Below are positions 1-32,484 of a stretch of 32,484 nt of DNA, in pieces. Positions within the stretch are counted from its first letter, which is position 1. Each line of letters begins with the position of its first letter. A program made the translations under genes and the position numbers. The DNA is from a virus (taxonomy: Duplodnaviria; Heunggongvirae; Uroviricota; Caudoviricetes), in IMG/VR virus record IMGVR_UViG_2548876858_000013, one strand, 5' to 3'. The notes under the pieces are model-generated. The model made no database searches, was not told where the DNA came from, and saw nothing but the letters and a program-made list of their open reading frames with translations.

Positions 1-996
1 TTATGGACGCATTATGGACATTCCTGACACCGGGTTAAGAGTCACTGCATCTTGTAAGAAATCCGGTGCAAAGTGTGCGTAGGTCATAGTTTGCTGAATG
101 TTAGAATGACCCAGGATGCGCTGCAATGTGATTATGTTACCTCCATTCATTATAAAATGTGTGGCAAATGTATGCCTCAAAACATGCACTGCCTGTCCGT
201 CAGGTAAATCGGGTTTTACTTCCCTGAGAGCGTTGCGCACTTTGTAGTAACTGGCATTAAAAAGCCTGCCTGAATTTTTGGTCTTGATCCGTTTAATCAG
301 GTCCTGCGAAACGGGAATTGTCCTGCGCTTTCCGTTTTTAGTTTTCATAAACGTAACCATCTGGTTAATGATGTGTTCAGCTTTTAAATTAGACACTTCA
401 CTCCAGCGTCCACCAGTAGAAAGGCAGACCAGAGTCGCATTTAATTCATCACCATCGAGCATGGATAACAGCCGTGTAATCTCTTCACTGGACAAAAAAG
501 CCATTTCTGTAACAGCTTCACGTAATCGCTTAACCTCACGGAACGGGTTGTGAGAATGGTATTCACCGGCGTCAATTAACTTGGTGAACATCCCGCTCAT
601 TATTGCCAGATGCCGATTTACGCTGGCTGGTTTTAGACCATCGTTCATCATTACAACGCGATAATCAGTTATCGTTTTCTTTGTTAGCTGGTCAGCTCTG
701 GACACTCCCATTTCTGCAAATTTGGCGATTATTGTCGTCAAACGCCCCCGTTCAATATCTCCACGCTCATGTGATTTTCCGTGATATATCCACCATCTTC
801 CTAACAATTCTGTAAGAGTTCGGCGGTCGGCTGGCTTCTCCAGCCACTCTTTGTTGTGGTAGTTAACCAGTACATGACGTTCGAATGCTTGAGCTTCACC
901 TTTAGTTTTAAATTTCCGCCTGATACGTTTTCCATCTGCACCCTGCGGTCTGACGTCCACTTCATAACGACCATCATCGAGCTTTTTAATAGACAT
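1..996 (-). CDS. int: Phage integrase (tyrosine recombinase)
   Basis: 331-aa ORF at the prophage left end, leftward like P2 int; C-terminal region has tyrosine-recombinase-like boxes (HVLRHTFATHF ... LGHSNIQQTMTYAHF). Confidence 0.9.
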   Translation of the reverse strand: MSIKKLDDGRYEVDVRPQGADGKRIRRKFKTKGEAQAFERHVLVNYHNKEWLEKPADRRTLTELLGRWWIYHGKSHERGDIERGRLTTIIAKFAEMGVSRADQLTKKTITDYRVVMMNDGLKPASVNRHLAIMSGMFTKLIDAGEYHSHNPFREVKRLREAVTEMAFLSSEEITRLLSMLDGDELNATLVCLSTGGRWSEVSNLKAEHIINQMVTFMKTKNGKRRTIPVSQDLIKRIKTKNSGRLFNASYYKVRNALREVKPDLPDGQAVHVLRHTFATHFIMNGGNIITLQRILGHSNIQQTMTYAHFAPDFLQDAVTLNPVSGMSIMRP

Positions 997-1089
997 AAAG
1001 CCCTCCGATGACGCTGTTTACTTCTACTACTTGAAAATTAATGCAATTTTCTTTCGTACATTTACTGCACACATAAGCTGAATAAATCG

Positions 1090-1401
1090 TCAGCCAGTCT
1101 TTTGGTCTGAGTGGTGCAAGGTTGTTGAGTCTTGCCCAATGTGCGCGAGCGCCGGGGCTATTTGTCCGCCAGCGGGATCAGTTTCATCAAACATGAACCA
1201 GTCACGGTACTTGCGAAATCTTTCTGGCTTGAAAAATTTCATGCCTGCGTCAAAAGACATCTTTACTTTTCCCTGCTCATATCCAGCATAGGTGTTGTAG
1301 TTAATTCCAGTTAATTCAGCAACTTGCTTCCTTGTCATTCTTTCTGACTCCCGAATAAGTGCGAGTTTCTCTGCTTGAGATGTGATTTGTGTATTTGACA
1401 T
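1090..1401 (-). CDS. C: P2 C-type immunity repressor (HTH_XRE-like)
   Basis: Longest ORF is 1090..1449, but the probable start is the ATG at 1399-1401 (MSNTQITSQ...), giving about 103 aa. Helix-turn-helix segment RKQVAELTGINYNTYAGYEQG; divergent from the downstream cox-like gene as in the P2 immunity switch. Confidence 0.7.
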   Translation of the reverse strand: MSNTQITSQAEKLALIRESERMTRKQVAELTGINYNTYAGYEQGKVKMSFDAGMKFFKPERFRKYRDWFMFDETDPAGGQIAPALAHIGQDSTTLHHSDQKTG

Positions 1402-1505
1402 GAATTGTCGTATCTCGTAATTTATGTTGCATGCGACACGCCAGAACAACGCAGAGCGACTTCAAATAGCTCTGGTTGAATGGCACCAAAGTTGAGGATA
1501 TCAAA
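1402..1505. promoter_or_regulatory. Divergent early promoter/operator region (Pc/Pe-type switch), inferred
   Basis: 104-bp intergenic region between the divergently transcribed repressor and cox-like genes. Position-based inference only; operator repeats not resolved. Confidence 0.45.
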
Positions 1506-1862
1506 ATGAGTATTGGATCAGAAATGAATAACGATGTTGGAGAAAAAGTATCTGATCTCACAAAAAGTAAAAAATGTGACATCAAACTTGCAGCCGCACC
1601 GTCGGATTTGCTCTCGAAAGAGGGATTTGCTCTTTACATCGGTAAGACGCCTCGTGCTGTTGCTGAAATGGCGAAAGCAGGCAAGTTACCAGCCTTTTAT
1701 ATGACGGACCCATTAAAGCCGGGCGGTCATGCTGAGTTATGGATTAATCGCCGTGAGTGGGACAAGTACGCAGCCCAACTAGTTGATGAAGCTCCGACAG
1801 AATGGCATGACTGGAAAAATCGCATTAGTTACAGCAAATCAAGACATGGCCGTGCGGCTTAA
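1506..1862 (+). CDS. cox: Cox-like excision/regulatory protein
   Basis: ATG at 1506 preceded by GAGGAT (1494-1499); the ORF track start at 1476 is a TTG. Position and orientation match P2 cox. 118 aa is longer than the 91 aa I recall for P2 Cox, so the assignment is by synteny. Confidence 0.5.
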   Translation: MSIGSEMNNDVGEKVSDLTKSKKCDIKLAAAPSDLLSKEGFALYIGKTPRAVAEMAKAGKLPAFYMTDPLKPGGHAELWINRREWDKYAAQLVDEAPTEWHDWKNRISYSKSRHGRAA

Positions 1863-1872
1863 GGTGGAAAGG

Positions 1873-2043
1873 ATGAACGAGCCTCGTTGTATTGCTCAGT
1901 TATTGCGTAACGAAAGCCCCAGGGCGATTGACTTCACCATTACCCACGGTAAGGGGCGTAAGGGAATCATTATCCGCACTAAAAAACAGAGTCCGTTAAA
2001 AAAGGCTCTGACCTTTCTGAAAAGCCGGAGGGTATGGAAATGA
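1873..2043 (+). CDS. Small hypothetical early protein
   Basis: ATG at 1873 preceded by AAGGTGGAAAGG; 56 aa. The in-frame ORF from 1783 would overlap cox. Confidence 0.4.
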   Translation: MNEPRCIAQLLRNESPRAIDFTITHGKGRKGIIIRTKKQSPLKKALTFLKSRRVWK

Positions 2044-2540
2044 CAGTGATGACGCTCAATCTCGTTGAAAAACAACCAGCAACTATGCGCCGGATAATTG
2101 GTAAGCATCTTGCCGTCCCTCGCTGGCAGGAGACATGTGATTATTATAATCAGATGATGGAGCGCGAACGGCTAACGGTTTGCTTCCATGCGCAGTTAAA
2201 ACAGCGTCATGCAACGATGCGTTTTGAAGAAATGAACGACGTCGAACGTGAACGGCTGGTTTGTGCAATTGATGAATTGCGTGGGGCATTCTCAAAACGC
2301 CGTCAGGTCGGTGCAAGTGAGTATGCATATATTAGCTTTTTAACTGTCAGTCAGCGCCGTACTTTATTTATGCACGCACGACTGACAGAAAAAGAATTTA
2401 ACCAGCCATACTGGCGAATTAATGAAGAATCATGTTACTGGCGTGATGCTTTATTCCGTGCATTACGTGAATTATTCAGTCTGTTTGAATATGCACCGAC
2501 AATTCTGACGTCGGTAAAACCAGAGCAATATCTGCATTAA
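2040..2540 (+). CDS. Early protein at the P2 gene B position (possible replication protein B, or CII-like regulator)
   Basis: ORF 2034..2540 (168 aa); the ATG at 2040 has better spacing to GGAGGG (2026-2031). Size close to the 166 aa I recall for P2 gpB. Function by synteny only. Confidence 0.5.
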   Translation: MTVMTLNLVEKQPATMRRIIGKHLAVPRWQETCDYYNQMMERERLTVCFHAQLKQRHATMRFEEMNDVERERLVCAIDELRGAFSKRRQVGASEYAYISFLTVSQRRTLFMHARLTEKEFNQPYWRINEESCYWRDALFRALRELFSLFEYAPTILTSVKPEQYLH

Positions 2541-2603
2541 GTAATTAACCAAAGTTTTTAACGCACTTAATCGTGCGGGGCTTCTTTTTGCCTGGAGAAA
2601 GTC

Positions 2604-2816
2604 ATGTATACAGTTTCTGAAAATCAGTGCGGTAAATACGCATTAATGCTGCAACAGGCCAGAACTGAAGCACAGGCCGATGCAGCAACGCGCTTTTCGT
2701 CTCATCTTGATGCCATGATTCGCCACATCACAAAGGCGGAGTTATCCCGCGTGGAGATAGTCGAGTTGCTCAGTCAGGAGTCTGCCAAATTCCATAATCT
2801 AGGACTCAATAAATAA
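2604..2816 (+). CDS. Hypothetical early protein
   Basis: 70-aa ORF with GGAG (2594-2597) six nt upstream of the ATG. Confidence 0.55.
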
Positions 2817-2830
2817 CAGGAAAGTTGGAG

Positions 2831-3076
2831 ATGACAAATACAAAATGGTTCAGGAAACGCTTAACAGATTATCAACTTTCATTACTTAAAAAATTAGATG
2901 ACAAGACTCCACTACATCCTTCAAGCGATGTCTTCCGCTCCTGTCCTAGTCGTGTGGAAAAAGCATTTATAGCAATGGGGAAATGGGGGCTTGTGACCAA
3001 ATCAAGAGAAGGTTTCTGTATTACCGATAATGGCCGGGAAATGATTGATTCTGCGGAGAGGGCATATAGCGAATGA
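2831..3076 (+). CDS. Hypothetical early protein
   Basis: ATG at 2831 with AGGAAAG upstream (2817-2823); the ORF track start at 2825 is a TTG. 81 aa. Confidence 0.55.
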   Translation: MTNTKWFRKRLTDYQLSLLKKLDDKTPLHPSSDVFRSCPSRVEKAFIAMGKWGLVTKSREGFCITDNGREMIDSAERAYSE

Positions 3077-3363
3077 AAAATATATTGCTTAATAACTGGC
3101 TGAAGATTTCAGTCATGAAAAATGGTGATTTGTCGCTAGCTGATATTAAACGCGATAAAAACACTGGGGATATGGTGGAATCAACTATAGCCATTTATGC
3201 GGATAAATTAAATCTCCTGTCTGATGTGGTCAATTTACTTGTTAAACGCGCTGTATTTCACAAGCAAATCTCCTCCGTGGATGAACTGACGAAATTAACG
3301 ACAGAAATTGCCAGCTATTGCGCTGATGAATTTAAAAAACTGAACGACAAAAGGAGCTGGTAA
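3073..3363 (+). CDS. Hypothetical early protein
   Basis: 96-aa ORF; start overlaps the upstream stop (ATGA), suggesting translational coupling. Confidence 0.55.
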   Translation: MKNILLNNWLKISVMKNGDLSLADIKRDKNTGDMVESTIAIYADKLNLLSDVVNLLVKRAVFHKQISSVDELTKLTTEIASYCADEFKKLNDKRSW

Positions 3364-3587
3364 TGCCGGACAACGTAGATTTTATTCAGGAACAACAGGC
3401 TGAATTACTGGAGCGTCAGATTAACGCGGCAAGGGTAAAACATTGCGGTGCTTCTGCGCTGGTTTGCGAAGAGTGTGACGCGCCAATACCTGCTGCCCGT
3501 CGTGCGGCTTATCCGTCAGCCACGCGTTGTGTTTCCTGCCAGTCAGTCTTTGAAGCAAAAAACAAACATTACCGGAGAACGGCATGA
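3363..3587 (+). CDS. TraR/DksA-family C4 zinc-finger protein
   Basis: 74 aa with a four-cysteine motif CEECDAPIPAARR...TRCVSCQ typical of phage TraR/DksA-like proteins; start overlaps the upstream stop (TAATG). Confidence 0.8.
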   Translation: MPDNVDFIQEQQAELLERQINAARVKHCGASALVCEECDAPIPAARRAAYPSATRCVSCQSVFEAKNKHYRRTA

Positions 3588-3859
3588 GTATTCGTATTGA
3601 AATTGGCGAACGTTATGTCGTTACCAGTGACAGCTTTCAGTTTATTCTCCACGAGAAAAAGAGAGCTGAAAGCGGTAAAAACGCCGGTCAGGAATGGCTG
3701 GCGGTGGTTGGTTATTACCCGAAATTAAGCCAGCTCGTTTCCGGCCTGATGCATCACGATATTCTGACCGGAAGCGCAAAGTCTTTTGCTGATTTAAACG
3801 CGCAGGTTGAGCAACTCAGCAAGCGTTGTTCAGAGGCTTTTGGCTCATATGGCCGTTAA
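3584..3859 (+). CDS. Hypothetical early protein preceding gene A
   Basis: 91-aa ORF, start overlaps the upstream stop (ATGA), GGAG upstream. Confidence 0.55.
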   Translation: MSIRIEIGERYVVTSDSFQFILHEKKRAESGKNAGQEWLAVVGYYPKLSQLVSGLMHHDILTGSAKSFADLNAQVEQLSKRCSEAFGSYGR

Positions 3860-6125
3860 AGCCTCCGGGCGTTTTGTCCCTCCGTCAGCATTTGCCGCAG
3901 GCACCGGTAAGGCGTTTACCGGTGCTTATGCATGGAACGCGCCACGCGAGGCTGTCGGGCGCGAAAGACCCCTTACACGTGACGAGATGCGTCAGGTGCA
4001 AGGTGTTTTATCCACGATTAACCGCCTGCCTTACTTTTTGCGCTCGCTGTTTACTTCACGCTATGATTACATCCGGCGCAATAAAAGCCCGGTGCACGGG
4101 TTTTATTTCCTCACAGCCACTTTTCAGCGTCGTTTATGGCCGCGCATTGAGCGCGTGAATCAGCGCCATGAAATGAACACCGACGCGTCGTTACTGTTTC
4201 TGGCAGAGCGTGACCACTATGCGCGCCTGCCGGGAATGAATGACAAGGAGCTGAAAAAATTTGCCGCCCGTATCTCATCGCAGCTTTTCATGATGTATGA
4301 GGAACTCTGCGATGCCTGGGTGGATGCCCATGGCGAAAAAGAATCGCTGTTTACGGATGAGGCGCAGGCTCACCTGTATGGTCATGTTGCTGGCGCTGCA
4401 CGTGTTTTCAATATTTCCCCGCTCTACTGGAAAAAATACCGTAAAGGACAGATGACCACGAGGCAGGCATATTCTGCCATTGCCCGCCTGTTTAACGATG
4501 AGTGGTGGACTCATCAGCTTAAAGGCCAGCGTATGCGCTGGCATGAGGCGTTACTGATTGCTGTCGGGGAGGTCAATAAAGACCGTTCTCCTTATGCCAG
4601 TAAACATGCCATTCGTGATGTGCGTGCACGCCGCCAGGCAAATCTGGAATTTCTTAAATCGTGTGACCTTGAAAACAGGGAAACCGGCGAGCGCATCGAC
4701 CTTATCAGTAAGGTGATGGGCAGTATTTCTAATCCTGAAATTCGCCGGATGGAGCTGATGAACACCATTGCCGGTATTGAGCGTTACGCCGCAGCAGAGG
4801 GTGATGTGGGGATGTTTATCACGCTGACCGCGCCGTCAAAGTATCACCCGACACGTCAGGTCGGAAAAGGCGAAAGTAAAACCGTCCAGCTAAATCACGG
4901 CTGGAACGATGAGGCATTTAATCCAAAGGATGCGCAGCGTTATCTCTGCCATATCTGGAGCCTGATGCGCACGGCATTCAAGGATAATGATTTACAGGTC
5001 TACGGTTTGCGTGTCGTCGAGCCACACCACGACGGAACGCCGCACTGGCATATGATGCTTTTTTGTAATCCGCGCCAGCGTAACCAGATTATCGAAATCA
5101 TGCGTCGCTATGCGCTCAAAGAGGATGGCGACGAAAGAGGAGCCGCGCGAAACCGTTTTCAGGCAAAACACCTTAATCGGGGCGGTGCTGCGGGGTATAT
5201 CGCGAAATACATCTCAAAAAACATCGACGGCTATGCACTGGATGGTCAGCTCGATAACGATACCGGCAGGCCGCTGAAAGATACTGCTGCGGCTGTTACC
5301 GCATGGGCGTCAACGTGGCGCATTCCGCAATTTAAAACGGTTGGTCTGCCGACAATGGGGGCTTACCGTGAACTACGCAAATTGCCTCGCGGTGTCAGCA
5401 TTGCTGATGAGTTTGACGAGCGCGTCGAGGCTGCACGCGCCGCTGCAGACAGTGGTGATTTTGCGTTGTATATCAGCGCGCAGGGCGGGGCAAATGTCCC
5501 GCGCGATTGTCAGACTGTCAGGGTCGCCCGTAGCCCGTCGGATGACGTTAACGAGTACGAGGAAGAAGTCGAGAGAGTGGTCGGCATTTACGCGCCGCAT
5601 CTCGGCGCGCGTCATATTCATATCACCAGAACGACGGACTGGCGCATTGTGCCGAAAGTTCCGGTCGTTGAGCCTTTGACTTTAAAAAGCGGCATCGCCG
5701 CGCCTCGGAGTCCTGTCAATAACTGTGGAAAGCTCACCGGTGGTGATACTTCGTTACCGGCTCCCACACCTTCTGAGCACGCCGCAGCAGTGCTTAATCT
5801 GGTTGATGACGGTGTTATTGAATGGAATGAACCGGAGGTCGTGAGGGCGCTCAGGGGCGCATTAAAACACGACCTGCGAACGCCAAACCGTCAGCAAAGA
5901 AACGGAAGCCCGTTAAAACCACATGAAATTGCACCATCGGCCAGACTGACCCGGTCGGAAAGAATGCAAATTACCCGTATCCGCGTTGACCTTGCTCAGA
6001 ACGGTATCAGGCCGCAGCGATGGGAGCTTGAGGCGCTGGCGCGTGGCGCGACCGTAAATTATTACGGGAAATCTTTCAATTATCAGGTCGCTGATGAGTG
6101 GCCTGGATTTTTGTTACCCATTTGA
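3849..6125 (+). CDS. A: Rolling-circle replication initiation endonuclease (P2 gpA-like)
   Basis: Long ORF 3807..6125; start may be the ATG at 3849 (MAVKASG...) or 3807. Contains an HUH-like motif (PHWHMMLF, about 5038-5060) and a paired-tyrosine motif (GYIAKYISK, about 5195-5220) characteristic of phiX174/P2-type Rep proteins; P2 gene A position. Confidence 0.85.
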   Translation: MAVKASGRFVPPSAFAAGTGKAFTGAYAWNAPREAVGRERPLTRDEMRQVQGVLSTINRLPYFLRSLFTSRYDYIRRNKSPVHGFYFLTATFQRRLWPRIERVNQRHEMNTDASLLFLAERDHYARLPGMNDKELKKFAARISSQLFMMYEELCDAWVDAHGEKESLFTDEAQAHLYGHVAGAARVFNISPLYWKKYRKGQMTTRQAYSAIARLFNDEWWTHQLKGQRMRWHEALLIAVGEVNKDRSPYASKHAIRDVRARRQANLEFLKSCDLENRETGERIDLISKVMGSISNPEIRRMELMNTIAGIERYAAAEGDVGMFITLTAPSKYHPTRQVGKGESKTVQLNHGWNDEAFNPKDAQRYLCHIWSLMRTAFKDNDLQVYGLRVVEPHHDGTPHWHMMLFCNPRQRNQIIEIMRRYALKEDGDERGAARNRFQAKHLNRGGAAGYIAKYISKNIDGYALDGQLDNDTGRPLKDTAAAVTAWASTWRIPQFKTVGLPTMGAYRELRKLPRGVSIADEFDERVEAARAAADSGDFALYISAQGGANVPRDCQTVRVARSPSDDVNEYEEEVERVVGIYAPHLGARHIHITRTTDWRIVPKVPVVEPLTLKSGIAAPRSPVNNCGKLTGGDTSLPAPTPSEHAAAVLNLVDDGVIEWNEPEVVRALRGALKHDLRTPNRQQRNGSPLKPHEIAPSARLTRSERMQITRIRVDLAQNGIRPQRWELEALARGATVNYYGKSFNYQVADEWPGFLLPI

Positions 6126-6385
6126 GTAAAAATGCAGCGTGATTTTATATGCCTTTGAATGGATTATGCGAAGCGCCTCTAAGGCAGATGAGGAGCAATA
6201 GCATGCTGAAGTAGAAGGCTAAATTGTATTGAATCGCTAGCATGTAATTTAAGGCAGCTATTTGATTCGAGTCATAAAAGAGCATCTATTTCGGCTAATA
6301 AAACCATTGCGAGTGACCTTTTGTCGAAGCATAATTCATCTCGAGCGAAGTCTTGCTAGTCTTTCATCGGAATGATGACAGGCGC

Positions 6386-6415
6386 AAAAAAACCACCCTG
6401 GCAGGTGGTTTTTTT
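6386..6415. terminator. Bidirectional intrinsic terminator-like hairpin
   Basis: AAAAAAACCACC / loop CTGGCA / GGTGGTTTTTTT: an A-tract and T-tract flanking a GC stem; 13 nt downstream of the minus-strand small ORF stop and about 260 nt downstream of gene A. Confidence 0.6.
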
Positions 6416-6427
6416 GTTTGAAGCATA

Positions 6428-6541
6428 CTAAAGAATAATACTTACATGGATATTACTGACGTTTACTGACAAACCACTTGGACTACCATATGGATAGCCA
6501 AAGAGGGCCAGAACGAGAATGCAGTAATAGCACTTCTTCAT
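6428..6541 (-). CDS. Small hydrophobic protein (37 aa), candidate small membrane peptide
   Basis: Minus-strand ORF MKKCYYCILVLALFGYPYGSPSGLSVNVSNIHVSIIL, translated by hand. Near-consensus RBS GGAGGAGAT immediately upstream of the ATG and a hairpin terminator just downstream. Below the 60-aa cut-off of the ORF track. Confidence 0.4.
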   Translation of the reverse strand: MKKCYYCILVLALFGYPYGSPSGLSVNVSNIHVSIIL

Positions 6542-7112
6542 ATCTCCTCCTGTAAGCAGAGGGCAATTTCCGCCGATATATGCGCTTCTGAGGCGGAGTT
6601 ACTATTTAGCGAAGTCTTGCCCTGAAATAATGCTCTGTTTAAACGCAAAGTGATCTGGCATATCACCGAACAGAGAGCCTGAACAACACAACATATAGTA
6701 TGTCGTTGTTTCTGGTTGCATTTTATGTTGTGTAATACTGGTTTTGCATCAAGGATGTTTGAGCTTTTTTTGATATAGCTCAAAGTAAAAAGCAGGGACT
6801 ACGGATGATAAGGTATTGAAAGCAATGTAAATTTTTTAAAGTTATTGGTGGCTAAAAAATGCACGGTTTCAATATGGCGGACTTAAATAAGCAATTAAAA
6901 AAGTCATAAATATCACTAAAATCATGGTGTTACGTTTTTTTGTGGGAGCTGCGGTGACGCTTAAGTTGATTTGTCATTAAATAAGCCGTGCATGCAACAA
7001 GTGAATGTTTTTGCATGCGTCGGGGATGCCCGTTCCAGCTGCTCGCGGTCAGAGCTGGTGCGGATCCATAGTATCTATGCAACTGCATTAAAACCGCCAC
7101 ATGAAGCGGGCG

Positions 7113-7131
7113 GGCGAGGCGGGGAAAGCAC
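7113..7131. other. cos site (P2-type 19-nt cohesive end GGCGAGGCGGGGAAAGCAC)
   Basis: Exact 19-mer that I recall as the P2 cohesive end and start of the P2 genome, followed here by TGCGCGCT as I recall for P2; sits in a GC-rich patch within otherwise AT-rich DNA between A and Q. Confidence 0.65.
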
Positions 7132-7355
7132 TGCGCGCTCCATTAACGACCATTACATAATACTATTAGCCTATGAATCGAGTCATGAGATGTTATCTTT
7201 ACGATTCAGGCGAGTGCTTTCGTTACGATGAGTTAGTTTAAGCACACTATCTGCACAAAAAATAATCTGTTGAAGCGATTCATCATTCCTAACGCTCTAG
7301 AGTCTTAAATAAAAATATGTAAAATGCGTAAAATTTTCTGAATTATGGATCAGCT

Positions 7356-8438
7356 ATGCTTGGAACTTCATCACAAAGAGCTATTTCAGTACAACATGTT
7401 GATTTAAATGTAAAGTGTTGGGTCGTTAGACCTGGGATTAAGTATAGATATTTTGCAGACTTCCTTGAACGCAATATGGTTGCTACTGCTCACTTGGATA
7501 GGTTAAGTCCAGATCAAATTGACTTTAATGATGAAATTAACCATGAAAATATTAATCAAAAGGTTGATGGGTTAGATACTATTGGTTCAAGAAATATTCA
7601 TACCCAAATTGAAAATTTCCTCATAGATATGCAGGTCGGTGATGTTGTTTTCACTTTGTCAGGTGATATGGTTGTTCCTGGAGTTATTGCATCTTCCGCG
7701 TATTTTGAGCGTGAATGTTTAGGTAATAATGAAGGGTTTCATGTAAGACGTAGAGTCACATGGGGAGAGCCAGTTCGCAGACGAGAGATTCCATTAGCTC
7801 TTCAGAAATCGTTTACTGCATACCAGACCGTATTCTCTTTGGGCGGGAAGTCAGAAGAAGTACTGCATTGGTTAATGTCATTCTTTATAACGGATAATAT
7901 TTTCTGTACTAGCTTAAGAGTCGAGCAAGCAGAAGCCATTCGGCATCATACTCTTAAGCAGCTGGCTGAGCTGGTCGATAGAGTGCAGGTACTTGCGCTA
8001 TTAATTGGCGAAGAGTTTGATGGCGAGTATACAAACGAAGTTGTTCAGTTTGAGATGGAAAGACTTTCTAATAATGGAGAGTTATCCTTGACTGCTCAAC
8101 AAATGTTGATGTCTCCGGGGGATGTTTGGCTACAATTTAAAACAAATAATAGAAAGGCCGGAATTGCGTTTATGTTAATTATGGGGGCCATTTTTAATCA
8201 TGATGTAGCCTTCGCTTCAACGGTTGATAATCGTATAAGTGAGGAACTTCGATCTCATATTGAAGGGAAAAAAGAGGTTGCAATGGATGGATTAAACTTT
8301 GATAGAGTTTCTCAAGTTCTAGAGTTGCGTTTAAAAAGACAAAATAGAGGCTTTGTTTCTGCTCGTCCAACGAACCGTGAGATCGGACAGGGGATCAATT
8401 TCCCTGAAGATGGTGATGCGAGGCATGCGAGTGACTAA
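7356..8438 (+). CDS. Hypothetical cargo protein, 360 aa, soluble; first gene of a two-gene operon
   Basis: Long ORF in AT-rich DNA; weak RBS (GGAT), so the true start could be downstream. No nucleotidyltransferase GS..DxD motif and no clear HEPN or PD-(D/E)xK motif seen by eye. Confidence 0.7.
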   Translation: MLGTSSQRAISVQHVDLNVKCWVVRPGIKYRYFADFLERNMVATAHLDRLSPDQIDFNDEINHENINQKVDGLDTIGSRNIHTQIENFLIDMQVGDVVFTLSGDMVVPGVIASSAYFERECLGNNEGFHVRRRVTWGEPVRRREIPLALQKSFTAYQTVFSLGGKSEEVLHWLMSFFITDNIFCTSLRVEQAEAIRHHTLKQLAELVDRVQVLALLIGEEFDGEYTNEVVQFEMERLSNNGELSLTAQQMLMSPGDVWLQFKTNNRKAGIAFMLIMGAIFNHDVAFASTVDNRISEELRSHIEGKKEVAMDGLNFDRVSQVLELRLKRQNRGFVSARPTNREIGQGINFPEDGDARHASD

Positions 8439-8440
8439 CT

Positions 8441-9130
8441 ATGAACTTTGAATTTGTAAAAGAACACTGGCTGATAATAGGCATGCTATTCATAGCATGT
8501 CTATTATTAATTTTAAAATTCAAAGATATTTACAGAACACACGATCAGTTTAATAACGTCGTGATGTCATTGTGCGCTGTTTTGACACTTGTGTGGGGAG
8601 GATATACTTTTGATGTTTTGCACCAAAGGGATAAGGCAGAAGCTGATCTTATAGAGTTAAGAAATAGAATTAGAAATACAGAATCGACATTTTTTAATGT
8701 TGACGTTAATGTTGTTAAAATCGATGATGTGTTTTATATAAAGCCTATTGTGACTATTAGGAATAACAGTAATGAGCGAATTTATGTGAAGCTTAATAAC
8801 AAGTCCCTTGCTGTTAGTCGTGTTTTATCGGCCGGTGCAAAGCAAGTCGCTACGGAAGTTTTTTATCCAAATTATTATGAGGAGTTGGCTGTTCTTAATG
8901 AAGAAAGTAGCTCGCAAGGAAAAGCTAAAAATATACCTTTATATGACATATCCGTTCCTATCTCTGCTGAAAGACGCTTGAACTATCTTGTTTCGACAAA
9001 AGAAAAAGGAATGTATTATGTAACATTTAGTGCTGAGGCAATGAACGAAGATGGCTCGCCTGTTTCTAAATACATAAATGGGAAAAAATCTATATGGTTT
9101 TCTTCTTCATATATTGAAGTTAAAGATTGA
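8441..9130 (+). CDS. Hypothetical cargo membrane protein, 229 aa, two N-terminal TM helices plus a beta-rich-looking soluble domain
   Basis: ATG 2 nt after the upstream stop (TAACTATG). Hydrophobic segments WLIIGMLFIACLLLIL and VVMSLCAVLTLVWGGYTF; the remainder is rich in alternating hydrophobic/polar stretches. AT-rich. Confidence 0.7.
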   Translation: MNFEFVKEHWLIIGMLFIACLLLILKFKDIYRTHDQFNNVVMSLCAVLTLVWGGYTFDVLHQRDKAEADLIELRNRIRNTESTFFNVDVNVVKIDDVFYIKPIVTIRNNSNERIYVKLNNKSLAVSRVLSAGAKQVATEVFYPNYYEELAVLNEESSSQGKAKNIPLYDISVPISAERRLNYLVSTKEKGMYYVTFSAEAMNEDGSPVSKYINGKKSIWFSSSYIEVKD

Positions 9131-9225
9131 ATTTCTATTAAACCATATAGTAATTGAAGGTGTTGGGGGTTAATCTTGCCTGGATTGCATAGAATCACGC
9201 CGCCTGGAGACGGCGCTAAGGGTAC

Positions 9226-10254
9226 TTAATTAGATTCTAGACTGTAATCTTTAAAGCGGATGACCTCCTGACCGAGCCAGCCGTTTATCTCGCGGATCCT
9301 GTCCTGTAACGGGATAAGCTCATTGCGGACAAAGACCTTTGCCACTTTCTCAATATCACCCAGCGACCCGACGTTCTCCGGCTTGCCGCCCATCAACTGA
9401 AAGGGGATGCGGTGCGCGTCCAGCAGGTCAGCGGCGCTGGCTTTTTTGATATTAAAAAAATCGTCCTTCGTTGCCACTTCACTGAGCGGGATAATTTTAA
9501 TGCCGTCGGCTTTCCCCTGTGGGGCATAGAGAAACAGATTTTTAAAGTTATTGCGGCCTTTCGACTTAACCATGTTTTCGCGAAGCATTTCGATATCGTT
9601 GCGATCCTGCACGGCATCGGTGACGTACATGATGTATCCGGCATGTGCGCCATTTTCGTAATACTTGCGGCGGAACAGCGTGGCCGACTCATTCAGCCAG
9701 GCAGAGTTAAGGGCGCTGAGATATTCCGGCAGGCCGTACAGCTCCTGATTAATATCCGGCTCCAGCAGGTGAAACACGGAGCCGGGCGCGAAGGCTGTCG
9801 GCTCGTTGAAGGACGGCACCCACCAGTAAACATCCTCTTCCACGCCACGGCGGGTATATTTTGCCGGTGAGGTTTCCAGTCTGATGACCTTACCGGTGGT
9901 GCTGTAACGCTTTTCCAGAAATGCATTACCGAACACCAGAAAATCCAGCACAAAGCGGCTGAAATCCTGCTGGGACAGCCACGGATGCGGGATAAATGTC
10001 GAGGCCAGAATATTGCGTTTGACGTAAATCGGGGAGCTGTGATGCACGGCAGCACGCAGGCTTTTTGCCAGACCGGTAAAGCTGATTGGTGGCTCATACC
10101 ATCTGCCGTTACTGATGCACTCGACATAATCCAGAATGTCACGGCGGTCGAGTACCGGCACAGGCTCGCCAAAGGTGAATGCCTCCATTTTCGGGGCGCT
10201 GGCGGTCATTTTTTTTGCCGCAGGTTGCGGTGTTTTCCCTTTTTTCTTGCTCAT
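9226..10254 (-). CDS. Q: Portal protein (P2 gpQ-like)
   Basis: 342-aa ORF, leftward, next to the terminase gene; matches P2 Q position and approximate length. Confidence 0.9.
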   Translation of the reverse strand: MSKKKGKTPQPAAKKMTASAPKMEAFTFGEPVPVLDRRDILDYVECISNGRWYEPPISFTGLAKSLRAAVHHSSPIYVKRNILASTFIPHPWLSQQDFSRFVLDFLVFGNAFLEKRYSTTGKVIRLETSPAKYTRRGVEEDVYWWVPSFNEPTAFAPGSVFHLLEPDINQELYGLPEYLSALNSAWLNESATLFRRKYYENGAHAGYIMYVTDAVQDRNDIEMLRENMVKSKGRNNFKNLFLYAPQGKADGIKIIPLSEVATKDDFFNIKKASAADLLDAHRIPFQLMGGKPENVGSLGDIEKVAKVFVRNELIPLQDRIREINGWLGQEVIRFKDYSLESN

Positions 10255-12026
10255 CAGTAAAACTCCAGAATGGTGGATGTCAGCGGGGTGCTGATACCGG
10301 CGGTGAGTGGCTCATTTAACAGGGCGTGCATGGTCGCCCAGGCGAGGTCGGCGTGGCTGGCTTCCTCGCTGCGGCTGGCCTCATAGGTGGCGCTGCGTCC
10401 GCTGCTGGTCATGGTCTTGCGGATAGCCATAAACGAGCTGGTGATGTCGGTGGCGCTGACGTCATATTCCAGACAGCCACGGCGGATGACGTCTTTTGCC
10501 TTGAGCACCATTGCGGTTTTCATTTCCGGCGTGTAGCGGATGTCGCGCGCGGCGGGATAGAACGAGCGCACGAGCTGGAACACGCCGACACCGAGGCCGG
10601 TGGCATCAATACCGATGTATTCGACGTTATATTTTTCGGTGAGTTTGCGGATAGATTCCGCCTGGGTGGCAAAGTCCATGCCTTTCCACTGGTGACGCTC
10701 AAGTATTCTGAATTTGCCACCGGCCACCACCGGCGGTGCCAGTACCACGCATCCGGCGCTGTCGCCACGGTGTGACGGGTCGTAACCAATCCATACCGGA
10801 CGGGAGCCGAACGGATTGGCGGCAAACGGCGCATAGTCTTCCCATTCTTCCAGCGTGTCGACCATGCAGCGTTGCAGCTCCTCGAACGGGAACACCGACG
10901 CCTTGTCGTCAACAAATTCACACATGAACAGGTTTTTAAAATCGTCGGCGCTGTTTTCACGTTTGAGCTGCTCAATGTCGAACAGTGTGCAGCCACCTTT
11001 CAGGGCGTCCTCAATGGTGACAATCTGCCGCCACTGGCCGTCCGCACAGAGAAGACCTCCGGCAAGTGCGTTATGACTGACGTCGATTTCCACGCGTTCA
11101 GCGGCGCTGGCGCGTCCCCGGTTAAACAGTTCACCGGACCAGAACGGATAGGCGTCGTGCGCCAGCGTGGACGGGGTGGAGAAATAGGTCGAGCGCAGGT
11201 GACTCTGTGAGGCCATACCTGATGCCACCTTACGCAGTACCTGAAAATTCGGGATCCAGAAAATCTCGTCGACGTACAGGTCGCCGTTATGGCTCTGCGC
11301 GGTGTTGGAGTTGGTGCCGAGAAAAATCAGTTTTGCGCCGTTATTGCCCAGGACAATCGGGTCACCGGTCAGGTCAACGTCAACCAGCCGGGCAAAGGCG
11401 ATGATGTATTCGCGGAACACATACGCCTGTGTTTTACTGGCCGACAGAAAAATCTGGTTATGACCGGTTTTCAGGGCGCGCAGCAGCGCCTCGCGGGAAA
11501 AATAAAACGTCGCGCCAATCTGGCGGGATTTCAGGATATCGCGGATGCGGTGCTCAAGCCCGGCGCGATACCAGTGCAACTGATATTCGAAAGACTGCTC
11601 AAAGAAAATCTGCTCCAGCTTTTCGATGGCTTCGTCACTGAAAAAATTCTTTTTCGGTTTGCGACGCCCGCCTTTGTTGCGGTTAGCGACGTTCGGATTA
11701 AGGTCTGCCTCGTTGCCGGTCTGGCTGTAGCGGTTGACCCGTGCCAGTCGTTCAATCTGGCGTCCCAGCAGGTCAATTTCCTTGAAGTCACCGCCGGTTT
11801 TCTGCGGTTTGATGATGAGCCGGGTCAGCCGCGCTTCCAGACTCATTTCGACACGGCTGATGGGGGCAACGCTGTCCCAGCCGTCGCGCTGTTTCCAGCT
11901 CTGCACCGTCGGGCGTTTCATCTGCAACATGGCGGCAATCTGCGGCACGGAAAACCCCTGCCAGTACAGCAGCGCCGCCTGACGACGCGGGTCGTGTAAA
12001 AGGGTGGTGTCTGTGGTGATGGTCAT
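10254..12026 (-). CDS. P: Terminase large (ATPase) subunit (P2 gpP-like)
   Basis: Start taken as the ATG at 12024-12026 with GAGG five nt upstream, giving 590 aa (recalled P2 gpP length); the ORF track start at 12056 is a TTG. Stop overlaps the Q start by 1 nt. Confidence 0.9.
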   Translation of the reverse strand: MTITTDTTLLHDPRRQAALLYWQGFSVPQIAAMLQMKRPTVQSWKQRDGWDSVAPISRVEMSLEARLTRLIIKPQKTGGDFKEIDLLGRQIERLARVNRYSQTGNEADLNPNVANRNKGGRRKPKKNFFSDEAIEKLEQIFFEQSFEYQLHWYRAGLEHRIRDILKSRQIGATFYFSREALLRALKTGHNQIFLSASKTQAYVFREYIIAFARLVDVDLTGDPIVLGNNGAKLIFLGTNSNTAQSHNGDLYVDEIFWIPNFQVLRKVASGMASQSHLRSTYFSTPSTLAHDAYPFWSGELFNRGRASAAERVEIDVSHNALAGGLLCADGQWRQIVTIEDALKGGCTLFDIEQLKRENSADDFKNLFMCEFVDDKASVFPFEELQRCMVDTLEEWEDYAPFAANPFGSRPVWIGYDPSHRGDSAGCVVLAPPVVAGGKFRILERHQWKGMDFATQAESIRKLTEKYNVEYIGIDATGLGVGVFQLVRSFYPAARDIRYTPEMKTAMVLKAKDVIRRGCLEYDVSATDITSSFMAIRKTMTSSGRSATYEASRSEEASHADLAWATMHALLNEPLTAGISTPLTSTILEFY

Positions 12027-12199
12027 GAATACCTCGCCGTGATGAATACACGGCAAGGCTACTGAGTCGCGCCCTGCGATTCGCTAAGGTGCTGTTGTGT
12101 CAGTGATAAGCCATCCGGGACTGATGGCGGAGGATGCGCATCGTCGGGAAACTGATGCCGACATGTGAATCCTCTAATCACTATTCAGGACTCCTGACA
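12027..12199. promoter_or_regulatory. Divergent late promoter region for the P-Q and O-N-M-L operons, inferred by position
   Basis: Intergenic region between divergently transcribed P and O, as in P2. I searched for an exact TGT-N12-ACA activator site and did not find one. Confidence 0.35.
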
Positions 12200-13054
12200 A
12201 TGGCAAAAAAAGTCTCAAAATTCTTTCGTATCGGCGTTGAGGGTGACACCTGTGACGGGCGTGTCATCAGTGCGCAGGATATTCAGGAAATGGCGGAAAC
12301 CTTTGACCCGCGAGTCTATGGTTGCCGCATTAACCTGGAACATCTGCGCGGCATCCTGCCTGACGGTATTTTTAAACGTTATGGCGATGTGGCCGAACTG
12401 AAGGCCGAAAAGATTGACGATGATTCGGCGCTGAAAGGCAAATGGGCGCTGTTTGCGAAAATCACCCCGACCGATGACCTTATCGCGATGAACAAGGCCG
12501 CGCAGAAGGTCTACACCTCAATGGAAATTCAGCCGAACTTTGCCAACTCCGGCAAATGTTATCTGGTGGGGCTGGCCGTCACCGATGACCCGGCAAGCCT
12601 CGGCACGGAATACCTGGAATTCTGCCGCACGGCAAAACACAACCCCCTGAACCGCTTCAAATTAAGCCCTGAAAACCTGATTTCAGTGGCAACGCCCGTT
12701 GAGCTGGAATTTGAAGACCTGCCTGAAACCGTGTTCACAGCCCTGACCGAAAAGGTGAAATCCATTTTTGGCCGCAAACAGGCCAGCGATGACGCCCGTC
12801 TGAATGACGTGCATGAAGCGGTGACCGCTGTTGCTGAACATGTGCAGGAAAAACTGAGCGCCACTGAGCAGCGCCTCGCTGAGATGGAAACCGCCTTTTC
12901 CGCACTTAAGCAGGAGGTGACTGACAGGGCAGATGAAACCAGCCAGGCATTCAGCCGCCTGAAAAACAGTCTCGACCACACCGAAAGTCTGACCCAACAG
13001 CGCCGCAGCAAGGCCACCGGTGGTGGCGGTGACGCCCTGATGACGAACTGCTGA
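12200..13054 (+). CDS. O: Capsid scaffolding protein (P2 gpO-like)
   Basis: ATG at 12200 (MAKKVSKFFRIG...) gives 284 aa, the length I recall for P2 gpO; the ORF track start at 12134 is upstream and in frame. Confidence 0.9.
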   Translation: MAKKVSKFFRIGVEGDTCDGRVISAQDIQEMAETFDPRVYGCRINLEHLRGILPDGIFKRYGDVAELKAEKIDDDSALKGKWALFAKITPTDDLIAMNKAAQKVYTSMEIQPNFANSGKCYLVGLAVTDDPASLGTEYLEFCRTAKHNPLNRFKLSPENLISVATPVELEFEDLPETVFTALTEKVKSIFGRKQASDDARLNDVHEAVTAVAEHVQEKLSATEQRLAEMETAFSALKQEVTDRADETSQAFSRLKNSLDHTESLTQQRRSKATGGGGDALMTNC

Positions 13055-13112
13055 CCGGCGTCAGTCAGTCCGGGAAAACCTTCACGATTAACCCTTAATT
13101 TCAGGAAAAACT

Positions 13113-14186
13113 ATGCGCCAGGAAACCCGCTTTAAATTTAATGCCTACCTGTCCCGTGTTGCCGAACTGAACGGCATCGACGCCGGTGATGTGTCGAAAA
13201 AATTCACCGTTGAACCGTCGGTCACCCAGACCCTGATGAACACCATGCAGGAGTCCTCTGACTTTCTGACCCGCATCAACATTGTGCCGGTCAGCGAAAT
13301 GAAAGGGGAAAAAATTGGTATTGGTGTCACCGGCTCCATCGCCAGCACCACCGACACCGCCGGTGGCACCGAGCATCAGCCGAAGGACTTCTCGAAGCTG
13401 GCGTCAAACAAGTACGAATGCGACCAGATTAACTTCGATTTTTATATCCGCTACAAAACGCTGGACCTGTGGGCGCGTTATCAGGATTTCCAGCTCCGTA
13501 TCCGTAACGCCATTATCAAACGCCAGTCCCTTGATTTCATCATGGCCGGTTTTAACGGCGTGAAGCGTGCCGAAACCTCTGACCGCAGCAGCAATCCGAT
13601 GCTGCAGGATGTGGCGGTCGGCTGGCTGCAGAAATACCGCAATGAAGCCCCGGCGCGCGTGATGAGCAAGGTCACTGACGAGGAAGGGCACACCACCTCT
13701 GAGGTCATCCGCGTGGGTAAGGGCGGTGATTATGCCAGCCTTGATGCACTGGTGATGGATGCGACCAACAACCTGATTGAGCCGTGGTATCAGGAAGACC
13801 CTGACCTTGTGGTGATTGTGGGGCGTCAGTTACTGGCGGACAAGTATTTCCCCATCGTTAACAAGGAGCAGGACAACAGCGAAATGCTGGCCGCTGACGT
13901 CATCATCAGCCAGAAACGCATCGGTAACCTGCCGGCGGTACGTGTCCCGTACTTCCCGGCGGACGCGATGCTCATCACGAAGCTGGAAAACCTGTCCATC
14001 TACTACATGGATGACAGCCATCGCCGCGTGATTGTGGAAAACCCGAAACTCGACCGCGTGGAGAACTACGAGTCAATGAACATTGATTACGTGGTGGAAG
14101 ACTACGCCGCCGGTTGTCTGGTGGAAAAAATTAAGGTCGGTGATTTCTCCACACCGGCCAGGGCGACCGCAGAGCCGGGAGCGTAA
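13113..14186 (+). CDS. N: Major capsid protein (P2 gpN-like)
   Basis: 357 aa, the recalled P2 gpN length; follows the scaffold gene. Confidence 0.9.
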   Translation: MRQETRFKFNAYLSRVAELNGIDAGDVSKKFTVEPSVTQTLMNTMQESSDFLTRINIVPVSEMKGEKIGIGVTGSIASTTDTAGGTEHQPKDFSKLASNKYECDQINFDFYIRYKTLDLWARYQDFQLRIRNAIIKRQSLDFIMAGFNGVKRAETSDRSSNPMLQDVAVGWLQKYRNEAPARVMSKVTDEEGHTTSEVIRVGKGGDYASLDALVMDATNNLIEPWYQEDPDLVVIVGRQLLADKYFPIVNKEQDNSEMLAADVIISQKRIGNLPAVRVPYFPADAMLITKLENLSIYYMDDSHRRVIVENPKLDRVENYESMNIDYVVEDYAAGCLVEKIKVGDFSTPARATAEPGA

Positions 14187-14189
14187 CCG

Positions 14190-14933
14190 ATGATGAGTCC
14201 CGCACAGCGCCACATGATGCGGGTCTCGGCAGCGATGACCGCGCAGCGGGAAGCCGCCCCGCTGCGACATGCAACTGTCTATGAGCAGATGCTGGTTAAG
14301 CTCGCCGCAGACCAGCGCACACTGAAAGCGATTTATTCAAAAGAGCTTAAGGCCGCGAAAAAACGCGAACTGCTGCCGTTCTGGTTGCCGTGGGTGAACG
14401 GCGTGCTGGAGCAGGGCAAAGGTGCACAGGATGACATTCTGATGACGGTCATGCTGTGGCGTCTGGATACCGGCGATATTGCCGGTGCGCTGGAGATTGC
14501 CCGTTATGCCCTGAAGTACGGTCTGACCATGCCGGGTAAACACCGCCGTACCCCGCCGTACATGTTCACCGAGGAGGTGGCGCTTGCGGCCATGCGCGCT
14601 CACGCTGCCGGTGAGTCTGTGGATACCCGCCTGCTGACGGACACCCTTGAACTGACCGCCACGGCTGACATGCCTGATGAAGTGCGCGCAAAGCTGCACA
14701 AAATCACCGGTCTGTTTCTGCGTGACGCTGGTGATGCCGTAGGGGCGCTGGCGCACCTGCAACGCGCGACACAGCTCGACTGTCAGGCAGGCGTCAAAAA
14801 AGAGATTGAACGACTGGAGCGGGAGCTGAAACCGAAGCCGGAGCCGCAGCCAAAAGCGGCCACCCGCGCCCCGCGTAAGACCCGGAGCGTGACACCGGCA
14901 AAACGTGGACGCCCGAAAAAGAAAGCCAGTTAA
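14190..14933 (+). CDS. M: Terminase small/endonuclease subunit (P2 gpM-like)
   Basis: 247 aa, the recalled P2 gpM length; basic C-terminal tail (KRGRPKKKAS). Confidence 0.85.
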   Translation: MMSPAQRHMMRVSAAMTAQREAAPLRHATVYEQMLVKLAADQRTLKAIYSKELKAAKKRELLPFWLPWVNGVLEQGKGAQDDILMTVMLWRLDTGDIAGALEIARYALKYGLTMPGKHRRTPPYMFTEEVALAAMRAHAAGESVDTRLLTDTLELTATADMPDEVRAKLHKITGLFLRDAGDAVGALAHLQRATQLDCQAGVKKEIERLERELKPKPEPQPKAATRAPRKTRSVTPAKRGRPKKKAS

Positions 14934-15032
14934 CAACCGAATGCGCCCCGCGCCAGGGCGGCACGCCGGTCAGTGAGGGTGAATCACCTGACACTGCACC
15001 GGCGTCCACCGCCCGACTTTTCAGAGGTAGTC

Positions 15033-15542
15033 ATGATGACGCTGATTATTCCGCGAAAGGAGGCTCCCGTGTCCGGTGAGGGTACGGTGGTCATCCCGCA
15101 ACCGGCAGGCGACGAGCCGGTGATTAAAAACACGTTCTTTTTTCCCGATATCGACCCGAAGCGCGTCCGGGAACGTATGCGCCTTGAGCAGACCGTCGCC
15201 CCCGCCCGTCTGCGTGAGGCCATCAAGTCAGGCATGGCGGAAACAAATGCGGAGCTGTACGAGTACCGCGAACAGAAAATTGCCGCCGGTTTTACGCGTC
15301 TGGCGGACGTCCCGGCGGACGATATCGACGGTGAAAGCATCAAAGTTTTTTACTACGAGCGCGCCGTGTGTGCGATGGCGACCGCGTCGCTTTATGAGCG
15401 TTACCGCGGCGTGGATGCCAGTGCGAAAGGCGACAAGAAGGCTGACAGCATTGACAGCACCATTGATGAACTGTGGCGGGATATGCGCTGGGCAGTGGCG
15501 CGCATCCAGGACAAGCCGCGCTGCATCGTGAGTCAAATCTGA
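15033..15542 (+). CDS. L: Head completion/stabilisation protein (P2 gpL-like)
   Basis: ATG at 15033 with GAGG five nt upstream gives 169 aa (recalled P2 gpL length); the ORF track start at 14973 is upstream and in frame. Confidence 0.85.
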   Translation: MMTLIIPRKEAPVSGEGTVVIPQPAGDEPVIKNTFFFPDIDPKRVRERMRLEQTVAPARLREAIKSGMAETNAELYEYREQKIAAGFTRLADVPADDIDGESIKVFYYERAVCAMATASLYERYRGVDASAKGDKKADSIDSTIDELWRDMRWAVARIQDKPRCIVSQI

Positions 15543-15745
15543 TGAAGACCTTTGCGCTACAGGGCGACACGCTCGACGCCATTTGTGTCCGGTATTACGG
15601 GCGCACTGAGGGCGTGGTTGAGACCGTGCTCGCCGCAAATCCGGGACTGGCTGAACTGGGTGCTGTGCTGCCGCACGGCACCGCCGTCGAACTGCCCGAC
15701 GTTCAGACCGCGCCCGTGGCTGAAACTGTCAATCTGTGGGAGTAA
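15542..15745 (+). CDS. X: Tail protein X (P2 gpX-like)
   Basis: 67 aa (MKTFALQGDTLDAICVRYYG...) starting at the ATG overlapping the gpL stop (TGATG); matches recalled P2 gpX length. Confidence 0.8.
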   Translation: MKTFALQGDTLDAICVRYYGRTEGVVETVLAANPGLAELGAVLPHGTAVELPDVQTAPVAETVNLWE

Positions 15746-15748
15746 CGC

Positions 15749-16030
15749 ATGACAGCAGAAGAAAAAAGCGTCCTGTCGCTTTTCATGATTGGGGTGCTGA
15801 TTGTTGTCGGCAAGGTGCTTGCCGGTGGTGAACCCATCACCCCGCGTCTGTTTATCGGGCGCATGTTGCTCGGTGGTTTTGTCTCGATGGTTGCCGGTGT
15901 TGTTCTGGTGCAGTTTCCTGACCTGTCACTGCCTGCGGTGTGCGGTATCGGCTCCATGCTGGGTATCGCCGGTTATCAGGTGATTGAGATTGCCATTCAG
16001 CGCCGCTTTAAGGGCAGGAGAAAACCGTAA
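15749..16030 (+). CDS. Y: Holin (P2 gpY-like)
   Basis: 93 aa with hydrophobic helices and a charged C-terminus (RRFKGRRKP); first gene of the lysis cassette. Confidence 0.85.
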   Translation: MTAEEKSVLSLFMIGVLIVVGKVLAGGEPITPRLFIGRMLLGGFVSMVAGVVLVQFPDLSLPAVCGIGSMLGIAGYQVIEIAIQRRFKGRRKP

Positions 16031-16527
16031 TGCCGGTAATTAACACGCATCAGAATATCGCTGCCTTTCTCGACATGCTGGCCGTGTCCGAAGGGACGGC
16101 GAATCACCCGCTGACGAAAAACCGGGGTTATGACGTGATAGTCACCGGAGTGGACGGAAAGCCGGAAATTTTCACCGACTACAGTGACCACCCGTTCGCA
16201 CATGGCCGACCGGCGAAGGTGTTTAACCGTCGCGGTGAAAAATCCACGGCCTCCGGTCGCTATCAGCAGCTTTACCTGTTCTGGCCGCATTACCGCAAAC
16301 AGCTTGCCCTGCCGGATTTCAGTCCGTTGTCACAGGACAGACTCGCCATTCAGTTGATCCGCGAACGCGGTGCGCTGGATGACATCCGGGCGGGACGCAT
16401 TGAGCGCGCCATTTCACGCTGTCGCAATATCTGGGCGTCCCTGCCGGGTGCCGGTTACGGTCAGCGTGAGCATTCACTGGAAAAACTGGTCACCGTCTGG
16501 CGTACCGCCGGCGGCGTACCGGCTTAA
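16030..16527 (+). CDS. K: Endolysin (P2 gpK-like)
   Basis: 165 aa, recalled P2 gpK length; immediately after the holin. Confidence 0.9.
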   Translation: MPVINTHQNIAAFLDMLAVSEGTANHPLTKNRGYDVIVTGVDGKPEIFTDYSDHPFAHGRPAKVFNRRGEKSTASGRYQQLYLFWPHYRKQLALPDFSPLSQDRLAIQLIRERGALDDIRAGRIERAISRCRNIWASLPGAGYGQREHSLEKLVTVWRTAGGVPA

Positions 16528-16541
16528 ACGGAGTAAACACC

Positions 16542-16793
16542 ATGAAGAAATTATCCCTTTCACTGATGCTGAACGTGTCGCTGGCGCTGATGCTGGCACT
16601 GTCCCTGATTTACCCGCAGAGCGTGGCCGTCAGTTTTGTCGCCGCCTGGGCGATTCTGGCGACGTTTATCTCGCTGGTCGCTGCCGGGTGGATTTTTACC
16701 GCGCTGATTTATCTCGTGGCATCGGTGTTCTTCCGGCTGATACGTACGGCCTGCTGTCAGCGTTTTGAGGGGCGGGAACCATGTCAAAGCTGA
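16542..16793 (+). CDS. lysA: LysA-like small membrane protein (lysis accessory)
   Basis: 83 aa, mostly hydrophobic, at the P2 lysA position; shorter than I recall for P2 LysA, so the call is tentative. Confidence 0.6.
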   Translation: MKKLSLSLMLNVSLALMLALSLIYPQSVAVSFVAAWAILATFISLVAAGWIFTALIYLVASVFFRLIRTACCQRFEGREPCQS

Positions 16794-17206
16794 TGATTGT
16801 GCTGGTTGTGTTGTTATCACTGGCGGTAGCCGGTCTGTTTCTGGTGAAACACAAAAATGCCAGCCTGCGCGCCTCGCTGGACAGGGCGAACAACGTCGCC
16901 AGTGAACAGCAGACGACCATCACCATGCTGAAAAATCAGCTTCATGTTGCCCTTACCAGGGCAGACAAAAACGAGCTGGCGCAGGTGGCACTGCGTCAGG
17001 AGCTGGAGAACGCCGCGAAGCGTGAAGCACAGCGCGAGAAAACCATCACGAGGTTACTTAATGAAAACGAAGATTTTCGCCGCTGGTACGGCGCTGACCT
17101 GCCTGATGCTGTGCGCCGGTTGCACCAGCGCCCGGCCTGCGCCGACGCCAGTGATTGTCCACAACGCCTGCCCGAAAGTGAGCCTTTGCCCGATGCCGGG
17201 CAGTGA
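16781..17206 (+). CDS. lysB: LysB, Rz-like inner-membrane spanin
   Basis: 141 aa with an N-terminal TM (LMIVLVVLLSLAVAGLFLV) and a charged, probably coiled-coil periplasmic region; contains the lysC start in the +1 frame. Confidence 0.8.
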   Translation: MSKLMIVLVVLLSLAVAGLFLVKHKNASLRASLDRANNVASEQQTTITMLKNQLHVALTRADKNELAQVALRQELENAAKREAQREKTITRLLNENEDFRRWYGADLPDAVRRLHQRPACADASDCPQRLPESEPLPDAGQ

Positions 17207-17351
17207 CCCGGAGACGAACGGCGATTTAAGTGCTGATATCCGGCAGCTTGAGAACGCGCTGGCACGCTGTGCCAGCCAGGTAAAAATGATTAAATACTGT
17301 CAGGACGAAAACGATGCTCAAACCCGACAGCCTGCGCAGGGCGCTGACTGA
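17061..17351 (+). CDS. lysC: LysC, Rz1-like outer-membrane lipoprotein spanin
   Basis: ATG at 17061 with AGGT upstream gives 96 aa (recalled P2 LysC length) with a lipoprotein signal and lipobox (LMLCAGCTS); overlaps lysB out of frame, the typical Rz/Rz1 arrangement. Confidence 0.75.
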   Translation: MKTKIFAAGTALTCLMLCAGCTSARPAPTPVIVHNACPKVSLCPMPGSDPETNGDLSADIRQLENALARCASQVKMIKYCQDENDAQTRQPAQGAD

Positions 17352-17781
17352 TGCCGTCACGGTGCTGAAAACTAACCCCGATATGCTGCGGATATTCGTG
17401 GATAACGGGAGTATTGCCTCCACACTGGCGGCGTCGTTGTCATTCGAAAAGCGTTACACGCTCAATGTCATTGTGACCGACTTTACCGGTGATTTTGACC
17501 TGCTCATCGTGCCGGTGCTGGCGTGGCTGCGGGAAAATCAGCCCGACATCATGACCACCGACGCAGGCCAGAAAAAGGGCTTCACGTTTTATGCAGACAT
17601 CAACAATGACAGCAGCTTTGATATCAGCATCAGCCTGATGCTGACCGAGCGCACGCTGGTCAGTGAGGTGGACGGCGCGCTGCATGTGAAGAATATCCCG
17701 GAACCTCCGCCGCCGGAGCCGGTCACCCGCCCGATGGAGCTGTATATCAATGGCGAACTGGTGAGCAAGTGGGATGAATGA
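17314..17781 (+). CDS. R: Tail completion protein (P2 gpR-like)
   Basis: 155 aa, recalled P2 gpR length, in synteny. Confidence 0.85.
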   Translation: MLKPDSLRRALTDAVTVLKTNPDMLRIFVDNGSIASTLAASLSFEKRYTLNVIVTDFTGDFDLLIVPVLAWLRENQPDIMTTDAGQKKGFTFYADINNDSSFDISISLMLTERTLVSEVDGALHVKNIPEPPPPEPVTRPMELYINGELVSKWDE

Positions 17782-18226
17782 GTTTAAGCGTTTTGAAGAC
17801 CGGCTGACCGGACTGATTGAATCGCTGTCACCGTCAGGGCGTCGGCGACTGAGTGCCGAACTGGCGAAACGCCTGCGGCAGAGTCAGCAGCGTCGGGTGA
17901 TGGCACAGAAAGCTCCGGACGGCACACCCTACGCGCCACGCCAGCAGCAGAGCGCCAGAAAAAAGACCGGTCGTGTTAAGCGAAAAATGTTTGCGAAACT
18001 TATCACCAGTCGTTTTTTGCATATCCGCGCCAGCCCGGAACAGGCATCAATGGAGTTTTACGGCGGGAAGTCACCGAAAATCGCCAGTGTGCATCAGTTC
18101 GGTCTGTCGGAAGAAAACCGGAAAGACGGTAAGAAAATTGATTATCCGGCGCGTCCTCTGCTCGGCTTTACCGGTGAGGATGTGCAGATGATTGAAGAGA
18201 TTATCCTGGCTCACCTTGAGCGTTAG
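17774..18226 (+). CDS. S: Tail completion protein (P2 gpS-like)
   Basis: 150 aa, recalled P2 gpS length, in synteny. Confidence 0.85.
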   Translation: MNEFKRFEDRLTGLIESLSPSGRRRLSAELAKRLRQSQQRRVMAQKAPDGTPYAPRQQQSARKKTGRVKRKMFAKLITSRFLHIRASPEQASMEFYGGKSPKIASVHQFGLSEENRKDGKKIDYPARPLLGFTGEDVQMIEEIILAHLER

Positions 18227-18260
18227 TTTTATCCAGGCAGAGGCTGATGCGCAATTAAGC

Positions 18261-18287
18261 ATTGAGCGGCCGTGCTGGTCGCTCAAT
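18261..18287. terminator. Stem-loop between gpS and the convergent cargo gene (possible terminator)
   Basis: 8-bp inverted repeat ATTGAGCG ... CGCTCAAT with an 11-nt loop, between two convergent stops; no strong U-tract. Confidence 0.3.
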
Positions 18288-18297
18288 ATTTAGAGGT

Positions 18298-19083
18298 TTA
18301 TGAGTGGTTTTTATTTGATGCTTTGTATTCTAAAACCTTCTTATTGGCGTAAAGGAATTTTGTATATGACAGGAATATAAGCAGACCTGAAATGAAATAG
18401 GTTAGGGATATTATTAATAATGTTTTTCTGTGGCTGTTATTATCTTTAATCTCCTGACTTAACCATTCGGAGTCCTCCTTGTTTAGCTGTAAGAGCTTAT
18501 TGCAGGCGATCTCGGGAAGTGTGTCTTTTATAAATACGTTTTGCAGACTCTTGCAATCGGCAAGGCTATAAGTTTTATTAAATTCAACCGTTTTATTTTT
18601 GAAGGATAAAAGAACTTTGTCACTATAAACATAGTACATCATATTTTTATATGGTATACCTATGGCATCCCTTACTATAGCGGATTGTTCATTGTGTATA
18701 TAACATGCGAAGAGAATATAAATAATACTGGCCAGAATTACAATTATTGTTTTAATTATGTGTGGTGGTTTTGTTATGTCACCCCAGATGCGAGTAAGGA
18801 AAAAATACGATGTTTTTAGTTTTCCATCAATCAGTCCCTGCTGTATCATTCTCACATTTTCAATGCCTGATACATTGATTCCGTTAATTATTTTAAATAG
18901 TTGAATGTCGCGCCACTCGCGGTCAAGTCTTTTTAATTTTTTGTCTGAATATCCAAAATTGAAATAATGTGCAATAAGCCTCATAAGGTTACTTTTACCA
19001 AAGCTAAAAAATGCTAATACTGCAAAGCTACAAAGGAAAAAAACGATTAGCCCCCACACATTAGTCACATTATAGCTGACCAT
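18298..19083 (-). CDS. Hypothetical cargo membrane protein, 261 aa, three predicted TM helices
   Basis: Strong RBS (AAGGAG six nt upstream of the ATG at 19081-19083); very AT-rich; hydrophobic segments near the N-terminus (VWGLIVFFLCSFAVLAFFSF), middle (IIKTIIVILASIIYILFACYI) and C-terminus (LLIISLTYFISGLLIFLSY). Sits at the S-V variable locus. Confidence 0.75.
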   Translation of the reverse strand: MVSYNVTNVWGLIVFFLCSFAVLAFFSFGKSNLMRLIAHYFNFGYSDKKLKRLDREWRDIQLFKIINGINVSGIENVRMIQQGLIDGKLKTSYFFLTRIWGDITKPPHIIKTIIVILASIIYILFACYIHNEQSAIVRDAIGIPYKNMMYYVYSDKVLLSFKNKTVEFNKTYSLADCKSLQNVFIKDTLPEIACNKLLQLNKEDSEWLSQEIKDNNSHRKTLLIISLTYFISGLLIFLSYTKFLYANKKVLEYKASNKNHS

Positions 19084-19166
19084 TACGCTCTCCTTGAATG
19101 TTGTCTGGTAGTTCTACAAATGAATCCAGATAGCATAACTTTTATATATTGTGCAATCTCACATGC
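19084..19166. promoter_or_regulatory. Probable late promoter region upstream of V, shared with the divergent cargo gene
   Basis: Position-based inference; 83-bp AT-rich divergent intergenic region. Confidence 0.3.
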
Positions 19167-19802
19167 ATGAACACTCTCGCAAATATTCAGGAACTCGCGC
19201 GCGCACTGCGCAACATGATTCGCACCGGCATTATCGTCGAAACCGACCTTAACGCCGGTCGCTGCCGCGTGCAGACCGGCGGCATGTGCACCGACTGGCT
19301 TCAGTGGCTGACCCATCGCGCCGGGCGTTCGCGCACATGGTGGGCACCTTCCGTGGGGGAACAGGTGCTGATTCTGGCCGTGGGTGGTGAACTCGACACG
19401 GCGTTCGTTCTGCCGGGGATTTATTCCGGCGATAACCCCGCGCCGTCTGCGTCGGCGGATGCCCTGCATATCCGTTTCCCTGACGGGGCGGTGATTGAGT
19501 ATGAACCTGAAACCAGCGCGCTCACGGTAAGCGGAGTTAAAACGGCCAGCGTGACGGCTTCTGATTCTGTTACTGCCACGGTGCCGGTGGTCATGGTGAA
19601 AGCATCAACCCGCATCACCCTGGACACACCGGAGGTGGTCTGCACCAACAGGCTGATTACCGGCACGCTGGAAGTGCAGAAGGGCGGGACGATGCGCGGC
19701 AACATTGAACACACCGGCGGTGAGCTCTCATCAAACGGTAAGGTACTGCATACCCATAAACACCCCGGCGACAGCGGCGGCACAACCGGGGGACCTCTAT
19801 GA
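19167..19802 (+). CDS. V: Baseplate assembly/spike protein (P2 gpV-like)
   Basis: ATG at 19167 gives 211 aa (recalled P2 gpV length); the ORF track start at 19149 is a TTG. Confidence 0.85.
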   Translation: MNTLANIQELARALRNMIRTGIIVETDLNAGRCRVQTGGMCTDWLQWLTHRAGRSRTWWAPSVGEQVLILAVGGELDTAFVLPGIYSGDNPAPSASADALHIRFPDGAVIEYEPETSALTVSGVKTASVTASDSVTATVPVVMVKASTRITLDTPEVVCTNRLITGTLEVQKGGTMRGNIEHTGGELSSNGKVLHTHKHPGDSGGTTGGPL

Positions 19803-20146
19803 CTGCGCGTTATCTCGGAATGAATCGCAGTGATGGCCTGACTGTCACTGACCTTGAGCATATCAGCCAGAGTATCGGCGATATCCTGCGCACACCGGTC
19901 GGCTCACGGGTGATGCGTCGTGATTACGGCTCGTTGCTGGCGTCAATGATTGACCAGCCGCAGACCCCGGCGCTTGAGTTGCAGATTAAGGTCGCCTGTT
20001 ACATGGCGGTGCTGAAATGGGAACCCCGAGTCACCCTGTCATCCGTCACCACGGTGCGCAGTTTTGACGGGCGAATGACGGTCACGTTAACCGGTCAGCA
20101 CAACGACACCGGCCAGCCACTTTCGTTAACCATCCCTGTGAGTTGA
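19799..20146 (+). CDS. W: Baseplate protein (P2 gpW-like)
   Basis: 115 aa, recalled P2 gpW length; start overlaps the V stop. Confidence 0.85.
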   Translation: MTARYLGMNRSDGLTVTDLEHISQSIGDILRTPVGSRVMRRDYGSLLASMIDQPQTPALELQIKVACYMAVLKWEPRVTLSSVTTVRSFDGRMTVTLTGQHNDTGQPLSLTIPVS

Positions 20147-20150
20147 AACC

Positions 20151-21059
20151 ATGCCGATTATCGACCTGAACCAGCTACCCGCACCGGATGTGGTCGAGGA
20201 GCTGGACTTTGAAACCATTCTCGCCGAACGCAAGGCGACACTGATTTCCCTTTACCCGGAAGACCAGCAGGAGGCGGTCGCCCGTACCCTGACGCTGGAA
20301 TCTGAGCCTCTCGTCAAACTGCTGGAGGAAAATGCTTATCGTGAGCTTATCTGGCGTCAGCGTGTGAATGAGGCCGCACGGGCGGTGATGCTGGCCTGTG
20401 CCGCCGGTAATGACCTTGATGTGATTGGTGCCAATTACAACACCACGCGCCTGATTATCACCCCGGCAGATGATTCGACCCTCCCGCCGACACCGGCCGT
20501 GATGGAATCTGACACCGATTATCGTCTGCGTATTCAGCAGGCGTTTGAAGGTTTAAGCGTCGCCGGGTCGGTGGGGGCCTATCAGTATCATGGTCGCAGT
20601 GCTGACGGGCGTGTCGCGGATATCTCTGTTACCAGTCCGTCTCCTGCCTGCGTCACCATCTCCGTGCTGTCACGTGAAAATAACGGTGTCGCATCCGAAG
20701 ACCTGCTGGCTGTGGTGCGTAACGCCCTTAATGGTGAGGACGTCAGGCCGGTGGCCGACCGCGTGACCGTGCAGTCTGCCGCCATCGTTGAATACCAGAT
20801 AAACGCCACGCTTTACCTTTACCCTGGTCCCGAAAGCGAACCCATCCGCGCTGCCGCTGTGAAAAAGCTGGAAGCGTATATCACGGCACAGCACCGGCTG
20901 GGGCGCGACATCCGTCTGTCTGCCATTTATGCCGCTTTGCATGTGGAAGGCGTGCAGCGTGTCGAACTGGCTGCACCGCTGGCCGATATCGTGCTTAACA
21001 GCACGCAGGCGTCTTTCTGTACCGAATACCGCGTCGTGACCGGAGGCTCGGATGAGTGA
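20151..21059 (+). CDS. J: Baseplate protein (P2 gpJ-like)
   Basis: 302 aa, recalled P2 gpJ length. Confidence 0.9.
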   Translation: MPIIDLNQLPAPDVVEELDFETILAERKATLISLYPEDQQEAVARTLTLESEPLVKLLEENAYRELIWRQRVNEAARAVMLACAAGNDLDVIGANYNTTRLIITPADDSTLPPTPAVMESDTDYRLRIQQAFEGLSVAGSVGAYQYHGRSADGRVADISVTSPSPACVTISVLSRENNGVASEDLLAVVRNALNGEDVRPVADRVTVQSAAIVEYQINATLYLYPGPESEPIRAAAVKKLEAYITAQHRLGRDIRLSAIYAALHVEGVQRVELAAPLADIVLNSTQASFCTEYRVVTGGSDE

Positions 21060-21582
21060 TTCGCGACTGCTGCCGACCGGCTCATCACCGCTTGAGGTCG
21101 CCGCCGCAAAAGCCTGTGCGGAAATTGAAAAAACGCCGGTCAGTATTCGTGAGCTGTGGAACCCGGATACCTGTCCGGCAAATCTGCTGCCGTGGCTGGC
21201 GTGGGCGTTTTCGGTCGACAGGTGGGATGAGAAGTGGCCGGAAGCGACAAAACGCGCCGTTATCCGCGATGCGTATTTCATTCATTGTCATAAAGGCACT
21301 GTCGGTGCAATCCGGCGTGTGGTGGAGCCGCTCGGCTATCTCATCAACGTGACGGAGTGGTGGGAAAACAGTGACCCGCCCGGCACCTTCCGGCTTGATA
21401 TTGGTGTACTGGAAAGTGGCATCACAGAGGCAATGTATCAGGAAATGGAACGGCTGATTGCTGATGCCAAACCTGCAAGCCGCCACCTTATTGGCCTGAA
21501 CATTACCCGGGACATTCCCGGCTACCTGTTCGCCGGTGGTGTGGCTTACGACGGCGATGTAATTACGGTTTACCCCGGATAA
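21052..21582 (+). CDS. I: Tail/baseplate protein (P2 gpI-like)
   Basis: 176 aa, recalled P2 gpI length; start overlaps the J stop. Confidence 0.85.
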   Translation: MSDSRLLPTGSSPLEVAAAKACAEIEKTPVSIRELWNPDTCPANLLPWLAWAFSVDRWDEKWPEATKRAVIRDAYFIHCHKGTVGAIRRVVEPLGYLINVTEWWENSDPPGTFRLDIGVLESGITEAMYQEMERLIADAKPASRHLIGLNITRDIPGYLFAGGVAYDGDVITVYPG

Positions 21583-21592
21583 GTGAGGAATA

Positions 21593-23722
21593 ATGAGCAC
21601 AAAATTCAGAACCGTTATCACCACTGCCGGTGCAGCAAAGCTGGCAGCGGCAACCGCGCCGGGAGGGCGGAAGGTCAACATTACCACGATGGCCGTCGGG
21701 GATGGCGGTGGTAAATTGCCTGTCCCGGATGCCGGACAGACCGGGCTTATCCATGAAGTCTGGCGACATACGCTGAACAAAATCAGCCAGGACAAACGAA
21801 ACAGTAATTATATTATCGCAGAGCTGGTTATTCCGCCGGAGGTGGGTGGTTTCTGGATGCGTGAGCTTGGCCTGTACGATGATGCGGGAACGTTAATTGC
21901 CGTGGCGAACATGGCCGAAAGTTATAAACCTGCCCTTGCCGAAGGCTCAGGGCGTTCGCAGACCTGCCGCATGGTCATCATCGTCAGCAGTGTGGCCTCA
22001 GTGGTGCTGACCATTGACACCACAACGGTGATGGCGACGCAGGATTACGTTGATGACAAAATTGCAGAGCATGAACAGTCACGACGTCACCCGGACGCCT
22101 CGCTGACCGCAAAAGGTTTTACTCAGTTAAGCAATGCGACCAACAGCACGTCTGAAACACTGGCCGCAACGCCGAAAGCGGTAAAGGCCGCCTATGACCT
22201 GGCTAACGGGAAATATACTGCGCAGGATGCCACCACAGCGCGAAAAGGTCTTGTCCAGCTCAGTAGTGCCACCAACAGCACGTCTGAAACGCTCGCCGCA
22301 ACACCAAAAGCGGTAAAGGCCGCGTATGACCTTGCTAACGGGAAATACACTGCACAGGACGCCACCACAGCGCGAAAAGGTCTTGTCCAGCTCAGTAGCG
22401 TCACCAACAGCGATTCTGAAATGCTTGCGGCAACGCCAAAGGCGGTTAAGACAGCGTATGACCTTGCTAATGGGAAATACACTGCACAGGATGCCACCAC
22501 GGCGCGGAAAGGTCTTGTTCAGCTCAGTAGCGCCACCAACAGCGATTCTGAAACGCTGGCTGCAACGCCAAAGGCGGTTAAGACAGCGTATGACCTTGCT
22601 AACGGGAAATACACTGCACAGGACGCCACCACAGCGAGAAAAGGCCTTGTCCAGCTCAGTAGCGCCACCAACAGCGATTCTGATACGCTGGCCGCAACAC
22701 CAAAAGCGGTGAGGTCTGCCTATGACAATGCTGAGAAACGTCTTCAGAAAGATCAGAACGGCGCGGATATTCCTGATAAAAGATTATTCCTGCGCAATAT
22801 TGGAGCAACAAATTCAACAACCATGTCTTTTAGTGGTGGTACAGGATGGTTCAGGCTGGCAACTGTAACCATGCCACAGGCCAGTTCCGTGGTTTACATA
22901 AGTCTGATTGGTGGTGCCGGGTATAATGTTAACTCCCCTATGCAGGCTGGTATATCTGAACTTGTTCTTCGTGCGGGAAATGGAAATCCAAAAGGTCTTA
23001 CTGGTGCGTTATGGCGACGGACCTCGGTTGGATTTACTAATTTTGCATGGGTGAATACATCCGGTGATACCTATGATGTTTATGTTGAAATAGGTAATTA
23101 CGCCACAGGTGTTAATATTCAGTGGGATTATACCAGTAACGCCAGCGTAACGATTCATACATCACCAACTTATACAGCGAATAAACCAACAGGCCTGACA
23201 GATGGAACTGTATATGTAATTTACAGTTCGCACATTAAACCGACTGCTGCTGATGTTGGGGCGTTATCATTATCTGGAGGTCAATTGAATGGTGCACTGG
23301 GCATCGGTACATCCAGTGCTCTTGGCGGTAACTCGATTGTTTTGGGTGATAATGACACGGGCTTTAAACAAAATGGCGACGGTAATCTGGATGTTTATGC
23401 TAATAACGTCCATGTTATGCGCTTTGTCTCCGGTAGCATTCAAAGTAATAAAACCATAAATATTACGGGGCGTGTTAATCCCTCGGATTACGGTAACTTT
23501 GATTCCCGCTATGTCCGGGATATCCGGCTTGGTGGTGCTGCCACATACAAACCTGCGAACAATGGCATGACATGGACACATCAGGCACCATCCGGGTGTG
23601 TATATTCCGGCATTATTGTTCAGGATACCGGCTCAAACTCTGCCGATAACATTGGTGGCGTATATTACAGGCCGGTGCAGAAATACATTAACGGGACATG
23701 GTATAACGTGGTGCAGGTATAA
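21593..23722 (+). CDS. H: Tail fiber protein (P2 gpH-like) with internal tandem repeats
   Basis: 709 aa after the baseplate genes; conserved N-terminal region, a central block of 44-aa tandem repeats, and a more AT-rich C-terminal region. Confidence 0.9.
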   Translation: MSTKFRTVITTAGAAKLAAATAPGGRKVNITTMAVGDGGGKLPVPDAGQTGLIHEVWRHTLNKISQDKRNSNYIIAELVIPPEVGGFWMRELGLYDDAGTLIAVANMAESYKPALAEGSGRSQTCRMVIIVSSVASVVLTIDTTTVMATQDYVDDKIAEHEQSRRHPDASLTAKGFTQLSNATNSTSETLAATPKAVKAAYDLANGKYTAQDATTARKGLVQLSSATNSTSETLAATPKAVKAAYDLANGKYTAQDATTARKGLVQLSSVTNSDSEMLAATPKAVKTAYDLANGKYTAQDATTARKGLVQLSSATNSDSETLAATPKAVKTAYDLANGKYTAQDATTARKGLVQLSSATNSDSDTLAATPKAVRSAYDNAEKRLQKDQNGADIPDKRLFLRNIGATNSTTMSFSGGTGWFRLATVTMPQASSVVYISLIGGAGYNVNSPMQAGISELVLRAGNGNPKGLTGALWRRTSVGFTNFAWVNTSGDTYDVYVEIGNYATGVNIQWDYTSNASVTIHTSPTYTANKPTGLTDGTVYVIYSSHIKPTAADVGALSLSGGQLNGALGIGTSSALGGNSIVLGDNDTGFKQNGDGNLDVYANNVHVMRFVSGSIQSNKTINITGRVNPSDYGNFDSRYVRDIRLGGAATYKPANNGMTWTHQAPSGCVYSGIIVQDTGSNSADNIGGVYYRPVQKYINGTWYNVVQV
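22113..22722 (+). repeat. In-frame tandem repeat inside the tail fiber gene, about 4.6 copies of a 132-bp (44-aa) unit
   Basis: Repeated peptide KGLVQLSSATNS(T/D)SETLAATPKAVKAAYDLANGKYTAQDATTAR; copies begin near 22113, 22245, 22377, 22509 and 22641 with a few substitutions. Confidence 0.85.
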
Positions 23723-23725
23723 TTT

Positions 23726-24253
23726 ATGCAGCATTTAAAAAATATTACGGCGGGTAATCCAAAAACGGTTGAACAATATCAATTAACAAAGGACTTTGAT
23801 GTTGTCTGGTTTTTTTCAGAAGATGGTAAGAACTGGTACGAAGAACAAAAGTATTTTGCTGATGACACGATAAAAATAGCGTACGACAAAGATAATATCA
23901 TCCGCTATGTGGAAAAGGATGTGACAGCTATCAGACCAGATGGATTAAGTGTTGTTGAAGTGGCGGATATTACTGCTAACCGACGGGCGGACATTTCAGG
24001 GAACTGGATGTTTAAAGACGGCACAGTGATTAAACGAATTTATACGGCGGAGGAATTGCAGCAGCAGGCAGAAAATCGGAAAGCCAGACTTCTTACAGAT
24101 GCTGAATACGTGATTTTGCCGTTGGAGCGCGCGGTCAGGCTGAACATAGCAACAGAGGAGGAGCGCACACGGTTGGAGGCTTGGGAACGCTACAGCGTTC
24201 TGGTCAGTCGTGTGGATCCTGCGAATCCTGAATGGCCGGAAATGCCGCAATAA
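23726..24253 (+). CDS. G: Tail fiber assembly protein (P2 gpG-like)
   Basis: 175 aa, recalled P2 gpG length, directly after H. Confidence 0.85.
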
Positions 24254-24310
24254 GTTCTATGAGCTCTGGTGTGAGCTGACATATCTATGGCAAAGAGTAA
24301 AGCCTAATCT

Positions 24311-24342
24311 GACAGTCCGCTCTGTGCCATGAGCGGACTGTC
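24311..24342. terminator. Perfect 12-bp inverted repeat stem-loop downstream of G (possible terminator)
   Basis: GACAGTCCGCTC / 8-nt loop / GAGCGGACTGTC; no clear U-tract, so terminator efficiency is uncertain. Confidence 0.4.
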
Positions 24343-24537
24343 AATAAACAGATTTACGTGTAAATCTTGAAGCTATACATATTTACTTTCAATGATAAAT
24401 AAAAGAACCACCCCAAAATCACTGAAAGTATATTTTAACTAACCACCTGCAACTACTAACATTAATTTCACTCAACCTCAAAGAGTCGTAATTAAAATGA
24501 TATGTATAGCAATTTGCCTCGATACGAATCATATGAA

Positions 24538-25236
24538 TTATATTTTTCCATGCTTTTCACCGTCAAATCGAATCATGCTAGGATCAAGAAAATAAATCAA
24601 ATCAATTAACGCATGTTGTATTCTGATTAGCCTTTCTTTATAAGGCTCGATATTTTTTGTCATATTTATCACTTCATTGTTTAAATCTAAAAAAAATGGT
24701 TCATTGACAAAGCAATTTTCCTTTGTGAAACCGCCGTAACCTATGCAATCAAATCCAGCATCTGTTGATATCAACATCTTTTCCGCAATAGCTCTCTGCT
24801 CTCCTATGAAAAACATAAAATACTGACCAAAGGCGTCTGTTTGGATTAATGAGTTAATATTGTTCTGTAATCTAATAAACTCCCTCATTTTTTTATTTTT
24901 TTCTAGACTAAGGTATTGAATGTCTATGCGGGCAGCTTCTGTCCATGCAAAGAACTGGGAAAAAAGAAAAACCGTATTTTTGATAACATAATCTTGTTGG
25001 CGCTTACTCCCATTATGATAAAACTCTTCAATAAACCCTAATTCTAATATGTTATAAATGCGGCTTTGTAAGTCTGAAGCTGAGCGAATTAACGGTTCAA
25101 TATAGTACTGATGTTTTCTCCTTACATCCAGTGTTTCATTGAGCTTGTTTATTCTATTCTGATTATAGGTAGATATAGCAATAGAGATTATAGATATTGC
25201 ACCACCAATAAGGCTTGAAATTAATGCCACACTCAT
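24538..25236 (-). CDS. Hypothetical cargo protein, 232 aa, N-terminal TM helix plus soluble domain
   Basis: RBS AAGGA seven nt upstream of the ATG at 25234-25236; very AT-rich; N-terminal hydrophobic segment VALISSLIGGAISIISIAISTY; at the G-FI variable locus. Confidence 0.7.
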   Translation of the reverse strand: MSVALISSLIGGAISIISIAISTYNQNRINKLNETLDVRRKHQYYIEPLIRSASDLQSRIYNILELGFIEEFYHNGSKRQQDYVIKNTVFLFSQFFAWTEAARIDIQYLSLEKNKKMREFIRLQNNINSLIQTDAFGQYFMFFIGEQRAIAEKMLISTDAGFDCIGYGGFTKENCFVNEPFFLDLNNEVINMTKNIEPYKERLIRIQHALIDLIYFLDPSMIRFDGEKHGKI

Positions 25237-26058
25237 CTAAAAGTCCTTTGATTTTCTTGGTTAACAAAATGACATGGTTTTATTTAATGTCGCAGCAACT
25301 TAATAATACACCATGATATGATTATTATGGTGTGATTTTTCGCATCTGTAATCCATTACAAACAGATGCAAGGTATAACTTGTCTATTTTTAGTCAGAAA
25401 ATTCGTAAACATCCAAAGTAGCCTCATCAAACTCTTAAAATTCTATACATTTGAGTGTAAAGATTTTAAATTCAGCTGCATGGTATCGACTCATGTTTAT
25501 TATATCTTTTATTTGTAATTAAAGGTTGCATTATTTTCGATAGTAAATCATCGCAAGATTGAAATATGATTTCACTTGATGCAATGTTTCATGTGGCCCA
25601 GCGATTTGAGTTACACCCAGCTGTACGGGTAATATAAATCAAATTGATGAACTTTTGATACACTCCTCTCTCCTCATTACTTTATGTTTTTGCTCTCAAA
25701 AATATCTTGCTCTCTGAAAATTATTCTTTAAGTTCAAAGTCGAGGACTGCATGAGTGTTAGATACAAAGCTAATATGTTGAAATGTTTTTCATCTCCCCA
25801 TAACGGCATTATTATCTAAAATATTTACACAAATATAGGATTACCCCTTTAACGTAAACTAGGTATCAAGTTAACACCATTATATATATCATAAACATGA
25901 TATTTTGTATATTTTTATCATTTAGCCTTGATTGTACAGGGCGTACTCTCAACGAAGTAGGGAAAGTCTGTTTTTCGCTCAAAACTGGCTGTCAGATTTG
26001 ATAGCATTTGGGCTATGTAAATTGTCAGTTGGAGAATGAGGGAGTAAAAATCAGGACA

Positions 26059-26085
26059 GGCGGGCGAATTGCCCGCCTTTTCTTT
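26059..26085 (+). terminator. Intrinsic terminator-like hairpin upstream of FI
   Basis: GGCGGGC / loop GAATT / GCCCGCC followed directly by TTTTCTTT on the plus strand. Confidence 0.5.
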
Positions 26086-26181
26086 ATCTGTTGTTTCATC
26101 CACTGACCAGCCAGGTCAAATAGCGTCTCATGTACTACCCAACGGAAAATAGTTGCACCCATTAACCACGGAGTTAAACGG
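26086..26181 (+). promoter_or_regulatory. Probable late promoter region upstream of FI, inferred by position
   Basis: Region between the terminator and the FI start. One-mismatch candidate to the recalled TGT-N12-ACA late-promoter site (TGT at 26092-26094, CCA twelve nt later); not conclusive. Confidence 0.3.
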
Positions 26182-27372
26182 ATGAGTGACTATCATCACG
26201 GCGTGCAGGTGCTGGAGATTAACGACGGCACCCGCGTCATTTCCACTGTATCCACGGCCATTGTCGGCATGGTCTGCACGGCCAGCGATGCGGATGCGGA
26301 AATCTTCCCCCTCAATAAACCGGTGCTGATTACCAATGTGCAGAGCGCAATTGCAAAGGCCGGTAAAAAAGGCACGCTGGCGGCATCGTTGCAGGCTATC
26401 GCCGACCAGTCAAAACCGGTCACCGTTGTTGTGCGCGTGGAAGACGGCACCGGCGACGACGAAGAAACGAAACTCGCGCAGACCGTTTCCAATATCATCG
26501 GCACCACCGACGAAAACGGTCAGTACACCGGACTGAAAGCCCTGATGGGGGCGGAGTCGGTTACCGGCGTTAAACCACGCATTCTCGGCGTACCGGGGCT
26601 GGACACCAAAGAGGTTGCCGTCGCACTGGCATCGGTATGCCAGGAACTGAATGCATTCGGGTATATCAGCGCATGGGGCTGTAAAACCATTTCCGAGGCA
26701 AAAGCCTACCGTCAGAATTTCAGCCAGCGTGAGCTGATGGTCATCTGGCCGGATTTCCTCGCATGGGATACGGTTACCAGTACCACCGCCACCGCGTATG
26801 CCACCGCCCGTGCGCTGGGTCTGCGCGCTAAAATCGACCAGGAGCAGGGCTGGCATAAAACGCTGTCCAACGTCGGGGTGAACGGTGTTACCGGCATCAG
26901 TGCATCCGTCTTCTGGGATTTGCAGAAGCCCGGCACTGATGCTGACCTGCTTAACGAGTCAGGCGTCACTACGCTGATTCGCCGCGACGGTTTCCGCTTC
27001 TGGGGTAACCGTACCTGCTCTGATGATCCGCTGTTCCTCTTTGAAAGTTACACCCGCACCGCGCAGGTACTGGCCGACACGATGGCTGAGGCGCACATGT
27101 GGGCTATTGATAAGCCCATCACCGCAACGCTGATTCGCGACATCATTGACGGCATCAATGCCAAATTCCGTGAACTGAAAAACAACGGTTATATCGTGGA
27201 TGGCACATGCTGGTTCAGCGAAGAATCCAACGATGCGGAAACCCTCAAGGCCGGCAAACTGTATATCGACTACGACTATACACCGGTGCCTCCTCTTGAA
27301 AATCTGACCCTGCGCCAGCGTATTACTTCCAGATACCTGGCAAGTCTGGTCACTTCGGTTAACAGCAATTAA
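26182..27372 (+). CDS. FI: Tail sheath protein (P2 gpFI-like)
   Basis: 396 aa, recalled P2 FI length. Confidence 0.9.
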   Translation: MSDYHHGVQVLEINDGTRVISTVSTAIVGMVCTASDADAEIFPLNKPVLITNVQSAIAKAGKKGTLAASLQAIADQSKPVTVVVRVEDGTGDDEETKLAQTVSNIIGTTDENGQYTGLKALMGAESVTGVKPRILGVPGLDTKEVAVALASVCQELNAFGYISAWGCKTISEAKAYRQNFSQRELMVIWPDFLAWDTVTSTTATAYATARALGLRAKIDQEQGWHKTLSNVGVNGVTGISASVFWDLQKPGTDADLLNESGVTTLIRRDGFRFWGNRTCSDDPLFLFESYTRTAQVLADTMAEAHMWAIDKPITATLIRDIIDGINAKFRELKNNGYIVDGTCWFSEESNDAETLKAGKLYIDYDYTPVPPLENLTLRQRITSRYLASLVTSVNSN

Positions 27373-27384
27373 GGAGCCTGACCG

Positions 27385-27903
27385 ATGGCAATGCCGCGCA
27401 AACTCAAGTTAATGAACGTCTTTCTGAACGGCTACAGCTATCAGGGCGTTGCAAAGTCCGTCACGCTGCCAAAACTGACCCGTAAGCTCGAAAACTATCG
27501 CGGTGCGGGGATGAACGGCAGCGCACCGGTAGACCTCGGCCTTGATGACGATGCGCTGTCAATGGAGTGGTCGCTCGGTGGTTTCCCGGATTCGGTTATC
27601 TGGGAGCTTTACGCAGCAACCGGTGTGGATGCCGTGCCGATTCGTTTTGCAGGCTCTTACCAGCGCGACGATACCGGCGAAACGGTGGCCGTCGAGGTGG
27701 TCATGCGTGGACGTCAGAAAGAAATCGACACCGGCGAGGGTAAACAGGGAGAAGACACCGAGTCGAAAATCTCCGTGGTCTGCACCTATTTCCGGCTGAC
27801 GATGGACGGTAAGGAGCTGGTCGAAATTGACACCATCAACATGATTGAGAAGGTGAACGGCGTCGACCGGCTGGAGCAACACCGCCGCAATATTGGCCTG
27901 TGA
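27385..27903 (+). CDS. FII: Tail tube protein (P2 gpFII-like)
   Basis: 172 aa, recalled P2 FII length; directly after the sheath gene. Confidence 0.9.
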   Translation: MAMPRKLKLMNVFLNGYSYQGVAKSVTLPKLTRKLENYRGAGMNGSAPVDLGLDDDALSMEWSLGGFPDSVIWELYAATGVDAVPIRFAGSYQRDDTGETVAVEVVMRGRQKEIDTGEGKQGEDTESKISVVCTYFRLTMDGKELVEIDTINMIEKVNGVDRLEQHRRNIGL

Positions 27904-27959
27904 TTTTCATCCGGTCAGCCTGACTGGCCGGTTAACCCCGATTCAGATGTGAGAAAACC

Positions 27960-28235
27960 ATGAACAAAGAAAATGTGATTACCCTGGAAAATCCGGTCAA
28001 ACGTGGTGAGCAGGTTATCAAACAGGTCACGCTGATGAAACCTAATGCCGGGACGCTTCGCGGTGTCAGTCTGGCTTCGGTCGCACACTCCGAAGTCGAT
28101 GCACTTATTAAGGTGCTGCCGCGCATGACGGCACCGATGCTGACCGAGCAGGAAGTCGCCGCGCTGGAACTGCCTGACCTTGTGGAACTGGCCGGTAAGG
28201 TGGTCGGTTTTTTGTCGCCGAACTCGGTGCAGTGA
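27960..28235 (+). CDS. E: Tail assembly chaperone (P2 gpE-like)
   Basis: 91 aa, recalled P2 gpE length; contains the slippery run GGTTTTTTG near its 3' end. Confidence 0.85.
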   Translation: MNKENVITLENPVKRGEQVIKQVTLMKPNAGTLRGVSLASVAHSEVDALIKVLPRMTAPMLTEQEVAALELPDLVELAGKVVGFLSPNSVQ

Positions 28236-28387
28236 CGTTTCCGAAAAATCTGTCGGTCGATGACCTGATGGCGGATGTGGCAGTGATATTTCACTGGCCG
28301 CCATCAGAACTGTATCCCATGAGCCTGACCGAACTTATCACATGGCGCGAAAAGGCGCTCCGGCGAAGCGGAAACACGAATGAGTAA
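27960..28387 (+). CDS. gpE+E' product of a programmed -1 ribosomal frameshift
   Basis: Slippery sequence T TTT TTG at 28208-28214. Hand translation of the -1 frame from 28214 gives VAELGAVTFPKNLSVDDLMADVAVIFHWPPSELYPMSLTELITWREKALRRSGNTNE, stopping at 28385-28387 and overlapping the T start; fusion about 142 aa, the recalled P2 E+E' length. Confidence 0.7.
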
Positions 28388-30827
28388 CAATGTAAAATTA
28401 CAGGTATTGCTCAGGGCTGTTGACCAGGCATCCCGCCCGTTTAAATCCATCCGTACAGCGAGCAAGTCGCTGTCGGGGGATATCCGGGACACACAAAAAT
28501 CACTGCGCGAGCTGAACGGTCACGCATCCCGTATTGAGGGATTTCGCAAGACCAGCGCACAGCTCGCCGTGACTGGTCATGCACTTGAGAAGGCACGGCT
28601 GGAAGCCGAAGCCCTTGCCACACAGTTTAAAAATACCGAACGTCCGACCCGTGCTCAGGCGAAAGTGCTGGAATCCGTAAAGCGAGCGGCGGAGGACTTA
28701 CAGGCGAAATATAACCGCCTGACGGATTCCGTTAAACGCCAGCAGCGGGAGCTGGCCGCTGTGGGAATTAATACCCGCAATCTTGCACATGATGAGCAGG
28801 GACTGAAAAACCGTATCAGTGAAACCACTACACAGCTTAACCGTCAGCGTGATGCGCTGGCGCGTGTCAGTGCGCAACAGGCAAAACTTAACGCAGTAAA
28901 ACAGCGTTATCAGGCCGGAAAGGAACTGGCCGGAAATATGGCCTCGGTGGGCGCTGCCGGTGTGGGGATTGCGGCGGCGGGAACGATGGCCGGAGTTAAG
29001 TTGCTGATGCCCGGTTATGAGTTTGCGCAGAAAAACTCAGAATTGCAGGCCGTGCTCGGAGTGGCAAAAGACTCCGCCGAAATGGCCGCGCTCCGCAAGC
29101 AGGCGCGCCAGCTCGGCGATAATACCGCCGCCTCGGCGGATGATGCGGCCGGTGCGCAGATTATCATTGCGAAAGCGGGTGGAGATGCTGCGGCTATTCA
29201 GGCGGCAACGCCGGTCACGCTGAATATGGCACTGGCGAACCGCCGCACGATGGAAGAAAACGCCGCCCTGCTGATGGGGATGAAATCCGCCTTTCAGCTT
29301 TCAAACGATAAGGTCGCTCATATCGGGGATGTTCTCTCCATGACGATGAACAAAACTGCCGCCGATTTTGACGGCATGAGCGATGCGCTGACCTATGCCG
29401 CACCTGTGGCAAAAAATGCCGGTGTCAGCATTGAAGAAACCGCCGCAATGGTCGGGGCGCTGCATGATGCAAAAATTACCGGTTCAATGGCGGGGACGGG
29501 AAGCCGTGCCGTGTTAAGTCGCCTGCAGGCACCGACGGGAAAAGCATGGGATGCACTCAAAGAGCTTGGCGTGAAAACCTCAGACAGCAAGGGGAATACC
29601 CGGCCAGTATTTACCATTCTGAAAGAAATGCAGGCCAGTTTTGAGAAAAACCGGCTCGGTACTGCCCAGCAGGCTGAATACATGAAAACTATTTTCGGGG
29701 AGGAGGCCAGCTCAGCCGCCGCTGTGCTGATGACTGCCGCCTCAACCGGAAAGCTGGACAAACTGACCGCTGCGTTTAAAGCCTCAGACGGAAAGACCGC
29801 AGAGCTGGTAAATATCATGCAGGACAACCTCGGCGGTGACTTTAAGGAGTTTCAGTCCGCTTATGAGGCGGTGGGGACTGACCTGTTTGACCAGCAGGAA
29901 GGCGCACTGCGTAAGCTCACGCAGACGGCCACAAAGTATGTGTTAAAACTCGACGGCTGGATCCAGAAAAATAAATCACTGGCGTCAACCATCGGCATTA
30001 TTGCCGGTGGTGCACTGGCGCTGACTGGCATCATTGGTGCCATTGGCCTCGTAGCCTGGCCGGTTATCACCGGCATCAATGCCATCATCGCGGCAGCAGG
30101 CGCAATGGGGGCAATCTTCACGACGGTTGGCAGTGCCGTTATGACGGCCATCGGGGCGATTAGCTGGCCGGTTGTGGCTGTGGTGGCCGCCATTGTCGCC
30201 GGGGCGTTGCTTATCCGTAAATACTGGGAGCCTGTCAGCGCATTCTTTGGCGGTGTGGTTGAAGGGCTGAAAGCGGCATTTGCGCCGGTGGGGGAATTGT
30301 TCACGCCACTTAAACCGGTGTTTGACTGGCTGGGTGAAAAGTTACAGGCCGCGTGGCAGTGGTTTAAAAACCTGATTGCCCCGGTCAAAGCCACCCAGGA
30401 CACACTGAACCGTTGCCGTGACACGGGCGTCATGTTCGGGCAGGCACTGGCTGACGCGCTGATGCTGCCGCTTAATGCGTTCAACAAACTGCGCAGTGGT
30501 ATTGACTGGGTACTGGAAAAACTCGGTGTCATCAACAAAGAGTCAGACACACTTGACCAGACCGCCGCCAGAACTCAAGCCGCCACGTATGGCAGCAGTG
30601 GTTATATTCCGGCGACCAGCTCTTATGCAGGCTATCAGGCTTATCAGCCGGTCACGGCACCGGCTGGTCGCTCTTATGTAGACCAGAGTAAAAACGAATA
30701 TCACATCAGCCTTACGGGTGGTACTGCGCCGGGGACACAGCTTGACCGCCAGTTACAGGATGCGCTCGAAAAATACGAGCGGGATAAACGTGCGCGCGCC
30801 CGTGCCAGCATGATGCATGACGGTTAA
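28380..30827 (+). CDS. T: Tail tape measure protein (P2 gpT-like)
   Basis: 815 aa, recalled P2 gpT length; central hydrophobic Gly/Ala-rich segment. Confidence 0.9.
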   Translation: MSNNVKLQVLLRAVDQASRPFKSIRTASKSLSGDIRDTQKSLRELNGHASRIEGFRKTSAQLAVTGHALEKARLEAEALATQFKNTERPTRAQAKVLESVKRAAEDLQAKYNRLTDSVKRQQRELAAVGINTRNLAHDEQGLKNRISETTTQLNRQRDALARVSAQQAKLNAVKQRYQAGKELAGNMASVGAAGVGIAAAGTMAGVKLLMPGYEFAQKNSELQAVLGVAKDSAEMAALRKQARQLGDNTAASADDAAGAQIIIAKAGGDAAAIQAATPVTLNMALANRRTMEENAALLMGMKSAFQLSNDKVAHIGDVLSMTMNKTAADFDGMSDALTYAAPVAKNAGVSIEETAAMVGALHDAKITGSMAGTGSRAVLSRLQAPTGKAWDALKELGVKTSDSKGNTRPVFTILKEMQASFEKNRLGTAQQAEYMKTIFGEEASSAAAVLMTAASTGKLDKLTAAFKASDGKTAELVNIMQDNLGGDFKEFQSAYEAVGTDLFDQQEGALRKLTQTATKYVLKLDGWIQKNKSLASTIGIIAGGALALTGIIGAIGLVAWPVITGINAIIAAAGAMGAIFTTVGSAVMTAIGAISWPVVAVVAAIVAGALLIRKYWEPVSAFFGGVVEGLKAAFAPVGELFTPLKPVFDWLGEKLQAAWQWFKNLIAPVKATQDTLNRCRDTGVMFGQALADALMLPLNAFNKLRSGIDWVLEKLGVINKESDTLDQTAARTQAATYGSSGYIPATSSYAGYQAYQPVTAPAGRSYVDQSKNEYHISLTGGTAPGTQLDRQLQDALEKYERDKRARARASMMHDG

Positions 30828-30841
30828 GGAGGTGAGGAAAA

Positions 30842-31321
30842 ATGATGCTCGCGTTAGGTATGTTTGTTTTTATGCGCCAGACGTTGCCACACCAGACCAT
30901 GCAGCGTGAATCAGATTATCGCTGGCCGTCAAATTCCCGTATCGGTAAACGGGATGCCTTTCAGTTTCTCGGTGTGGGTGAGGAAAACATCACGCTTGCC
31001 GGTGTGCTTTATCCCGAACTGACCGGCGGGAAGCTGACGATGACCACGCTCAGGCTGATGGCAGAGGAAGGCCGGGCGTGGCCGTTGCTGGATGGCACCG
31101 GCATGATTTACGGCATGTATGTCATCAGCAGGGTGAGTGAAACAGGGAGTATTTTCTTTGCAGACGGCACACCCCGAAAAATTGATTTTACGCTGTCGCT
31201 CACCCGCGTTGATGAATCACTGGCCGCGCTTTATGGCGATATCGGTAAACAGGCGGAATCGCTCATCGGTAAGGCTGGCAGTATGGCGACTAAATTCACG
31301 GGTATGACGGGGGCGGGATAA
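30842..31321 (+). CDS. U: Tail protein (P2 gpU-like)
   Basis: 159 aa, recalled P2 gpU length. Confidence 0.85.
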   Translation: MMLALGMFVFMRQTLPHQTMQRESDYRWPSNSRIGKRDAFQFLGVGEENITLAGVLYPELTGGKLTMTTLRLMAEEGRAWPLLDGTGMIYGMYVISRVSETGSIFFADGTPRKIDFTLSLTRVDESLAALYGDIGKQAESLIGKAGSMATKFTGMTGAG

Positions 31322-32484
31322 TGCTGGATGCGCTGACATTTGATGCAGGCAGCACGCTGACGCCGGATTACATGCTGATGCTCGACAGTAGGGATATTAC
31401 CGGCAATATCAGCGACCGTCTGATGAGCATGACCCTGACGGATAACCGGGGCTTTGAGGCTGACCAGCTTGATATTGAACTGAACGATGCCGACGGGCAG
31501 GTCGGGCTGCCGGTTCGTGGCGCTGTCCTGACGGTGTATATCGGCTGGAAAGGTTTTGCCCTGGTATGCAAAGGGAAATTCACCGTTGATGAGGTTGAAC
31601 ACAGGGGCGCGCCGGATGTGGTCACTATCCGCGCCCTGAGTGCAGATTTTCGCGGGACGCTCAATTCCCGCCGTGAAGGCTCCTGGCATGACACCACGCT
31701 CGGTGCGATTGTTGAGGCGATAGCCTCCCGTAACAGGCTGGAAGCCAGTGTCGCTCCGTCACTGGCCGGAATTAAAATCCCGCACATCGACCAGTCGCAG
31801 GAGTCTGATGCAAAATTCCTGACCCGCCTTGCTGAACGCAACGGCGGTGAGGTGTCGGTAAAAATGGGAAAATTGTTGTTTCTCAAAGCGGGGCAGGGGG
31901 TGACGGCCAGCGGTAAAAAAATCCCGCAGATTACCATCGCCCGCAGCGACGGCGACCGTCATCATTTTGCGATTGCTGACCGTGGAGCCTACACCGGCGT
32001 AACGGCAAAGTGGTTACACACCAAAGACCCGAAGCCACAAAAGCAGAAGGTAAAACTGAAACGCAAAAAGAAAGAGAAACACCTGCGCGCACTGGAGCAC
32101 CCGAAAGCGAAACCGGTCACGCAGAAGAAAGCGCCAAAAGTACCGGAAGCGCGCGAAGGTGAATACATGGCCGGTGAGGATGACAATGTTTTTGCCCTGA
32201 CCACGGTATATGCCACGAAAGCGCAGGCCATGCGCGCCGCTCAGGCGAAGTGGGATAAACTGCAACGGGGCGTTGCGGAGTTCTCCATCAGCCTGGCTAC
32301 CGGTCGGGCAGATATTTACACGGAAACACCGGTTAAGGTGTCAGGCTTTAAGCGCGTCATAGACGAGCAGGACTGGACCATAACTAAGGTGACACATTTT
32401 CTGAATAATAGCGGCTTCACGACGTCCTTAGAGCTTGAGGTCAGGCTTTCTGATGTGGAGTACGAAACAGAAGATGATGAGTGA
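31321..32484 (+). CDS. D: Late tail protein (P2 gpD-like)
   Basis: 387 aa, recalled P2 gpD length; start overlaps the U stop; window ends at its stop codon. Confidence 0.9.
   Translation: MLDALTFDAGSTLTPDYMLMLDSRDITGNISDRLMSMTLTDNRGFEADQLDIELNDADGQVGLPVRGAVLTVYIGWKGFALVCKGKFTVDEVEHRGAPDVVTIRALSADFRGTLNSRREGSWHDTTLGAIVEAIASRNRLEASVAPSLAGIKIPHIDQSQESDAKFLTRLAERNGGEVSVKMGKLLFLKAGQGVTASGKKIPQITIARSDGDRHHFAIADRGAYTGVTAKWLHTKDPKPQKQKVKLKRKKKEKHLRALEHPKAKPVTQKKAPKVPEAREGEYMAGEDDNVFALTTVYATKAQAMRAAQAKWDKLQRGVAEFSISLATGRADIYTETPVKVSGFKRVIDEQDWTITKVTHFLNNSGFTTSLELEVRLSDVEYETEDDE

Follow-up and report, generated by a model that had tools for sequence, protein, structure and literature searches.

A stand-alone RTasTM/Drt1b-like membrane protein in the Z/fun cargo slot of a P2-like prophage is a candidate anti-phage effector

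The host element in the window (the whole 32,484-nucleotide stretch of DNA analyzed here, IMG/VR record IMGVR_UViG_2548876858_000013) is a P2-like prophage which carries, in its Z/fun slot, a gene for a 232-aa membrane protein of PHROG 5606 (match 1e-148, spanning 1–232 of 232). Profile comparisons show this family to be a distant but genuine sister of RTasTM/Drt1b, which is the single-TM component of the RT-nitrilase defense systems DRT type 1 (= UG1) and UG5-large. We consider the protein to be a candidate lysogen-expressed, membrane-acting, single-gene anti-phage effector, a reading to which we give about an even chance of being correct. The gene itself had already been deposited as part of the Z-region of P2-EC58; what our comparisons show is its link to the RT-coupled TM family. 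Drt1b/RTasTM has an RT-free sister family that is much larger and has been repeatedly taken into the defense cargo slots of temperate phages.

The gene is an ORF with an ATG start codon at 24538–25236 on the minus strand, situated in an island between the tail fiber assembly gene G and the sheath gene FI which has a GC content of 0.32 (24501–26000), versus 0.52–0.59 in the adjoining late genes. Phage P2 likewise has the order G, fun(Z) on the minus strand, FI. The chance probability of 232 open codons at the local base composition is about 1e-8 and the ORF has hundreds of homologs, from which we conclude that it is a real gene. The first-pass annotation had described, at the position of P2 Z/fun, an AT-rich minus-strand gene that has an RBS and encodes a single N-terminal TM helix, and both description and position were borne out by these data together with the Shine-Dalgarno sequence and hydropathy profile given below. 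Its span of 24254–25236, however, held only for the ORF portion, as 24254–24537 is non-coding DNA 3' of the ORF and the AT-rich island reaches beyond the ORF start to 26181. Homology to P2 ends at 24350 and restarts at 25972, which identifies the segment between as a swapped cassette. The features of the locus are as follows:

23726–24253, plus strand: gene G (tail fiber assembly), backbone on the left of the cassette (Pfam Caudo_TAP, 1.5e-33)
up to 24350: G and the DNA downstream of it, 77% DNA identity to P2
24306–24342, no strand: left-hand arm of an imperfect inverted repeat bounding the Z region (37 nt, 70% complementary to 25962–25998)
24351–25971, no strand: cargo cassette of 1,621 bp, in place of the 2,069 bp that carry fun(Z) in P2
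24538–25236, minus strand: CDS, 232 aa; the "lysogenic protein" of PHROG 5606, a free-standing membrane protein resembling RTasTM/Drt1b
25962–25998, no strand: right-hand arm of the same imperfect repeat, labeled "right inverted repeat" in AJ512683
26053–26083, plus strand: terminator-like GC-rich hairpin with a T-run after it, in the backbone DNA that precedes FI
26182–27372, plus strand: gene FI (tail sheath), backbone on the right of the cassette (Pfam Phage_sheath_1, 7.8e-33; Phage_sheath_1C; Gp18_domIII_N)

The left inverted-repeat region contains a perfect 13-bp hairpin (24310–24343), which is probably where transcription of G and of the ORF both end. The left repeat is also annotated in AJ512683, the Z-region of P2-EC58, to which the whole island has 98% DNA identity. 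There are two amino acid differences between the 232-aa protein and CAD54907, the "putative lysogenic protein" encoded by ORF1 of the P2-EC58 Z-region, and the two ORFs are essentially the same gene. The AJ512683 entry provides a name alone, without function or experiment, and its "lysogenic protein" label has spread to homologs.

P2 Fun(Z) gives sensitivity to FUdR. The P2 record also annotates fun(Z) with the remark "cloned gene blocks growth of T5". Whether the new gene is related to fun(Z) had been left open by eye, and alignment settles this in the negative: no homology to P2 Fun(Z) (NP_046777, 528 aa) was found by BLASTP (E 3.1) or by hhalign of the family profile against Fun(Z) (probability 0.07%). 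The two genes share the slot between G and FI, the orientation opposite to the late genes, the AT-rich character of cargo and the same backbone flanks, but their sequences are unrelated and the 232-aa protein is less than half the length of Fun(Z).

Three features upstream of the start codon bear on the expression of the gene:

25244–25248, minus strand: Shine-Dalgarno sequence AAGGA, seven nt ahead of the start codon; an RBS is annotated at this place in AJ512683
25440–25469, minus strand: predicted sigma-70 promoter from a consensus scan, TTAAAA / 18 nt spacer / TAGAAT
25237–25971, no strand: AT-rich non-coding stretch upstream of the CDS, which accompanies the gene in 413 of 413 E. coli genomes

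The predicted promoter lies some 200 nt ahead of the start codon, has −35 and −10 elements identical to those annotated in AJ512683, and would allow expression in the lysogen apart from the late operons. As the cassette brings along a predicted promoter and an RBS and is oriented against the late genes, lysogen expression is to be expected. The upstream stretch has 81% identity between two E. coli variants, versus 94.6% for the CDS, and diverges faster than the synonymous sites of the CDS (dS 0.145). Within the approximately 950 bp of upstream non-coding DNA (25237–26181) no Rfam family scored above threshold (the best match, PrrB/RsmZ, had 20 bits versus a gathering score of 44), and the only ORFs common to both variants were trivial overlaps of 33–38 aa near the right repeat. 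In other family members the upstream intergenic length is only 150–530 nt. An ncRNA or small ORF was considered here and dropped, based on the lack of an Rfam family and of a conserved ORF and on the fast divergence, and we treat 25237–26181 as regulatory or spacer DNA.

The protein itself has two parts:

25168–25230, minus strand: single N-terminal transmembrane helix, codons 3–23, rich in the small residues S, G and A
24565–25107, minus strand: conserved cytoplasmic all-alpha domain with one beta-hairpin, codons 44–224 (family alignment and AF2 model)

The TM helix is the sole hydrophobic segment (mean Kyte-Doolittle hydropathy of 2.35 over residues 3–21), and exactly one N-terminal hydrophobic segment is present in 109 of 110 family members. 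Across these 110 proteins the mean number of K+R is 0.3 in the 15 residues before the TM helix versus 2.5 in the 15 residues after it, an enrichment that points to an N-out, C-in orientation in which the C-terminal domain is cytoplasmic. In the AF2 model (pLDDT 85.9, pTM 0.79) the TM helix forms the start of one 63-residue helix. Fourteen polar residues are invariant (D55, Q57, S58, R59, N62, Y83, T88, Q94, R103, E146, Q147, R148, Y167, and D218), and their conservation suggests ligand binding or catalysis over a simple pore.

No Pfam or NCBIfam domain was found in the 232-aa protein, a search of PDB sequences with the family profile returned only noise (E 0.38–0.64), and there was no significant fold match in the PDB; the fold matches nothing known. 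Matches to the ClyA family of alpha-pore-forming toxins (ClyA/HlyE, Cry6Aa, SmhA, and PaxB) were not significant (Foldseek E 0.1–0.6, TM-scores of 0.2–0.24). Unlike the ClyA-type beta-tongue, the hairpin here (LIST..GFDC) is not hydrophobic, and while ClyA toxins are secreted and soluble, the 232-aa protein is N-terminally anchored and cytoplasmic.

A comparison with defense-system HMMs, proposed with the first-pass annotation, produced a single match for the 232-aa protein, to PADLOC RTasTM of the RT-nitrilase DRT systems (PDLC03799, E 1.1e-6). This model is matched by all 110 family members (best 1e-17), and a second, PDLC03013, by 87 of the 110. A system of this type from E. coli E101, "RT-nitrilase + 1TM", has been validated experimentally (Rousset et al., 2022; PMC9122126 Table S2A). 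Comparison by hhalign with the E101 TM protein as a single sequence gave 96.2% (E 2e-9), and comparison of the family profile with an alignment of E101-type proteins gave 96.7% (E 3e-10) over 148 columns. Common to both families are the motifs Y-x4-T-x5-Q-YF-x-W-x4-R and EQ-x-IGE ... C-x2-Y-x2-F. The protein in the window, however, has only 26 bits over profile positions 84–213, whereas true RTasTM members have 350–540 bits over positions 1–229, which places it in a sister family and not in RTasTM itself. Furthermore, the solo-family motif D55-L-Q-S-R59 is not conserved in the RT-coupled family.

No RT-nitrilase homolog was detected by phmmer in the window or within 6 kb of the gene at 80 diverse family loci, and RVT_1 is absent from the Pfam families listed among the neighbors. 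Nor is there a conserved partner gene of another kind, as every neighbor family occurs at five or fewer of the 80 loci. The family is large, with 1,911 representatives (about 1,900 clusters at 50% identity) in many phyla, and the 257 species loci of the solo family are overwhelmingly chromosomal. In E. coli an intact copy is present in 413 of 5,426 complete genomes (7.6%), mostly ST131, and a dN/dS of 0.28 against the ST131 variant indicates purifying selection. A search of 2.9 million IMG/VR contigs gave only six loci; the P2-EC58 fragment was the only match in the phage collection, and in the plasmid collection only a few Streptomyces plasmids matched. Domain fusions are rare and involve a LuxR/GerE HTH (P0207) or a trypsin-like protease (P0135 and P0136).

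The Z/fun slot has been described as a defense or accessory hotspot (PMC13586616; bioRxiv 2024.10.15.618418), and the family gene is found in the P2 Z slot of both E. coli and Providencia, in the latter with a DUF2971 gene and an AAA_15 gene. In Lonsdalea it is in the integrase-end slot of a P2-like element and adjoins an AAA_15/SMC_N-DUF4435 pair, the architecture of PARIS, while in ST131 it belongs to a moron cluster in the early region of a lambda-like prophage. Other neighbors include SIR2-HerA, JukB, ThsA, a type I REase, Mokosh genes and TA modules. Defense or TA neighbors thus occur in several lineages, and housekeeping genes dominate the 147 immediate neighbors, both as counts uncorrected for background. 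In the Acidobacteriaceae the gene has a stable chromosomal position beside hemB (ALAD) and an acyl-CoA dehydrogenase gene, although this locus gathers variable PIN and HepT/MNT modules and in this respect acts like an accessory hotspot.

The earlier suggestion of a candidate defense or exclusion protein gains indirect support from the homology to RTasTM, the cargo slots and the defense neighbors, and is weakened by the remoteness of that homology, by the absence of an RT partner and by the many housekeeping neighbors. We also count against it the hemB-linked position, the small number of IMG/VR loci and the fourteen invariant polar residues. The searchable literature yielded no phenotype for any PHROG 5606 member. 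The strain that hosts P2-EC58, ECOR58, formed part of the library that Vassallo and colleagues selected with T4, lambda and T7, and the gene is not among the systems recovered.

The Z/fun cassette is a self-contained cargo ("moron") of the P2-like prophage, predicted to be expressed in the lysogen. Its product is an inner-membrane protein in which the N-terminal TM helix continues into a cytoplasmic helical bundle of about 200 residues with a small beta-hairpin. In the reading we favor, a conserved polar surface or pocket of this bundle would sense an infection cue, upon which the TM helices, rich in small residues, would come together and damage the membrane. The prophage would gain from the outcome, either abortive infection or the exclusion of phages that compete with it. 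Protection by the solo protein would make it a compact new single-gene system and offer a simple experimental route to the effector half of DRT1/UG5 systems. A lack of protection would mean that a hotspot position and a defense-HMM match together are insufficient evidence for defense.

Several of the same observations are consistent with a different expectation, that a cytoplasmic sensor or regulatory module tethered to the membrane serves a cellular, non-phage role, for instance in envelope or stress signaling, and that the prophage carries it as a lysogenic-conversion gene altering host physiology. We consider this possible, although somewhat unlikely. Supporting it are the overwhelmingly chromosomal distribution over many phyla, the Acidobacteriaceae synteny with hemB and the acyl-CoA dehydrogenase gene, the mostly metabolic immediate neighbors, the HTH and protease fusions, whose pattern is typical for signaling modules, and the ligand site suggested by the invariant polar residues. 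Against a cellular role stand the homology to a component of a validated defense system, the repeated capture by prophage cargo slots in which defense genes dominate, and the defense and TA neighbors in several unrelated lineages, and the Acidobacterial locus is itself hotspot-like.

A further reading combines sensing with defense: the protein may be an autonomous inner-membrane sensor-effector, the ancestral free-standing form of a module that RT-nitrilase systems took up later as Drt1b, whose invariant pocket directly binds an infection-derived nucleic acid or nucleotide cue and thereby gates the oligomerization of TM helices into a channel. We regard this as tentative and rather doubtful; if true, it would represent a new one-gene abortive-infection system in about 1,900 clusters and would explain the role of Drt1b.

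Superinfection exclusion in the narrow sense, a block of DNA entry or receptor use at the inner membrane by an analog, not a homolog, of Fun(Z), T4 Imm and P22 SieA, appears improbable to us. The slot and orientation shared with fun(Z), the inner-membrane anchor and the lysogen-type expression signals would all suit such a protein. The positive-inside pattern, however, places the conserved domain in the cytoplasm and leaves only 0–4 residues in the periplasm; most of the family is non-viral and its phyla differ greatly in their envelopes, and no similarity to Sie families was detected in PHROGs, PADLOC or Pfam.

Finally, the gene could be an orphan component that uses an RT in trans or a decaying remnant of an RT-nitrilase-TM operon, based on the fact that its closest characterized relatives are always translationally coupled to an RVT_1 protein. 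P2-EC58 has been reported with the Abi-P2 RT, orf544 (PMC9508834), and a second P2-like prophage of E. coli that shares the Z gene has retron Ec48 in its A-Q slot. These two RTs, however, belong to unrelated classes and the A-Q slot swaps independently, holding in the window different cargo with no Pfam match. Given also the lack of RT-nitrilase homologs in the window and at the 80 loci, the purifying selection and intactness in 413 genomes, and a solo family far larger than its RT-coupled counterpart (1,911 clusters from an exhaustive profile search versus 29 proteins from a word-indexed search), we consider this explanation very unlikely.

The candidate single-gene effector resembles SLATT proteins, the retron Ec48 effector and the Hailong HalA channel in being a small membrane-anchored protein of the kind found in defense loci. 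None of the three was matched in sequence or fold by way of Pfam, PADLOC or the PDB, and RTasSLATT was matched by only one of the 110 family members (E 0.0067). The retron Ec48 effector has two TM helices. SLATT proteins carry two to three (PMC9226505), in contrast to the single helix here, and a SLATT pore-forming effector was ruled out based on this and on the lack of a Pfam match. With respect to the RT-coupled systems, DRT1 and a UG5 system defend without their TM protein (PMC13275509; PMC13436386), a further point against the effector reading, and a 2026 structural paper on DRT1 speculates that Drt1b could act in a manner similar to the HalA channel (PMC13275509). The 232-aa protein is like RTasTM/Drt1b in length (232 vs. 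229 aa), in having one N-terminal TM helix, and, according to the AF2 models, in having a cytoplasmic all-alpha domain of about 200 aa with one beta-hairpin and the same order of elements. The two differ in that true RTasTM genes are directly downstream of the RT-nitrilase gene and overlap the stop codon of the RT, an RVT_1 protein of 957–968 aa, by 4–8 nt, whereas the solo-family gene stands without an adjoining RT in the loci examined and has a far wider taxonomic spread than the RT-coupled family.

The prophage that fills the window is complete and P2-like, with the integrase and gene A followed by head, lysis and tail genes. An island of 1.9 kb with 32% GC (backbone, 52-59%) lies between genes G and FI, and its sole substantial ORF encodes the 232-aa protein:

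1-996, integrase
3807-6125, replication gene A
23726-24253, tail-fiber-assembly gene G (Caudo_TAP, 1.5e-33)
24538-25236, minus strand, 232-aa ORF of the G-FI island
26182-27372, sheath gene FI (Phage_sheath_1, 7.8e-33)

An AAGGA Shine-Dalgarno sequence is situated seven nt 5' of the ATG, and the probability of an ORF this long arising by chance, given the base composition of the island, is ~1e-8. The Kyte-Doolittle score of residues 3-21 averages 2.35, and the remainder is too polar for a membrane span. The minus-strand ORF, RBS and single N-terminal TM helix proposed for 24254-25236 in the first-pass annotation are therefore present; however, 24254-24537 is 3' non-coding, and the AT-rich island, while located between G and FI as proposed, continues past 25236 to 26181.

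The gene was already deposited two decades ago and hence is not new. The entire island shares 98% identity with a GenBank record, AJ512683 ("Bacteriophage P2-EC58 proviral Z-region, ORF1"), where the ORF is named a "putative lysogenic protein" and the annotation also includes an RBS, a -10/-35 pair, and inverted repeats at left and right. Its promoter-like and inverted-repeat features were found again in the window:

25469-25440, promoter-like site, the same type of feature as the AJ512683 -10/-35 pair
24306-24342 and 25962-25998, arms of an imperfect 37-nt inverted repeat

Backbone homology to P2 ends at 24350 and restarts at 25972, and a 1,621-bp cassette therefore stands in place of a 2,069-bp segment bearing fun(Z). 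P2 fun(Z), annotated as blocking T5, has the same slot and the same opposite strand between the same backbone flanks, which bears out the earlier assignment to the Z/fun position. Relatedness to Fun(Z), which had been left to alignment, was rejected: the BLASTP E-value of the 232-aa protein with Fun(Z), which has 528 aa, was 3.1, and hhalign of the 110-member family profile with Fun(Z) gave a probability of 0.07%. As judged by these alignments, the gene replaces fun(Z) by position, not by homology.

The 5' non-coding DNA travels with the gene in 413 of 413 E. coli genomes (700 bp tested, window 25260-25960). Its identity between two E. coli alleles is 81%, with a CDS dS of 0.145, and it therefore diverges faster than CDS synonymous sites. 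A conserved ORF and an Rfam family were both sought in this DNA and neither was found; we interpret the stretch as promoter, leader and spacer DNA. A sub-threshold Rfam match to PrrB/RsmZ at 25969-26085 on the plus strand (20.2 bits, gathering score 44; E 0.1), which overlaps the right repeat arm and a terminator-like hairpin (26053-26083), is probably due to chance.

One copy of the gene is present in 413 of 5,426 complete E. coli genomes. Only 4-5 of these have the P2 Z-slot allele (at least 99% identity), and 408, mostly ST131, have another that is 94.6% identical. The ST131 allele belongs to a moron cluster, bounded by the replication genes and antiterminator Q, in a non-P2 prophage whose early and head genes are lambda-like and whose tail is contractile. 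It keeps P2-backbone-like flanks of 79 bp and 24 bp there, plus the inverted-repeat arms, implying that the cassette moved between phage types as a repeat-bounded unit. In this prophage (NZ_CP183084.1, ~838.9-840.7 kb; our loci L002/L109), window 24272-25995 recurs whole with 87% identity. The dN/dS between the two E. coli alleles, 0.28, indicates purifying selection.

P2's second cargo slot, at the old/tin position between genes A (replication) and Q (portal), window 6126-9225, is AT-rich (34-44% GC) and holds a two-gene cassette; the first ~1.2 kb of the slot (6126-7355) is without a long ORF. A third AT-rich cassette (33% GC, minus strand, 18298-19469) is situated among tail and baseplate genes at what we take to be the P2 orf30 position:

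7356-8438, plus strand, A-Q slot ORF of 360 aa (PADLOC candidate family PDC-S02, 2.4e-12; phrog_10226)
8441-9130, plus strand, A-Q slot ORF of 229 aa
18298-19083, minus strand, third-cassette ORF of 261 aa (phrog_2407, function unknown, 2.6e-146)
19083-19469, minus strand, third-cassette ORF of 128 aa

The 229-aa protein had no match in Pfam, PADLOC or PHROGs, and the 261-aa and 128-aa proteins had none in Pfam or PADLOC. Tail fiber gene H (21593-23722) has five tandem ~44-aa repeats at 22000-22700, the repeat including …DATTARKGLVQLSSATNS-SETLAATPKAVK-AYDLANGKYTAQ…. The A-Q slot of another P2-like prophage of E. coli that has the 232-aa Z-slot gene (L107, NZ_CP148583.1 1281813-1286497) holds an AAA ATPase and retron Ec48 (RT and effector membrane protein), and P2-EC58 is reported to carry an Abi-P2 RT (PMC9508834); the Z and A-Q slots therefore swap independently.

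Pfam and NCBIfam searches with the 232-aa protein returned no match, and PHROGs placed it in phrog_5606 (unknown function, 1e-148). The defense-HMM search suggested earlier was productive: the single PADLOC match was to "RTasTM" (DRT), with an E-value of 1.1e-6, and the same model matched 110 of 110 aligned homologs (best 1e-17), with a second RTasTM model matching 87 of them. RTasTM is a transmembrane protein whose gene follows UG1 and UG5-large RT-nitrilase genes (Mestre et al., 2022, PMC9226505). It corresponds to drt1b of DRT type 1, which adjoins ~18% of drt1 genes and is without known function, a Hailong-like channel role being speculation (PMC13275509), and to the "1TM" gene in a P4-hotspot system of E. 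coli E101, "RT-nitrilase + 1TM", that has been validated by experiment (Rousset et al., 2022, PMC9122126). Using the E101 TM protein sequence (Table S2A, PMC9122126), hhalign against the family profile gave 96.2% probability (E 2e-9), and an alignment of 26 E101-type proteins gave 96.7% (E 3e-10, 148 columns). Two motifs align in both families, Y83-x4-T88-x5-Q94-YF-x-W98-x4-R103 and E146-Q147-x-I-G-E152 ... C164-x2-Y167-x2-F170. The homology, though real, is remote, PADLOC RTasTM scores being 350-540 bits for RT-coupled proteins versus about 25-60 for the solo family. In the literature searched, no paper connected the gene with Drt1b/RTasTM, identified the family as a very broad, RT-free sister clade, or described its recurrence in P2 cargo slots.

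Some family genes occupy prophage or defense-related settings. In a Providencia P2-like remnant, a 58%-identical homolog again adjoins the tail-fiber-assembly gene, with DUF2971 and an AAA_15 gene alongside. A 43% homolog in a Lonsdalea P2-like prophage overlaps the integrase stop codon and adjoins an AAA_15/SMC_N and DUF4435 gene pair, the PARIS architecture. Elsewhere family genes adjoin SIR2-HerA, JukB, ThsA, a type I REase, Mokosh genes, and RelE/MqsA or PIN TA modules. In Acidobacteriaceae (L007, L008, L108 and related loci) the gene has a constant position, with hemB (ALAD) on one side and an acyl-CoA dehydrogenase gene on the other, and PIN, HepT/MNT and other TA modules nearby differ from locus to locus; the region resembles an accessory hotspot on the chromosome with a stable copy at its core.

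The gene is a solo, lysogen-type cassette, mobile between prophage cargo slots and under purifying selection, whose product has an inner-membrane anchor and, from profile comparison, is homologous to the membrane-bound partner in a defense system that has been validated. We consider the chances about even that it is a single-gene anti-phage effector with a cue-sensing cytoplasmic domain and a membrane-acting TM helix. However, housekeeping genes are the majority of immediate neighbors, the Acidobacteriaceae copy keeps its place beside hemB, and IMG/VR holds only six family loci, all of which point away from defense; a membrane-tethered sensor or regulator unrelated to phage is unlikely, though it is the alternative we take most seriously.

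AlphaFold2 predicts a common order of elements for the window protein (pLDDT 85.9, pTM 0.79) and an E101-type protein (86.3, 0.73): the TM helix continues as a long helix, followed by three more helices, a beta-hairpin and a short helix, with two helices at the C-terminus. A single N-terminal hydrophobic segment is present in 109 of 110 members, and the mean K+R count across the 110 is 0.3 before and 2.5 after it, predicting a cytoplasmic C-terminal domain; this helical domain has 14 invariant polar residues. Rare fusions among the profile-search members agree with that location. In P0135 and P0136 the TM and helical domain are followed by a C-terminal trypsin-like protease (~310 aa), which retains the His/Asp/Ser motifs NHVL, VDAAVAR and GDSGS in P0136 and is without the His and the Ser in P0135; P0207 has a LuxR/GerE HTH in place of the protease. 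PDB and viral structures gave no significant match (Foldseek best E 0.095), nor did BFVD any match. ClyA-family toxins (Cry6Aa, ClyA, SmhA, PaxB) recur among the weak Foldseek matches (TM 0.2-0.24), and for these models a pore-former resemblance may be taken as a lead only. Classical superinfection exclusion at DNA entry appears improbable, given the cytoplasmic orientation of the conserved domain. In a single-gene effector, this domain would sense an infection cue and the small-residue-rich TM helix would act on the membrane. The 232-aa gene is a good, cheap candidate for experiment.

Solo status was assessed in 80 loci from different species of Proteobacteria, Acidobacteria, Cyanobacteria, Actinobacteria, Bacteroidota, Nitrospirota and Firmicutes. 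No neighbor family within 4 kb was common to more than five loci, and those shared by up to five reflect local synteny. RVT_1 was absent from the recurrent Pfam families of 147 immediate neighbors, and phmmer with two RT-nitrilase proteins found nothing in the ORFs of the 80 loci or the 32-kb window. That the protein is an orphan needing an RT in trans is very doubtful, since the prophage is without such an RT and the A-Q slot of related prophages holds unrelated cargo. An exhaustive profile search found 1,911 solo-family representatives at 50% clustering (E ≤ 1e-3), 439 of them with E ≤ 1e-30; for the E101-type protein, a word-indexed search, which differs from the exhaustive one, found just 29 close relatives. 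Unlike the solo family, E101-type genes overlap by 4-8 nt the stop codon of a gene for a 957-968-aa RVT_1 protein.

Follow-up and report, generated by a model that had tools for sequence, protein, structure and literature searches.

Why does almost a kilobase of a P2-like prophage carry no convincing gene, and why does it end in a transcription terminator with no gene in front of it? This question is raised by positions 25237-26181 of the window, by which we mean the whole stretch of 32,484 nucleotides that was analyzed. The original prediction described the region as AT-rich, devoid of a convincing ORF and carrying an orphan plus-strand terminator, and offered a small RNA, a small protein or the remnant of a decayed cargo gene as explanations. 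As a description of the local layout this was correct. The GC content is 0.309 from 25237 as far as 25960, in comparison to 0.505 for the whole window, and the sole ORF of at least 60 aa is a GTG-start frame of 61 aa on the minus strand (25918-26103), which crosses the hairpin; the next ORF in length has 50 aa. The absence of ORFs in DNA of 31% GC is unsurprising on its own. No plus-strand gene is located close before the terminator, the nearest one upstream being G (Caudo_TAP, a tail-fibre-assembly gene), which ends at 24253. Consensus scans gave no excess of promoter-like sites (7, as against 9.8 ± 3.6 in shuffles) or of terminator-like sites (4, as against 2.3 ± 1.7). The six-frame translation of 25237-26181 returned nothing credible from Pfam (only DUF354, E 0.12, below the cut-off) and zero matches from PADLOC, and a decayed reverse transcriptase or another known gene was rejected on the basis of these searches. 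We consider it highly probable that the 0.95 kb is a composite, in which the backbone of a P2-like prophage is joined to the non-coding half of a cargo cassette, and that, as part of the same reading, the "orphan" terminator is the ordinary terminator of the tail-fibre operon, placed 1.8 kb from gene G by the cargo insertion.

The evidence for the second part of this reading comes from the comparison with relatives. The hairpin predicted at 26059-26085 was confirmed as a strong plus-strand intrinsic terminator at 26058-26088, with the sequence AGGCGGGCG-AAT-TGCCCGCCT, then TTTTCTTTAT, in which a G+C-rich stem of nine pairs, seven of them G-C, with a loop of three residues (26058-26078) is followed by a T-tract. 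We judged it to be real because it is conserved in 11 phages, and not because of the scan. The cargo-free phages PSP3, SEN1, BIS20 and P37 have the same hairpin and T-tract at the 3ʹ end of a same-strand transcription unit, 5 nt past the stop codon of G and directly before the late promoter and RBS of FI (the tail sheath protein), the start of which lies ~130 nt further on. The distance to the FI start codon and to the promoter blocks is the same in the window; the difference is that 1.8 kb of cargo and two inverted repeats separate the terminator from G. Homology to the cargo-free relatives sets in right at the hairpin (positions 114-119 of the query, 25940-26400), and the 3ʹ end of G in the window (…GAATGGCCGGAAATGCCGCAATAA) aligns with the P37 sequence that directly abuts the terminator.

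The structure was also conserved across relatives, a check proposed together with the original prediction: 95.3% of the stem cells were paired among 8 distinct sequences, versus 37-61% for slid controls. One stem pair showed a compensatory change from C-G to U-A, three showed G-U variants, and the T-tract was invariant; the covariation of the stem taken alone was weak (57/500 shuffles). The terminator has 0-3 mismatches in 28 positions, in comparison to an FI pS of 0.12-0.20. According to these comparisons, an ancestor of the P2-type phages acquired foreign DNA between the G stop codon and the terminator that closes the late V-W-J-I-H-G operon. The apparent orphan is parted from G only by the inserted cargo. 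Termination at 26058-26088 is predicted from these alignments; during lytic growth, late transcripts leaving G would cross the cargo antisense and would end no later than the backbone terminator, so that FI would be kept under its own promoter.

The whole of 26058-26181 is P2 backbone, in which the terminator is directly followed by the predicted Ogr-type late promoter and the RBS of FI. Alignments to relatives delimit the predicted late promoter region (PF type) with the GGAG RBS at 26089-26181 on the plus strand. It is located directly upstream of FI, contains a conserved GTTGT...(A/C)CA dyad region as well as the AAATAGC and GAAAATA blocks, and is under constraint, with 2-5 mismatches in 96 nt versus the FI pS of 0.12-0.20. 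P2 late promoters, which are activated by Ogr/Delta, have a TGT-N12-ACA dyad centred near -55 and a -10-like element, and no -35. An exact search for TGT-N12-ACA gave zero matches at PF in the window; the dyad reads TGT-N12-CCA (5/6) in the window, P2 and P37, and TGT-N12-ACA at the aligned position in PSP3, SEN1 and BIS20. The GAAAATA block downstream of the dyad is conserved. A literature search for descriptions of P2 late promoters and terminators found nothing usable.

The same hairpin could alternatively close a small RNA, as was originally proposed: a plus-strand transcript of ~100-160 nt, with a promoter in 25890-26050 and its end at 26058-26088, acting as a regulator such as a CsrA/RsmA sponge. 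On the plus strand, 25925-26092 indeed folded better than shuffles (z -3.9); however, most of the fold energy came from the terminator itself. Promoter-like hexamers are present at 25892-25921 and 26022-26051, but promoter-like sites are not enriched over shuffles. Several GGA motifs occur in the stretch, and a ~117-nt part of it that ends in the terminator (25969-26085) resembled RsmZ/PrrB (RF00166), albeit weakly (20.2 bits, E 0.075, in comparison to a gathering score of 44). In the gathering mode nothing in the whole window passed, and the E-value mode gave only sub-threshold noise among the Rfam families, RsmZ included. Moreover, the GGA motifs are lost in P2/EC67 (AGGGAG to AGTGAG and CAGGAC to CAGAAC), and 25975-26057 evolves neutrally, with a divergence equal to that of FI synonymous sites. 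Its location behind G in the cargo-free phages fully explains the terminator. Thus, a small RNA is very unlikely here.

The first part of the composite reading concerns the cargo itself. It was inserted at the Z/fun hotspot and is flanked by imperfect inverted repeats at 24226-24343 and 25962-26057. We take P2's own Z/fun gene to be an occupant of the same slot between G and FI; the 546-bp CDS at that slot in the P2 record is unnamed. The "right inverted repeat" (25962-26057, also given from 25959), defined by the annotation of AJ512683 and by our alignments, repeats 24226-24343 imperfectly in inverse orientation. P2, AC1, D8, L-413C, YpM46 and EC67 all have it regardless of cargo, the cargo-free relatives lack it, and in other elements its initial ~25 nt accompany the cassette as well. 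With 9-13 mismatches in 83 positions (25975-26057), close to the FI synonymous rate, it evolves about neutrally. A hairpin in this repeat (25985-26033) was considered and rejected, as its pairing is not kept in P2 (two broken pairs by eye). The opposite boundary of the cassette is marked by a perfect 13-bp palindrome, TGACAGTCCGCTC-N8-GAGCGGACTGTCA (24310-24343), which lies innermost in the left inverted repeat. The closest described counterpart is the proviral Z-region of P2-EC58 (AJ512683, Nilsson/Haggard-Ljungquist laboratory), which is 98% identical over 24254-26181, the window copy being ~2% different, and shares the minus-strand ORF1, the left and right inverted repeats and the AT-rich foreign composition. 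The annotation of that record is limited to ORF1, the repeats, a predicted promoter and an RBS, with neither the terminator nor PF nor the decayed nuclease-like gene recognized.

The present cargo is a ~1.7-kb minus-strand cassette that comprises a small PD-(D/E)XK-fold gene and then a gene for a 232-aa membrane protein. The latter (24538-25236, minus strand; "ORF1, putative lysogenic protein" of P2-EC58; phrog_5606) is an intact ORF; its product carries a transmembrane helix at the N-terminus and distantly matches the PADLOC model of RT-associated TM effectors, RTasTM (E 1e-6). Judging from its dN/dS of 0.12-0.28, this gene is under purifying selection, and in the lysogen it would be the only gene of the locus that matters. 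A copy of this gene together with 25237-25987, 81% identical, is present in 409 E. coli genomes; this copy (SK1144, ST131 type) belongs to a lambdoid prophage, in its replication-to-Q region, and the cassette was found again in a third context (L008-L010). No more diverse copies were found among plasmids, and only AJ512683 among phages; the GTDB representative genomes contributed one distant match in Yersinia, and IMG/VR two copies, both of the ST131 type. The non-coding cassette DNA is thereby represented by three lineages only, too few for a meaningful covariation analysis.

The core of the region corresponds to the first gene of the cassette, and here the suggestion of a decayed cargo gene was borne out. 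Homology, lesions and the family fold identify 25394-25795 on the minus strand as a colinear, frame-broken copy of a ~150-aa PD-(D/E)XK-fold gene. In comparison to the frame of L008, where the gene is nearly intact (a single -1 frameshift), it has suffered 10 deletions (4, 1, 2, 10, 26, 1, 1, 2, 2 and 1 nt), none a multiple of 3. It contains at least four in-frame stops, its start codon is lost, and the catalytic motif VECKSH has become TAGCNS, with both E and K replaced. Six of the deletions are common to the lambdoid prophage copy, so the gene was dead before the cassette moved between phage types.

The remnant was recognized only after a search with the sister lineage that has open frames. 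The L008 ORF has 415 homologues of ~150 aa, and the separate "ORF A" of L008 was rejected as an independent gene, since it matched only itself and constitutes the N-terminal half of the frameshifted 155-aa gene. In a tblastn search, P0121 matched two frames of L008 at 92% and 82% identity and SK1144 at 38% over 147 aa (E 1.5e-18); in the window it matched a fragment of 26 aa. Profile HMM matches were colinear, in the right order and on the right strand in L008 (1e-51 and 1e-26), SK1144 (3.5e-15) and the window (0.002 and 0.015). The window's own match to the family profile, obtained in a six-frame search of 945 bp, is weak, and the pseudogene call for this reason rests on transitive DNA homology via SK1144 and L008. 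The codon-phase test on the L008 and SK1144 ORFs revealed no excess of third-position changes, and the indels were not multiples of 3; the missing excess is expected if the gene is a pseudogene on at least one branch. The p-distance of the pseudogene is 0.22, versus a pS of 0.13 in the adjacent gene, and ranges from 0.18 to 0.24 across the non-coding DNA, which diverges at or above the synonymous rate.

The intact family has an alpha-beta-beta-beta-alpha-beta core with the D...(D/E)-x-K arrangement and an invariant D...E-C-K, which makes it a putative nuclease-like family of PD-(D/E)XK fold. No membership of the family in Pfam, NCBIfam or PADLOC was found. The nearest known counterparts are small stand-alone proteins of this fold, such as XisH-like 2okf, AF1548 and CdiA-CT nuclease domains; the family differs from them in that identity is only 12-14% and its nuclease activity is putative, and the window copy moreover lacks the E and K residues.

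The pseudogene also bears on the idea of a small protein. The 22-codon ORF indicated near 25750 exists, at 25751-25819 on the plus strand (MSVRYKANMLKCFSSPHNGIII), with an ATG start and a GAGGA site 4 nt upstream (25742-25746), and it has equal length in the ST131 lambdoid copy (SK1144, 81% DNA identity), where the changes are partly synonymous or conservative. However, the ORF overlaps the 5ʹ end of the pseudogene in antisense, namely the most conserved N-terminal motif of the decayed gene, FQRIGSxSNAHVG, and this accounts for the local conservation of the DNA. Start, stop and length were kept in SK1144 but not in the near-intact L008 lineage, where ATG is replaced by GTG, the SD is lost, the stop is displaced and the frame continues in a different, TTG-start ORF of 54 aa; in SK1144 the SD is also weakened to GAGA. 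The peptide is not hydrophobic and bears no resemblance to known toxins, and ORFs of 20-30 codons are plentiful in DNA of 31% GC. We judged the ORF to be a chance occurrence, and the probability that it encodes a functional micro-protein is close to negligible.

It could still be argued that the remnant was co-opted, and that ~750 bp upstream of the 232-aa gene are kept because they provide the gene with a promoter or a long regulatory leader, or the membrane protein with an RNA partner. Such a partner is conceivable, given that non-coding RNAs are employed by DRT systems with the related TM effector. In accordance with this idea, the whole non-coding stretch co-transfers with the 232-aa gene in three element contexts, the protein matches RTasTM, and RT-nitrilase plus TM systems have been described by Rousset et al. 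(PMC9122126). On the other hand, no RT accompanies the TM effector: the six-frame search of 25237-26181 against Pfam and PADLOC was empty of RT, and the locus is bordered by G and FI. Elsewhere, homologues of the 232-aa gene stand alone, which argues that it needs no RNA or protein partner from this region; their upstream gaps range from zero (L023, where the gene overlaps the preceding integrase gene) to 360 bp. A conserved upstream RNA in the more distant homologues was rejected, as their upstream regions are short and unrelated and contain no RT.

The DNA nearest to the membrane-protein gene gave a similar picture. The leader or intergenic segment between the pseudogene and the gene (25237-25393, minus strand) has a p-distance of 0.176 to the SK1144 copy, and the leader fold was no better than that of shuffles (z -1.55). 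The spacer contains an AT-rich 12-bp palindromic hairpin followed by ATTTTT on the plus strand (25307-25334), which may be a weak terminator or insulator and is not conserved in L008. The ORF1 promoter annotated in AJ512683 (25440-25469) could be taken as a sign of co-option, since it falls inside the present-day pseudogene, but it is poorly conserved. L008 has its own good sigma-70 promoter within a spacer of 160 bp (TTGACT-17-TATATT), the window equivalent of which is degenerate; any promoter of the 232-aa gene proposed here is a prediction from such motifs. Together with an overall non-coding divergence at or above the synonymous rate, these observations make co-option distinctly unlikely.

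One part of the region does not follow this pattern. Upstream of the pseudogene, 25796-25961 (minus strand) represents the former 5ʹ region of the decayed gene and has ~60 bp in common, by alignment, with the native locus of an intact member of the family. A distal block peculiar to the cassette, 25876-25982, overlaps this segment and has diverged less than the DNA around it, with 8/107 mismatches between the P2 and lambdoid copies, against ~0.19 elsewhere. This lower divergence is unexplained by pure decay; however, the block is not conserved in L008 (57-63% identity and an 18-bp insertion). Although bacterial genomes are usually biased towards deletion, ~750 bp of apparently neutral DNA persist in three element contexts. 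Within the composite reading, the remnant may persist as it lies between the 232-aa gene and whichever upstream promoter or boundary sequences the cassette has, and because cassettes would be swapped whole and not trimmed down.

A further, and in our opinion unlikely, possibility is that the inverted repeats and palindromic hairpins (24310-24343 and its degenerate copy at 25962-25998) may be active ends for cassette exchange. It is suggested by the occurrence of the same ~1.7-kb cassette, dead gene and fragments of both P2 repeats included, in three elements, the other two being the ST131 lambdoid prophage and a third island; the cassette breakpoints are close to these hairpins in all three. 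If this were true, the "junk" would be retained as part of a transfer unit defined by hairpins, which would give a concrete handle on cargo swapping at phage hotspots. In a lesser variant of this idea, the distal block would be a promoter or regulatory site needed by the membrane-protein gene.

In the defence hotspots of P2/P4, most predicted pseudogenes were described as small intergenic remnants of intense recombination, and near-identical cargo was also found in other mobile elements (PMC13586616, Nucleic Acids Res 2026). The locus analyzed here shows both features, an intergenic remnant and cargo shared with other elements. It differs in that the remnant could be traced to a defined family, that its intact neighbour is no recognized defence gene, and that the decay can be ordered, with six lesions common to the lambdoid copy and further ones private.

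Taken as a composite of phage backbone and decayed cargo, the region loses one false lead, since its terminator is not an orphan and neither a small RNA nor a micro-protein has evidence here. For annotation, the lesson is that the terminator of the P2 late operon should be looked for after the cargo and not after G. The locus provides a dated example of cargo decay in a phage hotspot, where one gene of two died before the transfer between P2-like and lambdoid phages and its neighbour stayed under selection. It also points to two uncharacterized families as candidates for phage-borne functions, the ~150-aa PD-(D/E)XK-fold protein and the 232-aa membrane protein related to RT-associated effectors.

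The region lies among the late genes of a P2-like prophage. Tail-fibre gene H (21593-23722) precedes tail-fibre assembly gene G (23726-24253, Pfam Caudo_TAP), and about 1.9 kb of AT-rich DNA then separates G from the tail sheath gene FI (start at 26182, Pfam Phage_sheath). In P2, the Z/fun lysogenic-conversion gene occupies this slot; a P2 genome record has an unnamed 546-bp CDS between G and FI. The original prediction had described 25237-26181 as AT-rich DNA without a convincing ORF and with an orphan plus-strand terminator. The features themselves were present: GC was 0.309 for 25237-25960 (0.402 for 25961-26057, 0.484 for 26058-26181 and 0.505 for the whole window), a single ORF reached 60 aa, a GTG-start 61-aa minus-strand frame running through the hairpin (all others were of 50 aa or less), a plus-strand terminator-like site lay at 26058-26078 (9 pairs, 7 of them G-C, then TTTTCTTTAT), and a 22-codon ORF with GAGGA lay at 25751-25819. 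Since promoter and terminator consensus scans gave no excess of hits over shuffled sequence, the weight must come from comparison with other genomes. The observation is real and its explanation ordinary: the region is made up of backbone elements (a terminator and a late promoter), a repeat that bounds the hotspot, and a cargo-cassette part with the leader and the dead upstream gene.

The right-hand 124 bp (26058-26181) are phage backbone. In a phage-genome search with 25940-26400, the matches fell into three classes by start point: 25959 in P2 and its closest relatives, 25975 in L-413C-like phages, and 26053-26058, exactly the hairpin foot, in more distant relatives. Four distant relatives, PSP3, SEN1, BIS20 and P37, are cargo-free, and in them the hairpin lies 5 nt past the end of G and about 130 nt before the FI start. 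The multiple alignment placed the 3' end of P37 G (…GAATGGCCGGAAATACCGCAATAA), which abuts the terminator, opposite 24230-24253 of the window. Because the hairpin follows G so closely in cargo-free phages, it would be the late tail-fibre operon's own, ordinary terminator, which the cargo has displaced; the predicted hairpin stands, but not its orphan status. Pairing of the stem was compared in 11 phages (8 distinct sequences) with a control in which the partner was slid: 95% of cells were paired, versus 37-61% in the control, the T-tract was invariant, and the variation comprised one C-G to U-A compensatory change and three pairs with G-U variants. By itself, the covariation among the 8 distinct sequences was not significant (57/500 shuffles). 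With 0-3 mismatches in the 28 nt of the terminator and 2-5 in the next 96 nt, both were conserved much above FI synonymous sites (pS 0.12-0.20). The 96 nt carry GTTGT…(A/C)CA, AAATAGC and GAAAATA blocks and a GGAG ribosome-binding site, with an exact TGT-N12-ACA in PSP3, SEN1 and BIS20 and TGT-N12-CCA in the window and P2; they presumably correspond to the Ogr-dependent late promoter PF of P2. Short minus-strand 'hypothetical proteins' are annotated across the terminator and PF in the D8 and 720R8 records (L039 1289-1405, L042 1160-1309); these are probably spurious, as is the 61-aa frame of the window.

The GenBank record of the P2-EC58 proviral Z-region (AJ512683), 98% identical to 24254-26181, annotates a left and a right inverted repeat (window 24226-24338 and 25966-26056) and a minus-strand ORF1 with a predicted promoter. 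We confirmed the repeats (69% identity in inverse orientation, AATCTGACAG common to both), and found them with unrelated cargo in the P2-type phages P2, AC1, D8, L-413C, YpM46 and EC67; they were absent from the cargo-free phages. We also noticed a perfect 13-bp palindrome, TGACAGTCCGCTC-N8-GAGCGGACTGTCA, at 24310-24343, the inner end of the left repeat, which is kept in both non-P2 cassette copies, as well as in P2-type phages whose cargo is unrelated, and has a T-tract on neither strand. The motif TGTCAG/CTGACA occurs five times across the two repeats. The right repeat differed between phages at 9-13 of 83 positions, which equals the FI synonymous rate, so that the constraint expected of an RNA gene is not seen. 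Most of the good fold of 25925-26092 (z -3.9) comes from the terminator, and no Rfam family reached threshold anywhere in the window. A weak RsmZ-like match over 25969-26085 was rejected, as it scored 20 bits against a gathering score of 44 and its GGA motifs are lost in P2 and EC67. Together with the assignment of the terminator to the late operon, the rate in the right repeat and the Rfam result argue against the sRNA that had been suggested.

The left-hand 750 bp are part of a cargo cassette. Of 5426 complete E. coli genomes, 409 (mostly ST131) carry 25237-25987 at 81% identity, together with the adjoining minus-strand gene for a 232-aa membrane protein (24538-25236, the ORF1 of P2-EC58); the P2-EC58 cassette type was present in only 4. 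The SK1144 cassette lies outside P2-like phages, in a lambdoid prophage, where the replication genes flank it on one side and the Q antiterminator on the other. A third copy has diverged further (84% identity of the protein); three independent assemblies (L008-L010) carry it in a different island. The copies of about 1.7 kb (window 24300-25990; the 14997-15695 region of L003/L019, from SK1144; L008 3100-4960) are distributed over the P2 Z/fun hotspot, the ST131 lambdoid replication-to-Q region and the third island. Of the P2 left repeat, the inner hairpin persists in the non-P2 copies; of the right repeat, SK1144 clearly retains the first ~25 nt, the right boundary being less sharp in L008. 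Judging from these traces, the cassette probably departed from a P2-type Z region. Its breakpoints lie near palindromic hairpins, with fragments of the P2 inverted repeats in the non-P2 copies.

Six-frame translations of the region gave no credible match to Pfam or PADLOC. In L008, two open frames lie 5' of the 232-aa gene: a search with the first returned only itself, and the second had 415 homologues of about 150 aa in Yersinia, Vibrio, Shewanella, Nitrosomonas, E. coli and metagenomes. A full-length homologue (P0121, 155 aa) aligned to both frames with 92% and 82% identity, which indicates that L008 carries a single gene split by one -1 frameshift in an A-run. The frameshift site (3560-3580, CAAAAAAT) is identical in L008, L009 and L010; the gene could have been inactivated very recently, or the site could, with lower probability, be a slippery one. 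The same homologue aligned over 147 residues to SK1144 (38%, E 1.5e-18) and over 26 residues to the window. A profile built from 40 family members matched L008 (1e-51 and 1e-26) and SK1144 (3.5e-15), and gave two weak colinear minus-strand matches in the window (0.002, positions 3-39; 0.015, positions 91-146). Projection of the L008 frame onto the window delimited a minus-strand pseudogene at 25394-25795 with ten deletions (4, 1, 2, 10, 26, 1, 1, 2, 2 and 1 nt) and at least four in-frame stops, in which the start codon is gone and VECKSH has become TAGCNS; the substitutions showed no codon-phase bias. The decayed cargo gene offered by the original prediction is therefore present. Since six of the deletions are common to SK1144 and the window, the gene had died before the P2 and lambdoid copies diverged. 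The 22-codon ORF is antisense to FQRIGSxSNAHVG, the N-terminal motif of the dead gene, which accounts for the better DNA conservation there. It is retained in SK1144, and in L008 its ATG is GTG, its GAGGA is lost and its frame extends into a different 54-aa TTG-start ORF. We regard it as a chance ORF and not as the functional small protein that had been considered.

The intact family had no assignment in Pfam, NCBIfam or PADLOC. Its AlphaFold model was confident (pLDDT 90) and D60, E71 and K73 were invariant. The predicted fold is PD-(D/E)XK, with an invariant D...E-C-K. The family (P0121-P0240) is widespread and lacks existing annotation. Its intact members are stand-alone genes. One of them occupies the cargo slot near the tail-fibre genes in another P2-like element (L036, L037), and another is found beside a Cap4 nuclease gene (L033); these contexts suggest a role in defence or addiction.

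The 232-aa gene is under purifying selection (dN/dS 0.12-0.28; pS 0.13 to SK1144 and 0.44 to L008). Homologues at a greater distance (51-69% identity; Lonsdalea 43%) were located in a conjugative element, next to PARIS genes and an integrase, in a P2-like remnant of Providencia and in chromosomal islands. The gap upstream of these homologues reaches 360 bp at most and is zero in Lonsdalea, where the gene and the integrase gene before it overlap; their upstream DNA showed no similarity to that of the window and no copy of the 150-aa gene. In L008, a good promoter lies in the 160-bp spacer directly 5' of the gene; its window equivalent is degenerate, the ORF1 promoter predicted in AJ512683 (25440-25469) falls within the pseudogene and is poorly conserved, and the leader does not fold notably well (z -1.55). 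The protein, which has a TM helix at its N-terminus, belongs to no Pfam or NCBIfam family. It gave a distant PADLOC match (E 1e-6) to the RT-associated TM effector model (RTasTM); RT-nitrilase plus TM systems were described by Rousset et al. (PMC9122126); no RT is present here. The gene occurs by itself as cargo in ICE, P2-like and PARIS-adjacent settings and is a candidate for a stand-alone function in exclusion or defence.

Other AT-rich inserts were observed in the window. A second island (6100-9200, GC 0.34-0.43), between the replication gene and the capsid genes, where P2 has the tin-old hotspot, contains ORFs of 360 aa (7356-8438; PADLOC candidate system PDC-S02, E 2e-12) and 229 aa (8441-9130; no match). 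A third insert (GC 0.33) holds a minus-strand ORF of 261 aa (18298-19083) without a Pfam or PADLOC match, abutted by a second minus-strand ORF (19083-19469). On one side of it a plus-strand ORF ends at 18226, and on the other the plus-strand late-gene ORFs resume.

The noncoding DNA of the cassette differs from SK1144 by a p-distance of 0.18-0.24, equal to or above the synonymous rate. A distal block (25876-25982) had 8/107 mismatches, versus ~0.19 in the surrounding noncoding DNA (P 0.047 against the synonymous rate and 0.0007 against the local noncoding rate, for a block chosen post hoc), and showed no conservation in L008; it could reflect gene conversion in the recent past or a functional site specific to the lineage. 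About 750 bp of seemingly neutral DNA has been kept in three contexts. Either whole cassettes are swapped faster than deletions accumulate, or part of this DNA has a promoter or recombination function, which we consider improbable. A 2026 survey of P2/P4 hotspots attributes such remnants to whole-cassette swapping outpacing deletion (PMC13586616).
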